This document shows, piece after piece, positions 1-63,500 of a stretch of DNA of 63,500 nt. Below the pieces are notes generated by a model, which worked only from the letters and a program-made list of their open reading frames with translations, was not told the DNA's origin and did no database searches. The stretch is from NCBI GenBank assembly GCA_013416795.1, contig RQSC01000757.1, positions 75,274 to 138,773 on the forward strand, read 5' to 3'. Position numbers and translations under genes: made by a program. The stretch is from Prasinococcaceae sp. CCMP 1430 (Eukaryota > Plantae > Prasinodermophyta). How positions within the stretch are numbered: position 1 is the first letter of the stretch; every line of letters starts with the position of its first letter.

Positions 1-801
1 AACGACGCAGAGGCGCTGGGCGCCGCCGCGGCCGCTGCGGCCGCGGCGCGCGGCAGCGCCGCTGGCGACGACGATGCGGGGGCGCGCACGGTGGTCGTGT
101 GCTCGACCGTGAACAATCCAACGGGCGGGCGCATGGGCGCGGCCGCGCTGCGCACCTTGCGCGATGCCTTGCCCTCCAGCACGCTGCTGGTGGTGGACGA
201 CGCCTACGCCGAGTTCGAAGCGGTGGGCGCGCGTGCGGGCGAGCCAGACGCTCTGGCGGTGCTGGTGGAGGGCGACGCTCGCGTCGACGGCGGGGGCGGC
301 GGCTGCCACCACTGGATCCTGTTGCGCACCTTCGCAAAGGCATGGGGACTGGCGGGCCTGCGCGTGGGCTACGCGCTCGCGTCGTCGGAGGAGGTGGCCG
401 GAGGGCTGCACCGCGCCAAGGGCGTCTTCCAGGTGAACGCATGCGCGCAGGCGGCCGCTGCAGCGGCACTGCGCGAGGGCGACGCGTGGATGTACGAGCG
501 CGTGCGCCACACGGTGGCCATGCGCGCGACGCTGCTCAGGAGGCTTCGTTCGCTGGGGCTGCCCACGCTGCCCGCGCACGCCAACTTCGTCTGCTTCGAC
601 GTGTGGCCGGCCAGCGCCGCGGAGGTAGCGACGCGTCTGGCCGAGGAGCGCGGCGTGCTCGTGTGCCCGTTGGGCGCGCTGCGTGGGGCCAACGGGTTGC
701 TGCTACGCGAGGCCGTGCGCGTGACCGTGGGCGACGAGGCGGACATCGAGGCCTTGCTCGAGGCGCTGCCGGCGGTCCTCGCGCTGCAGCCCGAGCGCTG
801 A
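1..801 (+). CDS. hisC: Histidinol-phosphate aminotransferase-like PLP enzyme (class I/II), 5'-truncated by the window edge
   Basis: Frame is open from base 1. Motifs VVDDAYAEF, LRTFAKAWGLAGLRVGY (PLP lysine), HANF and VRVTVG. Confidence 0.75.
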   Translation, partial: NDAEALGAAAAAAAAARGSAAGDDDAGARTVVVCSTVNNPTGGRMGAAALRTLRDALPSSTLLVVDDAYAEFEAVGARAGEPDALAVLVEGDARVDGGGGGCHHWILLRTFAKAWGLAGLRVGYALASSEEVAGGLHRAKGVFQVNACAQAAAAAALREGDAWMYERVRHTVAMRATLLRRLRSLGLPTLPAHANFVCFDVWPASAAEVATRLAEERGVLVCPLGALRGANGLLLREAVRVTVGDEADIEALLEALPAVLALQPER

Positions 802-1033
802 GCGCGCGCCCGCTCGCTGAGCGCGCGCCCGCGCGCCCGGGCATCCATCCATAATAGACCCTGCACGTGTGGGGCGCCTCCGCGCAGCGTCGAGGGGCGC
901 GCGTGCGAGCGCGCGCGTGTGCGAGTGCGCGCTTCCCCGGCGCAGCGGAACAAAAAAAATGGCCGCTTGTACGGCGCGGGCTCCGCGCGGGCTCGGCGCG
1001 GGCCGGCGCTCGCGCGCTCAGGACGTCAGCCGC

Positions 1034-1439
1034 CTACTCGAGGTCGGGCGCACGCCCGTAGGCGGCCTCCAGCTCGTGCGCGAGCATCTCGTGCAGCCTC
1101 CTCCCCGTGTGGGTGTACACCCATTGGCGCTCGGCCGGCGACCAATCGAAGCGGCTCGGCCCCGACACCGGCGAGCTCAGCCACAGCTGGCGGTTGGGCG
1201 TCTGCTTGTTGACAACGTACGTGCCCTTCTCGCCGAGCGTGAGCGTCAGCACGCCCATGGCGAGCGATATGTCGTAGCCTTCCACGTCCATGCCCTCGAG
1301 GAAGTCCTCGAGCGTCTCGCACATCCCCTCGAGCGTCTCATCCGCGATCGCGTGGTAGTCGGCCTCGCCCAGCGGCGCGTCGCCCCCGCCGCTCGCCCCC
1401 GCCGCGGGCGGCGCGGCGGCCGCCGCAAAGCCGCGCGGC
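1034..1439 (-). CDS. FXN: Frataxin (CyaY family), 3' part; N-terminus falls in the N-gap 1440-2172
   Basis: YHAIADETLE...GVLTLTLGEKGTYVVNKQTPNRQLWLSSPVSGPSRFDW...LHEMLAHEL is the frataxin signature. TAG stop at 1034-1036. Confidence 0.93.
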
Positions 1440-2172
1440 NNNNNNNNNNNNNNNNNNNNNNNNNNNNNNNNNNNNNNNNNNNNNNNNNNNNNNNNNNNNN
1501 NNNNNNNNNNNNNNNNNNNNNNNNNNNNNNNNNNNNNNNNNNNNNNNNNNNNNNNNNNNNNNNNNNNNNNNNNNNNNNNNNNNNNNNNNNNNNNNNNNNN
1601 NNNNNNNNNNNNNNNNNNNNNNNNNNNNNNNNNNNNNNNNNNNNNNNNNNNNNNNNNNNNNNNNNNNNNNNNNNNNNNNNNNNNNNNNNNNNNNNNNNNN
1701 NNNNNNNNNNNNNNNNNNNNNNNNNNNNNNNNNNNNNNNNNNNNNNNNNNNNNNNNNNNNNNNNNNNNNNNNNNNNNNNNNNNNNNNNNNNNNNNNNNNN
1801 NNNNNNNNNNNNNNNNNNNNNNNNNNNNNNNNNNNNNNNNNNNNNNNNNNNNNNNNNNNNNNNNNNNNNNNNNNNNNNNNNNNNNNNNNNNNNNNNNNNN
1901 NNNNNNNNNNNNNNNNNNNNNNNNNNNNNNNNNNNNNNNNNNNNNNNNNNNNNNNNNNNNNNNNNNNNNNNNNNNNNNNNNNNNNNNNNNNNNNNNNNNN
2001 NNNNNNNNNNNNNNNNNNNNNNNNNNNNNNNNNNNNNNNNNNNNNNNNNNNNNNNNNNNNNNNNNNNNNNNNNNNNNNNNNNNNNNNNNNNNNNNNNNNN
2101 NNNNNNNNNNNNNNNNNNNNNNNNNNNNNNNNNNNNNNNNNNNNNNNNNNNNNNNNNNNNNNNNNNNNNNNN

Positions 2173-4230
2173 TCGCGCTGGCGCAGGCGCGGGCGCAGGC
2201 GCTCCAAGCGGCCGCCGCGGTCGGGGAGCGCGAGCACGCGGCGGCCGAGCAGGAGCGCGAGCGCACCCAGGCGACGTCGCACGCGGAGGCTGCTGCCGCC
2301 GACGAGCGCGCCGCGCGGGCCAAGGCGCGCGCCAGGGAGTTAGCGGCGGCGCTCGAGGATAGCGAAAGCGTCAAATCCGCCGCCCGGGACCGGGTGATTG
2401 CGCTCGAGGGGGCGCTCGAGGAGGCGAGGAAAGAGACGCAGCGCTGGCGTGAGGGTGAGAAGGAGGCCGAGGCGACGATGCGGCAGCTGGAGAAGCGCGA
2501 GGCCGCCGCTGCGGCGTCAGAGCGCGCGGCGATTTCGCGCGCCGAGCGCGCTGAGCGCGAGTGCGCCGAACAAACCAAGCGCGCCGACGCCGCGGAGCGC
2601 CGCGCCGCGGACGCGGAAACGGCCGCGGCGGACGCCAAGGTCCGCGCGGCGGAGGAACGCGCGGCGGGGGCGCGCAGCGCAGAGAGCCGCGAATCGCTCG
2701 AGGCCCACGTGGCATCGCTCGAGAAAGAACGGCGCGCTCTGGCCGCGGAGGCCTGCGAGAGCGCCGCGCGCGCATCCGGCGCCGCTGCCGAGTGCGCGCA
2801 GGCGCGAGACAAGCTCGCGAGGGCGGAGGCACGACTTGCGGAGCTAGAGGCCGCCGATGAGGCACGCGCACGAAGGCAGCCTGTTGTCGCCATGGACGCC
2901 GAACCGAGCACAGTGCTTGCTGGCGCTCTGCCTGGGGTGGCTGAGCTCTCCGGCGCGGTCGCTGACGCGCACGCGGAGATCGCCGCGCTCGTCGCCGAGC
3001 GCGCCGAATCTGCGCGTCACGCGGTGGAGCAGCTCGTTTGGGAGCGCACAGCCGAGCTCTCAGCGGTGCAGGGCGCGGCGGAGGAGCGCATGAGGCAGCT
3101 CGGAGAGTCGCAGGCGGCGCTGGAAGGCACTGTCGCTCAGGCGCGCGAAGTACAGGCAGAGGGGATCGCGCGCCGCGATGCGCGCATCGAAGAGCTGTCT
3201 ACTCGCTGCCATGAGCTCACGCAGGAGAACGCCAAGCTCCGCGACAGGCTCCGGCGGCTCACGTGCGGGCTTCAGGGGGGTGCGCCCGCGCCCGCGCCTG
3301 CACCCGTGCGGGCGCCCGTGCCGGCGCGCCCGCCCGCCCGCGCAGGCGCTGAATCCCACCGAGGACTCGACTGGCGGCCTGCGGGGTTGGGATGCTGCGG
3401 CCCCGAAGGCGTGCCCATTGCTGCGCGCGTCGGAGCGAGCGCGCGGCGCAAGCTGTTGACGAAGAAGACCGCGAAGCGCGCGAGCGCAGGCGTGGGCTCA
3501 GGCGCGGTTGGTTCAAAGGCGGCTGCCGATGCGCATGTTGGGCGGACGGCTCGCTCAGCCAAGGCCCACTCGCGCGCTGCGCGGATGCCTGCAAGTCCCT
3601 CCGAGGCGCGCCCCGTGAGTGCGCAGGCGCGGGCTGCCAAGGCAAAGGTGAGAAGCATAGGCGCTCCCGCCACACTTGCGAACACCCACGGAGCGTGCGA
3701 GCGTGGCCGGAGCCGCTCGCGCATGCATCGCGCGCTCTGACACGTTCGGTGCGGATGCCTGCTCGCCCATCGCAGATGGCCTCAAAACGCATGGCTTCCG
3801 CAATCGGCCCAACTCTGTCGTCTGCACAGAAGAGCGGCGGGCGCGCGGGCGCTCGACGACGTGCTTCGGGTCAACACACACGGTGCCGCGGCATCTCACG
3901 GACGGGAGCGCGCCGCAGGCCACGGGTGGAAAGAAGAAGCGAAAACCGCTGTCGACGAAGAAAAAGAAGAAGAAAGGCACCATGGGGACAGGCATGGCCA
4001 CGAGTGCGCCGACGACCGGTGCCATCGAGCGCACGGAGCTCGAGTCGGTCATCGCCGCACTCGAAGAGGATTACCACGCGGAGCAGGCGCGCTACGTAGA
4101 GGCAGTGGAAGCGGCGGGCGGCGCGAGCGTTGGGCCCATCGTGTTGGACCACGACGCTCTGCGTGATGCGTCGGAGCAGCTCAGCCTCAAGTCGTGGCAG
4201 CTGAGCACGCTGAGGGCGCTGACATCGTAG
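2173..4230 (+). CDS. Large coiled-coil protein of unknown function, probably multi-exon, 5' end in the gap
   Basis: Ala/Glu/Arg heptad-rich frame open from 2175 to about 3260. A further coding-like segment at about 3778-4230 carries a poly-Lys tract and ERTELESVIAALEEDY. Exon joins are not firmly resolved. Confidence 0.5.
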
Positions 4231-5507
4231 AGGGCCTTGGCTTGGCGCCTAGCATGCCCTCGGATTGTACACATACACCTTTTTTGTACAAGGCACGCGC
4301 GCGCGCGCGCCGTGAGAGAGATGAGGGGCTCACAGGGGAGCGCCTGCGCGCGCGGCGCACGGTTTCTCGTCCGCCGTGATGGCCCACGCGCTCGCGCGGA
4401 TGGGCGCGCTGAGCAGATTGCGGGAGACCGCCTCGGAGAACGGCCACTGCGATTCGCCCACGCCGGCGGCCATGCCTGTGGCGGGGGCGCTGGCGGCGTC
4501 AGCTCGCGCCACCATCGCACGTGCGTGCGCGGGCGCCCTCGCGCACGCACGTACCTTTCGCAGTTGCCGGACGCTTGAAGGTATGCAAAATGCCAACGGC
4601 TTCATTCGGCGCAGTCTCGAGGAGCGAGGCAGAGCCTGCGAGAAGTGGACCTTCACGCGCGCCGCGCACCGCGCTCCATGCGTCAGAGGCATCAGATCGC
4701 GCGCCAGCGGGTAGACGTGGAGGCGCGCACGCGCGCGCGCGCACCTGCAACGGACGCGGTCACGCCAAACGCGCTGTGGAAGCGGTCGGAGGTGCTGCTA
4801 CCAAAGCCCGTCTGCCAGTCTTCGTACGAGGTGGAGCCCAGCCCGGATGTCGACAGCAACGCGCCTGCGGTGACGAGATCGACTCCATCTACGCTCTGTG
4901 CGCGGGAGCACGGCTCGGCGAGGCCGTCCTCGCGCGCATCCGCGCGCGCGCCGAGCGGCAGGTAGCGCGGGTCTCCCCGTACCACCGATGCGCGCACCAA
5001 GTCAACGCGCCACCTGTCGGCGTCCTCAACCTCCGCGTAGAACGCACGCGTCTTGTCGGCGTCGCGCGAATCAATAACTACGCAGGCACCCGCGCCGCCC
5101 GTGGAGGCACTCAGCGCGAGCGCGCGGAGGGCGCACGGCGGCACCGGTGCCCGCGGCAGCGCCCCCTCAGCGTTCTCTCGCGCCTCCCCGGAGGTGACGA
5201 TTGCGAGGACAGTGTCACCCGGCAGCGCGATCGTCGCCGCTCCCGGCGCGAGCGACTCGAGCGAGGGCTCGTCCGCACCGCCGAGCGGCCCCGCCAGCGC
5301 GCGTGTGGCACCCCCACCGGCGACGCCCATCACTGCAGCAAGTAGCACGCCCCGCCTGGCCTCCAGCGCCGAGTCAGCCGCGCGGAGCTCGCCGCCGCCA
5401 CCGCCGCCGCCGCGGCCGGACAGGCGGGGAGCCGCGCCCGCCGCGCCCGCCGCGCCCGCCGCGCCCGCCGCTGCCGCCATCGCTCCATTCCAGGCGCGCG
5501 AGGCCAT
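4187..5507 (-). CDS. Putative plastid/thylakoid-targeted protein with a degenerate class I SAM-methyltransferase-like segment
   Basis: ATG at 5507, Ala/Gly-rich presequence, then RRGVLLAAVMGVAGGGATRALA. Core CVVIDS...VVRGDPRYLPL...SVDGVDLVTAGALL. In-frame GT-AG intron 4651-4744 and a second donor GTACGT at 4554. The last exon is uncertain. Confidence 0.45.
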
Positions 5508-5957
5508 CGTGTCAACCCCTTGGCCCCCCCTCGCGCCACGCGACGCAGGAGGGCCGCCGTGTGGACAGACAGGCACGTGCGGGCGCCCCGCTGCCCAGCG
5601 GGGGCGGCAGCGGGTAGTTACGGGCGGATAGGTATACCCTAAACTTAAAACCTCAAAGCGACAAAGAGCTGTACCCTAACCTGAGGGTCTGACCATTGTT
5701 AGTTTCCGGGGGCGCGTACGAACGCGGCCGCGCGCGCCCGCCTGCGGGCGCCACTGCGCGCGCCGCCGCAAGCACGTACAGCGGCACCGCCTCGAGCAGC
5801 CGCGCCAGCCGCGGCGCGCGCCGGCGCGGAGCGCCTGGCGGCGCGCGACCTGACGAGGAGCTTTGTATCGACCGACCTCCCCAGCCGCGCGCGACTGCGC
5901 GTCCTCGCGCCCGCGAGCAAGCGCTCGCGGATCGGCGAGCTGCGCCCAAGGATCGGC

Positions 5958-6536
5958 GTGGCTGGAGGCGTCAATGCCAAGCGCGCGCGCAAGCGCAGCG
6001 CAGTCGTGGGACTGGCGCGCTCGCCTGCAGCTGTCGTGAGCCATGTGCTCGCCGACGTGTCCCCTGTGCTCGCGGTCAACTCCACCAGCAAGTTGTACAC
6101 GCCCGCAGAACTCCTCTCTCCCCCCTCCTCGCCCATCAGCACCGCCGCGGGCAAGGCGCGAGCAGGTTCCGGATCCGGCGGCGGTGCCGCCGGCGGCAGC
6201 GAGGGCGTGCATGCGACCGCCGACGCTTACGCCGGCATCTCCACTATGCTTACGATCTTTGCAATGGTCATGTGCTGCGCGACATTGGGCGTGGCCGCTG
6301 GCGCGTTGATCGAACACAGCGGCCTCAACCTCAGCCTCTTCTACGGGGGCATCAGCGAGAGCGCCGCGACGGCGTGCGCCGCTGCTGGCGCGTACGTCGC
6401 GGCCGCGTACGCGTACGCAAGAAACAGCATAGCTCGGCGGGCGGACTTCTTTTGTGAGGTGCTCTGCCCGTACTCGGACAGCTGGCAGGAGATGGACAGG
6501 GTGCACGCGACCATGTGGCGCCAGTGCGGCTGTTGA
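5958..6536 (+). CDS. Hypothetical membrane protein (192 aa)
   Basis: ATG-initiated ORF with a Ser/Pro-rich N-half, a hydrophobic segment MLTIFAMVMCCATLGVAAGALI and a C-terminal CGC. Confidence 0.55.
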   Translation: MAGGVNAKRARKRSAVVGLARSPAAVVSHVLADVSPVLAVNSTSKLYTPAELLSPPSSPISTAAGKARAGSGSGGGAAGGSEGVHATADAYAGISTMLTIFAMVMCCATLGVAAGALIEHSGLNLSLFYGGISESAATACAAAGAYVAAAYAYARNSIARRADFFCEVLCPYSDSWQEMDRVHATMWRQCGC

Positions 6537-6771
6537 CGCCAGCAAGACGGACCCGCACCCGCGGCCGCCAGCGAGCGAGCCGCCCATTGTACTAATATTC
6601 CGACGCATGGACCGCAGACTGCGCAAACGGACGCCGCCGCACACACACGCACGCGCGTGTGCATACTTCGCGTGTACAATAACATATGGAGACGCTGTCA
6701 ATTATCGAGCATATGTCGCGCATGCCGCCGGCCACGCGCCGCAGAATCCGTCCTCGATCCTCACACTCGCG

Positions 6772-9730
6772 TCAGTGCATGTCCGATGCGTAAGCAGTCG
6801 GCTTGAGCGTCGACCTGTCCCTGTCACCGGCACCGCCGAGCGAGCCGCGCGTGATGCCCTGTGCGCGTCCACTGCCATCACGCACGCCCTCCAGCGCGTG
6901 CCAAAGCTCGTCCTCGTCAAGGTCGCCCATGAGCAGTCCCCTGAAGCCTTCCAGGATCATTCTGGTGTCCGCGGGCGACTCGTCGACGAGCTCAATGCGC
7001 AGGCTGCCAAAACCCGCATCGGCGAGTGCGCGCGCGTCGCGCGCACCGCTCTGCGCCTTGGCGCTGAACACCGTGTTTCTGCAGCCCTGGTCGGCGAGCA
7101 CCAGGTGCTCGAGGCCCGTGTCGTCGCGAATGCGCACGCTGTGCCGCTCGCAGGGCTCGCCGCAATTAGATCGATTGTCGCCGTCGGACAAGAAGCGACA
7201 GAACACGCAGTGCTCCGTGTGGAAGACCGGCAGGTGCTGCCACACCACCGCCTCGAGAGCGATGGCACCATCGCCCAGGGCGTGCGCCACGCCGCGCAGC
7301 TGCTGCGCACTCAGGTCGTGCGTGAGGCACAGGCGGTCGAGGTTGCCGCGCGTGAGCATCTGCCCGGCACTGATCGCGTTGGCGGCGTTCAGTGAGAAGT
7401 CCCCGTGCAGCCGCGGGATGCGCAGCGCGGGGCCAGCTCCGCCATCGCCACCGCTTCCGTTCTCTTGCAGCGTGGCCCCCGCACCTCCCAGCTCCACGAG
7501 CGTTTGCAAGAGTCCCGCAGAGCGTACCAGGAGCGCGTCGGGCTGCAGCCGGACGTAGAAGCGCCACAAATGCTCCTCCCGCGGCTTGATCACTCGCGGC
7601 GTGGCCACACACACACGCTTGCCAGCGTCTCGCACAGCAGCGACCGTTTCGCTCAGGCCGTGCACTTCGAGAAAGTCGAGGCAGATCTCATGCACCCAAG
7701 GAAGAGCGCTGGCAGCGATCGCCTGCTCATGCGTGCGGCAGAGCACAGTGAGCGCCGGCGCGTCGACGCGGCCCACGTGCGAGCTCGATGCGGCCTGAGC
7801 GCCCTCGTCGCCACCAGCGAGATGCGCGCTGGTCCTCATCGCATCCATGGCAGCCTCAGTCACCATTGCGGAGGCTTCGCCCGGCGGAGCAGCCGCCGTG
7901 ACACCAGCGGTAACGCGGCTCGTTTCCGCAGCCTCCAGCGCCTCCACCAGCGCACGCGAAGCCTCGCGCCGGACGGATTTGAGCTCCTTCGCGGGAAGAA
8001 AGAGCATGTCGGCATCGGCGACCCCAGCCCCATCAGCATCGTCTGTATCTCTCAGCAGCCCCACCACCTCGGACAAATCCACGCCACCTTCCACGAGCGT
8101 CAGTGTCGTCGCGCCGAGCGCACCGATTGCGCTCTTGAGCTTGCCCTCGCTCAGTGCAGCTTTCGGGGATTGCGCCGATTGCAGCGGGCTCGATGTGCTC
8201 GCTGTCGAGCTGATGCCGGTACGCTCGTCGACGTAAGTGATGCGTAGGGGTTCACCCACTACGCCGGCGGCGCGCGCTTGCACTGCGCGCCCACCTACGG
8301 CGCCGCGGCCGCTCTCCGATGCCAGCTTGCGCAGCTCCTTGGTGAGCACCACGTCCGATGTGCACCACACCAGATCGCCGGGACTCACTCTCGAGCCATC
8401 CACTGCACCGCGTCCGAATTCGAGCGTGACCTGCTTTCCCTCCTTGCCCTGCTCGTACACCCCGTACAGCGCGCCGCCCTCCTCATCGGCGGTGGCCGCC
8501 TGCCCGCCCGCCGCGATGACCACCCCGTCGCCCGCGCGCGGCACACGCGCGCCCTCGGCGACGCGCACGTCCAGCCGTACACTCGCGCCCTTTGAGACAC
8601 GCGCGACCGTGCCAACGAGGGAGCCTCTGTGCCTCGGCGCGACCCCTCGCACCAGGCGCTGATGCTTGCTGCCCTCGAGGAAGCCCGGCGTGAGGCCGCG
8701 GTGCTCCGCATCCTGGCCGCGGGCGAAGGTCTGCTCAAGCGCGCGCCAGCGCTCGCGCGGCAGCGGCGCGCGCGCTGCCAGCAGCGTGTCGAAGCCCGCA
8801 ACAGCCGAGGCAGTGAGCTCGCCCGAACGCAGCTGGACGCTGGCGGTGTGCCCTGCCGCCGGCCGCGAGTCCTCGGGCGCCTCGACGGCGCCGCTGCGCA
8901 CCAGCTCCTCCCAGGCGCTGTCGACGGCCTCCCTGTAGGTCCTGGTCGTGAGGGCGACGTACTCCGGGCCTTTGAGCCTGCCCTCGATCTTCAGACACGT
9001 GACGCCAGCGGCAATGAGAGCCGGCACGTGCTCGGCGCCCGCTAGGTCCTGCGGCGAGAGCAGGTACGAGCGGTCGGCCGACATGTCCAGCTGGCCGTCG
9101 ACGACCAGGCCGTACGGCAGTCGGCACGCCTGCGCGCACTGTCCCCTGTTGGCGCTCCTCCCGCCCCATGCCTCGCTGCTGAAGCACTGGCCCGAGTAGC
9201 TCACGCAGAGCGCGCCGTGCACGAACGCTTCCACCTCTGCGCCGGTGCCTGCGGCGGTGCGCGCGATTTCCTCCACGGAGAGCTCTCGCCCGACCACGAC
9301 GCGGTGGCAGCCGAGCGCCTCGGCGAAGCGCGCGCCCGCGCCGCTCGCGACGCTCATCTGCGTCGAACCGTGCAGGGCGACCGAGGGCGCCACGCGCGCG
9401 GCGAGTGCCGCCGCGCCCACGTCCTGCACGATGAACGCATCCACGCCCGCCGCAGCCGCGGCGCGCATGAGCTCCTCTGCGTCGGCGAGCTCCTCGTCAA
9501 ACACGAGCACGTTGAGCGTCACGAAGCCGCGCACGCCCCTGGCGTGCACGTACTCCATCACCGCCGGCAGCTCCTCGAGCGAGAAGTTTGTCGCGCGCGC
9601 GCGCGCGTTCAGGCGGTCAAGGCCAAAGTACACCGCATCGGCGCCGTTGGCGCACGCCGCCTCGAGCTGCGCCCAGCCGCCCGCGGGCGCCAGCACCTCG
9701 GGGCGCCGCACCGCGCGCGGCGCCGCGGCA
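6772..9730 (-). CDS. Peptidase U32 family protein, RlhA/YdcP-like long form (U32 + DUF3656-like + second degenerate U32 domain); N-terminus in the gap
   Basis: RPEVLAPAG...GADAVYFG...NARARATNF; EAFVHGALCVSYSGQCFSS...SANRGQCAQACRLPY (four conserved Cys); KIEGRLKGPEYV; C-terminal HTEHCVFC...NCGEPC and LRIELVDE. Confidence 0.88.
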
Positions 9731-10256
9731 NNNNNNNNNNNNNNNNNNNNNNNNNNNNNNNNNNNNNNNNNNNNNNNNNNNNNNNNNNNNNNNNNNNNNN
9801 NNNNNNNNNNNNNNNNNNNNNNNNNNNNNNNNNNNNNNNNNNNNNNNNNNNNNNNNNNNNNNNNNNNNNNNNNNNNNNNNNNNNNNNNNNNNNNNNNNNN
9901 NNNNNNNNNNNNNNNNNNNNNNNNNNNNNNNNNNNNNNNNNNNNNNNNNNNNNNNNNNNNNNNNNNNNNNNNNNNNNNNNNNNNNNNNNNNNNNNNNNNN
10001 NNNNNNNNNNNNNNNNNNNNNNNNNNNNNNNNNNNNNNNNNNNNNNNNNNNNNNNNNNNNNNNNNNNNNNNNNNNNNNNNNNNNNNNNNNNNNNNNNNNN
10101 NNNNNNNNNNNNNNNNNNNNNNNNNNNNNNNNNNNNNNNNNNNNNNNNNNNNNNNNNNNNNNNNNNNNNNNNNNNNNNNNNNNNNNNNNNNNNNNNNNNN
10201 NNNNNNNNNNNNNNNNNNNNNNNNNNNNNNNNNNNNNNNNNNNNNNNNNNNNNNNN

Positions 10257-10859
10257 GGCGCGCCGCGGCGGCCGCCGCGTCGGAGCTGCGCACGGTGGCC
10301 GACACCGCTGGAGCGGTGCTGCTGCTCGAGGGCGTCGCGCTGCGCGCGGGCGCGGCCGAGCTGCTGTCGGGAGCCAGCCTTCGCGTCACCAAGGGGCAGC
10401 ACTACGCCATCGTGGGGCCTAACGGAGCGGGCAAGAGCACGCTCCTGAACGCAATCGCGGGCACCAACGACGCGCAGACCGACGGCAGCATCAAGCTGCA
10501 CCCGAGCGCGCGCATGGCCTTCCTGCGGCAGACGGCCGTCGCCGGCTCGACGGCGACGGTGATCGACGAGGCGAACTCGCTGTCGCCCGTCGCCGCCGCC
10601 ACGCAGCGCGTGCGCGCCGCCGAGGCGGCGCTCGAGGCGGCGAGCGAGGACAAGGCGATGGAGGCGGCCACGGAGGCCGCGGAGGCGTACGAGGCGCTGG
10701 AGGCCCTCGGCGGCGAGGAGGCGGGCGAGGCGCGCGCCGCGCGCGTGCTCAAGGGGTTGGGCTTCTCTGACGCCGACCTCCAGCGCGGCTGCGACACCTT
10801 CAGCGGCGGCTGGCAGATGCGCATCGGCCTCGCAAAGGTGCTGCTCCAAGAGGCCGACC

Positions 10860-10896
<37 letters not shown>

Positions 10897-12406
10897 TGCG
10901 GCCAAGGCCTGGCTGGCCCAGTACCTGCGCGACTACGACAACGCCTTCGTCCTCGTGTCACACGACGCGCCGCTCATGGACGTGGCCTGCACGCACGTGG
11001 CGGAGGTGTCGCAGAAGCGGCTCACGGCGTACGCCGGCGGCTGGACGGCCTTCCAGACGCTGCGCGCGGAGAAGATGAACAACGACCGCGCCGAGCTCGA
11101 AAAGCTCGACAAGGAGGCCGCCGACCTCGAGGGATTCATCCGCCGCTTCGGCGCCAAGGCCACCATGGCGGCACAGGCCAATTCGCGCAAGCTTCGGCTC
11201 GAGAAACTCAACGTGCGCCGCGACGAGCTGCGAGCCGTGGTGGCGTCCGACCGTCAGGCGGCCATCGCGTCGGAAGCGGCCGAGGCGGCCAAGGAGGACG
11301 GCGACGACGCCGAGGCGTCGCTCGCGCTGGTGGGTTCCAACCGCATGGGCGTCAAGCTGCACCGCCCGCCGCGCTCCATGCGCGAGCAGCTGGTCGTCAA
11401 GAACGCGGCGATCGGTCACGCGGGCGGGCCGGGCGCGTCGGCCGAGGACGCCGTGCTGCGCGACGTGAGCTTCACGCTCGAACGGCACATGCGCGTGGCC
11501 GTGCTGGGCCCCAACGGCGCTGGCAAGTCCACTCTCCTCCACAGCCTGGCTGGGCGGCTTCCACTGCACGGCGGCAGCACCAGCAGGGGCGAGGGCGCGG
11601 AGATAGGGCTCTTCACGCAGGACCTCGCGCAGGATTTGCCCATGGAGGAGTGCGCGGCCGACTACGTTCTGGGCTGCATGCCGGTGGGCGCGCTGACGTA
11701 CCAGGAGGCGCGCAACGCGTGCGGCGGCCTCGGCCTGGCAGGCGACTCGGCGAGCAGGCCGCTCAACCAGCTGAGCGGCGGTGAGAAGGCGCGCGCGGCG
11801 CTGGCGGCGTTCGTCGTGACGCCGCACACCACTTGCCTCTTCGATGAGCCGAGCAACCATCTCGACCCGCCCGCCATCGAGGCGCTCGCCAAGGGCCTGT
11901 ACGACTACGGTGAGGCGGGGGGGTGCGTCGTGGTGTCGAGCCACGCGGAGGCGTTCATGCGCGCGCTTCAGCCCACGCACGTGCTGCGAGTGGGGAACGG
12001 CACGGCCACGCTCACCCGCGCCCCCCCCGCGGACCACGAGTGGCCGTCCGCGAGCGCTGGCGAGATGACCAAGCGCGTGGACGCCCCACCCGCGCCCTTG
12101 AAGCGGGGAGGCAAGGTCACGAAGGCGGATGCGGAGGCCGCCGCCCCCCGCGACGACCCGCCGGCGGCGCCCGCACTCGACGCCAAGGAGGCGAAGAAGG
12201 CGCGCAACAGACTCCAGACCGTGACGAAGAGGATGGCGGCCCTCGAGACGAAGATCGCCGCCCTCGACGAGGAGATGGCCGCCATGGGCTCCGACGTGGG
12301 CGCCATCGCCGAGGTGTCCGCCGCGCAGGAGGCCGCCAGGGCGGAGCTCGCTGAGCTCGAGGAGGAGTGGTTCGAGCTCGAGGAGAGGCTCGCCGTCGCC
12401 GCCTGA
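10257..12406 (+). CDS. ABC-F family soluble ATPase (two NBDs, C-terminal coiled coil); N-terminus in the gap
   Basis: Two Walker A motifs GPNGAGKST, signatures FSGGWQMR and LSGGEKAR, DEPTNHLD and DEPSNHLD. No transmembrane domains. Confidence 0.93.
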
Positions 12407-12524
12407 GCGCCCGCCCTTGTAAAGTAGCAATTGCGCAGAGTACCGCGCGCGCGCGCAGGCCCCACAGCGTCCACTGGTCGCCGAGCTCACCTCTGGCACC
12501 GGCACCATCCGATTCTGAATGCAG

Positions 12525-12547
12525 TTAGGGTTTAGAGTTTAGGGTTT
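12525..12547. promoter_or_regulatory. Telomere-like (telo-box, TAGGGTTT/AAACCCTA) motif cluster upstream of the aldehyde oxidase gene
   Basis: TTAGGGTTTAGAGTTTAGGGTTT. Similar motifs lie at 5637, 47830, 47899, 52926, 55587-55607 and 59723-59789. Confidence 0.6.
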
Positions 12548-12782
12548 ACTCACTGTTGGATGAGATGACAGAAACTCTCTAAACCCCAAACACAAACGAG
12601 CATCTGTGCGTTGCGAATTGCGAGTGCTTTTTGATGGGGCGCTGCGATGCCAACGTGGCGGGAGGAGGGCGTGTGGGGAGCGGTCCCACACGTGCCCAGG
12701 GGCGCGGCGCCTCCTCCCCTCCCCGTCGCCCCTCGCCTCCCTCGTAGGGGAGGGCCGCGGGGTCACTCGAGGAGGAGCCGCC

Positions 12783-15700
12783 ATGCAGTGGCTGCGCGAG
12801 TGGCGGCGAGCGCGCGGCGGCGCGGGCGGCCGCGGCGAGCGCCGGGGGGGCGTTGGCTGCGGCGCCGTTGCGATGAGCGCCGCGGCGCTCGACGACCTGC
12901 TCGCGCGCGCGGGCGCGATGGATGCAGCGGCACTGCCTGTCGCCGCCGCCGCGCCAACGCCGCGCCGGAAGCACGCAGACGCAGACGCAGGGCCGCTACG
13001 CTTTGTGCTCAACGGCAAAGTCGTGACGGTCGATAAGCCGTCGCCTGGGATGACGCTCGCGCGTTATCTGCGCGACGAGCTCGGCCTCACCGGCACCAAG
13101 CTCTCCTGCCACGAGGTCCGCGTGGCGAGCGGCGCGCGCGTGAATGAGCGCCGAGAGCGAATGCGGCGCGCGTGCTGACCAGCGGCACTGCCTGCCACCA
13201 TTCCCGCCTGGGCTCGCGCGCGTGCGCGCACACGCAGGGTGGCTGCGGCGCGTGCACCGTGCTGCTGCGTCGCGCACCGAGCGCCGGATGGGTCGCCATC
13301 AACGCGTGTCTGCGCCCTCTGTGCTCCGTGTCGGGCCAGGAGGTGGTCACCGCCGAGGGCCTCGGCGGCGGCAGTCGCGCGCTGCACCCCGCGCAGGCTG
13401 CGCTCGCCGACGGCTGCGGCTCCCAGTGTGGCTTCTGCTCGCCCGGGATGGTGGCAAGCTTGGTCGCGCTCGCCGACGCGCGCGCGCGCAAAAGCCGCGG
13501 CGGCGCGAGCGCGAACGATGTGCCCGCCAATGCGGCCGCCGAGGTGGAGATGGCCATCAGCGGCAATATCTGCCGGTGCACTGGCTATCGCCCCATCGTC
13601 GACGCCTTCGTTGGACAGCTCGAAGGGGGCGGCTCTGGGACGGCTGCATGCGCTGTGTCGCCGCTCGGGGACATCGAGGACGCTTGCGCCGCCGCTGCCA
13701 ACTGCGCACGCGCGCGCGCGCGCGCGGCTGGCGGCGCGACGGGCACCGCCGCCGAGAAGTCGTCGGTGGCTGTGACCGCAGGAACGGCCAGGGGCAGTGC
13801 GCCTTTTTCCTGCGCGGGATGGACGGCCGCAAGTTCGCTTGCCGATGCGCTCGCCGCATTGCGCTCCACGCCGAACGCCGAGGTCGTTGCGGGCAACACC
13901 GCGCGGCGTGGGGTGGAGAAGTACTACATACCTGGCGGAGCGCCCCCTCCGGAGCCGCCACTGCTCGTGGATGTGCAGGCGGTGGCGGAGATGCGCGGCG
14001 TGGGCATGACAGCGGGAGCGAGCGCTGGCCCGGGCTCGGGGGCTCGGTCCGGTGCCCGCACGCTGCGCGTCGGAGCGGCGGCCACGCTCGAGGAGGTGCG
14101 CGAGGCGCTTGTGGCCAACGCGGTGGAGTCTCCCTCTCTTTTCGGAGAGGCGGCGGCGATGCTGCTGCGCGTCGCCACGCCGCAGGTGAGGTCGGTAGGC
14201 ACGGTGGGGGGATCCGTCGCCTTCGCGCGCGCTCACGCGGCCTTCCCCTCGGACGTTGCCCTGCTGCTCATTGCTGCGCGCGCGACGGTTCGCGCTGCCG
14301 ACGTGGCGAGTGGCGCCGTCTTCACTCTCAGCGTCGAGGAGTACCTCGCCGGGGACGATGCCGGCAAGAGGCTGTTGCTGGTGAGCTTCGACCTCCCCGT
14401 CGAGAGCGAGGGCACCTCCGTCGTGCTGCAAAAAGTGGCAAAGAGGTCGCACAATGCCCACTCTCTTGCGAGCCTCGCGTTGCGCCTGGAGCCAGGCACC
14501 GCGCCGCTGGTGGCAGTGGGAGGCGTGAGCAACGTGGAGGTAGCGGGCGCGGCGATCGTGCGCTGCGCGCGCGCAGAGGCGGCGCTTTCGGGGTCGTCGC
14601 TCGGCAATGAGTCGACGCTCCTTGCCTTCCTGGCCGCGCTGCAGAGCGACCTCTCAGCGGCGGGAGGGTCACAGGCGCGTTTGGCGCTCGCTTCGGGCGT
14701 GGCTTACCGAGCCTACCTCAGGACGCTGCCTGAAGCTTCACTGCCGCCGCGACTTGCCACAGCAGCTCGCCCGCCCGAACGCGAGCCGGGGCGCGGTGCC
14801 GTCGAGTGGACGGGCGCCACCGACCCGGCGGCAGCGCCCGTCGGTCTGCCCATGCCGAAGCTGACCGCGCGACTCCAGACAAGCGGCAGGGCGATCTACG
14901 GCTGCGACGAGCCGATGGCAGCTGGCGGCCTGTTCGGTGCGCTTGTGTTGAGCCCCGTCGCGAGCGCCGACCTGACCGGCGTGGACGCGTCCGTCGCGCT
15001 CGCCGCGGAGGGCGTTGTGGCATTTTTCGACGCCGATGCAATCGGGAAAATGGGGTATGCCAACACAGTGGGCGGCAGCGAGCCGCTGTTCGCTGCGAAG
15101 AATCTGTGCTACGCCGGCCAGCCAGTCGGCATCATTGTCGCGACGAGCTACGAAGCTGCTCGTGCGGCCGCAGCCGCCACGGTGGTGACATACACGAACG
15201 ACAGGCCACCCGTGCTCACCTTCGACGACGCGGCGGCCGCGAAGTCGTATTTCGACCTGCCCGAGGCCGAGCGCAGCGCGAGCGTCGGCGATACTGCCGC
15301 TGCCCTCGCGGCGGCCGACGTTGTCGTGGAAGGCGTCGCCGAAATTGGCGGGCAGGCACATTTTTACATGGAGCAACAGAACGCGACCGCGTCGCCTACC
15401 GAAGGCGGCGGCATCGAGCTGGTGTGTTCTACGCAGAGCGCCAACCAAACCTCCAGCGTGGTGGCCACCGCGCTCCAGAAGTCACCCGCGCAGGTCCGCA
15501 CGTCGGTGCGCCGCGTCGGGGGAGCCTACGGCGGCAAGATCACTCGCAATAACGCCGTCGCCTGCGCAGCTGCGGTGGCGGCCGACACTCTCGGGCGAGC
15601 CGTCCGTGTGGAGATGGAGCTGCGTGACAACATGGCCGCGCTGGGGAGCCGACGCCCGCACCGCATGGAATACAAGCTCGGACTTACAAAGGGCGGTGTG

Positions 15701-17068
15701 CTGCAGGCCGTGGAGATGAAGGTCACGATGCTGCAGGGCGCCTTCTCCGACTCGACCGACGGCACGCCACTTGACGTCCTGCTCAGCTACGACGCCGCCT
15801 ACCGCTGCCCAAACTGGAAATTCGACGGGCAGGTGGCGCGCACCAACTGCCCCGCCAACACGTACGCGCGTGCCCCCGGCTACCTGCCTGGCATGCTCCT
15901 CCTGGAGAATGCGCTCGACCACGCGGCGCGCGAGCTCGGGCTGGCGCCCGAGGCGCTGCGTGCGGCCAACTGGTACAAAGCGGGGGACGTCTCGCCGCGC
16001 GGACAAACAATGCCCACGTGCACCATCGATAGGTGCTGGGCGCTCCTGCTCGACAAGATCGGCGGGCTCCAGGCGCGACGCGCGGCGGTGCGCGACTTCA
16101 ACGCGAGCTCGAAGTGGGTGAAGCGAGGCTTGGCGGCAGTGCCCATGCGGTACACCATTGCCTGGCAGGGAGCCGTCCGCGTAGCCTTGGTCAGAATCGA
16201 GAGCGACGGCAAGATCGTGGTCGAGCATTCGGGCATCGAGTGCGGCCAGGGCATAAATACGGTCGCCGCGCAGGTGGCGGCGCTCGAGCTTGGCGTCCAC
16301 GTCGACGACGTCTTGGTCGCTCCGACCACGACCGACGGTGCGGCCGTGCCTGGGGCTGCTGGGACAGGGGGATCAATCACGACCGAACAGTGCGGGGAGG
16401 TGGTCAAGATGGCCTCCAGCACGCTCGCGAAGCGCCTCGCGCCCTACGTCGCAGCGCAGCCCAATTTCGCCAGGGCGGTCGAGGCGGCCTTCGCTGACGG
16501 CGTGGACATGCAGGCGCGCGCGCGCTTCCGGCCGGGAAAGTCTGCGCTCGGCCCAAACCAGTACGCTAGCTACGGTGCGGCGTATCTGGAGGTAGAGCTG
16601 GACGTCCTGAGTGGCGTCGCGCGGCCGCTTGACGCTGAATGCGTGATCGATTGCGGGAACGCCCTGAATCCGGACATGGCGTGCGGGCAGGTCCAGGGCG
16701 GCTTTGTCATGGCGCTAGGCTACATTTTCGGCGGCGAGGACATCAGCTTCGACGCGGCCAGCGGCGCGAACGCCTCGGCTGGGACCTGGGAGTACAAGCC
16801 CCCTCTAGCGTTGGACATGCCCGAGCGCTTCAACGTGACGCTCCTGCCGCACGCGCCGTGTGCGACGGGTTTCCTCCGCTCCAAGGCGGTGGGCGAGCCG
16901 CCGCTGCTCCTCGGAGGATGCGCCATGCTCGCGCTCAAGGATGCCGTCGCGGCCGCGCGCGCCGAGGTGGGCGCCGACACGAAGGGCTTTGCGCTGCGCG
17001 CCCCCGCGCCGCCCGAGGTCCTGCAGGCTGCGTGCGCCGCCGACTACGGCGACTACACGCTCTCGTAG
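12783..17068 (+). CDS. Aldehyde oxidase / xanthine dehydrogenase family molybdo-flavoenzyme, join(~12783..13115,13238..17068)
   Basis: Removing the 122-nt GT-AG intron restores TKLSCHEGGCGACT. Also CGSQCGFCSPG, GNICRCTGYRPI, a FAD domain, GGQAHFYMEQQ, GGAYGGK and SKAVGEPPLLL. The exact start codon is uncertain. Confidence 0.92.
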
Positions 17069-17496
17069 CGTGTGGCTTATGTGCAGTATATGGACTGTGT
17101 ACAGTACAGTACTATGAATGAAATGGAGCTTCTCTTATCAAGTGGGTGTCGTGCAGCAAAGTTTTCGTTCGCGCCGACTGTCGGCCACGCAGCCGCGCCC
17201 TCCGCGCGCCGCGCGTATTATAAAACGAGAGTGTCGCCCGCCCACCTCGATGGACTGAGGGCTACGCCCGGGTGTTCCGAGGTCGTTGAGCACAACTTGA
17301 ACGCGCGCATGGCTGTCCGCTCCGCCCTTGCAAGTAGCCGTGAAGTTGCACGCACGTGATCGTCGCGACAGGTATGCTGTACCTATCCGTGCACACTGGG
17401 TCCAATCGGTACCAGGCAGACCCATCGCAACGGCGCAGGTGCGCGTTCCAGTTCGTCATGCACGCATGCGACTGCGATACTCTCCGTCGCTGCGCG

Positions 17497-19584
17497 TCAG
17501 CGACGCTCTGGGCCGGGGATGGGGCCCGGGGCCCCTTGCGCATCTTGTCCAGTGCCGTTCGCAGCAGCCCCGTCCCCATCGACCGCCTGCTCTCCATCGG
17601 CCCCGCCGTCGCCAGTGACATTAGCCTGTGGCGCAGACGGCAGCTCAGGCTGCGTGCCATTGATGGTGCCTCCACCCGCTGGAGGGCCTTGGCCGCCATC
17701 GTCACCCGCATGGTCCGATTCGTCCCCGCCCTGGCCGTCGCCCTCGCCTCCGCCATCTCCGTCGGGAAGGCTGGCGCCTGGGCTGCCGCCGATACCGCCG
17801 CCGCTGTTGTCATCGCCATCGCCGTCGCCGTCGCCGCCTCCGCCGACGACGCTGCTGTTGGTGGCACCGGAATCGTCGCCCCCGCCGCCAGCGTCTGGCG
17901 GCGGGTCGAATCCCTCGCCGCACCACACGCCGAGCCTGCAGCAGTACGACCCAGCATCCGCACAGCAGTCCTTGAGCACGAGGCATTTCGAGTCGCAGTA
18001 GCAGATGCGCTGCCCGCCTTTATACTGCAAGTTCGGATCGCACGCACTCGGCCCCTGCGCGGCGCACGTGTTGGCCTGGATCGGGTCTGCGGCGGGTGCG
18101 AGCGTCGGCGCCTGCGAGCCGGAGATCTGCTCAGCCGGGGACAGCCAGGGCACGTTGACGGTTTCGGGATCTTCCACGCACTGATTGGCAGCCTGACCGC
18201 CGACGTCGGCGCCGCCGATGACGATGCCTGCGGCCCCGCTTGAGCCGGAATCCGATGCGTTGGTCACCGAGGCACCGGTGGCACCTTCGGTGATGCCCTG
18301 CTGGTCTCGCGTCCAAGGCACCCGGAGCTTCACATCACTCTTTCCGTCGATGCCGCTGGTGCCCGCGCTGCCAGGCGCCGCGGCGGTGCTCGGAGTGGGA
18401 ACGAATTGATCGATGGCCCCTCCGAACCCGCCTTGACCTTCGCCGCCGTCCAGCTGGGCCCCAGCACCGCCGCAGGCGTCGCCGCTGCGCGCGGCGGGGC
18501 CTGCGCAGGCCACTCCCGTGCCGATTTGCGCGGCCGTCGTGGGCAACAGCGCCCCGGACGTGTCGGTCTTGCTCTTCAGAATCATGTCCAAGATCCAGTC
18601 GGAGAAGCGCTCCATGCGCGTGTACACCCCGGGCCAGCCGGGTTGCGCGCACCCCCAGCCCCACGACGTCATCCCGGCCACCAGCGGCGTCCGTCCGTCC
18701 GAGGCGAGCACGGTGAGAGGGCCGCCCGAGTCCGCCTGGCAGGTGTCGATGCCGCCGGCCGCGCAGCCCGCGCACATCATGTGGTCGGACTCGTACCCCT
18801 CGGCGTACTCCGGCGCGCACGGCGGCGAGCCGTCGCCCGCGGACAGCACGCGCACGGAGGCCGCCTGCAGCGTGTCGCTCATGGGGCAGCCGAAGCACTC
18901 CCGCCCCCACCCGGATATGTAGGCGTCGGCGCCCTCGCGCAGCGCCTTGGCCTCCTTGCCGCCCAGCAGGCGCGCGGGGCGAACCTTGCCGCGCGCAGCG
19001 TCGAAGTCGATGCCGGGCGACAGGAGGCGCAGGATGGCCACGTCGGCCCGCGGCACCGCCGCGTGCGAGTAGTTCGGATGGATCGAGTAGTGCTCCACGA
19101 TCGCCGCGACCGTCGGGTTGAGGACCTTCTGCCCGCGCGTGTCGCCGCTCGCGCCGCTGGACTCGGACGCGGGGGCGCCTTCCTCTGCCCCGGGCTGCGG
19201 CGGAGGGCCGCCGCCGCCCTCAGGCTGCTGCGGCCCGGTGGCGTTGACGCGCGAGCCGGTGGAGTCGCCCTGCTGGCCTGCGCTGGTGCCTGGCAGCAGC
19301 ACGCGCGACAGGGCGTTGGCCTCGCTGAGCTTGGTGCGCCCGAAGCGCAGCTCGTACTCGCGCGGCAGGCGGCGCTCGTCGAGGCAATGCGCAGCGGTCA
19401 TCGCGAAGCGGCTGGAGAGCAGCACCGCCCCGCACCACTGCCGCCCGCCCGAGAGCAGCGCGGCGCCGTGCGGGAAGTCCTCGATCTCCGCCGCGCGCCC
19501 CATCACCACGCGCGCCTGGGCGCTCGCGGGGCGCACCTCGCGCGCGAGGAGGGCCAGGAGGAGCGTTGCGAATAGGAAAGCCAT
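17497..19584 (-). CDS. Secreted trypsin-like (S1) serine protease with a somatomedin-B-like Cys module and a Gly/Asp-rich tail
   Basis: Signal peptide MAFLFATLLLALLAREVRPASA. Triad motifs TAAHC, DVAIL and DTCQADSGGPL, plus SWGWGCAQPGWPGVYT. Cys module CxxxxxxxC...CYCDSKCLVLKDCC at about 17938-18075. Confidence 0.88.
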   Translation of the reverse strand: MAFLFATLLLALLAREVRPASAQARVVMGRAAEIEDFPHGAALLSGGRQWCGAVLLSSRFAMTAAHCLDERRLPREYELRFGRTKLSEANALSRVLLPGTSAGQQGDSTGSRVNATGPQQPEGGGGPPPQPGAEEGAPASESSGASGDTRGQKVLNPTVAAIVEHYSIHPNYSHAAVPRADVAILRLLSPGIDFDAARGKVRPARLLGGKEAKALREGADAYISGWGRECFGCPMSDTLQAASVRVLSAGDGSPPCAPEYAEGYESDHMMCAGCAAGGIDTCQADSGGPLTVLASDGRTPLVAGMTSWGWGCAQPGWPGVYTRMERFSDWILDMILKSKTDTSGALLPTTAAQIGTGVACAGPAARSGDACGGAGAQLDGGEGQGGFGGAIDQFVPTPSTAAAPGSAGTSGIDGKSDVKLRVPWTRDQQGITEGATGASVTNASDSGSSGAAGIVIGGADVGGQAANQCVEDPETVNVPWLSPAEQISGSQAPTLAPAADPIQANTCAAQGPSACDPNLQYKGGQRICYCDSKCLVLKDCCADAGSYCCRLGVWCGEGFDPPPDAGGGGDDSGATNSSVVGGGGDGDGDGDDNSGGGIGGSPGASLPDGDGGGEGDGQGGDESDHAGDDGGQGPPAGGGTINGTQPELPSAPQANVTGDGGADGEQAVDGDGAAANGTGQDAQGAPGPIPGPERR

Positions 19585-20292
19585 GCCCGGCGCCGACGCC
19601 CGGCGGCTCCTCGAGCGACTCGGAGGCGGCGGCGAGCACACCGTCGGGTCGCCTGCAAGCCCGGCATTGATGACACCAATCATGTCATCACGGCGATCCT
19701 GAAGGAGACGTCGCCCGCCCCGCCGCCCCTCGCCGGCCCGGGCGTCCCATCCGTGTCGGCCCGCGTGGGACCCTCCCGCCGCCGCGCGCCAGTCTGAACC
19801 CTCAAAGAAGCAGACTCTCTTTTCTCTTTATGAAGTACTTTGGACACCAACCTTTGGATGCTCTTGTCACCGCACTGAGCACANAGGGCCGTACGCCGGC
19901 ATTCCCTTCCCCGGCGATGCTTTGGGCTTCGCGCGCCCCCTCACGCCCCCCCCTGCCGCTCGCGCCGCCGCGGTCGCTCAGCGGTCGCCGATCAATTCCG
20001 CATTTCTGCGGAACGCGTCGCCGAAATCCGCGGCGGCCGCCGCGAAGCGCCGCGACCCAGCCATTCCAACGCCGTCGTTTCGGAGCAATGCGACCATTCG
20101 AAAGTGTAAAAAACGCGCCGAAATACTGCCGAGCGGATGCGAACGCAAACCGCGCGGCCAGAAAAACGGTCGCGCGTGCTACGGGACGCCATTATGCGCG
20201 CGCCTGAGCGCGGGGGTGGGAGCCGAGGCGGCGCCGGCGACTGAGCGCGCGCGCTCGCGGTTGACAACGTGACAGCTGGACCATTGTTCGCC

Positions 20293-20294
<2 letters not shown>

Positions 20295-20385
<91 letters not shown>

Positions 20386-20406
20386 NNNNNNNNNNNNNNN
20401 NNNNNN

Positions 20407-20497
<91 letters not shown>

Positions 20498-20665
20498 GTG
20501 TGTGTGTGTTGTGTGTGTGTGTGTGTGTGTTTTTGTGTGTGTGCAGAGCGACGCGCGCGCGCGCGCGCACACACACACACACACACGCTCTGCCCCCCCC
20601 CCCCACCCACCCACACACGCTCGCACACACACACACACACACGCACGCGGGCGCACACACACACG

Positions 20666-20705
<40 letters not shown>

Positions 20706-20732
20706 CACACGCTCGCACACACACACACACAC
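20295..20732. repeat. Compound dinucleotide microsatellite: (TG)n, a short (GC)n core, then degenerate (CA)n
   Basis: TG run from 20295 to about 20543, containing a 21-N gap. GCGCGC core at about 20552-20567. CA-rich run from about 20568 to 20732. Confidence 0.97.
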
Positions 20733-21423
20733 AAATCGTGCGGCCCACGAGCGCGTGCGCGTTGGCGGCGCGCGTCGATGCTCTCCAAGCCGGCTGCCGC
20801 TGGGCGCCACAGCCACAGCCTGTGCCTCGACACTCATTGTTGCATTTTAATGCCTGATGCCGACGCGTCGGTATATTGGTATCAGAAGACGGCTATCAAA
20901 ACGAATGCGCACGTCCGACACCGACGAGAAAGCGATGAGAAACGGCGGCGCCAAAAAAAAAAAAAAACGGAAGCCCGCAAAAAAAAAACGGGCGGAAGAG
21001 CCGTTGCAGTTGACGCCGCGCCTTTCTTTCGAAAGTACCATCGAAATATCAGATTAATGGAATTTGAGAGAGTTATGTGATGATAATGTGAAAATGAAGC
21101 GTAATTGAACTGGGGCCGCGTGGCTCCAAAGGCGAGGGGCTGCCGTGGGGCTCGCCGGAGCGGAGCGGGCGCGCGCGCCGCCACAGCGCGCGCGCCCACG
21201 CACGCCGGCGCCCGAGCGCGCCCACCCGCGCGTCGCGCTCGGATGCCGCGCTGTGGCACGCCCCGCTCTACCCCCGCGCCCCCCCTCCCCGCTCCCCCCT
21301 CCTCTGTCCACGCTGTGCGCTGCCGGAGCGCGCTGTCGCTGGTATGTTGGTGGCGTGCGCGCGTGCGGGCCGCTCCCTCCTCGCGCTCCCAGTTTTTCAC
21401 ACGGCAACGGCGCGAATCGCGAT

Positions 21424-21482
21424 ACCATCGCGATGGTCAGATGCCATCGATGCTCGATGGCAGATGACCATCGCTCGATGGT
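21424..21482. other. Nested inverted repeat / hairpin built from CCATCG-CGATGG units
   Basis: Paired arms CGATGGTCA(21431-39)/TGACCATCG(21465-73), TGCCATCGA(21442-50)/TCGATGGCA(21454-62) and ACCATCG(21424-30)/CGATGGT(21476-82). Confidence 0.85.
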
Positions 21483-22400
21483 CTGCTCAGACCCGAGGCT
21501 CGAATGCTCCCCGCGGCCGCTCCGCTCCGCTTTTCGTTTTCGTTTGCTTTTGCGTGTTCGGCGCGATGCGGGCCGCCGGGGGTCCATCGGAGCGCACGCG
21601 TTCCGGCGGAGGGGCGGCCGCGCGCTCGCCGTTTCGCGTTCCGCGAGATTCGTGGCGGTGGTGGTTGTGGGGGGAAAGCGAGGGCGCCCGCGTGGCGCTC
21701 GGCGCAGGGAGGGGGAGCGGCGCCCAACCGCCGCGGCGGCGCGAGACGCCAGCGGGGGAGGGGACGAGAAAGGAGAGGGGGAGGAAACAGGCACTGCGCG
21801 CGCACGCCGCGCGCCAGGGGCCAACGACCCTCCCCCCCCCTCCCCCCTGCGCGCGCGCGTGTGTATGGGGCAAAGGGTGGGCGCTCCCCTCCGCGCGCCG
21901 ACGCCGCTCGCGTCAGCGCATGCTGCGCTTTGCGCCCGAACAGTTTGAATTCGCTTTCGCGCGCGCGAGAGGGCTCGCCCCGGGTGCCGGGCCGTCGGGG
22001 CGACATGGCGCGGCCGGCTGCGCAGGAGGCGCCTCGCACGATGCGGTGTGCTGCCCCCCCAACTTCCCCACCCCACCCCCACCCCCCACACACCCACACA
22101 ATTGCCCGCAGGGCGCCCATCGGGGCCGCCCGGGGGAAGCGGGCGCACCGCGAGGGCCGCGCGCGCGCTCGCGCTCGCGCGCGCGGACGTTCGCTCGGCG
22201 CCCCATGCTTCCTGCCCCGCGGGGCGGGAAGTCGCGGCGGGAGGAGCAGCGGCGCTCGATCGCACGCGCCCGCGCTGCTCGACGTCCTGCGGGGACGCGC
22301 TGACTCGCCTGCGCACACGAATGATGTCCGCGTGACCGCCTCTCGCGCACCCCGTGGCCCCGGCGGCGCGCCGCGCCGCGCCCGCAGCCGCGCGCTCGCG

Positions 22401-22831
22401 ATGTCTGCGCCCGGGGCCGCCGGCACCCTTCCCAACCTCCCGGGCTATCGCCCGAGCAAGGCGACCCAGCCGTCGAATCCCAAAAAGAGCGTGTTCCGCT
22501 GGGTGCAGGGCGCGCCGCTCTGCCTCGACGACGGCGATGTCGGCCCGAAGAACTTCACCGCCGGCGAGCCGCTCGACGCGCCCGCCAACGAGCTGAGCGC
22601 CGACGGCCTGGCGCCGCGCTACGGCGCGGGCCTCGGCGGCTCCGTGCCGGCGACCCCCACCGTGCCGCACTTCGTGACGGCCGACCGGCAGGTGCTCAGG
22701 TTCTACGGCTACTTCAAGGAGGGCGTCGTGGAGAGGGTGCGCCGGGGCGCACGGTCACCCCCGCGCAGAGGCGCCCGCGCCTGCCCCCACCCCCACCCAC
22801 CCACCCCACACCACACACACCACACACACCA

Positions 22832-22897
<66 letters not shown>

Positions 22898-24529
22898 CGC
22901 GGCGCCCGCTGACCCGTGCTCCCGCCACGCGTGCGCGCCCGATGCCGTGTGCTCGCCCGCGGCCGCCAGATCGAGGAGAACTTCCGCGTGCGCAAGTGCG
23001 TCATCTACTACTACCTGACCGACGGCTCCATCCAAGTGGATGAGCCCAAGGACACCAACAGCGGCATCCCGCAAGGCGCCTTCCTCAAGCGACACCTCGT
23101 GCCCCTGTCGGCCACCGGCGGGGACGTCACCGCCATCGGGCCCCCCAGCAGCCGCGGTGGCTTCGTCGGGATCGGGCAGCTGCGGGTGGGCGCGTCGCTC
23201 GAGCTGTACGGGCGCACCTTCCACCTCGTGTCGTGCGATGCGTTCACGCGCAACTTCCTCGAGGCACGCGGCGTGGAGGTGCCGCAGGACATCGCCTACC
23301 CCGAGGCGCCGATGGCGTCGTACCTGGCGCGCCGCGAGCGCACGGTCAAGGCCGCACCGAAGGGCGACTACCACTCGCGCTTCTTTACGATGGACCGCAA
23401 GGTTCTGCGCTTCTACGTCGTGTGGGACGACCGCGAGAGGCTCTACGGCGACAAGCACAAGTACGTGCTGAACTACTACCTTTCGGATGACACCGCGGAG
23501 GTGCTCGAGGTGCACGACCCGCGCTCGGGCCGCGACCCGTTCCCAAAGCTGCTGCAGCGCATGCGCGTGCCGCGGAAGCCGACGGCCTCGAGCGCTGGCG
23601 TGCAGGTCGATGAGTCCGGCCGCAACCTGTTCGCGCCCGCTGGACCCGCATTCATCTCCGAAAAGGATCTCTTCATCGGCGCGTCGCTCCAGGTGTACGC
23701 GCGCACGCTCTACCTGTACGACTGCGATGCCTTCACGCGCGAGTACCTCAAGTCGGTGCATGGCTACACCGACGCGGACGTCGCGCCGCAGAACGTGGTC
23801 ACCCGCAAGGCTGCGCTTCCGCGCAACGAGCTGCCGCCGTGGAAGGGCGGCCTTTACGGCGGCGAGGAGGACAGCCGCCAGAACTGCCTGAGCATTCAGC
23901 CAAAGCCGAAGCGCGGCGACTTCCACAAGCAGATGGAGAATGCGGGGACGACGCTGCGATTCACTTCCATTCTCGCGAGCGGCGCGGGTGGGAAAGAGCC
24001 GAGCGTGGTCGACAAGGGGCGCGTGTTCATCATCACATACTATTTGGAGAACGACACCATGGCCATCTTCGAGCCGCCGGTCAAGAACAGCGGTCTCTGG
24101 GGCGGCAAGTACCTCGAGCGGCAACCCGTGTTCCATCCTGGCAGCACGACGCAGCGTTACGCGCCGACCGACCTGTGCGTCGGCGCCAAAATCGTCGTCT
24201 TTGGTCGCACGTTCGAGCTCGGCGAGGCCGATGAGTTCACGCTGCGCTATATGGAGGAGCGCCCCAAGCTCTTCCCGGGGTCGGACCTTGAGGCGGTCGT
24301 GGACAAGGCGAAGGAGGCCTTCAGCGCCGATGAGGCTAGCGTCCGCAGCGCGCTCCTCAACTCGGCGGACGAGCTCGGCCGCCTTGGCACGGCGGAGCTC
24401 GGTAGCGCGATGGCAGGCGTGGGGGTGGCTATGAGCACGCAGGAGGCGCTCACGCTCTCCAGGAAGCTCGACGTCGATGCCGAAGGCACGGTGGCCGTCG
24501 CGGACGTCATCAACCTCATCAGCCTGTAG
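22401..24529 (+). CDS. EFHC1: EFHC1/Rib72-like DM10-domain axonemal microtubule inner protein, join(22401..22736,22970..24529)
   Basis: Three DM10 starts (VLRFYGYFKE, KVLRFYVVWDD, TLRFTSIL) and a degenerate C-terminal EF-hand region. The in-frame 233-nt intron has a GTGCGC donor, a (CA)n tract and a GCTGAC branch site. Confidence 0.9.
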
Positions 24530-24752
24530 ACGCCCGAGCGCGTGACCGGCATTGCCACCCCCCATCCCCCCCCACCCTCCACCCCTCCGCCCCCACCCAA
24601 CCCAACCCATCCCACCCACCCCCGCAACCCACCGGACGCCATCCCACCTACCCAATCAACACACACAATCGCTGCTACTCCCAAGCATGCACCTCGAACT
24701 AGCCAGTAACTACCCCCACGCCGAAAGTCTGTGTATTAGGATGTCGCGCGCC

Positions 24753-27584
24753 TCAGCTAAGGGAAAGCTGAGGCGCGTCCCGGGGCCGGAGGGTGTCCTT
24801 GACGCAGCGAAAGTGCGCGAGCACCCCGCCGCCGAGATCGACGAACGCGGCCGTGCCCAGGCGCTTGAAGCACACTGCGCATGCGGCGTCGGGCGCGACA
24901 GTCACGCGCCGCTCGCGCATATTTATGCGCTCCGCTTGCGATGCGAGCGCCTCGGCGCGTGCGAGGCTGCGTGCGGCCGCCGCCTCGCGCCGCCGCTCGC
25001 CGCTGCTGACCACAGCCGCGCGCAGAAACGGCAGCGCCTCGGCGAGTTTCGCTGCGTCCGGGAGCACGCGCACCGCCGCTGACGGGTCGAGTGCGTGAGC
25101 GCACCTCTCCAGAACGAGCAGCGCCTCGTCGAGGAGCACTTCGCCGGTGCCTCCCACGTATTCCTCGCCGTGCTGACGCCCGACCTTTGGGTCTAGCAGC
25201 ACCTGGAGCAGGGCCTGGTAGACCTCCTCGGTCTCGTCCTCGCCGCGTAACGAGGTCACGCGGGCGCAGTAGCGGTGGGCGAGGTCAGGCCGCCGCCGCA
25301 CGCGGCAGAGCAGCCGCAAAGCCTGCTCGTGGCGGGGTGGCGAGAGCAGCGCCATGCAGTCCGCACGCTCCTCGAGCAGGTCGCCCGTGCTGACCGCCGG
25401 CAGCGCTGACAGCAGTCGCTCGGGATGGAGCTTGCACGGAGCGTCGCGGATCATTCCACGAAGTTTAGTTTGCGACGCCGTCAATTCTTCACTCCCCGCA
25501 GGCAATGCGGCACGCTCGGAGCGGGTGCGAACGAGGTACGCAAGCGCCAGCTCGTCGTGCAGCTCCGGTGGCGCCGCCTCGCCTCGCTGGCTGAGCTCGT
25601 CCTCCAAGAAGCTCGCCACGAGCGAAGGCGCGTGCGTCCGCACATGCCGCAGAGCGACCACAGCGGGCAACGGCGGCTCAAGCTCGCGCAGCAGCCTGAG
25701 CGCCGCAGTGGAGGCCGAGGGGCGCCGCAGCAGGTGCACGGAGAATTCGAGGAGCAGTTGCTCGGCCTCGGCGACGCAGTCGCGGCGGCCCGTCCTCTCT
25801 GCGTCGTGCGCCGCCGCGCGCCTCAGGCCGAGCAGATAGTCCACCATCAGGTCATCTGCACCTCGCGCACCCGATGCCACGGCGCCACCGGCGCCCACGG
25901 CGAGCTGCTGCAGGTACTCCAGAGAGCGCCTGTGCCTGCCCCTGGACTTGTACAGCTCTAGCAGGGCGTCGTGCCTGCTGGCGGCGCGCAAGCAACCCTC
26001 GGTTGCCTTTAAGTCCGCGGCGTTATGCTCGCGTAGAAATGGGACTATCGCAACGTCGGGCAGGCCCGTGCCTACCATCGCCTGCACGATCGCGGTGTCG
26101 ACTTCGACCGTCTCGGGGTCGAAGTCCTCGGAATCGTCACCGCCAGTGAGATTATGCGCCTTGTGCTCGTCGAGCACGCGCATGCGTTCGCGTGCCTCCA
26201 TAAGAAAGGGAAGCAGAGCGGCCAGGGCCATCGGCTGCCGGTGGTGCGCGCCACCGCCCACATCTCCGAACGCCGCGGCCCCGTCGAGCGCGGCTTTCAC
26301 TCCAAGGCTCGGGTAGAGCTCGAGAACCTCCAAGGGGTCGGCCGCCGCGCGAGAGAAGTACGAGAGCGCCTCTTCGTACTGTGCCTGCGCGAACAGGACG
26401 CGCGCGTGCGCGGTGCAGGCGCGTCGCTCGATCGCCGTGCACTCGTTCGCCAGCGGCGAAGTGGACGACACTTGCGCGCACACGGCAATCGCTTCCTCGT
26501 TCTCGCCGGCCTCGAGCAGGGCGCGAGCCTGCTCGAGCAGCGGCCGCGCGGAGAGCCTCCACACCTGGCTATCACCCGCGGCGAAGACGGTCGCGCCACC
26601 GCCCGCGCCCCGGCTTAGCATGGACAGGCCAGGCACCGGGACGGCCTGCACGAGCATGTTTCGAGTGATGGAGCGGACCTCGACGCCCGCACGCGTCACT
26701 GCCACCGCGTACGGCTGCGCGATGGCAAGCGCGGCCGGCGGTGCCGACCATGTGAGACCATGCGCACGCGAGGTTGTCCCGCCGGCACCGACGAAGACGC
26801 TCGTCGCATCGCGCTGCACGAGCGCCTCATCGGCGTTGTTGAGGGACGCAATGCCGTCAGCAGAGGCCTGCACGGACGACGCGGGCATGCCGATGGCCAG
26901 CGGCGGTGACACAGTCCCCACCGCGAAGAGCTCGGTCACCTGCCCCGTGCGCGCGTCAACGACGCAGTACTCGCGCTTGGTCCCGACCACCAGCGAGTCG
27001 CCGCCGCCCCATGCCATCGCACGCACGCTATCCGGGACGCCGACGTCGCCGACCTCCGCCAGCTGCGAGAGGTCGGTGCCAAACTTCGGCGAGTAGACGA
27101 GCACGCGCTTCTTCACGCCCACGGCGAGCCGGGCGGGCTCGCGTGCGTCGCCCGCCGCCTTGCTGCGGCCGTACCCGTCACTCCACGCGAAGCACGAGCC
27201 GCCCCGAGTGCGCGCGAGTGGTGGCGCGGCCTCGCACAGCTCGGGAAGCAGCGCGTGTGCCTGTACGCCGCCGCTCTCGGTGAGCGTCACGAGCAGTCCG
27301 GAGCTGTCCACCACCGCGAGCTGCAACAGGGCGCGCGTGCCGCGGAAGTCCGCGTGCGACTCCACCAGCACGTACGTGCTCCGCACCGACCCGTGCGCCG
27401 TCGAATCGCCCGCATCGCCGCCGCCCCCGTCGCCGTCGCCCTGCGCGAAGACGAGAAGCCGCGCGTCGGCCGTCGCGAGCACGAGCCGCGCGCCCCAGGC
27501 GTCGACGGCGGCGATGCGCAGCGGCGCGCCCGCACCGCCAAAGTCCGGCCCCCGCAGCACCGGCTCGAGCGTGAAGCGCGCCAC
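24753..27584 (-). CDS. Vps39/TGFBRAP1(Vps3)-like HOPS/CORVET subunit; no ATG visible at the 5' end
   Basis: N-terminal CNH-like beta region (LAVGVKKRVLVY, LVVGTKREY), alpha-solenoid (LLELYKSRGRHRRSLEYL) and C-terminal zinc finger CAVCFKRLG...AHFRC. Confidence 0.85.
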   Translation of the reverse strand: MARFTLEPVLRGPDFGGAGAPLRIAAVDAWGARLVLATADARLLVFAQGDGDGGGGDAGDSTAHGSVRSTYVLVESHADFRGTRALLQLAVVDSSGLLVTLTESGGVQAHALLPELCEAAPPLARTRGGSCFAWSDGYGRSKAAGDAREPARLAVGVKKRVLVYSPKFGTDLSQLAEVGDVGVPDSVRAMAWGGGDSLVVGTKREYCVVDARTGQVTELFAVGTVSPPLAIGMPASSVQASADGIASLNNADEALVQRDATSVFVGAGGTTSRAHGLTWSAPPAALAIAQPYAVAVTRAGVEVRSITRNMLVQAVPVPGLSMLSRGAGGGATVFAAGDSQVWRLSARPLLEQARALLEAGENEEAIAVCAQVSSTSPLANECTAIERRACTAHARVLFAQAQYEEALSYFSRAAADPLEVLELYPSLGVKAALDGAAAFGDVGGGAHHRQPMALAALLPFLMEARERMRVLDEHKAHNLTGGDDSEDFDPETVEVDTAIVQAMVGTGLPDVAIVPFLREHNAADLKATEGCLRAASRHDALLELYKSRGRHRRSLEYLQQLAVGAGGAVASGARGADDLMVDYLLGLRRAAAHDAERTGRRDCVAEAEQLLLEFSVHLLRRPSASTAALRLLRELEPPLPAVVALRHVRTHAPSLVASFLEDELSQRGEAAPPELHDELALAYLVRTRSERAALPAGSEELTASQTKLRGMIRDAPCKLHPERLLSALPAVSTGDLLEERADCMALLSPPRHEQALRLLCRVRRRPDLAHRYCARVTSLRGEDETEEVYQALLQVLLDPKVGRQHGEEYVGGTGEVLLDEALLVLERCAHALDPSAAVRVLPDAAKLAEALPFLRAAVVSSGERRREAAAARSLARAEALASQAERINMRERRVTVAPDAACAVCFKRLGTAAFVDLGGGVLAHFRCVKDTLRPRDAPQLSLS

Positions 27585-27597
27585 CCCGCACTCGCAG

Positions 27598-28496
27598 CGC
27601 TCACCCCTGGCTTCGCGGGTGCGGACATCGCCAACGTGTGCAACGAGGCCGCTCTCATGGCGGCTCGCCACGCCAAGGACGCCGTCGATATGGAAGACTT
27701 CTCGTCGGCGGTGGACCGCATCATCGGCGGCCTGGAAAAGAAGAACAAGGTGGTGAGCAAGGAGGAGCGTCGCACGGTGGCGTACCACGAGGCGGGCCAC
27801 GCAGTCGCCGGGTGGTTCCTCGAGCACACCGAGCCACTCATGAAGGTTTCCATAGTGCCACGCGGCACGGCCGCGCTGGGCTTCGCGCAGTACCTTCCCA
27901 ACGAGAACCTGCTCAACACTCGCGAGCAGATGAACGACATGATCTGCATGGCGCTGGGAGGACGCATCGCCGAGGAGGTCATGCTGGGCAAGATCTCAAC
28001 TGGCGCGCAGAACGACCTCGAGCGCGTGACCAAGATGGCATACTCGCAGGTGGCGATCTATGGCTTTTCGGAGAAGATCGGCCTGCTGAGTTTCCCGTCG
28101 AACAACCAGGAGCTCACCAAGCCATACTCCGACGAGACCGCCCGCATCATCGACGAGGAGGTGCGCGCGCTCGTCGACGAGGCTTATGAGCGCACTCGCC
28201 AGCTGCTGCGCGACCAGAAGGACAATGTGGAGGCGCTTGCGCAGGCGCTGCTCGAGAAGGAGGTGCTGCAAATCGAGGACCTCAACAAGATCTTGGGCCC
28301 GCGGCCGTTCCAGAGCGGAGAGCAGACCAATCTGGAGCGGTTGACGCAGGGCGGCTCGGACTACCTCGGAAGCGATCAGAAGGAGGACCAGCCAGCAGAT
28401 GAGGGCGAGGCCGACGGGCCCGCGGGCGGTGCCAGTCCTGAGCCGGCCCTCGCCGCTGCCGCTGCGACAACAGGTGGGCAGACTCCGCGATCCTGA
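27598..28496 (+). CDS. ftsH: FtsH3/10 (AFG3-like m-AAA) protease, C-terminal fragment only (end of AAA lid + M41 peptidase)
   Basis: LTPGFAGADIANVCNEAAL, IIGGLEKKNKV, AYHEAGH (HExxH), VSIVPRGTAALGFAQYLP, TGAQNDLE. No Walker A/B part is found in the window. Confidence 0.9.
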
Positions 28497-28590
28497 CGGT
28501 CGCAGCTCCTGCGCCACATGTAACAACATTCCTTTTGTGCAGCAGGGTGACTTGCGGAAAGCCTGTGCTTGCGCTTCTTATCACTCTCTT

Positions 28591-29142
28591 TCACAGCCCC
28601 CGCGCCTCCGAGCGCTCCCCTCCGTCGAGTTCGAGCAGCGGCGCTGCTGTTGTCGCTGGCGCCGCAGAGCGCGGTGGGCAAAAGGCTCTGCCGAACGCTG
28701 CCAATATCTCCGTCAGCGGGGCGCAGCAGCCTCCCGCGGCCCCCGAGGCACCGCGGAGCTGCTGAATCTGCTCCTCGAGCTCCGCTACTCGCTCCGCCAG
28801 CGACGCCGCAGCCGCGGCGTCGTCCCGCCGCTGTTGGTACGCACGCCGCTCGGCCGCTGCGTGCGCTTCTTCTCTACGCTGGCCATCTGCCGCCAGCTTC
28901 GCCATCGCCTCGCGCGTGCGGTCGGCCTCCTCTTGCAGCAGAAGGATGTGGCTCCGCAGCTGCGACACGCTCTCGTCTGCGTAGGACGCAAGACCTTCAA
29001 GCTGCGACTCGAGGCTCTCGCCACCGTCCGCGCCTGGGCCGGTGCGAGCGTCCGCCGCGCCCATTCCGCCGCGCGCCCCTTCCATCGCGGCGGTACGCAC
29101 GGCCACCGCGCGGCCGCACTCGCGGGGGGGGGGCTCGTCCAC
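28591..29142 (-). CDS. Hypothetical coiled-coil protein (183 aa)
   Basis: ATG-initiated ORF with heptad segments SLESQLEGLASYADESVSQLRSHILLLQEE and LAERVAELEEQIQQL. Confidence 0.55.
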   Translation of the reverse strand: MDEPPPRECGRAVAVRTAAMEGARGGMGAADARTGPGADGGESLESQLEGLASYADESVSQLRSHILLLQEEADRTREAMAKLAADGQRREEAHAAAERRAYQQRRDDAAAAASLAERVAELEEQIQQLRGASGAAGGCCAPLTEILAAFGRAFCPPRSAAPATTAAPLLELDGGERSEARGL

Positions 29143-29526
29143 GGGCGGCAGGAGAGACGAGGCGGCGCCCCCCCCTCCCCTCTGGGCCTGCGGCGCCTCG
29201 CGCGCTCTCGCGCGCTCTCTGTGCCGCTGTCATGACTGGAAGCGCCGCAGCGCGCGCTTTTTCTCGGGACCTCCGATGGAATACTGTACCCTACATGTAA
29301 ACCATAAACAAAACCGTAACCCCGTCGCCCGGCCCCCGCGGCGTTCCCCCGTTCGAAAAAAAAGGCGGCGTTCGCTCGCGCCGGGCTGGCGCGAGTGCGC
29401 CCCCTCAGGGGCGCCACAGCGCGAGGCTTCCCGGCGGGAGGAGGAGGGCTGGGAGAGGGTGGGGGGGGGGGACAAGCCTCCCCTACCCGGTGCGACGCAC
29501 GGTCGGTACGCTTCCGCGCGGGCGCG

Positions 29527-31689
29527 ATGGCGGGGCCGACGGCGAGCGAGGCGATGGCCCAGGCGCAGGCGGCTGCCGCGAGCGCGCTCGCGCTGCTCGG
29601 GACGCCGCCGGCCGGCCGAGCGCGCTCGCCCGGGCAGAGCCCCCTCGGCGCGGCGCTCGCGGCGGGCGTGGCGCCGCGCGAGGCTGCCGATGCGGCGATC
29701 GCCGCCTCGTCGGAGATGGACGTGACCACGCTTCGCGCGGTCGTCGACGAGCTCGTGTCGCGCCTGAACAACACCAAACTCGAGGCGTTCTTCCTTCGCG
29801 AGGCGCTCGCGAAGTACGAGGCGAGCGCGCCAGACGGGCCTGCGGCGACAGTATCGGCGGCACACCACGCCGAATTGCGGGTGCAGCTGGAGATGGTGCG
29901 CCGCAGGGCATCCCAGAGCGAGGCCGAGCTTGCCGAGAGCAGCACGCGGGAGGCGGAGCTACGAGCGCAACTCGCCACGGCTGGGGGCAAAGGCGTCGAC
30001 GCGCGAGCGGATCAATCGCTCCAACTCGCCACCGTGCCGGGTGAGTCCGCCGCCGAGGCGGAGAAGGAGCTTTACCGTGCGCAGGCCAATGACATGCTCG
30101 CCGAGCTGCAAGAGCTGCAGCAGGCTAGCTTGGAACACGCCGGGGCCATCGAGAAACTCGCAGCCACCGAGGAGAGGGCGCGCACGCGCGCAGAGGACGC
30201 CGAGCGCCGTGCTCGCGCCGCAGAGAAGGCCGCGGCGTCTTCCGTCGAGCGCCGGCAAGCATCGGAAGCCGCTCGCGCGCATGCAGAGGCTTCGTGGCGG
30301 GCGGCGCTCGCGGAGCTCCAGGGCGCGCGCCGGAACGCCGCAGAGGCGGCCGAGCGCGCAGCGAAGCTCTCCGTTGCGGCGGCGGACGCGGACTCGCTCA
30401 AGTCTGAGCTTGGTGCTCTGAGGACGGAGTGTTCTGAGCATGTTCGGATGGCCGAGATATTGCAAAGAGAAATACGCAAGAAGGCCCAAGAGCTTGAAAG
30501 CGAGCGCACTGCACGATCAGCCGCCGAGGCCGTGAGCACCGCCTCGCAGGCCAGCGCGGCTGCGCTCGAGGAGAGGATCGGGGAGATGGAGCGCAGGATG
30601 GAGCAGATCTCTCGTGGCGAGGCGGAGACCGCTGAGCGAAACGTCGCTCTGGAAGACGAGGCCATCATTCTCCGTGAAACACTTGCAAGCACGCGCGATG
30701 CACTCGAGGAGGCGAGGGCGGCCGAGAGCGGAGAGGCCGGAGACGCAATGGCTGCGAAGAAAGAGAACGAGGAGTTGCGCAAGCAGCTGCGCAGAGAGCG
30801 CTCTGAACACGCGGAAGCGCAGACGAAATTGGAGGAGGCCACGCGCGCGGCTGCACGAGCACAGGAAGAGCTGCTGCGCGCGAGAGAGCATTTGCAAGAA
30901 CTGGGCGATGGGCACGGTGCGGTCGATACGCGCGCAGCAGAAACAGACGAACACGAGGCCGCAAGGCTCATGCCGACGCCGCAGTCGCAGCGCGCATGGT
31001 CACAGTCGCCTTCCCCGTCTCGAGGCTCAGCGAATAGAGCACATCGTTCTGCACGTGGGACATCACCAAGCGAGGCGCTCTTGCGCGTGTCCGAAGCTAT
31101 GACAGAGGCGTTGGAAGACGCCACCGCGGGTGCGCAGCAGGGGCAGCTGGAGGAAGAGCACCCCCGCGCGCCGCGCGCGCCCTTTCACATTGAAAGTGAG
31201 ACTGCGCACGAGCCGGGCACACCCGTGGGCACCTTCGGCGGGTGCGACAGCGATGATACAGACGATCAGAGTGCGAGCGCGGAGCGAGCCGCTCTGGCGG
31301 CTGAGGCGAGCCTGACTCATGCTGAGGTCGAAGAGGTGCGTTGTCCGCGTCCGTGGGACATAGCTGCCAGAGTCCTCTCCCCCGTGCGCATGCTCTGACC
31401 GCGCTACACTGTGTGCGTGAAACAGGTGACAGCACAGCTGGCCTCCGCGCGCGCTCGGCACCAGGGCGAGGGCAGCACATTTGGTAGCTCGGTGTCCATC
31501 ACAGCTGCCCAGCAGGCCACGGAAGCTGCGCGCACGGTGGCCCAGACTGCGGCAGCGCTCGCCGCATCGCCGCTCACCCCGCGACGCGACTGTCGGGCGA
31601 CGCGCAACATCCTCGCACAAGTGCGCTCCGAGATGGCACGCGTGCGCGAGATGGAGCGCTCGCTTGTCCTCAAGCGCCAATCCACGTAA
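29527..31689 (+). CDS. Long coiled-coil protein of unknown function, join(29527..31335,31426..31689)
   Basis: Continuous E/A/R heptad-rich frame, an in-frame 90-nt GT-AG intron with a CTGAC branch site, and TGTAA 6 nt after the stop. Confidence 0.65.
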
Positions 31690-32070
31690 TTGTACTGTAA
31701 CAGTGATCGTCGAGACCGGGCCGCGCCCGTGCGCGTCGACTCATGCCGTCCCGGCACTCTTCCACCCCACCCAGTAACCGACGCGCGCGCGCGCGTGCGC
31801 GCCCGTTTTCGTGCCTGTTGCGGTTTTGATGGGTTTTCGCATGCGTCGGTTCCCCCTCGCAGCGCAGGTCGCGCATAGCGCACGACCTGGTGCGCGTCAC
31901 GGGTGGGTGGGTGAGGTGGGGTACTTCGGGCGGGGGGAGGAGCGGTAGAAGGGAGGGAGCGTGGGTTGGGTTGGTAGGGCCCGACCACTCGCTCGCCCGC
32001 GGCCCGCACGCGCGCGCCACACGGCGTGCCGTGGCAGAGCGCCAGCGTGCGCGCGGGCGAGTAGCGCGCC

Positions 32071-35000
32071 ATGGCGGATGGCGTGAAGGGACGTGTGCCG
32101 CCGATCATTAGGGGGCGCCGTTCGGCGACGCTGGGCGTGGCCAAGCCGGCGCAGAAAGTGATACCTCCGACCACCGCGGCGTCAACGACGTCGAAGGGTG
32201 CGCCCGACGATGCAGGCACGGGCGGAGACCGAGGCTCGCGACCGAGAAAACACAACATGCAAGCAGCGGCACGCGCGATGGACAGAGCGACGGGCATGTC
32301 GGCAGATGCCTCGCGCACTCGCGCCGGTGCAGCGAGCGCGTCCACAGGCCCTCTCTCGCCCTTGCGTTCTTCCACTTCGCGCGTGGCGCTGGCTCTGGAG
32401 GTGGTGGGTGCCACAGGGCTCGTTTCCAAGGGCCAGTCGGCCCCATTTGTGCGCCTCTCTCTTGGTAGCGGCGTCGCCGACACTGAGCGCTGCCGTGAGA
32501 AGCTCGCGCCAAGTTACAACGCAGGGTGGTACTACTTTGAGGTTGAGGGGCTCACGGAGATGGTTACCAAGGCGTACGCGCGCAGAGTAAGCCTAAGCAG
32601 CACGGAGGATGGCCGCCGCAGTCTGCGCCGAATTCAATCCGTCTCCAACCGCAGCGTTAGCCCAAGCAACGAGCACGCTGGCCGCTGCGGTCTGCGCCGA
32701 ATCCGATCCGCTGCCGACGCGGTGCGGCTGCGCGTGCTCTCGGACGAGGCGCGCAAGATGCTATTCCTCGGGCAGGTGGGTGGCACGCGCACACACACAC
32801 ATCCGCGCACACGCGCACGTGCGCCTTCATATACTCGCATGCACAGACGAAGATACGCGCTCGCGCGCACCCATCGTGTTTTCTGCAGCCCACATCTCCG
32901 TGCGGAGCGAGTGCGGGGCGCTGACAAGATAACGGGCTGCGGCGCGGTCCCTTCGCGCCTCCAATGCCTACATGCACTTGCACCCTAGGCGGATGTGTCG
33001 GCGAAGTCGCTCGACCTCGATCTCACAGTGGTGCACGAGCGCGCGTCTGCATCGGTCGCAAAGCTGTGCTCGCTGAAGCTGCGTCGCCGTAGCCGCCGCT
33101 CGCGCGTGAGCGGCACTCTGGCCCTCAACGCGTGTCTGGTGGACATTGATGCCGCCCTGGCGAAGGGTGATGCCGATTCGCGGCGTGTTATGGGTATGGC
33201 CAGAGCGGTATCACCGCCGCCCAGCGCTCTTGGGCGAGGTCGCACTGGTAGTAGCGACATCGTGCGCAGTGCTCCCGGCATGCCTTCCCCCATCGAGCCG
33301 CTGGACCTCAATCGTCGGCTATATGTCTCGATTGCCGAGGCGCGCGGACTCCTGAATGCTGACACGACGGGCTTGTCCGACCCTTACGTGCGCGTTGTCG
33401 TCGATGGTGTTGAGCACTGCCGCACGGCCAGCGTCACGGACACGCTGAGTCCGAAGTGGAATGAGACATTCATGCTCAGCAGCCCACGCGACCTTGGCAG
33501 CGGTGGTACGCTCAAACTCGTAGTCTGTGACGAGGACTACGGCTTCAGCGACGACTTCTTGGGTCAGGTAGAAATGCCGCTAGCGCAGCTGCGCGAGGTC
33601 GCGAGCGCCGACGCGCATCGCCTGCGTCCACATTGGCACCTGCTCAATCGCGATCCGAAGCAATCCAACAAGCGCGCCACTGGCGAGTTGCGCTTCCGTG
33701 CGTGGCTTGGTGAGCCCGACGCGGATCTCCTCAGCAACACAGGGGTGAGCGTGTTTCATGAACCGCACACGTGGCTGCTGCGCCTAACGATCGAAGAGGC
33801 TCAGCACCTGCGAAAGGAGAGGGGCTTCACGGGCGACAGCGATCCCTACGCGGTCGTGACAGTCGGCGCTGACCAGCGCTTCAAGACTCCGGTGCGGCGG
33901 AAAACGCTTGCGCCACGCTGGAATACCACTTTCTACTTGTGCGTCACGGAGGAGATCCTCGACGACGACATCACCATTAGGGTGCACGACTATGAGCCTG
34001 TCGGCAATAATCCAGAGTACGGGCGCTTCTCTACCACTCTGCGCGAGCTCGTGAACGGCTCGGCCGAGCGCTCCGAGGAACCCTCGCGGTCCTCCCAGGG
34101 CGACGACGCACAAATCTCAGAATGGTTCGATCTGCAACGGCCTTCGGGTGCGCTAGGGAGCTTGATGAAGCGCGCGGGGGGAGAGAAACGCCACGCGGGG
34201 CTTGTCAAGGTGTCAGCCGAGGCTTTGCCCTCGGCGAACGAGCTGACGTCAAAGCAGCGCACGCCCGTGGGCACGCTGCGTGTGGACGTCCTGTCCGCCT
34301 CGATGCGGGAGGGGCTCGTCTGTGCGCCCGATTGCTACGCGGTGGTGCGGCTGGGCACCACCTGGTATCGCACGCCCACCATTAGGGACAATTGCAACCC
34401 CGCCTTTGACGTCACTGCGACCATGGATGTGCACGATCCTCAGTCGATTATATCGTACGTGGCGCGCGCGGGCGCGCTCGTGCGCGCTCGCGACGATCAA
34501 CGGCTGCGAGACCGACCGAGCCTGGTCCGTTGCTGACGCGGCGCGCTTCTGCATCAACGCGCACGGGCACGCAGGATCTCGTTGTGGGATGACAACCAGC
34601 TGCGCGTTCGTTCCATCAAGGACGTCTTCACTGAGTCGATGCGCGGCAGTGACACGTTCCTCGGGAAAGTGGAGATTCCCGCCAATACGCTCATCCCAGT
34701 TCACCTTTACAAGCAAACAATCCAGATGTACACCCCCAAGGGCCGCGAGACCAAAACGTCTGGCACGCTCGACGTGCTGGTGAAGCTTGCTGTGCCCAAC
34801 GAGCTGGAGTGGTACAAGCGCTACAAGGTGCCGACGTTGGTCATACTTCCACCCGCTGAGCAAGAAACAGGCGGAAGCACTCGAACGTCACCGGGAGCAG
34901 TTGCTCATGTCGTTTCTGGCCAAGCAGACTCCGCCCATCAGACGCGAGGTGAGTGGGCAGATGCTCGGCTTGCGCAGGCGGGAGTTCGAGGTGAGGCGCT

Positions 35001-35671
35001 TTAAATGCGCCGTGAGGCGCGCCCAGTACGTTGTCAGAAGCCTCGGCTTCAACAAAGCGGCCGCTTGGGCGAGCGCGGTGCAGGACTGGGAGGACCCCTG
35101 GTTCACAACCTTTGTGCTAGCGCTCTGGACCTGGATGCTCTACCACCCGACCTACATCGCGCCCTCGGCGTGCGCCTTCGTGAGTTACTCGGTGCTGCGT
35201 GGCAAGGGCAAACGCGTGCAGCAACCCTTCATATACGCTCCCAGCGAGGACTTTCTGATGGGCGTCCGCAATGACGACGACGACGCGGACAGCGAGGACG
35301 AGGATTTCACAGAGGATGGCGAGGGTGAGGCGCACCTGCACGACAAGACGCTCAACCCCATCAAATTGCTTCGAAATAAGCTTGCAAGCTTGCGTGCGCA
35401 CGCTGGTGACGCGCAGGGCGCGGTGGAAAGCGTCGTCGAGGCAATGGAGAGGATGCAAGGAATTTGGTCGTGGCGCGATCCGAAGGTGTCGTTTCTGGTT
35501 GTATGCGTCACCGCGGTGCTCGCACCGCTCTTGTGGCTGATGTCAACGAGACTGGTGATCTCTGTCATCACGGTATTGGCGTTCAGGCATCCCAAGTTCA
35601 AGGACCCGGTGCCGCCCCCGCCACAGCTCCTATTCGACAAATTGCCGTCGAAGCGCTTCCTCACGTTGTGA
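32071..35671 (+). CDS. Multiple C2-domain and transmembrane protein (MCTP; FTIP1/QUIRKY-like, PRT_C tail); introns 32776-32988 and 34455-34574; apparent frameshift near 34840
   Basis: C2 motifs DTTGLSDPYV...LSPKWNETF...DEDYGFSDDFLGQV, DSDPYAVV...LAPRWN and DCYAVV...NCNPAF. C-terminal YFHPL...PPIRREV...ERMQGIWSWRDP...RHPKF...DKLPS. Confidence 0.88.
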
Positions 35672-35875
35672 GCCCACGCGGGCGCCCGCTCTCGCACCAT
35701 CTACACTGGAGGGGCGTGCGCGAGCGCTAGGTGGTGTGCGCTGGTGTAGGAGAAGGCACACGGATTGTGTGGGGCGTGCAGGGTGCATTATGAGGATGCG
35801 CGCCACCGCGTGTGTGTATTAGTACTGTACAGTTGTAGTGACTAGTGACTAGTCTAGAATTAATCGTGCGGGCGT

Positions 35876-37448
35876 TCATTGGGGTCGTGTTTTCTTCGCG
35901 CGCTCCGCGTCGCCCTCTGGGGGAACGCCCACGATGTTGCCGTCGTCATCGACCAGCCCCCGTTCCACGGCGTTACGTGCGATGCGCCCGGCCAAGCGTG
36001 CCCCCGCTTTCAGCTTGGCAATGCGCATGCGCGTCTGCAGCTTCCTGGCGAGCTTGACTACCACCGGATTTGTGGAGAGTTCGAGGTACTTGAGCGCGTG
36101 CTGGCCTCCTTCCTTGAGGAGTTGCTTCTGGTTTTCCTCCGAGATGGCCAGGTTGGAGAGGGCCTGATATTCGGCAACGATGCGCGCGCGGGATCGCGCA
36201 CTGCGTCAGCGAGGTGGCTGCAGCGCACGTTGTACGGGCGCGCGCGCGCGCGCGGTCTCGAGAGGCGCGCGCGCGGACCTTGATGGCGTCGTTCTCTTGG
36301 CCCCGATCGCCCGAACGTGCCATGTTGAGTAGCGGCGTGATGACGCCGGCCATGCACAAACGCCGTCCATTTTCCTCGTGCAGGGTAAGCTCGGCAACGG
36401 CCAGTGCCGCCGCTCGGCGCACGTCCTGCTGGCTGTTGGACATCATGTCAACCACGACCTCCAGTGCGCCGACCTTAGCCGCAACGTCGCGGATCTGGTA
36501 GGTCGCACAAAGTTTGGACAGGCCCTTGGATGCGATGCACTGATACTCGAGCATATCGGCGCGCGTCTTTTCGCCGGCGCTCACGCGCGCCATCTCGCAG
36601 AAGATCTGCAGGGCCTTGAGCTTCACAAGCTTTATCCGGATCGCCTTGTTGTCCGCGCAGTTCGCGATCGCCAGCGCCGCCGGCATCTTGCGACTGGCGA
36701 TGTTGTCTGTGGCGGCCTTGAAGAGGATTGGCAGCTTGTTCATGCTGGCGGCCTTGTCGCTGAAGGTGTTGTTCGTGCACAGGCGCGCGATGGTGAAGAG
36801 CGCGTACTTCTCGACGTTGATGTCGTCCGAGTTTGCAGCCATGTCGAAAATCACCTTGACAACGTTGTCGATGTCTGTCTCGATGAGCTTCGCAGTGTTT
36901 TCCGCGCTGAGCGTGAGATTGCTCAGCGCCTGCAGGGACCAGCGCAGCAGTGCATTGTCTTTCGTCTTGGTCTTGTCCTTCGCCATGGCTATGCAAAGCC
37001 CCATCATGCCCGCCTGGGCCATCATTACCTGATTGTCGTCGTGTGCCGCCATCTGCGCGATCGTCGCCATGGCGGAGCGCGCCACGGTCTTGTCCTTTCC
37101 CTTGACGAGCCCCTGCAACTGGCGGCAGAAAGCATCGGTGCACACGAGCTTCGACCCCCCGTCGTCGAGCGAGATGGCGCCGAGCGCTTCGAGCGCACCG
37201 CGGCACACGGCGGCGTCGCTCGAGCCGCACCAGCTCTGCAGCGTAGGCACCGCGCCTTCGCGCACGAGCTCCTGGCACGCGCCATCGTCCGCGCGCGCCA
37301 GGTACGCCACCGCGCGCGTGCTCTTCCTCTGCAACTCGGGCTTGTTCGCCCCCTTCAGCTGGTCAAGCACCTCAGGCAGGTCGTCCTTGGACGGAGGCGC
37401 GTTGGTCACCGTGCGCACAATCTTCTCAACGCTCGAGGCGCACCCCAT
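35876..37448 (-). CDS. Armadillo-repeat protein with an MGC N-terminus (Vac8-like), join(36279..37448,35876..36163)
   Basis: ARM repeats (ALSNLTLSAEN, ALAVAELTLHEEN, ALSNLAISEEN after splicing), an in-frame 115-nt intron and the N-terminus MGCASS. Confidence 0.8.
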
Positions 37449-38038
37449 GCCCTCCGCCGGGCGGCCAGGCCTGGCGGTCGCCCCGCGAGAGGCGCGCGGC
37501 GCGCCCCGGGCGGGAGCGGGTGGGTACGCGGGGTGGGCTCCGTCGGCTCCCCGCGGCCGCGCACCGGCCGCGCCGGCCGCCCGCCAGCCATCGGCAGGCG
37601 AACGGGGAACTCTCTCCGTCCCTCTTCTTTCGTGTTGCTTCTCCCATCAGACGGGTACTGTACAGCAGAGTCCCGGCCCTGCACCGCGTGCGAACGCGCG
37701 CGCGCGCGCACGCAACGCAGGATCCCCACCAATCCGCGCGCGCCAACCACAGCCTGTGATACGAACTCTGTGTGTGGAATCATCTCGGGGTTCGAAACGC
37801 GGTGCCACAGACACACGAGAAAGAAGTGCGCGCGGGTTTTGGGTTTGGCTTTGGGTTTGGCCGGGGTCGCGCCGCGTCGCGTCGCGTCTGGGGCGGCGGC
37901 GCGAGGCCGGGGCGCGCATGGCACGCGAGCTCGCGCGATCGCGCGGTTTCNNNNNNNNNNNNNNNGCCCGCTGGGCGCTCCTCTGGCCGCGGCCGCGGCG
38001 CGGCGGCGTAGGGCACGCGCGCGCGCGCGGGGCTAATA

Positions 38039-39217
38039 ATGTCGGACCAGGCGAGGCTGCTGCTCGCCAAGCAGCTCAAGGGTGCGTGGCGCGCATGGCG
38101 AGCGCGCCGCGCGCGTACGGTGCCGGCGGCCACTGGATTGCGCAAACCGGTGGCAGCGGCGGCAGATGCGGCGGCGGCGGCGGAGGCGGCGTTTTTTTTG
38201 GCACGTGGTGTTCGGGCCGCTCGTCGTCCGTGTCGGGCGCCATCACCTTGCGCGTTCCGTGACTCCGATGCCAATGCCGCCAGCGCCGCCACACATACTA
38301 CCGCTCGTCCTGTAGCCAACGCGCGGTCCTGGGTCTCCCGAGTGTGCGCGGCGAGTGCGCTGACCCTGCAAGCTCGCCCGGGATGTGAATCCTCTCCACC
38401 CGGCTGCGGACACCGCGCGCCTCGCGCTCATGCGCCCAGACTTGAGCAAGAACCCTGTGGATGGGTTCTCTGCGGGGTTGGTGGACGACGCCAACATCTT
38501 CGAGTGGCAGGTGACCATCATGGGACCGCCCGATACACTCTTGTGCGTGCTACGCGCTCCTTGCGCTGCTCGTGCGCATCCTGTAGGCGTGCGCGATTTG
38601 CGATGCGGGTCCTTTGACCCGCCTCGCACGCGGCTTCCATTGCATCCCTCAGCACCTCGCGCTCGCCACGGCCGGCATTGCCCCGTCGTGCGCTGCTAGC
38701 GTGCAGGTGGGATTGCACTGGCACGGACCAACCCACCTACCCACCCACCCACCCACACTTTCCCTTATTTCTTTCCCCTTCCTTGGACGCACTGCTGACG
38801 TGCGCGCGCGCTACATTGTACCGTGCTCGTGACCCGACCCTCGCGTCCTTACGTGCCAACAGCGAGGGCGGCTTCTTCAACGCAATCATGAGCTTCCCGC
38901 CTGACTATCCGCAAAACCCGCCGGGCGTGCGTTTCACGTCGGAGATGTGGCATCCGAATGTCTACCCGGATGGCCGCGTCTGCATCTCCATCCTGCATCC
39001 GCCGGGTGACGACCCCAATGGGTACGAGCTGGCGAGTGAGCGGTGGTCCCCGGTGCATACGGTCGAGACGATCCTCCTCTCGATCATCTCCATGCTCAGC
39101 TCGCCCAACGACGAGTCGGCGGCAAACATTGACGCGGCAAAGGAATGGCGCGACGACCGCGCCGAATTCAAGAAGAAGGTTGGCCGGGTCGTGCGCAAGT
39201 CCCAGGAGATGTTGTGA
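38039..39217 (+). CDS. UBC7: Ubiquitin-conjugating enzyme E2, UBC7/UBE2G type, join(38039..38081,38440..38542,38863..39217)
   Basis: Spliced product [31 protein letters not shown]...GPPDTLFEGGFF...[33 protein letters not shown], which includes the acidic loop insertion after the catalytic Cys. Confidence 0.93.
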
Positions 39218-39301
39218 CTTCACACGAGCGAAGGCAGCATGTGCAGGCGAACACGACGCGCGCGCGCCAGCAAACGCGTGCAGCACACGCGTGATTGTGA
39301 C

Positions 39302-39326
39302 TGTAAGGCACACCGCTGCCTTTACA
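39302..39326. terminator. Pair of opposed TGTAA putative polyadenylation signals between the convergent UBC7 and TRM6 genes
   Basis: TGTAA on + at 39302-39306 and on - at 39322-39326. TGTAA also follows stops at 12418, 28519, 31696 and 59579. Confidence 0.55.
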
Positions 39327-39374
39327 CGACGCGAACGCGCGATCGGTCGCCGACAGCACGCGCGCGCGACACGA

Positions 39375-41205
39375 CTATTGCCGTTGGCGCTTGCTGGGGT
39401 CCTTGGGCTCGGTTCCCAGACCGCCAACACCTGCCTGCGTCGCGTAGCCCGACAGCACAAAGCCGCCGACTTGTTGGGTGCTCATGATCGGATGCGTGCG
39501 CTTCGGCAGCACCTGGTGCTCTCGGACCCATGCCTCGGAAAGCTGCAGGCCGATGGCCGACCTGCTGCTAGTCAGGAAGTGCATGGCTTCGGCGAGCGGC
39601 TGCGAATACTGGCTGTACACCACGATGGCCGCCGACGGCGCGCAGAGCGGCAGAACCCGCCGCAGAAGAGCTGTCGGGTCGAGCGTCTGCGCGGCAACTA
39701 TCACAGAGGTGAATCCTCGCTCGCGCATCGCGGCGGCTTCTGCTGCGGTCGCGCGACGCTGCAGGAGGCTATTCACCTTGGGCTTGCTCGCCTTGTCCTG
39801 CGCGCTGGTGTCTTGCACTCCGTCCGCCCTCCCCTTGGCCTTGCCCTTCCCCTCGCTCTCGCCAGCAGCTGCTGCAGCTGCGGGCTGGTCGCCCGCCTCA
39901 CCGCCATCGATGCCGTCTCCCTCCTGCCTGGCGGCATCGCTACCGCCCTCGGCCCCGTCGGCTCCACCCTCGTCGCCCCCCGCGGGGCGCTTCCTAGGCA
40001 GGCGCGGCCGATAGTCCTTCGGCTCCTCGGTGCCCTCAAGGACTTGCAGAGTGGCCTTGTAAAACACACTGGCCTCCTCGTCCGAGAAGTTGAACATGCG
40101 GGTAGCGTCGGTGGAAGGGTCCACGCCGCCCGCCGAGGACGCGCACACGACGCCGTGGCCACCGAGACGTTCCATGGCCGCGGCGGCGAGAAGGCCGCGC
40201 ACGTGGTCCACGCACAGCACGCGCGCGCCAGCGGCCACGTTGGCGAGGCTCATGATGTGCGCGACGCTCTCGAAGCGCAGGCCCTGCACTTTCAGCGGCG
40301 ATTTGGAGTAGTACGCATCAGCGACGTTCTTGGCGGTCGGACGGAGCACCAGCACGTCGATGTCGCGGTACTTCTGCCTCTTCTTCTTGATGTACTTTGC
40401 CTGCGCGAACGCGCTCTTCTGCGCGAATGTGGCCGAGTTGGCCACGATGGTGCTCACCATGTCTTCGGCCGAGGCGCCATCCTTGAGCATCTTGTGGATG
40501 TCCTCGCGGGCAAGCGCCTGCGCGGTGTTGGTATCGATGAAACCCGCGTTGCCACCGCCGACGACCTCGGCGGCCGTGGAGGCCTCGTCCGCGAAGCCGG
40601 ACTTCTCCCACGCGGCAGCCCTGGCCGCCTCAGCGGACACCCGCTGCAGCCCCTTAGCCTCTTGGCCCATTACAAGCGTGAGGCGTCCGCCGTACGGCAC
40701 GCCGACGAGCGGCGCGGCATCGACGCGTCGGTTGCCAACGCGCACCTGCTGCCCGGGACGCGCCCAAGCAAAGCTGAGCTTCTCTCCCTCGTTCATCTGC
40801 CGCGCGACACGGACGGAAGGACAGCGCGCGCCGTGCAGTGTGGTATGGAAGAGGCGTTCGGGGTTAGCGATGAGGAGCGACGCGCGTGTCAGGGCGTGCC
40901 ACGCACGCGCGCATGGCAGCGGCTGGCGGCAGCGCGCCGCGCTCGGCGGCCGGTACCTTGAGCACAACGCAGTCGCCGAGCTTCACCACCGGCGCGCCCA
41001 TGCTGCGGCGCTCCGACGGTGGCGGCATTGCGCCACCGATGTCGCCGGCCGACGCGCCACCATCCTCTACGTCGAAGGCCTTTCCCGCCGCCGCTTCACC
41101 GCCGCCTTCAGCTCCCGCGGCCGCCCGCGCCGGCGCCGGCGCAGCGTCGGCGTCCATCGCCTGCGCCTCCGCGCCCGCATCCACCGCCGCCGCCGGCTCG
41201 GCCAT
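39375..41205 (-). CDS. TRM6: tRNA (adenine58-N1)-methyltransferase non-catalytic subunit TRM6/Gcd10, join(40957..41205,39375..40796)
   Basis: LAREDIHKMLKDG...IVANSATFAQKSAFAQAKYIKKKRQKY, LRFESVAHIMSLANV, GLLAAAAMERLGG, REHQVLPKRTHPIM...GGFVLSG. In-frame 160-nt intron. Confidence 0.92.
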
Positions 41206-42163
41206 CGTTCGGCCTCCGACCGCCCCTGCCGTCCGTCCCCCACGCCCCCTCGCTTTGACACGCGCCCAGCGGCCACTCAACTCCCTCTCCCCCCACCTCC
41301 GTCGCACCCTGCCCGGGCTGTGGGCGCCCGGGCTGCGGGCGCGGCACCGCCTCGCCTCGCCGGCCGCCTCGACGCTGCCAGCGCCCAGCCGCCGGCCGCC
41401 GCTGTGCACATACCATCAGATGGTACGTGCCCTCAGATGGTGTGTAGTACTGTACTACTACAGACAGAGGTGATTTTTAATTGCTGTCGTACGCCTCGCC
41501 AGGCGGATTTACGCCCGGATAAAATTCGTTCCAGCGCGCGCCGCTTGGCCAGGGGGGGCCAGTTTTGAGCGCGCTACTCATTGAGACTTTCCGCACCCCC
41601 GCCGGTGCAGCGAACAGACAGAGGAAGGCAAGGGCGGAGGTGCTGCGTGGCGACGCCGCGCGCGGCGTCCCGGCGGCCGCCGTGGGCAAGGTGGGGATTT
41701 CGGCGGGCGTTTTTCCCCGGTTCCGGGCGGCTCGGGCAGCCGGCTCCGGTCGCCCCGGGGGGCGCGCGTTTCGCGGGGTTCGGGGCGATTTCGACCGGGA
41801 AAACGAAGCGGGGGTTTGGTGCGGCTGCCACAGCGCGCGCAGCCGGCGCGCCGGCGAGGCCGCGGGGCTCAGCCCCCCTAACCCCCCCTCCCTCTTCGCT
41901 CCTCCCTCCTCCCTGCCCTCCTTCCCCTCCACCCCCTTCTTCCACCCCTTTCCCTGCCTCCCGCACTCCCTCCTCTGTGGGGCGTGGCTGTCTGGGCTGG
42001 GGTGTGGGTGATGGGGGGCTGCCAGCCCGCCGCGGCGGGTATTTTCGCACAAATTCATCCAAAAATCCACTGAGCAAAATCCGACGCGCCCTACGGCGGG
42101 CTGGCGGCGAGGCGGCGCGGTGGGCAGGCTGGGGGGCGCGGGGTTGAGGATGAGCGGGGCGGG

Positions 42164-43118
42164 GTGGTGGCACGGGCGGCGGCGCGCACGGACGGCGCGG
42201 ACGACGACGCGACGAGCGGCCAGAAATCCGCTGGCGGCGGCATCGAGATAAGCCCGAAGCTGCTCACCGTGCTCGTGCCAGCGCTGGGGCTGGGACTGCT
42301 GCTTGCGGCCGCGCTTGGGTTCAAGGAGCAGCTGGTCGAGCTCTTCGGCCTATTTACAGCGCAACTCAAGCTCATGGGGCCGTGGGCGTGGCCTGCGTAC
42401 ACGCTGGCCTACTTTGCGCTCGAGGTGTGCCTCGTGCCGGCCATCCCGCTCACGATGAGCGCTGGCCTGGTGCTCGGCGTGGGCCCGGGCGTCGCGGCGG
42501 TGGCCGTGGGAAACGTGATGGCGGCGACGACGGCCTTCCTCATCGCGCGGACCTTCCTGCGTGACAAGGTCCGCGCCCTCGCCGAGAAGTCGGCCAGGTT
42601 CGGTGCCATCGACCGTGCCGTCGGCCGCGAAGGCTTCAAGGTGGTCGCGCTGCTCCGTCTGTCACCGCTGCTGCCGCAGGCCAACTGCAACGTACGTCGC
42701 CAGCGCTTGCGCTGGGGCAACACCTGCGCGCTCGCGCAGCGCTGCGGCGCCCGCAGCGCCTTGGGCGGCGCAGCGGCACGCCCGCCGCCCGCGCCACCCC
42801 CGTCGTTGTCGCGCTCGCTGACCCGCCGCCGAACCACAGTACCTGTACGGCGTCACCTCCATCAAACTCAGAGATTACGCCGCCGCCACTTTCGTGGGCT
42901 GCCTGCCAACGTCTTTCTTATACGTCAACGCCGGGCACCTGGGCCGCACCCTCGTCGAGGGCGCGAGCGAGGGTGGCGCGCTCGGTGGCTCGACGTGGAT
43001 AATCGGTCTGGGCGTGCTCTTCACTGCCGTCGCCACGACTTACGTCGTGAGGCTAGCGGACGCCGCGCTCAAGGCGGAACTCGACGACCCCAAGGCCGGC
43101 ACCCCGAGCGCCGAGTGA
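42164..43118 (+). CDS. TVP38/TMEM64 (VTT, SNARE-associated) membrane protein; intron 42692-42839; 5' end unresolved
   Basis: VCLVPAIPLTMSAGLVLG...FLIART...AIDRAVGREGFKVVALLRLSPLLP..N|YLYGVTSIKLRDY...GCLP. Confidence 0.85.
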
Positions 43119-43804
43119 GCGCGGATCATGCACACGTTGATGACATGGCGCACGCACGAGCTGCTCATGCCGAACAATCTCTCATGCCGAACAATATCTG
43201 CCGGGCGACGTTTTAAACACTCTTGCGCATCGCAGATTGGCACACGGACTCGCCTCATCGCGTGCGGCGCTCGCGGTTCGCCAGTGCATGCGCAGTCATG
43301 GATATGGACGCTTTGTGCCGCGTGCATGAGTGGCCAGAAGAAGTCCCGTCTAAACCCCTACAAGTTACGTCCCAAGAAGCTCTTCTAGCTAGAGCGAGGG
43401 AAACACAAAAGAGAGCGGTGGACACAATGAAGGTCATTGTGACCAGCGCAGCAAGAGACGCGCCAGGCCGCGCGGCCACCATTCGCTCGATGGTCAGCGA
43501 TGTGTGTGTCGGTGGTATTGGCGCAGCAGGCCGTCGCTGTCTCTCGGAAGTGGCGCGAGCCTGACCTCCAGGCGTTGGCACGCAAGTGCTCCGCTGTTCC
43601 TGCTGTAGCTGATCGCCGGAGGCTCTCTCGGAGGTCGTCGTCGAGCGTGTCTCGCAGCGAGGCGCGCGATGTCGCAGCGCCACGCGCGCACCGGGTGGGT
43701 GTGCGCGCGCTCGCGCAGAGATCTCGCAGACGTGGGTCGCGCGTGTCGCAGCGCCACGTCGCCGTGTCGCGCCACGGCGTGGGTGGCCACCAACCGTACA
43801 CGCC

Positions 43805-46534
43805 TCAGGCGTCCATCGGCGGCTGCACGTAGATCGTCTTGGCGCGCCCGGGCGCGAAGCCGTTGAAGCGCGACGCCGCCACGAGCGTGTACGCCCCCAT
43901 GTTGGGAAACTCGAGCCACTCGCCGACCTCCATCTTGGGCAGCTGTGCCTCGCGTAGGATGGTATCCAGGCCATCGCAGGTGGGGCCGAACACCGTCGAG
44001 CTGAGCGCGGCGCGATCACGGGCGGCGCCCTGCGCGAAGTCCTCCGCGTAGAGCGGGCGTGCACTGAGCTCGGCGTGGTCGTACAGCAGGCAGTTCATGC
44101 TGCCATAGATGCCATCCGCGATCCAGTACTCCATGGCCATTTCGCCGCCCGCGTTGGGCCTGGCGCGGCGACCAAAGATCGGCGCCGACAGCGACGCGAT
44201 GCCCTCCGCGAAGTAGCGGCCGGGCTCAGCAATGATACGCACGCCCATGGAAGGGGGGAAGAGCTCGTCGAGGGCCGCGTCCAGGTTGGCGGCGATGGCG
44301 CCGAAGTGCTTGATCTCCTCGGGCGCCTGACCGCCGGGGAAGCCTCCGCCGACGTCGAGGGTGCGCAGGGGCGAAAGGCCAAGGTGCGCGGCCATGTCGA
44401 ACACGCGGCGCGCGAACTTGACCGCCACCACCGGCGACGTGGGGTCCGAGAGCCCGCTGCCAACGTGGAAGGCCACGCCCTCGACGTCGAGGTTGAGCTC
44501 CTTGGCGAGCTTGAGCAGCGGTTCGCACTCGCTCTCGTGGACGCCGTACTTCGAGCCCAGCTCGCAGCGCGCGCCTGGGTCGTCCGCGCGGATGCGCAGG
44601 AGCAACTTGGCCTCGGGCCACGTCTCCGCGAGCTTGTACAGCTCCGACGCCGAATCGAACGTGGTCATGGGCACGCCCGCGGCGCGCACCTGCGTCATGT
44701 GCTTCGTCGTCTTCATTGCGTTGGCGAAGACGATGCGCTCGGGCGCCACGCCGTGCGCGGTCACCATGGCCACCTCGGCGGGGCTGGCGCAGTCGAAACC
44801 GGCTCCCAGCGCGGCCATCGTTGCGAGCAAGCCCTGGTCGTTGTTGCACTTCACCGCGTAGTGCGGCTCGACGCGCGGGAGCAACGTGCGCCACATCTCC
44901 CAGCGCTCCTGCAGCACGCCGAGGTTGACCACGTAGAAGGGCTCGTCGATGCAGTTCTTGGCGATGGCAGCCTTTGCGGCAAGGGCGGACGACTCGTCCA
45001 GGGTCGCGCCCTCGGCGTACACGGCGTTGAAGCTGGCGCCCACGCGCCTGATGGTCGCAAGCGTGTTGGCGCGGGCGGCGGGACCGAAGGCGGGCGCGCT
45101 CTTGCGCGACGGCAGGCGGCTGATGGCACCGACCTCGCTCGGTGCGGCGTAGTCCTCGATGGACGAGTCGTCACTCTCGCTGGCCCACATCGAGGAATCC
45201 GCGGACGCCGGCTCCAGGCACCGGCTGGCGACGGCGCCGCACATGGAGGTGCACGTGGTGATCTGAGGCGTCACGCGCTCGAACTGATGCATGACCACCG
45301 CACCGCCGCCGGGGAGCGTCTGCACCACCGTGTCGGCGATGGCGTAGCCGGTCGGGGGGCGCAGGCCGCCGATCTCTGCGGCCAGCACCAGCGCGGCCGC
45401 CGGATTGGCAGCCACGGCAGGGTACGCAGGCGCGTCGAGGGTGATGGCGGCGGTGATGCGCTTCGGGCGGAACGCCTTCGCCGAGTTGATGGCCACGCAC
45501 TCAGGATCCAAGGCGTCCAGCTCGAAGCCCGCGACCTCGACGCTCGCATACGAGCACGACTCTTGAGGGGTGACGTGCACGGTGGAGAAGCTGCCGCCCT
45601 GCAGGCCGTTCATCGAGTAGCCGTACGGCTCGAACAGGTGCTCGTCCACGCGCTCGGCGGGGAAGATCTTGAGCAGACCGAGCGCCTCTGCGGCGGTCTC
45701 GTAGCCGCTGTTCTGCGGCGCGGCCGGGGCGCCGGCCGGACCGCCGCAGCAGGCCTTCACCTCGACCGGGTCGAGGCCGGTCATGCACACCTCGAGGGTG
45801 TAGCGGCCGCCTCCGACGGCGTGCTCGGCCGCGGCGGGTGCGCCGGGAAGTGCGGGGCGCGATGCGCAAAAGACGTGCCAGCGCAGCGCCTCCGGGTCGC
45901 TGCCCTGTTCGCCGAGCACGTACGCGCGGCTCTTCATGCCCATCTGCGAGGCGATTTCGCGCAGGCGGACCGTCTCCTCCTTCTCAAAGCAGCGGTGGCC
46001 GGGATGCTGGCGATCGCCGTTGAGGAAGCTCGCGCGCGAGTACTTCACGTAGGTGACTTCCATGCCCAGCTCGGCGACGCACCGGCGCACCAGCGGCATC
46101 GCGTTGATGAGCGGAGTCTGGCCGCACGTCTTGATCACCATGCGATCGGCGGCGACGAAGAGGCTGCTCTCCGAGAGCACGTACGCGTCGTAGACGGCGT
46201 TGGAACACGTCGAGAGGACGGTGCACCCCGCGGCCTCGAGGAAAGCGTCGATCTTGTCGCGCGGGATGCGGCGAAGGCCACCGGCGGCGCTGCGCTCGGA
46301 GCGCATCATCCTGCCTGCGGCGCCGGCTGTGCGCGCATCCGCGAAGTCGGCGTGGATCTCTAGGCGCTTCTCGCTTCCCTCGAAGAAGTCGTCCTCGGCG
46401 TCCGACGCCATGGCCGCGTCCGCGGCCGGCGCCAGGGCGGCAAGGGCTGCGGCGACGTCGTCGCCGCGCCTGTCGTGGTGCGAGACCGGCACGCTAAGGC
46501 CGGTCTCGTGCATCCCGATTCCCATGGGAGGCAT
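43805..46534 (-). CDS. SAMDC-ODC: Bifunctional S-adenosylmethionine decarboxylase - ornithine decarboxylase fusion (909 aa, uninterrupted ORF)
   Basis: N-half: FFEGSEKRLE, YVLSE/SSLF (pyruvoyl cleavage at 46169/46168), IKTCG, GYSMN, STVHVTP. C-half: EPFYVVNLG, HYAVKCN (PLP Lys at 44849-44851), FHVGSG, LDVGGGF, AEPGRYF, LYDHA, FGPTCDGLD, NMGAYT. Confidence 0.96.
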   Translation of the reverse strand: MPPMGIGMHETGLSVPVSHHDRRGDDVAAALAALAPAADAAMASDAEDDFFEGSEKRLEIHADFADARTAGAAGRMMRSERSAAGGLRRIPRDKIDAFLEAAGCTVLSTCSNAVYDAYVLSESSLFVAADRMVIKTCGQTPLINAMPLVRRCVAELGMEVTYVKYSRASFLNGDRQHPGHRCFEKEETVRLREIASQMGMKSRAYVLGEQGSDPEALRWHVFCASRPALPGAPAAAEHAVGGGRYTLEVCMTGLDPVEVKACCGGPAGAPAAPQNSGYETAAEALGLLKIFPAERVDEHLFEPYGYSMNGLQGGSFSTVHVTPQESCSYASVEVAGFELDALDPECVAINSAKAFRPKRITAAITLDAPAYPAVAANPAAALVLAAEIGGLRPPTGYAIADTVVQTLPGGGAVVMHQFERVTPQITTCTSMCGAVASRCLEPASADSSMWASESDDSSIEDYAAPSEVGAISRLPSRKSAPAFGPAARANTLATIRRVGASFNAVYAEGATLDESSALAAKAAIAKNCIDEPFYVVNLGVLQERWEMWRTLLPRVEPHYAVKCNNDQGLLATMAALGAGFDCASPAEVAMVTAHGVAPERIVFANAMKTTKHMTQVRAAGVPMTTFDSASELYKLAETWPEAKLLLRIRADDPGARCELGSKYGVHESECEPLLKLAKELNLDVEGVAFHVGSGLSDPTSPVVAVKFARRVFDMAAHLGLSPLRTLDVGGGFPGGQAPEEIKHFGAIAANLDAALDELFPPSMGVRIIAEPGRYFAEGIASLSAPIFGRRARPNAGGEMAMEYWIADGIYGSMNCLLYDHAELSARPLYAEDFAQGAARDRAALSSTVFGPTCDGLDTILREAQLPKMEVGEWLEFPNMGAYTLVAASRFNGFAPGRAKTIYVQPPMDA

Positions 46535-46598
46535 GATGTGTCTATGCGTGTACTATAGACGGTGTAGGCTGTTGTCCGCTTCTCTCACGTGGGGGCTG

Positions 46599-46892
46599 TC
46601 AGCTGGGCGTTCGAACGCACTGTGCGTGACACGGTGGCCGAGCGGGCGGTGCGTAGGAGGATTCGCAGGGGCGCTTGCGTCAGCGTCCGCCCGAGCACGA
46701 GGCCGCGCGCGACTGCGGCGCTTGGGCCGCCGCTCGCGCCCCGCGGCGCGGAGCGCGCGCCCGCGCGCGACGCACGTCCGCGTACAGGTCGCTCTTGAAC
46801 TTCTCCTCCCCCCAGCACCTGATGTCCGCCACGTCCACGCACGTCACCTGGTCCCTCCTACTATTCGCGCTACTGCCGGTACTGTCCGCCAT
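46599..46892 (-). CDS. Intron-split upstream ORF (45 aa) resembling the plant AdoMetDC leader peptide, join(46776..46892,46599..46619)
   Basis: MADSTGSSANSRRDQVTCVDVADIRCWGEEKFKSDLYAD|CVRTPS*. The intron 46620-46775 has a GTGCGT donor, a GCTGAC branch site and a CACAG acceptor. The stop lies 64 nt before the main ATG. Confidence 0.85.
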
Positions 46893-48001
46893 GTGCGCGC
46901 CAGTCGTCGCAAGGGTTCCTTCCGGCTCGTCTGTGTGGGGGCCTCCCCCGGTCCCCGCCACGGGGTGAAAACGCCGCTGGGGTTGCTCGCCGCGGCCTTC
47001 GCGGCCGATGCACAAGGAAGGAGGGAAGAGGGGGGGGAGGGTCTGACAGGTTGGAGGCGGCGGCTGCCGGCGGCGGCTCGGCCAGCCCCGCGCCGCGCCG
47101 GCCACAGGTAACGGTTTTTCACCTCTAAAGGGTTTGTAATACGTATCATTTTGCACCGTATTGATACGTGTGGTCCGCGAGTGAGGTTGCGGTTCAGACG
47201 AGAGACGTAGTGGACTCCATCGTCGGCGCGCGCGGCCCGCGCGCGCGCGCCGCGCGCCGCTCCAAACCTAAACCTGTCCCCACGCGTGTGGCTCAATGTA
47301 CAGCATTCAAATGATGTGAAATGTAGACCCTTCATCCGGATGAACCGTAAGGGGCGGCGGCAGCACGCGCGCGCGCGATCGGTTCCGAGCCCGGCCGGCC
47401 CGCGCGGCCAAAATTCGCGGAGCGCGTAGCGCCCCAATCCCAAGCCGCGTTTCTTATCAAAATTCTGTCTTTTATGACATGTAATACCTACAGATTTATA
47501 TTTGACGTAAATATGTCATTTCAAGTGATTATTCGAGATGTTTGTGCGGATGGCGACGCCCTCCTGCGCGCAGCATCCTGCGCGCGCGCGCCGCAGACGG
47601 GGGGCGCCGGCCGCGCCAACCGCGCCACCGTCGCTTCATCAAAACGAGAAGGCATCGTCGTAATAAGGGTAGGAACCCTGCGAGATAAAAGACGCATCAA
47701 AAAGCGCCTTGGGCGCACCTCTGAGGAGCGAAATGGACGGCGGGTCAACGTGCATTCCAACCCCAACTCGAGCGGGGTGGCGTCGACACTCGCGAGATCG
47801 GAATCGCGTATGCGAATGCATCAACATGTAAACCCTATACCCTAAATAACGAAATGATGTGCCTACAGCACAGCAAATACAGTACTGTAAGGTGCGCCAA
47901 CCCTAACCCTCGCCCGCGGCGGCACACCACGCGCGGGCGGCGGCGCGCGGCGCGCAGCGCAGCAGCAGCGGTGCTGCTCGGCGAGCCGCCCGCGCGCGGC
48001 G

Positions 48002-48379
48002 ATGGCCGCGTCCGCGGGCGCGGGCGCGATGCAGCAGCTGGTGGGGCCGAACACGGCGTCAGCGGTCGCGCAGTTCGCCAAGGAGGTGCCCGTGCGGCAG
48101 CTGTACCGCGACTGCCTGCGCGCGTGCGGGTACCTCAAGACGAATGGCCCGGGAGGCGCCGCGCAAGCCGCGGCCGTGCGCGAGCAGGTGCGCTCCTCGT
48201 TCCGTGCGCACGCCGGCGAGACCGACGAGGACGTCATCCTGCAGCGAAAGCAGGACGGCGTGCGCGCGCTCACCAACCTGCTCATGTTCGAGGCCAAGCG
48301 CATGGGGTCGGTGGACAAGGCGCTCGGTGGCGACGGCACGGGCACCGAACTCCCCGGCGGCGGCGACGGCAACAGCTAG
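48002..48379 (+). CDS. LYR-motif (Complex1_LYR family) mitochondrial protein
   Basis: VRQLYRDCLRAC...VREQVRSSFRAHAGETDEDVI is the LYR motif plus the downstream conserved Phe. Confidence 0.85.
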   Translation: MAASAGAGAMQQLVGPNTASAVAQFAKEVPVRQLYRDCLRACGYLKTNGPGGAAQAAAVREQVRSSFRAHAGETDEDVILQRKQDGVRALTNLLMFEAKRMGSVDKALGGDGTGTELPGGGDGNS

Positions 48380-48583
48380 GCGGCGCGCGCCGGGCCACTG
48401 TTCCCCCTCCCTCTAATAGATGCCGCCGCGCCCTTTGCCGTGCGCCCTGCTGGCTGTTGCGCTGCTGGCACTTGTGTGCGTTGCGCCAGCGGACGCGTTG
48501 GGCCCGCGAGAATTACGAATTTTGTACCACCACACGTATTATTGTGAGCACGCATGCGCGGCGCGCACGTCCGAGGCAGCGGC

Positions 48584-51253
48584 TCACGTCGGCTGCGGCG
48601 GTGCCGCCTGCAGCCACGCGTCCGACGCAGAGGCCAGCAGCGGGGCACTGTCCGCGAGCAACCACGCTGTCAACTCCGCGCGGCGCGACGCGAGGCGGAG
48701 GGGGCCGCGTGCGACACGCTGCGCGCAGCCGCCCGCCGCATCAGTGGCCTCAACGATCGCGCGCTCGACCGCGGCACCGCCGTCGGCACCACAGCTGTCG
48801 TACGACGCCACGATCGCAAGTGGACCCGTCCCCTCCTCGATTGCGATTGCGAGCCACGAGCGGACGCGCGGTGCCCACATCTCCACCCACGCCGCTGTGC
48901 CGGCCTCGCCAAGCAGTATCACCGCCCTCGAGTGCGACCACGCCGTTGCACCCTCCGCTCCGCGCTCGTCGCCTCGTTCGACCTCGACGCGCGGGAGAAC
49001 GTCGCCGCTGACGCCAACGCTGCCGCAGCGCCCGCCGTGCCGCCGCACCAACTCGTCATGCACGACCGTGTCTCCCGCGGCGCATGCGAGGGCAGCCGCT
49101 CCCAGAGCTCCGCAGCGCTCGAGCACTTGTGGCCACACTGAAGCGAACCCTGGCTCGTGGACGACCACGCCGCCGCCGCCCCCGCAAGCGCACGCGTGCG
49201 CGGCCAGCGCAGCAGCGTATGGCGCCACGCGCGCGAACGCGCGCGCCGATGGCGCCGGTCGCTTGAGCCGCTCCGCGTGCGTGGCCCATGCGCGCGGCGT
49301 CACGCGCGTGCAGCCGCGAGGGGCCTGATTCGCGACGCAGTGCGCCGCTAAGGCCGCCGTCGCCGCGGCCACAGGTCCACCGGATCCATTTGGCGTCGCA
49401 GTGGCGCTCGTCACGACAAACAAGGCCATCAAGGACTTCGAGGAGGCCGCGTTGTACATCCACACGCCGACAGGGTGCGCCGCCATTGCGCCCCCCGGCC
49501 GGGAAGACGAGTGGCTCGTCGCCAGCCGCTGCACGCCGTGCACGAACCAGTCCACGCCGGAGCCCTCCCAGACCTCGCTCGTCGTGCTGTATGGTAGCAC
49601 GATGCCGAGCACTGACGCGCGCCGACTCGCGGTCGCGGCGGCGCGGAGCGCCCCACACGCGAACACGCGCGCGAGGTCACGCCACTCGCCCGCTCGCAAG
49701 TGCGCCGCTGTAAAGCCCGGACGATTGCCGTAGTGCAGCCAGAGCGCGTCGACGCCCCCCGCCTCGGCGGCGGTTGTAATGGCGGCGCTGGCCTCCTGGC
49801 ACGCACATTTGCCAACGCTCGCATCCGTGGCAACGCGAGTTGCGACCGCGTTGGCAACCAGAGCGTCGATGGGGTCGTCGATGGACGCGCGTACGTCTGC
49901 AGCAGGTCCAAGGCCCTTGCGCATCGCCCTCGCAGCCGGAAGAAGCTTCGAGTCGCACGCCAGCGCCGCCGCTGGACTGCTGCCATCGGGTGCGTCCGTC
50001 GCAGCAGGGACCTCTATCACCGCTGCCGCAACACTGGCGAAAGCGCTCGCGGCGTCCTCCTCTGCCAGCGCCGCGAGCGTGAGCCCGGAGGGTATGCCGG
50101 CTGCGAATGCATTGACCGCCGCCGCCGCACACTCCCCTGGGGCGCTGTGGTGCCACTGCAGGGGCGACTGAAGCGCAGCCCCTAGCCTCCGCGCCGCTGC
50201 TGCCGCCGCCGCACCCCTGCCGCCCACCGCGAACGCCACTGTAACCATCTTTGCCTGGACCGCGTATGCAACGCGGCCGAGAGGCACGACGGGGCCGTAG
50301 AAGCCGCAGGCTTCCACATCAGCAGCGTGCGCGACGAGGGCGGCGAGGGCGTCCTCAGCCTCGCCTGGGTACAGAGCGGCGCCACCCCCACGTTCCGAGA
50401 GAGTCACGGCCAGGACGGCGTCGCGCGCGAGCAGCCTGCCACGGAAGAGGCGCAGGATGTCCAGCTGACGCTGTCGGCCCGCGCGAGAGGACAGGCTGCC
50501 GCAATAATCGAGCCACACTACGCCAAACGCGCCGGGCCAGCCCCGGAAGCGGAGCTGTGCAGGCGCCCCATCGGCGCTCGATGCGATCGCCTCAGCGTCG
50601 GCATCAGCGGAAGCGGCGGCACTCTCCTTCGGCTCGGCGGCCAGGGCCGCGATGAGGTCGTGAGAGGTTGACGGGAAGAGATTGAGCCGCGGCTCGCGCG
50701 CGGCCATGGCCTCCCTTTCAGCGGCATGCGGGTTAGGCACGACGGTCGTGGCCACAGACACACGCGTGGCACCGTCCGCGGCGAGCGCGCTCACGGTGCG
50801 TAGCGCCTCCGTCTCGAGCACGAGCGCCCAGGTGGGCGTGTCGCCGCGCTCGCCCGCTGCGTCCGCATCGGCAGCCGCGACCTGCTCGCGCACGCAGGCC
50901 GCGAGCCAGCCGTTCACGGCGCGCTTCGCCGCGGCCTTGGCCTCTGCAGCGCGCTCACTCGCTTCGGCGGCGCGCGCGCCGCCTCGTGTCGCGCGGCTGT
51001 CGCAACCACGCCCGCTGCTGCGCCCGCCGCTGTGCTCGCCATGAGTTGGCTCATCGGGCGCGGGCGCGGCGAACTTTCCCGCAGAGCCGCCCGCACGACG
51101 CGAGAGCTCGCGCGCGAGCACCGAGCGCACCATCCTGCGCGCCGCCGCGCTCGCCCTCACCCTCGCCCTCGCCTCACGAGCAGCCGCGCGGGTGAGCGCG
51201 ATGCCGGCGGCGCTCAGCGGCGCGCCGTCGCGCGCGGGCCCCCCATGCTCCAC
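48584..51253 (-). CDS. Uncharacterised 889-aa protein with an internally duplicated methyltransferase-like unit
   Basis: Long intronless ATG ORF. Parallel motifs ALVLETE...GVVWLDYCG...DILRLF and ALACDSK...DALWLHYGN...DLARVF. Confidence 0.65.
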   Translation of the reverse strand: MEHGGPARDGAPLSAAGIALTRAAAREARARVRASAAARRMVRSVLARELSRRAGGSAGKFAAPAPDEPTHGEHSGGRSSGRGCDSRATRGGARAAEASERAAEAKAAAKRAVNGWLAACVREQVAAADADAAGERGDTPTWALVLETEALRTVSALAADGATRVSVATTVVPNPHAAEREAMAAREPRLNLFPSTSHDLIAALAAEPKESAAASADADAEAIASSADGAPAQLRFRGWPGAFGVVWLDYCGSLSSRAGRQRQLDILRLFRGRLLARDAVLAVTLSERGGGAALYPGEAEDALAALVAHAADVEACGFYGPVVPLGRVAYAVQAKMVTVAFAVGGRGAAAAAAARRLGAALQSPLQWHHSAPGECAAAAVNAFAAGIPSGLTLAALAEEDAASAFASVAAAVIEVPAATDAPDGSSPAAALACDSKLLPAARAMRKGLGPAADVRASIDDPIDALVANAVATRVATDASVGKCACQEASAAITTAAEAGGVDALWLHYGNRPGFTAAHLRAGEWRDLARVFACGALRAAATASRRASVLGIVLPYSTTSEVWEGSGVDWFVHGVQRLATSHSSSRPGGAMAAHPVGVWMYNAASSKSLMALFVVTSATATPNGSGGPVAAATAALAAHCVANQAPRGCTRVTPRAWATHAERLKRPAPSARAFARVAPYAAALAAHACACGGGGGVVVHEPGFASVWPQVLERCGALGAAALACAAGDTVVHDELVRRHGGRCGSVGVSGDVLPRVEVERGDERGAEGATAWSHSRAVILLGEAGTAAWVEMWAPRVRSWLAIAIEEGTGPLAIVASYDSCGADGGAAVERAIVEATDAAGGCAQRVARGPLRLASRRAELTAWLLADSAPLLASASDAWLQAAPPQPT

Positions 51254-51459
51254 AGCCGGCCCCCGCGCGCGTGTTGTGGCAAGCGTGCCGGTCGCGCAAA
51301 CCGCGGAAGCGTACGCTGGCGCTGCACGCGAGTCTTCGGTGCACCCGCCGCGTCATGCCACACGTCGAGCGATGGGCGCCTTGGTGGGGGCGGCTTTTGC
51401 CGCGCGGGGCGCCGCGCTCGCCACGCGGGCGCCGCGCGGACGAAAAGCGCGCGCGCGGC

Positions 51460-52911
51460 ATGGCAGCCCCTGCGTCTGCCGCCGAGCTCTGCGGAGGCGC
51501 GCCGCTGGCGGCCGGCGACGAGGCCGCGTTGCGAGTGGGCCTGCGCGCCGTCGAGCTCGCATGCGAGCTCACTGCGTCGGTGCAGGTGCGTGTGCGTGCC
51601 CGCGCGAGAGGGGGAGGGGGAGGGGGCGAGCGACGAGAGCGGAGCGCCCGATGCTCCCCGCGAGCTGCGTGCGCGATGACCTGACGACAGAGCACGCGCT
51701 CGGTCCCTTTTATCTTCCCCGCCCGGTGCGGCGGTCCCGTCCAGGAGTCCATTGCCTCGGCAGACGCGAAGCAGTCCAAGTCGGATGCGTCGCCCGTCAC
51801 GGTCGCAGATTACGGCGCGCAGGCACTTGTGAGCGCCGCGCTCGCCACCGCGGCCGCAGAGGCCGGGGCACCGCCTCCCGCGCTCGTCGCAGAGGAGACC
51901 TCCGCGGAGCTGCTTGCGACTGACGTCGACGGCTCTGTGCTGACGCGCATCACCGCGCTGGTGAACGAGGCCATCGCGGGGATGGGCAAGGGAGAGGAGA
52001 CCGGCCTTACTACCATGAACGAGGCCGACGTGCTCGCGGCGGTCGACCAAGGCGGTGGGACAGGCGGCGGGAGCGGCGAATTTTGGGTACGTACTGTGCG
52101 CGCGCCTGACTCGACCCCGCCCGTGCACTTGTGAGAGAGCGCGAGAGAGGAGAGAAAGAGAGAGAGAGACAGCGAGCGCTGGCCTTGTGCGAGCCGTGTG
52201 CCTGCGGACTGCTGACGCAACAGCGACCGCTGGCATACACAGGTGCTTGACCCCATCGACGGCACCAAGGGCTTCCTGCGCGGACAGCAGTACGCGGTGG
52301 CGCTGGCGCTCGTGCGCGACGGTCAACTCGCCCTGGGCGTCATGGGCTGCCCGAACTTTTCGAGGGGAGGCGATGGGGAGAATGGTGAGGGCTGCATGTT
52401 CTACGCTGTGCACGGCGCGGGCGCGTATGCGTCGCCGATGCGCGCGAACGGCAGCGGGGCGGAGCGAGTGCGCGCCGACGCGGCTGTCCCGCCTGCACGC
52501 GCGCGCCTGGCCGAGTCTCACGGCACGTCCGTGGTGTCAGCGCACGGCACCACGGCGCAAGTTGCCAAGAAGGTAGGGCTTGGTCTCCCTCCGCTGCAGA
52601 TGGACTCCATGGCCAAGTACGCCTCCGTGGCGTGCGGCGACGCGCACGTCTACATGCGCTTCCGCCCTGCGGACTACCGCGAGAAGATCTGGGATCACGC
52701 GGCCGGCGCCATCGTGGCGTCCGAGGCGGGCTGCGCCGTGAGCGACGTCGACGGCGCTCCTCTCAACTTCTCGCGCGGCCGCTTCCTCGACGTCGCCGGC
52801 GGCATCGTCGCGGCGCCGCCCGCGCTGCACGCCGCCGTGCTCGAGGCCGCCCGCAGCATCGACCTGCCCGCGCGGCCGGCGACGCACGACGAGGCCGAAG
52901 GCTCCGACTAA
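51460..52911 (+). CDS. SAL1: SAL1/FIERY1-like 3'(2'),5'-bisphosphate nucleotidase (FIG superfamily), join(51460..51585,51745..52086,52243..52911)
   Basis: KSDASPVTVADYGAQALV, LVAEE, FW|VLDPIDGTKGFLRGQQYAVALAL, DSMAKY, YREKIWDHAAG..EAG..VSD. Both introns are in frame. The start may extend upstream. Confidence 0.92.
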
Positions 52912-53290
52912 CCCTCATAATGTTCAACCCTAAAACCGAACCCTCGGCGCTGCCACGCGTGCGCGCGCGCCGCCGCCACGAACCCTCGCGCGAATCCCGC
53001 AACGTTGCGAATTTCATCGCTGCGAACTTCGCACTTCATTGCCCCATCGAATCGCGCATGTGAGCATCGCTTCCACCCCGACTGCCTGCACGGCCTCCCT
53101 GACAGCACCAGAGGATCGCGACGCGACTCGCGGCCGTGGGACGCGGGGGCGGGGCGACGGGCAGTCCCACAGCGAGCGCTGGGGACGGCGCGCGTGTGTG
53201 TGAGGGGGGGGGGAGGGAAGGGGATACGTCTGGGTGGCGGGGGAGCGGGGGGGCGGGGCGGGCGCCGGCCGCTGCGGCGACCGCCGCGCC

Positions 53291-55153
53291 ATGGTGTCGA
53301 TGGGCGGCCTCGTGGGCGCGACGACGCCAGGGCTGCTGAGCTTTGCGTCGTGCCTCGTGAGGCCGTTCAAGAAGTCGCATAGGACACCCACGCGGTGGCC
53401 AAAGGTCGGCGACGCGCGCGACGGCATGGCGCCGACGCCGCTCGATGAGGTTGATGCAGTCGTCGGCGCGCTGCGCGAGAAGTCGGCCGAGTGGTGCAGA
53501 GTGCCGTGTGGCCAGCGCGCGGCCATGCTGCGTGACATGATTCCGCTGCTCATCGACGAGCTCACGGACAACCGTGCCGTGGACCTCTCAACGCAACACA
53601 AGGGCAGCTACGGCATGGACTGCGCGGAGGAGGGCTTTATCTCAGCGACTGTCGCCACGGCTGTGCGGGAGTACGCGGAGACGATGGAGGCAGGCGCGAG
53701 GCCCAAGCCGATCGGCGTGACCACCCGCCCCGACGGCCAGCAGGTTGTGCACGTGGGGCCGCAAGGAGTCGTCGAGAACATGGTCTTTCCTGGGGCGCGC
53801 CACGAGCTTTGGCTTAAGCCGGGCGCGGCGAGCCCGCCTACGCAGGGCAAGGTGTACCGCGCGGCTGAACAGGGCTCGCCTATCAACGGCGGGGTGAGCT
53901 GCGTGCTGGGCGCAGGCAACCAGTGGGTAATCTGTGTGCTCGACGCGCTCCATGTGTTGCTTGCGGAGAATCGCGTGGCTGTTATCAAGATGAATCCCGT
54001 CAACGAGCACATGGGCCCGGCGTGCCGCCGCATGCTGAAGCCGTTCGTCGAGCGCGGCTTCGTCGAGTTCGTGTACGGCGGCGCTGAACAGGGCATCCAC
54101 CTCACAGGGCACGAGGGCGTGGACGCCATCCACATGACCGGCTCTGGCGCTACGTACGACGCGATCATGTGGGGCGGCACGGAGGCCAAGGTCAAATCGG
54201 GGGCGAAACTCAAGTGCGACAAGGTGGTGACTGCCGAGCTGGGCTGCGTCACCCCCTGGATCATCACCCCCGGCGAATGGTCGGATGACGCCATCGAGTA
54301 CCACGCGCGCAACGTCGTGTCACTCATGGTGAACAATTCCTCACACAACTGCAACGCAACCAAGGTGCTCGTCACCAGCGCGGCTTGGGACAAGCGCTCG
54401 CAATTCCTAGACACTGTGCGCCGCATCCTCTCGGAGGCGCGCCCGCGCGTTGCGTACTACCCCGGCGCCGAGGCCAACTATCGCAAGTACATGGCAGCCT
54501 ACCCCGACGCAGAGATCGTTGGTGCGAAGCCCGCAGACGCGAAGGGCCCTGTGGTGCCCTGGACTTTCAAGACGGGCCTAAGTGCAGACGATGTCGAGGC
54601 CGGCATCAATGACACGTGCTGCACGTTTGAGCCGTGGTGCGGAGTGCTGTCTGAGGTGACGGTGCCAGCGGATCCAGCGGCGGGCGACGACGCGGACGCG
54701 CAGATAAAGGCCTTCCTGCCGCGCGCGGTGAAGCTCGTCAACGAGAGGTGTTATGGCAACCTGTCAGCTTCTCTGATCGTACCCCCTTCTACGATGAAGC
54801 GTCATCCCAAGGAGTTCGACGACGCCGTGGCCGGCATGAAGTACGGCTCTGTGGTAGTCAATGGTCCGTCACCGCTTGCCTTCGCCATCTCTCGAACGAG
54901 CTGGGGCGCGTTTCCAGGCAACGACTCGAAGGACGTCCAGAGCGGCGTGGGCTACGTGCACAACACCATGCTGTACGACGAGCCTGAGAAGGGCGTCCTG
55001 TATTTGCCGTGGACGGAGAGCAAGACGACCTTCTGGGACCACGACCCGCCAAACGCTGGTGGGCTGTGGCTGCCCACGCTGAACCTCTTAGGCAAGAAGG
55101 AGCTCTTCAGCGGCAACACCGTGGATGCCGTCCGCAAGCTCCTCATGAACTGA
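53291..55153 (+). CDS. Divergent NAD(P)-dependent aldehyde dehydrogenase family protein (intronless)
   Basis: VLGAGNQ (catalytic Asn), IKMNPVN, HMTGSGATYD, AELG (Glu), NNSSHNCNA (Cys) and FEPWCGVL. Confidence 0.8.
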   Translation: MVSMGGLVGATTPGLLSFASCLVRPFKKSHRTPTRWPKVGDARDGMAPTPLDEVDAVVGALREKSAEWCRVPCGQRAAMLRDMIPLLIDELTDNRAVDLSTQHKGSYGMDCAEEGFISATVATAVREYAETMEAGARPKPIGVTTRPDGQQVVHVGPQGVVENMVFPGARHELWLKPGAASPPTQGKVYRAAEQGSPINGGVSCVLGAGNQWVICVLDALHVLLAENRVAVIKMNPVNEHMGPACRRMLKPFVERGFVEFVYGGAEQGIHLTGHEGVDAIHMTGSGATYDAIMWGGTEAKVKSGAKLKCDKVVTAELGCVTPWIITPGEWSDDAIEYHARNVVSLMVNNSSHNCNATKVLVTSAAWDKRSQFLDTVRRILSEARPRVAYYPGAEANYRKYMAAYPDAEIVGAKPADAKGPVVPWTFKTGLSADDVEAGINDTCCTFEPWCGVLSEVTVPADPAAGDDADAQIKAFLPRAVKLVNERCYGNLSASLIVPPSTMKRHPKEFDDAVAGMKYGSVVVNGPSPLAFAISRTSWGAFPGNDSKDVQSGVGYVHNTMLYDEPEKGVLYLPWTESKTTFWDHDPPNAGGLWLPTLNLLGKKELFSGNTVDAVRKLLMN

Positions 55154-55586
55154 GAGCACCAATACAGTGGACCACTCTGCTGGATCTGTGCGCGCATGTG
55201 AGCCACTCCCAGTGCAATGGAGTCCCCATCAAACGCGCGCGGACGCGCAGAAGCGTAACAGTGCACCCGCCGGCGCAGGCGCCCCGGCGGGGGATTTTGG
55301 ACATGCTCGGGCAGCACGCGGGGAGTCCCAAAAGCTGCCTGCGCGGCGCAGCGCGCTCTGCCACGGCGTGCGTGCGAGCACACACATCGCACGCTGTGCA
55401 CAAAAGTCGGCTCCATGCTCGTGTGAACGCGTCGGCGCCGCGGCCAGTCTGCGGACGCTCCCCGCAAGCGACGGCCCATCCGTCCACCCCGCCCACTCTC
55501 TGGCTACAGAGCCAGAAGAGCCAGCCCACGCCGACGACCATGCCAGTCTCACCGCGGTCGGGGTCTCCGCACGTACCCACGACCTG

Positions 55587-55607
55587 TTTAGGGTTATTTT
55601 AGGGTTT
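55587..55607. promoter_or_regulatory. Telo-box-like motif pair immediately upstream of WDR6
   Basis: TTTAGGGTTATTTTAGGGTTT ends 28 nt before the ORF start at 55636. Confidence 0.55.
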
Positions 55608-55635
55608 ATTTTATTTAGCGCAGCCGCCGGGTTGC

Positions 55636-58600
55636 GTGGGCGTGGCGACACCGATGCCACACGGCGCGGCGCCGCCGGCCGCCGCCGTGGGGTGCCCCCC
55701 AGCGGCGGCGGCGGCGGCGGCGTGCAGCGGCGGCGGCAGCTGGGGCGCGGCCCGTGGGGAGGCCTGGGTGCTCGCCGGCGTCGGGGGGGAGGTGCGCGTG
55801 CACGGCGCTGTGAGCGGCGCACTGGCAAGCATCGCGCAGGTGCTGCGCGGTGTCAGGATCTACGGCATTCGAGCGGGCAGACCGCATTCAGTGGCCGGCG
55901 AGGATGCGCTGCACGCACCAATTGCGCTGCACGGCGGGCGGCTCGTGCGCACTGGCGCGCTGGACTGCAGCAGTGGCGTGCTCGCACTGCGGCCGGGGCT
56001 CTGCCTGCGCTCCAGCGAGTGGGTAATGGACGTTGCGCTCGTCAGCGGTGCCCCGCGAGCCGATGGCTACCCTGCGGAACTTGCAGTGGGCCTGAGCGAC
56101 AACTCGGTCGAGCTGTGGGATGTGACTGCCCGCGAGCCAGTCCTCAAGCGGCGCATCGAGTGCACGGAGCGGCGGCTCCTGTACTGCATGGCATTCCACC
56201 GGCCCGTGGTCAGCGCACTTGAGGAGCTGCGCGTCGCGTCAGGCACCGTATGGGACGAGATTGTGCTGTGGGCGCCACATATTGGCGCGCAAGCGCCGCG
56301 CGCGCGACTGAAGGGCCACGGCGGCTCCATCATGCGCGTCGCATGGGAAGACGCGCGAGAGAGCGCAGCTGTCGGCGGCGGCGCTGCCTCTCGCGGTGAC
56401 GTTGGGAGCGGGACGCGATGGCTTGCTTCGGTATCTGACGATCGCACTGCGCGCGTGTGGGACACGCGCTGCTGGAACGATGCTGAGGGCGTAGAGACGG
56501 GAGAGGGTAGCTGCGCGGACGTGCGCGCCACGCGCGTGCTTCACGGCCACAAGGGTCGCGTGTGGGACTGCGTCTTCATAGGAGGTGCGCTGCTCACGGC
56601 GGCGGAGGACCGCACCGTGCGCGTGTGGAACATTGCTGCGGGCGCACAGGCGGCTGAAATGCGGGGCCATGTTGGCCGTGGCGTATGGCGTCTCGCAGGC
56701 TCGCGTGCGCTGGGCACGGTGGCAAGTGGCGGCGCCGACGGCACTGTCAAGCTCTGGCCGCTCGAGGAGCACGTGACCAGCGACCTACTCTCCTCCTCGC
56801 TGACCGACTCTGCGGGAAATGATGCGATGGACATCGACCCAGAGCCTCGCACTGCGCGTAGCGGGAAGCGCAAGCACGACCAGGCCGAGTCCGAGCCAGC
56901 CGTCGCGAGCGAGGGCTTTGACGCAAGCGAGTTCGATATGCCCGGCGCGACCAAGCAAAACTGGATGCGCGACCTCGTACTCGCACAAGGCGGGCGGCTG
57001 GTGTTGGTCGCCAGCAATGAGGGATATGTGCATGCGCTCGAGTTGCCAACCGCGCGCGTGCAGAGTCAATCTGCGGAGCTCGCCGGGGCGGATGAACAGG
57101 CCGAAGCAGGAGTCTCGAAGGGCCGTTGGGTGCAGGTCCATCGCGTCGTCGAGGCGCAGACGGGCGCGCCCGTGCCGGTGATATCAATTTCAGCCCACGA
57201 TCGCACGGACGGCAGTGCGCGCGTTGCCATCGGTGACATGCGCGGGGGCGCCACTGTTTTGGACCTGTCGCCTGCTTTGGAGGTGTCTGGCGTGCGCTCG
57301 TGGGTAGCGCACGCTCAGAAGCTCGTGGTGTCGATGGTGTGGCCCGCGTCGTTCGGCGGCCAGGCGCTCCTCACCGCTGAGGGTGTGGGCGTCATGAAGC
57401 TGTGGGACCTCCACTCCTCGAGCATATCGGACGCGCGCGCGGGCGCTGATGTCAGCAGCACGGCCGACTCTACAGTCGCCGCGCTGCGATGTACGATGGC
57501 CGTCCCCTCGACCATTCGCACACACTGCTGTGAGGTCTCAAAAGATGGCAGTGAGCTCATCTGTGGCGACCAGCGCGGCAATGTCTTCATCTTCAGGTTG
57601 CCTGCTGGCCCCACTTCGGCGACCGCGTCCGCCTCGCTGGATAAGATCTCCAGTGGTGCCACGACACTGTCGCCCTCGATAATTCTGTCGCATGCCCACG
57701 CCAAGGAGAGCGTGTCTTTCGTACGGCTCCTTCCGGGCGGCGCAGCAATGTCGGCGGGGCGCGACGGCCTCACCGTGTGGTACGAGCGCATTGCGGCTGA
57801 GGCTGCGAGTGATGGCATCGAGACGCTTCGCCCTGTGCGCTCGCGTCGCCTGCAGACGATGACGTCACTGCAAGCTTTGGTTCCGCTGCACGCGAACGAA
57901 GTCGATGCCAGCGGCGAGCGCTCCTCTGTCGGACATGTCGACGAGGAGCTCGCCTGCGGCTTCCTCGGCGACGAGTGGATTGCGGTGTGCGTCGAGGGAA
58001 GCCGCGAGATCACGCGAGTGACATGCGGCGGCTGGAAGCGCCCGTACGACATGCATGTTTCGGCCGGACGGCGCGGCGGGCGCAAGTTGGATCCTCGCAG
58101 TGCCGGTGGGCTCGAACCTGCGGTGCGCCTGGCCTTCGCTTTCCTACGTGGCGGTAAAGTGCACGTGCACCGCACGCGGCCGCCGCGAGCCCTGGCATGC
58201 GGGCCGCTCTCGATCCCTCGGCGGACGTTATTTCCCGAAGGACACGGCCTCGAGGCGCACAGCTGCGAGATGCTTGATGCCCCGCATGCCTCACGGAGCA
58301 CGAGCGGCGCGTGGCTGGTCACCGCAAGCGAGGATGGCAGCGTGCGCGCCTCTCTGGTGGATGTCCGCGCGCAACCGACAATGCCGTGCTCGTTTCTGCT
58401 TGGCGACCGTGGAAACGGCGCCACGCTGCGCTGCGTGGCAAAGGGCGCCCTCGCGCCGTCGCCCTCCGACACCATGCGCCACCACCAGCTCGTGTTTGGC
58501 GTAGGCTCGCGCTATTCGCTCATGGCGTGGGACATTGCGTGGCGGCACGAAGGCGAGCGACCGGCGCCCTGGGCGCACCTGGCCGCGTCGGCCGCTGGTG

Positions 58601-59565
58601 ATGGACGGGTGGCTCCCTTCGACGTTCGCAGCCTCGGATCTTGCCCCAACCATGTGGCCGCGTGCATCGCGCCGCCCAGGAGCTCCAAGGAAGCCAAGCG
58701 TGGAGCAATCGATGACCATCGGTTCAAATCGGTCGCGGTCTTGGGCGGTGGTGCAGGCGGTAGTGGGGGTGGAAAATCCGAGGTTGTGACTGTCGCGGTG
58801 GGGGCGGCCGACGCCACGCTCACGCTCATTGCTTTTGACCCGATCTCGCGTCGATGGGCGACGGGCGCGAGGCTGTGCCATCATCACTGCCCCGTCCTCT
58901 CTGTGGTGGCATTGCCCGGGGGGTACGCACGTTCGAGCCATGGCGGCGGCGCGGGAGAATCACGTCACCCCGCGTCGGGTTGGCTTGCGAGCGCAGCGAC
59001 GGACGGCGTGCTCGCGGTGTGGGACTGCCGCGGCGTGGTGCACGGCGCCGAGGGCATGGTGCGCGTGTCCGCCGAGCAGACGGCCGCAGACTGGCAGCCA
59101 CCGGCAGAGCTCGGCCCCGCGCTGCTGGTTCCTGGCGCGCACCAGTCGGGAGTGAATTGCATGACTGCGCTGCCCGTCGGGCCGCGTGAGGTGGCCATCG
59201 TGAGCGGCGGCGACGACCAGGCCTTGCACGTGGCGTTGGTGCGCTTTGGCGATGCCACCGGCGGCGAGAGCGAGGCGCGGGCGGTGCTGGTCGCCGAGTG
59301 CCGAGTCGAGAGCGCACACACCTCACAGGTACTCGGCGTGTGCCCTTTCGGCGAGCGCGGCGTGCTCACCACTGGCCTCGACCAACGATTCGTCGCCTGG
59401 GAGATCGTCGCGAGCGCGGAGGGCGTCGAGCTGCGGCGCACGCAGACTTTGCTCACCGAGGTCGTCGACGTGGACGACGTGGCCGTGGCCCCGCTCGCGG
59501 CCGACGGCGCGGCCGTCGCCGCGGTCGTCGGGCGCGGCGTCGAGGTCCTCGCGCTCGGCGCGTGA
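55636..59565 (+). CDS. WDR6: WDR6/Trm734-like WD40-repeat protein (partner of the tRNA 2'-O-methyltransferase Trm7/FTSJ1)
   Basis: ASGTVWDEI, GHGGSIMRV, SVSDDRTARVW, GHKGRVW, AEDRTVRVW, GHVGRGVW, GGADG, CGGWKRP, HQSGVNC, SGGDDQAL, AHTSQV and TGLDQR occur in the WDR6 order. Confidence 0.85.
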   Translation: MGVATPMPHGAAPPAAAVGCPPAAAAAAACSGGGSWGAARGEAWVLAGVGGEVRVHGAVSGALASIAQVLRGVRIYGIRAGRPHSVAGEDALHAPIALHGGRLVRTGALDCSSGVLALRPGLCLRSSEWVMDVALVSGAPRADGYPAELAVGLSDNSVELWDVTAREPVLKRRIECTERRLLYCMAFHRPVVSALEELRVASGTVWDEIVLWAPHIGAQAPRARLKGHGGSIMRVAWEDARESAAVGGGAASRGDVGSGTRWLASVSDDRTARVWDTRCWNDAEGVETGEGSCADVRATRVLHGHKGRVWDCVFIGGALLTAAEDRTVRVWNIAAGAQAAEMRGHVGRGVWRLAGSRALGTVASGGADGTVKLWPLEEHVTSDLLSSSLTDSAGNDAMDIDPEPRTARSGKRKHDQAESEPAVASEGFDASEFDMPGATKQNWMRDLVLAQGGRLVLVASNEGYVHALELPTARVQSQSAELAGADEQAEAGVSKGRWVQVHRVVEAQTGAPVPVISISAHDRTDGSARVAIGDMRGGATVLDLSPALEVSGVRSWVAHAQKLVVSMVWPASFGGQALLTAEGVGVMKLWDLHSSSISDARAGADVSSTADSTVAALRCTMAVPSTIRTHCCEVSKDGSELICGDQRGNVFIFRLPAGPTSATASASLDKISSGATTLSPSIILSHAHAKESVSFVRLLPGGAAMSAGRDGLTVWYERIAAEAASDGIETLRPVRSRRLQTMTSLQALVPLHANEVDASGERSSVGHVDEELACGFLGDEWIAVCVEGSREITRVTCGGWKRPYDMHVSAGRRGGRKLDPRSAGGLEPAVRLAFAFLRGGKVHVHRTRPPRALACGPLSIPRRTLFPEGHGLEAHSCEMLDAPHASRSTSGAWLVTASEDGSVRASLVDVRAQPTMPCSFLLGDRGNGATLRCVAKGALAPSPSDTMRHHQLVFGVGSRYSLMAWDIAWRHEGERPAPWAHLAASAAGDGRVAPFDVRSLGSCPNHVAACIAPPRSSKEAKRGAIDDHRFKSVAVLGGGAGGSGGGKSEVVTVAVGAADATLTLIAFDPISRRWATGARLCHHHCPVLSVVALPGGYARSSHGGGAGESRHPASGWLASAATDGVLAVWDCRGVVHGAEGMVRVSAEQTAADWQPPAELGPALLVPGAHQSGVNCMTALPVGPREVAIVSGGDDQALHVALVRFGDATGGESEARAVLVAECRVESAHTSQVLGVCPFGERGVLTTGLDQRFVAWEIVASAEGVELRRTQTLLTEVVDVDDVAVAPLAADGAAVAAVVGRGVEVLALGA

Positions 59566-60149
59566 CGCCGGCCGGCCCTGTAACATAGCACCATCACGAT
59601 GGTACGCCTCCACCCCCTGGTCCTCGGTGCTCCACGGAAGGCTCGACCCGGCCGTCACTGTAACACACTCCCAGAAAAAAAATTCTGCGCCTCGGCGGAA
59701 AATTGCGAACGCCGCCTGTGCGTAGGGTTTAGGGAAAGTGAGTTTTTAGACCCACGATGATAGGGAGAGAGACAGCTGATGATTTAGGGTTCGTCAGCGC
59801 ACACTTCCTACGCATGGCAGGCTCTGTCTGTTGGCACACAAATTGTCGGCGGCATTGTATGCGCGATCCGCACGCGAGGTCAGAACGAACGCGCTCGGAT
59901 TTTTTCGCGCGCGAACGCTGCCGCGCGCGCGCGTGAGCCGGGGATGAGTGCGCGCAGAGCCGAACTCAGCGCGCCACTCAGCGCGCGCGCGCACGCGCGC
60001 GCGGCGGGGGGCCGGACTTCCCCACCCCTCCCCCCCGGCAAGCGGATGCTGGGCGCGCGCCGGCGCGATGGCGGCGCCACACGGCGGCGCCATCGCGCGG
60101 TGTGGGCGGCGAGCGCGCGGAGCGGAGAGGCGTGGAGGAGGCGGCACGG

Positions 60150-60908
60150 ATGACGCGTGAGGGGAGCTTCCTCCGTCCGCGCTCGTGCAGCCGCAGGGCG
60201 TGCCGCGCGCTGCGCGCCGTTGCTTTCGTCGCTGCCAGCGTCCTCGTTGGCGGCGTGCTGTCAGCGGACGGGCGGAAGATTCACCACTCAAAGCGTGCGC
60301 AGGCCCGCCAGGCCGAGACCGACGACGGCGGCAATGTCGCCCTCCCCCTTGGCCAAACGCTCATGTTCGTGGCCGGCGGTGGCAGCGCCACTGACGACGG
60401 CGCGATGTGCCTCGACATTGCTGGGGCCTCGCGCGATCCATTTGCACAAGTGCAGCTCTATCGTTGCATCGAGGGCAATCCTGCGCAGGAGTGGCGAGTT
60501 GAGGCTCTCACCGACCAACCTGGCGGACCCGTGCGCATCGTCAGTTGTATGTCGGATCTCTGCCTGGACGCTGCAAGCGCAGGCTATCCAATGCCGACCA
60601 GCAATCTGCAGGTCACGATATGCAGGGATGGGCCCGCCCAAACTTTCGTAAGGAGGAGCGACGGCACGATCGAGGTCGCCCCGAGCAGCGGGCTCTGCGT
60701 TGACGTGGCCGGCGGCGCGGCGAACTTCAATGACGGCACCAACGTCCACGTGTACTACTGTAACGACACTCCCGCCCAGCAGTTCAGCACTGTGCTGAGC
60801 GCGCAGGACGGCGCAGACGACGCCGTGCCAGGAGGAGTAACAACCGCGGACGCCACAGTCGACGACCCCGCGCAGGCCCCGAAGCCCGCGGAGGAGGGCG
60901 ATCTCTAA
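60150..60908 (+). CDS. Ricin-B (beta-trefoil, CBM13-like) lectin-domain protein with an N-terminal hydrophobic segment
   Basis: Three repeats: CLDIAG...VQLYRC..NPAQEW, CLDAAS...LQVTIC..PAQTF and CVDVAG...VHVYYC..PAQQF. Confidence 0.88.
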   Translation: MTREGSFLRPRSCSRRACRALRAVAFVAASVLVGGVLSADGRKIHHSKRAQARQAETDDGGNVALPLGQTLMFVAGGGSATDDGAMCLDIAGASRDPFAQVQLYRCIEGNPAQEWRVEALTDQPGGPVRIVSCMSDLCLDAASAGYPMPTSNLQVTICRDGPAQTFVRRSDGTIEVAPSSGLCVDVAGGAANFNDGTNVHVYYCNDTPAQQFSTVLSAQDGADDAVPGGVTTADATVDDPAQAPKPAEEGDL

Positions 60909-61084
60909 CTAGACGTGTGGACCCAGGCAAGGTGATATATGTCACAGTTGCGTTACGTGGCAGTAAGTGCCGTGCGATGGTGAAGACAGTAACACCGCTT
61001 CGCTCCTTTGCAGAGCCTCTCCAGTCGCCGCCGCAGCGCGGGTGGTGCGGGGGCCGCTTGCCTCTCACCCTCCGCCGCTCACTC

Positions 61085-62659
61085 TCAAGCCGCCGAGGCG
61101 TCATCCGTGACCGCGCCGCGCATTTGCCAACTCCCCATCTGACCTCTGTGCCAGACGCCGTTCGGCGACTTGCGATAGCGGGCGATTGACAGCAGGTGCT
61201 CCTCCGGACGCAGGCGCGGCGGAGCCTGCCAGCCATCCGCCGGGTCTCCCCACACGCATGGCGGGATGGCGATAGCGTATCCCCTCTCATCCATCGGCGC
61301 GCTGCTCGTCCCGTACTTGGGCTCAGAGTAGCACAGCTGCTCGCCGGTGGATTCGCGCACGAGCTCCATGCTGGCGCAGTTGGGCGCGTGGCAGTGCGGG
61401 CCCGCCATGATGAGGTCCATCGCCTTGGTGCCCTTGTTGAACGCGCACCACGGGTCGAAGCGCATGTTGCAGTCCTCCCCGGAGAACAGCTGCGACACGT
61501 TAAATCGCGAGGTGATCGTATGCACGCACTCCTCGTTGCCGTTGGCATCGTCGGCGCACGGCGGCACGTCAAGCTCGGTGTGGAAGCTCTCGGTCTGCCA
61601 GTAGAGCCTCGCGAGGTTCCGGTGCTTGGGGGAGGCCACCTCGTGCCAAAATCTCCAACGCATGCGCCAGCGGAACCCGCGGTCCCACGACGGGCGCTCC
61701 TGGTCTTTGTCCAGGAGGATAGCCCCATTTCCACAGCAACGCAGCCCTCCGCGGTACTCGGCGAGGAAGCAGGAGGGATTGCGCTGTTCAAGAAGGGTAG
61801 AGTCGGGCCACGAGCCGCAATCGTTCACCCAGGGCTGTCCGTCGATGGTCTGCTTTCGCACGTCTATGTCGATGCGGTCGGTGCAGGGGCACTCGAGCAG
61901 CGGAGAGAACCAGCCTTTCGCGCTGCTGGTGCTCGTGTGCGGCAGCGGCGCGCTCCCGTCGCCGTCGTGCAGGGTGGAGCGGCGCGTGTCAATGATCATC
62001 GGGTTCAGCCAGAGCTTCTCCGGCGAGAACACCAACTGCGCGTAGCCGCGAGGATAGCCGTGGAAGGATGCCCTGTGCTCGTTGCCATTGCCCTCAGAGA
62101 AGACTTGGAGCACGGGGGGACCGTCCGGGTCGCCCGCCGGCCACTGGCCGTCCGTGTCGGCGTCCTCGCCAACTGCTACCGCGCGGCCCTCGCCCGCCCG
62201 TCGGAACTTGTGCCCCGTCTGCGCAAGCACGGGATCCGGGCCGGTGCCGTTGCCGCTCACGTAGGCTATGTAATGATGATTGTAGAGCTCGTGGCAGGGC
62301 ACAGAGGCGTCACTGCCGTCTGCGGCCTCGCGCACCAAGTCGACCTCGTATCCGGTAATTGCCATAACTTTGCCGCGATACGTCGCCACGATCTCGGGCG
62401 GCAGCTCGATGTCCGGAATCCACGGCCAGTGGACGTCTGCGTATCTGCTCTCCTGCCATGGCGAGTATACGTCGAAGCTCTCGCCTAGGAGCGACACGGG
62501 CGCGGAGCCAGTCGGGTCGTTGGCGACGGTGTACGGGTACTGGGCGGTTTTCCCCCCGTGCCCCGCCGCGGGCGCGGCCAGGAGCGCGGCCGCCGCGAGC
62601 GCCGCGGAGCTGCCTCTGCGAATGGGTTGATCTTCCCCGCCGCGACGCCGTCGTACCAC
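61085..62659 (-). CDS. Secreted Cys/His-rich protein, SURNod19 / copper type II monooxygenase-like; start unresolved
   Basis: Signal-like AALAAAALLAAPAAG, YNHHY, GPHCHAP and C-terminal HRGQMGSWQM. The ORF begins at GTG and no in-frame ATG lies downstream of the TGA at 62752-62750. Confidence 0.6.
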   Translation of the reverse strand: MVRRRRGGEDQPIRRGSSAALAAAALLAAPAAGHGGKTAQYPYTVANDPTGSAPVSLLGESFDVYSPWQESRYADVHWPWIPDIELPPEIVATYRGKVMAITGYEVDLVREAADGSDASVPCHELYNHHYIAYVSGNGTGPDPVLAQTGHKFRRAGEGRAVAVGEDADTDGQWPAGDPDGPPVLQVFSEGNGNEHRASFHGYPRGYAQLVFSPEKLWLNPMIIDTRRSTLHDGDGSAPLPHTSTSSAKGWFSPLLECPCTDRIDIDVRKQTIDGQPWVNDCGSWPDSTLLEQRNPSCFLAEYRGGLRCCGNGAILLDKDQERPSWDRGFRWRMRWRFWHEVASPKHRNLARLYWQTESFHTELDVPPCADDANGNEECVHTITSRFNVSQLFSGEDCNMRFDPWCAFNKGTKAMDLIMAGPHCHAPNCASMELVRESTGEQLCYSEPKYGTSSAPMDERGYAIAIPPCVWGDPADGWQAPPRLRPEEHLLSIARYRKSPNGVWHRGQMGSWQMRGAVTDDASAA

Positions 62660-63500
62660 GCCTCCAACACCCCCGCGGCGCGCCCCGCGCGCGCGCTGTG
62701 GGTGGCGCCGCGAGCGCGCCGTCCCCTTTTCTCCGTGGCCGGCGCTGACTCAGCGCCGCGCCCCCATGCGTTCTCACCACGGCGATCCGGCATGAATATT
62801 GGTGATTAATAAATTATCTTGGAGGGGGTCTCGTGTTGCCTTTAAAGTCACATCTTACGGTGAAGGGGTACGGCGCCGCCGCACCCCCCCGCGCTCTCGC
62901 CATGCTCCGACGGCTCGCCGCGCGTCTGCCCCGGAGGTCCGCCGCCCCGCACCACCCTGCGGGGGCCGCAGCGCCCCCGCCCGCGCTCCGGACGCCACCC
63001 CCTCGAGCGCGCGCCGTGTGCGCCCACGCGCTCGGGGAACGGGCCCCTGGTCGAAGACAGGTACCGTTCCGTTCACAGACCCTTTTCACGCATTCAAAAA
63101 CCTCAAAATCCAAACCTCAACTCAGACCCACAGCGCCCCACCACCACCAATCCCTTCTCGCCACTCATCGCCGGCTGCGGTCGAAGGATCCCGCGCTAAC
63201 AGCCGCGCGGAATCGACGGTTCTCCGTCGCCCTCCCGCCGCGTTTTGGGAGGGGGGTTCCGCGGAAGATGTGGATTTATGAGGGGGCGTTCCGCGGTTTC
63301 TCCGACGCCCGGCGTGGCGTCTCTGCTCGGGAAAGGCGGGGAAATTCCGGCGCGAAATTGCGGCGCGCGGGGCGCGCGCCCCGGGGCCGGATGCGGAACG
63401 TCGATTTCGGCGCGGGCGCTCCGGAAAGTTCGGTCGAGCGCGGAGCGCTATCGGCCGCCACACAGCGCGCGCGCGCTGCGCAGCAGGGCGCGCGGGCGGC

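Follow-up and report, generated by a model that had tools for sequence, protein, structure and literature searches.

An AdoMetDC-ODC fusion gene with a probable leader-peptide uORF in the green alga Prasinoderma coloniale

The reading frame and its transcript

The window analyzed, 63,500 nucleotides of contig RQSC01000757.1 from Prasinococcaceae sp. CCMP 1430 (GCA_013416795.1), carries an ATG-initiated open reading frame (ORF) of 909 codons plus stop at 43805..46534 on the minus strand, where all features of the gene given below also lie; its product would be a 96.3-kDa proenzyme. An earlier note had proposed that this one uninterrupted frame encodes a full AdoMetDC joined to a full ornithine-type PLP decarboxylase, and the ORF listing, Pfam searches, and matches to solved structures in the PDB bear this out. 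The eight motifs claimed for the ORF were all located by position, among them YVLSESS (aa 118-124), KTCG (135-138), YSMN (306-309), and HVTP (320-323) in the AdoMetDC half and YAVKCN (aa 559-564), LYDHA (817-821), and TCDGLD (852-857) in the ODC half.

The local DNA is ∼70% GC and a 762-aa antisense shadow ORF (44075-46363) runs opposite the main ORF, so that ORF length by itself is weak proof of coding. A chance high-GC ORF or an assembly chimera is nevertheless ruled out by several lines of evidence. The 909-aa protein matches the Pfam families SAM_decarbox (E = 3e-67), Orn_Arg_deC_N (E = 6e-70), and Orn_DAP_Arg_deC (E = 2e-14), and an MMETSP transcript protein is identical to the ORF product at 909/909 aa. 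Both halves are alike in being under purifying selection, with dN/dS of 0.24 for AdoMetDC and 0.21 for ODC relative to L007, an uncultured relative that is 77-79% identical in both domains, and of the six ORF variants seen in contigs from ocean metatranscriptomes, five leave the protein unchanged. Contigs of ∼5 kb encoding the same protein are not transcripts but come from Tara metagenome scaffolds and, as Logan contigs, from ERR runs; they attest to the gene's DNA sequence in the ocean, not to its expression. Together with the RNA contigs described below, these results confirm that the gene is real and expressed, with two polyamine-making enzymes in one protein; the genome is that of Prasinoderma coloniale.

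In RNA contigs the mRNA extends over 43400..47054, with its 5′ end at ∼47043-47054 and a 3′ untranslated region (UTR) that continues beyond 43400, the limit of the stretch that we compared with the RNA contigs. RNA evidence from four runs in three studies spans the ORF from end to end, with no joint within it, and the two contigs we designate X1 record 1 (3,540 nt) and X2 record 2 (3,564 nt) lie on 43400-46619 plus 46776-47043/47054. The sole intron, 156 nt with GT..AG borders (GTGCGT...CACAG on the minus strand), occupies 46620..46775 in the 5′ leader, and the resulting joint 46619/46776 was found in 4/4 runs; exon 1 (46776..47054) comprises 5′ leader and holds the opening 117 nt of an upstream ORF (uORF). 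Given unbroken contigs and a sole splice confined to the 5′ leader, AdoMetDC and ODC are carried by one mRNA.

Between the two domains lies a linker of 58 aa (aa 424-481, 45092..45265) that is predicted to be disordered (pLDDT 28-33) and is poorly conserved, with a majority fraction of 0.15-0.31, 43% identity to L007 versus 77-79% in the domains, and a dN/dS of 0.48 against the same relative. Such a linker would suit AdoMetDC and ODC being made as separate proteins, via separate transcripts or an internal start in the linker, and the contigs, which are blind to minor isoforms and transcript ends, leave room for minor shorter transcripts or internal initiation. We nevertheless consider separate products highly improbable. 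Single RNA contigs from two independent runs join the leader, both domains, and the 3′ UTR; along the linker, where the earlier note had set RNA coverage as a test, the contigs are colinear; the linker contains neither a stop nor a frame change; no methionine occurs in it between M449 and the ODC core; and the frame is likewise continuous in more than 110 protein clusters and in L007. In the single fused polypeptide, the suggestion that the linker acts as a PEST-like degron fares less well. Its acidic Ser-rich patch, SESDDSSIEDY (aa 452-462, 45149..45181), has similar counterparts in many orthologues and is kept in L007 as WASSGSDASLEE, but the PEST-type score of the linker is 4.7 (approximate), below the usual +5, a value that about 7 of 40 orthologues exceed. 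Given this subthreshold score and the poor conservation, we dropped a conserved PEST degron as a firm claim. The N-terminal extension (aa 1-48, 46391..46534) is also predicted to be disordered (pLDDT <50), is poorly conserved, with low alignment occupancy, and evolves fast (dN/dS, 0.67-1.2).

The uORF and the published gene model

The spliced leader contains a single AUG-initiated uORF, of 45 codons and probably of the plant AdoMetDC leader-peptide type, at 46599..46892 (46892-46776 plus 46619-46599), as defined by the RNA splice and a match to PF08132. This match scores 23.0 bits (E = 7e-5), just below the 25-bit gathering cutoff. The C-terminal end of the peptide reads ...EEKFKSDLYADCVRTPS, and the pattern ...KFKS.(L/V)Y.D...PS is common to P. 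coloniale and to L007, where it lies upstream of that relative's gene. We also detected PF08132 in merged gene models of the Chlorokybus and Closterium fusions. The uORF control of plant SAMDC has been described (PMC2811004), and control of the P. coloniale fusion would more likely be translational, via the uORF.

The published 954-aa model, PRCOL_00001954-RA, wrongly joins this uORF to the main ORF. Were the model right, the upstream peptide would be an N-terminal extension of the enzyme and there would be no separate uORF, and the EukProt version (P0121) does have 45 additional N-terminal residues that open with the uORF peptide. We find this hardly credible, since the splice 46619/46776, seen in all four RNA runs, ends the upstream frame, which is not that of the main ORF, at 45 codons, the junction used in the model differs from the one observed in RNA, and the MMETSP protein begins at the methionine of the 909-aa ORF. 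For this gene alone, the analysis confirms an intact, expressed bifunctional polyamine enzyme and corrects a gene model in which a uORF had been misjoined to the coding sequence.

The two enzyme halves and their proposed working

The AdoMetDC domain (aa 49-423, 45266..46390) is of the eukaryotic class 2, pyruvoyl-dependent type and is folded confidently in the predicted structure. It matches PF01536 at 227.4 bits (cutoff, 22.2) over profile positions 2-343 of 343, and its closest solved structures are those of potato (1mhm, E = 2e-29, the best match) and human (1msv, E = 6e-26). The predicted self-cleavage site, E122/S123 (46166..46171), aligns with human E67/S68, and L120, S121, E122, S123, and S124 are invariant across 40 fusions. 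The catalytic and processing residues Glu8, Glu11, Cys82, Ser229, and His243 of the human enzyme are kept as E52, E55, C137, S307, and H320, with further matches at L120 (L65) and E333 (E256). In the published list of SAM-contact residues (Phe7, Leu65, Glu67, Phe223, and Glu247; PMC3686867), four of five are kept, as F51, L120, E122, and F301; the fifth, the ribose ligand Glu247, is replaced by Gln324.

This replacement is among several features that would fit a pyruvoyl domain that drift has left weakened, regulatory, or respecialized in the AdoMetDC half, beside an active ODC. Position 247 is Glu in 49/49 comparison sequences, human Cys226 corresponds to Tyr304, the branch of the AdoMetDC half is very long (2.31 versus a median of 0.33 in the tree), and its score against the NCBIfam equivalog TIGR00535 (185 bits) is below the 233-bit cutoff. 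Drift of this kind has precedents (PMC3253432, PMC10407285): trypanosomatids have a prozyme that is catalytically dead, and bacterial SpeD homologues have become ornithine or arginine decarboxylases. We think it unlikely here, on the evidence of the retained cleavage motif, catalytic Cys, His, and Ser, two Glu residues, and four of five SAM contacts. Overall, 62 of the 74 columns conserved at ≥90% are kept in this half, and the Gln could still hydrogen-bond the ribose hydroxyls. Its dN/dS of 0.24 is on par with the ODC value, and L007 likewise has Q324, Y304, and Q139 fixed. A word-based search returned no second AdoMetDC attributable to P. coloniale, a weak point in that only some of the matches are named, and an aminopropyltransferase of the alga, which depends on decarboxylated SAM, has been shown to be functional (PMC12803844).

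The ODC domain (aa 482-909, 43808..45091) is PLP dependent, has the alanine-racemase fold, and matches PF02784 (235.8 bits) and PF00278 (53.9 bits), both above threshold. Its closest solved relatives are ODC chains from T. brucei and human (E ∼1e-98), with diaminopimelate decarboxylases at 1e-23 or weaker, and in a Foldseek comparison the predicted structure aligns with human ODC at a TM score of 0.89. Lys562 (44849..44851) aligns with Lys69 of T. brucei and human ODC, the lysine that forms the Schiff base with PLP, and Cys853-Asp854 (43973..43978) aligns with Cys360-Asp361, active-site residues contributed by the partner subunit; both positions are invariant. Also kept are D581, E587, R647, K662, H690, G729-731, E770, R773, D819, and Y882, and 102 of 108 conserved columns overall. 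Asp332 and Asp361, the substrate-end ligands of the ornithine type, have their equivalents in D819 and D854. Compared with the human and T. brucei enzymes (PDB 1d7k, 1f3t), the ODC half is 40-44% identical and keeps all active-site residues, and it differs from them in being tethered N-terminally to AdoMetDC. The C-terminal tail of human ODC is a mammalian PEST degron. Human ODC chains reach 461 aa, whereas the P. coloniale protein ends ∼14 residues past the last aligned position (aa 895) and so has no long C-terminal tail.

We regard the gene, with good confidence, as the P. coloniale orthologue of the green-lineage bifunctional AdoMetDC-ODC, expressed from one mRNA with a leader intron, a uORF, and a 909-codon ORF; we further infer self-processing, two activities, their stoichiometry, putrescine independence, and uORF control. 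The proenzyme would cut itself between Glu122 and Ser123, with Ser123 becoming the pyruvoyl cofactor, to give a 12.8-kDa beta chain (aa 1-122) bound to an 83.5-kDa alpha-ODC chain (aa 123-909). Because every ODC active site combines Lys562 from one chain with Cys853 from its partner, the ODC half is expected to dimerize, and the likely assembly is (beta + alpha-ODC) × 2, as in Plasmodium. Both self-cleavage and ODC-driven dimerization are reasonable readings of the conserved residues. The fusion protein would convert ornithine to putrescine and SAM to decarboxylated SAM, thereby supplying spermidine synthase with both its substrates, at a fixed 1:1 enzyme ratio. At the putrescine site, human L13, F111, and D174 correspond to R57, K164, and R244 (R, R, and V in potato). 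Basic side chains thus fill the site in a plant-like manner, and the AdoMetDC half is predicted to work without putrescine.

Distribution and ancestry of the fusion

The earlier note had called AdoMetDC-ODC fusions rare, which does not hold for the green lineage. The best full-length matches all have the same three-domain architecture, and it is found in >110 protein clusters from Chlorophyta, streptophyte algae, and a liverwort. The layout is unusual in general but common in green algae, and the P. coloniale copy is an ordinary member. Green et al. are reported to have been the first to describe a green-algal fusion, in Micromonas, in 2011 (Mol Microbiol 81:1109). The Micromonas-type green fusion, like that of P. 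coloniale, runs from AdoMetDC through a linker to ODC in one ORF. The P. coloniale copy adds a third green phylum, Prasinodermophyta, and is 35-45% identical to the other green fusions (no Micromonas sequence was identified among the matches); it departs from them in a very divergent AdoMetDC half, with the E247 equivalent changed to Gln, and in a coding part with no intron. Our literature search for the green-algal fusion under its own names returned no paper; other searches yielded only Plasmodium or general polyamine papers. In a 2018 review table (Table 2 of PMC6356823), one Micromonas pusilla accession stands under both ODC and SAMDC, and SAMDC is scored as absent in Chlorella variabilis, which suggests that the fusion is underrecognized.

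In trees of the two halves, each sits among fused green sequences, and the position of the AdoMetDC half is uncertain owing to its long branch. Land-plant stand-alone SAMDC nests within fused streptophyte sequences in the AdoMetDC tree. Land-plant SAMDC (potato 1mhm, Arabidopsis SAMDC1) shares with P. coloniale the basic fill of the putrescine site and a leader peptide ending in PS*; unlike the fusion, it stands alone with no ODC domain. Branching in both trees matches that of the species, pointing to a fusion that was ancestral in the green lineage. The wider value of the P. coloniale gene is evolutionary. Its presence in Prasinodermophyta, which branched off first among the green phyla, taken with the fusions of Chlorophyta, streptophyte algae, and a liverwort, points to a fusion as old as the green ancestor and suggests that the SAMDC and ODC of plants are its descendants. 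We lean, with some reserve, toward a fuller version in which the entire green lineage started out with the uORF-controlled fusion, already in place before Prasinodermophyta, Chlorophyta, and Streptophyta parted. On this view, separate SAMDC and ODC genes in land plants, Chlorophyceae, and Trebouxiophyceae would be later products that arose more than once, via duplication and loss of one half, and the plant SAMDC of textbooks would have originated by fission.

Plasmodium AdoMetDC/ODC carries large parasite-specific inserts. The P. falciparum enzyme resembles that of P. coloniale in having an N-terminal AdoMetDC, a hinge or linker, and a C-terminal ODC. It forms a complex of two polypeptides, its AdoMetDC is not stimulated by putrescine, and the benefit proposed for the fusion is balanced output rather than substrate channeling (PMC3253432). 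The nearest stand-alone relatives of the P. coloniale AdoMetDC half in word-based searches are all from Viridiplantae, and the fusions returned by such searches, which do not reach the Plasmodium sequence, are from the green lineage only. PDB entry 9fos, considered as a possible Plasmodium sequence, proved to be a Leishmania ODC. The plant-type character of the AdoMetDC half, evident in its Viridiplantae relatives, plant-like uORF, and basic putrescine site, argues indirectly for an origin of the green fusion separate from that of Plasmodium. The Plasmodium polypeptide is ∼170 kDa versus 96 kDa in P. coloniale, has resisted expression in heterologous hosts, and lacks a structure for its full complex (PMC3253432); the small, insert-free 96-kDa fusion might be better suited than the 170-kDa enzyme to studies of domain cross talk.

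A single reading frame and its transcript

The AdoMetDC-ODC gene at 43805-46534 (-) is listed among the ORFs of the window as a single frame of 909 codons. Its product contains all eight motifs quoted in the earlier note (aa 118-124, 135-138, 306-309, 320-323, 452-462, 559-564, 817-821, and 852-857) and three Pfam domains in order, SAM_decarbox (aa 49-419, E = 3e-67), Orn_Arg_deC_N (aa 540-776, E = 6e-70), and Orn_DAP_Arg_deC (aa 801-880, E = 2e-14). For the ODC half, the nearest solved structures are those of ODC from T. brucei and human (E ~1e-98, aa 517-895), and for the other half those of AdoMetDC from potato and human. The description of an AdoMetDC-ODC fusion in one uninterrupted ORF therefore stands, and the functional reading given to it was largely right. 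Because the DNA has a G+C content of ~70%, long ORFs can also occur by chance, and with an antisense ORF of 762 aa (44075-46363 (+)) overlapping the gene, ORF length by itself is no proof of coding. The antisense ORF and several further ORFs of 100 to 270 aa in other frames are shadow ORFs of the kind usual at this G+C content, not genes; the coding evidence for the 909-codon ORF is strong.

An exact-sequence look-up placed the protein in a cluster with an MMETSP transcript protein (909 aa) that matches the window ORF at every residue and with the published Prasinoderma coloniale gene model PRCOL_00001954-RA (P0121; 954 aa), which has 45 additional residues at the N terminus. Identical or near-identical proteins of 902 aa are encoded on scaffolds of Tara Oceans metagenomes and on Logan contigs, so the sequence cannot be put down to misassembly in a single project.

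We mapped contigs from four RNA or probable-RNA runs (three studies) to 43400-47400. A contig of 3540 nt from set X1 and one of 3564 nt from set X2 (ocean metatranscriptome) are colinear with 43400-46619, omit 46620-46775, and resume at 46776-47043/47054. The omitted stretch of 156 nt is bounded by GT..AG on the minus strand, and each of the four runs has the joint, showing that these contigs come from RNA; within the ORF, the contigs of the four runs have no joints, insertions, or deletions. One mRNA thus extends from the leader through both domains into a 3′ UTR of at least 400 nt, and the RNA evidence across the linker that the earlier note had asked for is supplied by these two contigs, which could miss minor isoforms. 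Ocean contigs differ from the window ORF at six positions, five of them synonymous. A local heap of short foreign-organism contigs from ocean metatranscriptomes at 45601-45635, over the codons of the conserved EPYGYSMNG, is cross-matching by other AdoMetDC genes and not a property of this gene.

The spliced leader carries one AUG uORF of 45 codons, within 46599-46892 (-), whose peptide ends in ...WGEEKFKSDLYADCVRTPS* and scores slightly below the cut-off of the Pfam AdoMetDC leader peptide family (23 bits, E = 7e-5; cut-off, 25 bits). The same family was detected in merged gene models of the Chlorokybus and Closterium fusions, and a peptide upstream of the fusion gene in an uncultured relative ends in ...CWGEEKFKSAVYSDLIGYPS*. 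With the observed splice (46619/46776), the uORF is out of frame with the main ORF and stops 64 nt ahead of the main AUG; the 954-aa annotation, which joins uORF to enzyme by a splice absent from the RNA, is therefore wrong at its 5′ end.

Residues, constraint, and linker

In an alignment to human AdoMetDC, residues F7, E8, E11, and L65, the cleavage pair E67|S68, and C82, F223, S229, H243, and E256 are kept as F51, E52, E55, L120, E122|S123, C137, F301, S307, H320, and E333 (for the roles of SAM-contact residues in AdoMetDC, see PMC3686867). Human putrescine-site residues L13, F111, and D174 correspond to R57, K164, and R244, and to R, R, and V in potato; from these basic residues, as in potato, we infer a plant-like AdoMetDC half that would not need putrescine. 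This half keeps 62 of the 74 columns conserved at ≥90% in 49 green AdoMetDCs, the 12 changes being mostly conservative. Two of these are striking, E247 to Gln324 and C226 to Tyr304, the positions being Glu and Cys in all 49 others. With an end branch of 2.31 against a median of 0.33 in a quick maximum-likelihood tree, and a score under the NCBIfam equivalog cut-off, the AdoMetDC half is unusually divergent.

The ODC half keeps 102 of 108 conserved columns. ODC residues K69, D88, E94, R154, K169, and H197 are kept as K562, D581, E587, R647, K662, and H690, the GGG loop as G729-731, E274, R277, and D332 as E770, R773, and D819, and C360, D361, and Y389 as C853, D854, and Y882. The Asp at the D332 position fits ornithine rather than arginine as substrate; the homologous arginine decarboxylase of Chlorella virus has a different residue there. 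AlphaFold2 modelling from 40 fusions gave a structure (mean pLDDT, 79) with two confident domains and disorder at aa 1-48 and 424-481, and the ODC part of this model matches human ODC with a TM score of 0.89.

The same fusion occurs in L007, a Tara sequence from an uncultured marine relative (3422-6302), and the two proteins have Q324, Y304, and Q139 in common. Identity to the relative and dN/dS are 79% and 0.24 for AdoMetDC, 77% and 0.21 for ODC, 43% and 0.48 for the linker, and 37% and 0.67 to 1.2 for the N-terminal extension. Both enzyme halves are under equal constraint, which is evidence against a decaying AdoMetDC domain. The gene caller cut the L007 fusion into 217 and 712 aa at an apparent intron (~88 nt) past the E215-equivalent residue; the window gene has none at this position, suggesting intron gain or loss within the lineage.

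Linkers of the 40 fusions range from 48 to 182 aa and are poorly conserved. The earlier note had proposed a PEST-like degron here; an approximate PEST-type score is 4.7 for the window stretch and exceeds 5 in about 7 of 40 orthologues, and no test run supports a degron. Acidic Ser clusters nevertheless recur in most lineages (e.g., SSDNSSDC, SDSEED, and SESSDY...SSDD), and the relative retains WAS..D.S(I/L)E(D/E) despite the low identity of its linker otherwise. In alignment A1 of the fusions (window aa 424-481), core chlorophyte linkers share the short motifs SPRAVLK...PSFKT and SSDNSSDCG, with the remainder unconserved. The acidic patch could possibly act as a phosphorylated site, and shared motifs and patch alike may represent a short linear motif or phosphorylation site.

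Distribution and origin of the fusion

The AdoMetDC-ODC observation is confirmed, and the gene belongs to an already known green-algal fusion type, for which Micromonas reportedly provides the precedent. The premise that such fusions are rare is wrong for green algae: the clusters returned by a full-length search include more than 110 that share the three Pfam domains of the window protein and their order, and this protein is 35 to 45% identical to the 40 aligned fusions. They occur in Chlorophyta (Trebouxia, Micractinium, Nannochloris, Coccomyxa, Cymbomonas, Bryopsis, Tetraselmis, Nephroselmis, and Crustomastix), streptophyte algae (Chlorokybus, Klebsormidium, Mesotaenium, Spirogloea, Closterium, and Coleochaete), and one liverwort, Calypogeia fissa. 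As separate queries, the ODC half found stand-alone ODCs in plants and some algae, and the AdoMetDC half found stand-alone AdoMetDCs, all in Viridiplantae.

For the two halves, quick maximum-likelihood trees (53 and 50 rows) agree broadly with the species tree; ODC rows of Ephemera, Stephania, Caenorhabditis, and Operophtera were omitted as apparent tandem or merged models. AdoMetDCs of land plants and Chlorophyceae are nested inside fused sequences in a green-only tree that has no non-green outgroup and in which the window's half is a long branch, and in the ODC tree the stand-alone proteins of streptophytes lie beside fused streptophyte ODCs and those of trebouxiophytes beside fused trebouxiophyte ODCs. 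A single clade was rejected by AU tests both for stand-alone AdoMetDCs (p = 1e-6) and for stand-alone ODCs (p = 8e-8), with groups named only after the trees were seen, in quick searches with SH-aLRT support only and with some stand-alone rows that may be fragments. Within these limits, the simplest reading would be one old fusion in the green ancestor, followed by later duplications and domain losses. The Calypogeia fissa protein (P0085) is a fused gene retained in a land plant; its ODC half clusters with the fused ODCs of streptophyte algae, and its AdoMetDC half adjoins land-plant stand-alone SAMDCs.

The Plasmodium AdoMetDC/ODC, which has the same order of parts, is a complex of two polypeptides without putrescine stimulation, and its proposed benefit is a balance between the two products, not the channelling of a substrate (PMC3253432); the algal protein probably works in much the same way. 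In contrast to the Plasmodium fusion, the AdoMetDC half and uORF are of plant type, and we therefore expect a separate origin. In Table 2 of a 2018 review (PMC6356823), a single Micromonas pusilla accession stands under ODC and again under SAMDC with no remark, and SAMDC is marked as absent in Chlorella variabilis, probably owing to an overlooked fusion; the wide spread of the fusion thus seems little noticed in the literature searched.

Other long ORFs near the gene gave no Pfam matches, and its convergent downstream neighbor at 42164-43216 (+) encodes a VTT-domain (TVP38/DedA-like) membrane protein. As listed, that ORF extends into an unlikely Arg-rich tail; the gene probably has an intron or stops sooner.

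Follow-up and report, generated by a model that had tools for sequence, protein, structure and literature searches.

A predicted spliced leader-peptide uORF upstream of an AdoMetDC-ODC fusion gene in the prasinodermophyte alga Prasinoderma coloniale

The question raised by this locus is whether the leader of an AdoMetDC-ODC gene in Prasinoderma coloniale contains an upstream open reading frame (uORF) that becomes recognizable only when an intron is removed, and whether the encoded peptide belongs to the family of leader peptides known from the AdoMetDC genes of green plants. P. coloniale is placed in the phylum Prasinodermophyta, which is separate from Chlorophyta and Streptophyta. We analyzed 63,500 nucleotides of contig RQSC01000757.1 (hereafter the window), in which the gene and its leader lie on the minus strand. 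Our assessment is that P. coloniale very probably has a member of the green-plant AdoMetDC leader-peptide uORF family (PF08132; CPuORF homology group 3), which would be spliced at 46776/46619, translated, and used as a polyamine brake on the fusion. Below, we describe the main ORF and the uORF, compare the peptide and the intron with those of other green lineages and with strain variants, and weigh the alternatives.

The main ORF (43805 to 46534) is a single, uninterrupted exon of 909 aa that encodes an AdoMetDC-ODC fusion. Three Pfam domains were detected in it: SAM_decarbox (E 3e-67), Orn_Arg_deC_N (E 6e-70), and Orn_DAP_Arg_deC (E 2e-14), with AdoMetDC at the N-terminal side (residues 49-419) and the ODC domains following at residues 540-880. 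The protein contains YVLSESSLFV at residue 118, HYAVKCN at residue 558, and GPTCDGLD at residue 850, which we take to be the proenzyme cleavage site, the PLP-binding Lys, and the active-site Cys, respectively. It is identical to a P. coloniale protein from MMETSP (909 aa, starting MPPMG) and to residues 46-954 of the EukProt Prasinoderma coloniale protein PRCOL_00001954-RA. AdoMetDC-ODC fusions are widespread in green algae. Both SAM_decarbox and ODC domains were present in 64 of the 72 relatives of the main protein that we found, and carriers of the fusion include Micractinium, Trebouxia, Coccomyxa, Nannochloris, Cymbomonas, Nephroselmis, Tetraselmis, and Pyramimonas. The orthologues from Trebouxia and Cymbomonas (P0012, P0018, P0024, P0060) are named 'Mitochondrial 2-oxoadipate and 2-oxoglutarate transporter' at NCBI, which appears to be a propagated mistake. 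The bifunctional AdoMetDC/ODC of Plasmodium falciparum is also one polypeptide, with an N-terminal AdoMetDC, a hinge, and a C-terminal ODC, like the domain order in the window. We know of no control of the Plasmodium enzyme by a PF08132-type uORF.

The uORF lies directly 5' of this AdoMetDC-domain ORF and is divided into two exons. Exon 1 (46776 to 46892) starts with the ATG at 46892-46890 and encodes 39 aa, that is, the ATG and 38 further codons; its peptide, MADSTGSSANSRRDQVTCVDVADIRCWGEEKFKSDLYAD, starts MADST and ends DLYAD (the last residues being VADIRCWGEEKFKSDLYAD). The predicted intron (46620 to 46775; phase 0, 156 nt) has a GTGCGT donor at 46775, a branch-like GCTGAC approximately 60 nt from its 3' end, and a CACAG acceptor ending at 46620. 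Exon 2 (46599 to 46619) reads TGC GTT CGA ACG CCC AGC TGA and contributes CVRTPS and the stop. The spliced uORF would thus encode 45 aa with a penultimate Pro and a Pro-Ser-stop ending (CVRTPS-TGA), and its last 25 residues, VADIRCWGEEKFKSDLYADCVRTPS, comprise the conserved core of the family together with this ending. At two positions the core deviates from most relatives, with RCW for RPW and TPS for KPS. If left unspliced, the frame would encode 70 aa and its stop would fall inside the intron. A spacer of 64 nt (46535 to 46598) separates the uORF stop from the main AUG and contains an in-frame TAG 18 nt before that AUG. The coordinates that the initial annotation, made from the sequence alone, had assigned to the uORF, the intron, the spacer, and the main ATG were all confirmed on the minus strand.

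The intron signals had been described as typical of this genome, and counts over the window support that description. The combination GTG[CA]GT..CTGAC..YAG occurs 14 times, compared to 0.45 times in shuffled sequence; apart from the uORF intron, these units are candidate introns. The acceptors in this intron-like set are nearly all CAG. About a dozen intron-like units, on both strands, combine a GTGCGT donor with CTGAC at 15-64 nt from the end and with CAG as acceptor. The donor hexamers GTGCGT and GTGAGT are found 60 and 7 times in the window, respectively.

The region upstream of exon 1 (46893 to 47060), the presumed 5' leader, lacks AUG codons and has a pyrimidine-rich tract at approximately 47040-47013. 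The start codon of the uORF is the sole ATG between 47149 and the main ATG, and the 256 nt upstream of it are free of ATG. The 611 nt that precede the main AUG contain one ATG, compared to 6.3 expected from the density in the window (P 0.013) and 4.8 expected from local composition (P 0.047). The overlapping tiny uORF of the plant type is absent, as the initial annotation had stated. The uORF AUG has a C at position -3. A search of the leader against Rfam gave no family match.

Judged by its sequence, the spliced uORF is genuinely homologous to the leader peptide that senses polyamines in plants. The Pfam profile AdoMetDC_leader (PF08132) matched the spliced 45-aa peptide with an E value of 7.3e-5 and 23 bits, over profile positions 11-51 of 51. 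This is the family match that had been anticipated for the spliced product, at a score 2 bits under the curated Pfam gathering cut-off of 25 bits. Seven algal uORFs compared to the same profile were all below the cut-off (six at 14-23 bits and one with no match), and therefore the cut-off reflects a model matched here by land-plant sequences only and not the limits of the family. Using hhalign, we aligned the spliced peptide to a profile of 14 land-plant leader peptides with a probability of 94.5% and an E value of 7.9e-8; the alignment has 50% identity over 28 columns and reaches the C-termini of both sides. The unspliced frame behaved differently: the 70-aa product had no AdoMetDC_leader match in the Pfam search, and its hhalign probability with the 14-peptide plant profile was 4%. 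The earlier observation that the terminal match appears only after splicing therefore holds with both methods. A profile search recovered approximately 295 plant leader peptides, and among the matches listed identity to the peptide of the window was 38-61%, mostly in its C-terminal half, with 42-61% for plant peptides aligned over that half.

As a control for chance, we trained an HMM on six algal uORF peptides that did not include that of the window, and scored the 416 products made by every pair of a GT or GC donor and an AG acceptor in the leader. The splice at 46776/46619 ranked first, with 36.3 bits, and the runner-up, which uses the same acceptor, had 26.5 bits. Products containing exon 1 alone scored 21-24 bits and the unspliced frame scored 21.0 bits. 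Exon 2 thus adds approximately 15 bits, which are obtained from no other acceptor.

The cDNAs of the closest relatives contain the corresponding uORF as one contiguous frame, with the pattern ADLRPWGxxKFxxxxxxDMLGKPS-stop; from its end to the start codon of the orthologous fusion there are 33-64 nt. Immediately before the stop, the uORF ends in VADLRPWGVKKFAASTCQDMLGKPS in Crustomastix stigmatica, in EADVRPWGVVKFTAGTSDCLKHPS in Dolichomastix tenuilepis, in which the spacer is 64 nt and thus as long as that of the window, and in VVADLRPWGYVKYASGVVADMLGKPS in an alga represented in Logan. The peptide of the window fits the 25-residue register of these relatives in its spliced form only.

The strongest comparative evidence is genomic: in the DNA of three other green lineages, the uORF has an intron at the position predicted in the window. 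At the Cymbomonas tetramitiformis locus (L018), the frame reads EDIRLDGHEKYTAECFD, then a 102-nt intron starting GTGAGT and ending CAG, and then CVRKPS-stop. At the Micractinium conductrix locus (L021), it reads AELRPWSVAKFSAGFCD, then a 310-nt intron with the same GTGAGT donor and CAG end, and then CVKKPS-stop. In the liverwort Riccia sorocarpa (L022:1490-2130, CM100794.1), the small uORF reads AAYSN, then an intron bounded by GTAAGT and CAG, and then CVRKPS-stop; the Riccia leader also carries the classic tiny uORF (ATGTTATAATG). In all of these, as in the window, the intron is in phase 0 and is followed by six codons, the first of them for Cys, and then the uORF stop. Two read-through gene calls on Chlorella-like contigs (P0099, P0102) have the same codon boundary. 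The conservation of the peptide that had been proposed from the window alone is thus borne out at its C-terminus, where CVRTPS parallels CVRKPS and CVKKPS after an identical intron boundary. Because the phase-0 intron is common to Prasinodermophyta, Chlorophyta, and land plants, its position is probably ancestral, as far as can be judged from these sequences.

Other members of the family vary in the intron, the core, or the ending. In an AT-rich green alga (L019:1994-2340), the same uORF precedes the fusion and a 155-nt intron lies elsewhere, in phase 1 after EEIRPWGA; the core of this uORF has PF in place of KF. Some algal leader peptides (P0096, P0097, P0101) end in DCLKKPK-stop, with Lys as the last residue and the penultimate Pro kept. 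The gene downstream of the Riccia uORF encodes 824 aa and is annotated with both AdoMetDC and ODC domains, so the fusion may persist in a land plant; the start of this gene is the part contained in the locus examined, and a merged annotation of two genes is the alternative.

We compared the window with eleven contigs from wild or cultured strains. The 138 nt of the uORF exons had no variable sites. In the 156-nt intron five columns varied, through three SNPs and one 2-nt indel, and the spacer had one SNP. At the rate of the intron, 4.4 changes would be expected in the uORF exons versus the 0 observed (Poisson P ~0.01). In the main ORF, variation amounted to 0.62 per 100 nt; 11 of the variable sites are synonymous and 6 are nonsynonymous. 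The 2-nt indel would break any reading frame running through the intron. The central claim of the initial annotation, a spliced, conserved-peptide homologue of the plant AdoMetDC small uORF upstream of a fusion, is therefore supported by the profiles, the intron position, the cDNAs of relatives, and the variation among strains, with the splicing itself predicted from the sequence.

Near-identical contigs (~99%) were found in Tara and other marine metagenomes, and in environmental strains the upstream leader is identical or nearly so up to 47060. At that position similarity to the environmental contigs stops abruptly; downstream, the match to one contig (L001) reaches approximately 42139, and the other contigs are approximately 4.9 kb long. 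These abrupt ends suggest strain-variable or repeated flanking DNA. When JGI metagenome contigs were scanned for exon 1 with a degenerate pattern, only two out-of-frame chance matches in bacterial sequence (L006, L007) appeared. An exact protein-cluster look-up of the long upstream-extended frames gave no entry, and a look-up of the MMETSP protein (P0075) gave no transcript. The single hit (P0073) to the 45-aa peptide in a set of 5.8 billion proteins was rejected as evidence. Its contig (L005:1-1102, from ENA, low coverage) shares 267 nt with the window (47012-46746) between unrelated flanks, of which one is bacteria-like and encodes an MlaC domain and the other is GC-rich, and is most likely an assembly chimera.

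The foremost alternative is that the published gene model is right. This model (PRCOL_00001954-RA; P0074; 46552-46892 of the window, minus strand) treats exon 1 as the first coding exon and splices 46776 to a TATAG acceptor at 46553/46552, within the spacer. The result is a protein of 954 aa with the N-terminus MADST...DLYAD-YTHRHI-MPPMG, and there would be no separate uORF, or this isoform would be dominant. The EukProt entry has exactly this joined structure and the donor is common to both models. In addition, the TATAG acceptor has its own GCTGAC approximately 46 nt upstream, at a place where it overlaps the uORF stop codon, and by signals alone the 954-aa model is therefore not absurd. However, the model puts CVRTPS-TGA inside an intron, yet CV[RK]KPS-stop is found at the same boundary in Cymbomonas, Micractinium, and Riccia, and the CVRTPS-TGA stretch is invariant among strains. 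The annotated N-terminus (P0074:1-60) has no Pfam match, the protein derived from MMETSP begins at MPPMG, and in the cDNAs of relatives a stop separates the uORF from the main ORF, with no parallel to the 954-aa structure. TATAG is also atypical for a window in which the intron-like acceptors are almost all CAG. Because gene predictors favor an open frame, an artefact of this kind would be expected. We therefore consider it quite unlikely that the published model is right. The N-terminal join in PRCOL_00001954 is probably an annotation error that hides the uORF; the 954-aa form is unlikely as the main isoform and possible as a minor one.

A second alternative, that the intron is retained or that the mRNA starts downstream of 46892, would leave a 70-aa frame without the Pro-Ser-stop ending, or no uORF. 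Two Logan contigs (L016, L017) that are identical to the window begin inside the uORF intron and contain its 3' part, so they are unspliced, and the splicing in our preferred model is itself a prediction. These contigs could derive from either DNA or RNA, and they break off in sequence that is very rich in GC, a common place for assemblies to end. Retention would also have to accommodate a strain indel that would break the 70-aa frame and the loss of the profile match in the unspliced product, and neither retention nor a late start explains why the intron position is shared or why both uORF exons are invariant. We regard this alternative as very unlikely. That the uORF is a biologically meaningless chance frame is hardly credible at all. 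In its favor, DNA of 68% GC often contains frames free of stops, and the Pfam match is under the curated cut-off. Against it, the uORF is directly upstream of an AdoMetDC-domain gene; the peptide matches over its whole aligned length, up to the C-terminus and in exact register (hhalign E 8e-8); none of the other 416 splice products scores as high; other lineages have the intron at the same position; and strains do not differ in the exons.

Given the preferred reading, a spliced leader-peptide uORF, its function can be proposed by analogy with Arabidopsis AdoMetDC1, in which polyamines induce peptide-dependent stalling at the uORF stop that blocks scanning (PMC4330380, citing Uchiyama-Kadokura 2014; PMC2811004). 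In P. coloniale, the leader of the AdoMetDC-ODC mRNA would be spliced at 46776/46619 to give the 45-codon uORF. At high polyamine levels, the nascent uORF peptide would arrest the ribosome once it has reached the uORF stop codon, and this arrested ribosome would keep scanning ribosomes from the main AUG 64 nt downstream. Because both decarboxylases are fused in the main ORF, the same brake would act on both products, lowering the production of putrescine and decarboxylated SAM together. In the absence of an overlapping tiny uORF, the main AUG would presumably be reached by leaky scanning past the uORF AUG, with its C at -3, or by reinitiation. A mammalian AdoMetDC uORF (MAGDIS) is similar in the mechanism proposed here, with polyamine-dependent stalling at its stop repressing AdoMetDC translation (PMC4330380). 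In contrast to the uORF in the window, it has six codons, an unrelated sequence, and no penultimate Pro (PMC2811004), and it is of independent origin.

The uORF in the window resembles the land-plant small uORF (S-uORF, as in Arabidopsis AdoMetDC1) in several respects. Both are in the leader of an AdoMetDC-domain gene, have a length of approximately 45-55 codons, and share the C-terminal core [DE][DE][IV]R..G..KF.S..Y..C.R.PS-stop with its penultimate Pro; the main ORF is intronless, and the phase-0 intron six codons before the stop is as in Riccia. The two differ in that the window has no overlapping tiny uORF, an unrelated N-terminal half, Cys-Trp in the core compared to plant Pro-x-Gly, Thr compared to plant Lys before Pro-Ser, and a main ORF that also carries ODC. 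Function is assigned to the P. coloniale uORF by analogy. Introns of AtSAMDC genes have been reported within uORFs (PMC5745906).

The algal uORFs in the literature belong to the same family. Hayden and Jorgensen reported uORFs of the AdoMetDC family in Ulva and Chlamydomonas in 2007 (PMC2075485). For Chlorella and prasinophytes, Ivanov, Atkins and Michael described small uORFs of AdoMetDC genes that lack the tiny uORF in 2010 (PMC2811004); the tiny uORF is confined to land plants and Chlamydomonas/Volvox. The same paper finds AdoMetDC uORFs in green algae and a Pro at the penultimate position in nearly all of them across the family. The tiny uORF is thus missing in Chlorella, prasinophytes, and the window alike. 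The same uORF precedes the same fusion as in the window in orthologues from the Chlorella clade and prasinophytes (Micractinium, Cymbomonas, Crustomastix, Dolichomastix). Unlike our analysis, these two papers do not cover Prasinodermophyta. The novelty of the combination was overrated in the initial annotation: AdoMetDC uORFs without a tiny uORF have been known since 2010 (PMC2811004), and the layout of fusion, uORF, and intron is widespread. The literature searched contained no published green-lineage AdoMetDC-ODC fusion under a leader uORF and no conserved uORF intron position. It likewise contained no functional study of any algal family member.

The value of these findings is in evolution and in the correction of an annotation, and not in a new mechanism. 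They call attention to a probable mistake in the gene model published for P. coloniale, and they illustrate that intron-split uORFs escape ORF-based scans of genomic DNA. The leader peptide, the intron position, and the link to the fusion are all present in Prasinodermophyta, a deep-branching phylum apart from Chlorophyta and Streptophyta, and therefore all three probably trace to the ancestor of Viridiplantae, as far as sequence comparison indicates. A more far-reaching proposal, which we think unlikely, is that polyamine control in the last common ancestor of all green plants already relied on a single uORF-gated AdoMetDC-ODC fusion, whose uORF had its intron six codons ahead of the stop, and that the intron has persisted for more than 1 billion years because it is used. 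Splicing to CACAG would then give the sensor uORF that stalls ribosomes, splicing to the in-frame TATAG would extend the enzyme at its N-terminus, and retention would leave a 70-aa uORF that does not stall them, so that the leader could be switched between three states. If this were true, a layer of splicing would be added to polyamine feedback in a lineage without antizyme. To our knowledge, green plants have no antizyme, and so in species with the fusion the uORF would be the route by which ODC output comes under polyamine feedback.
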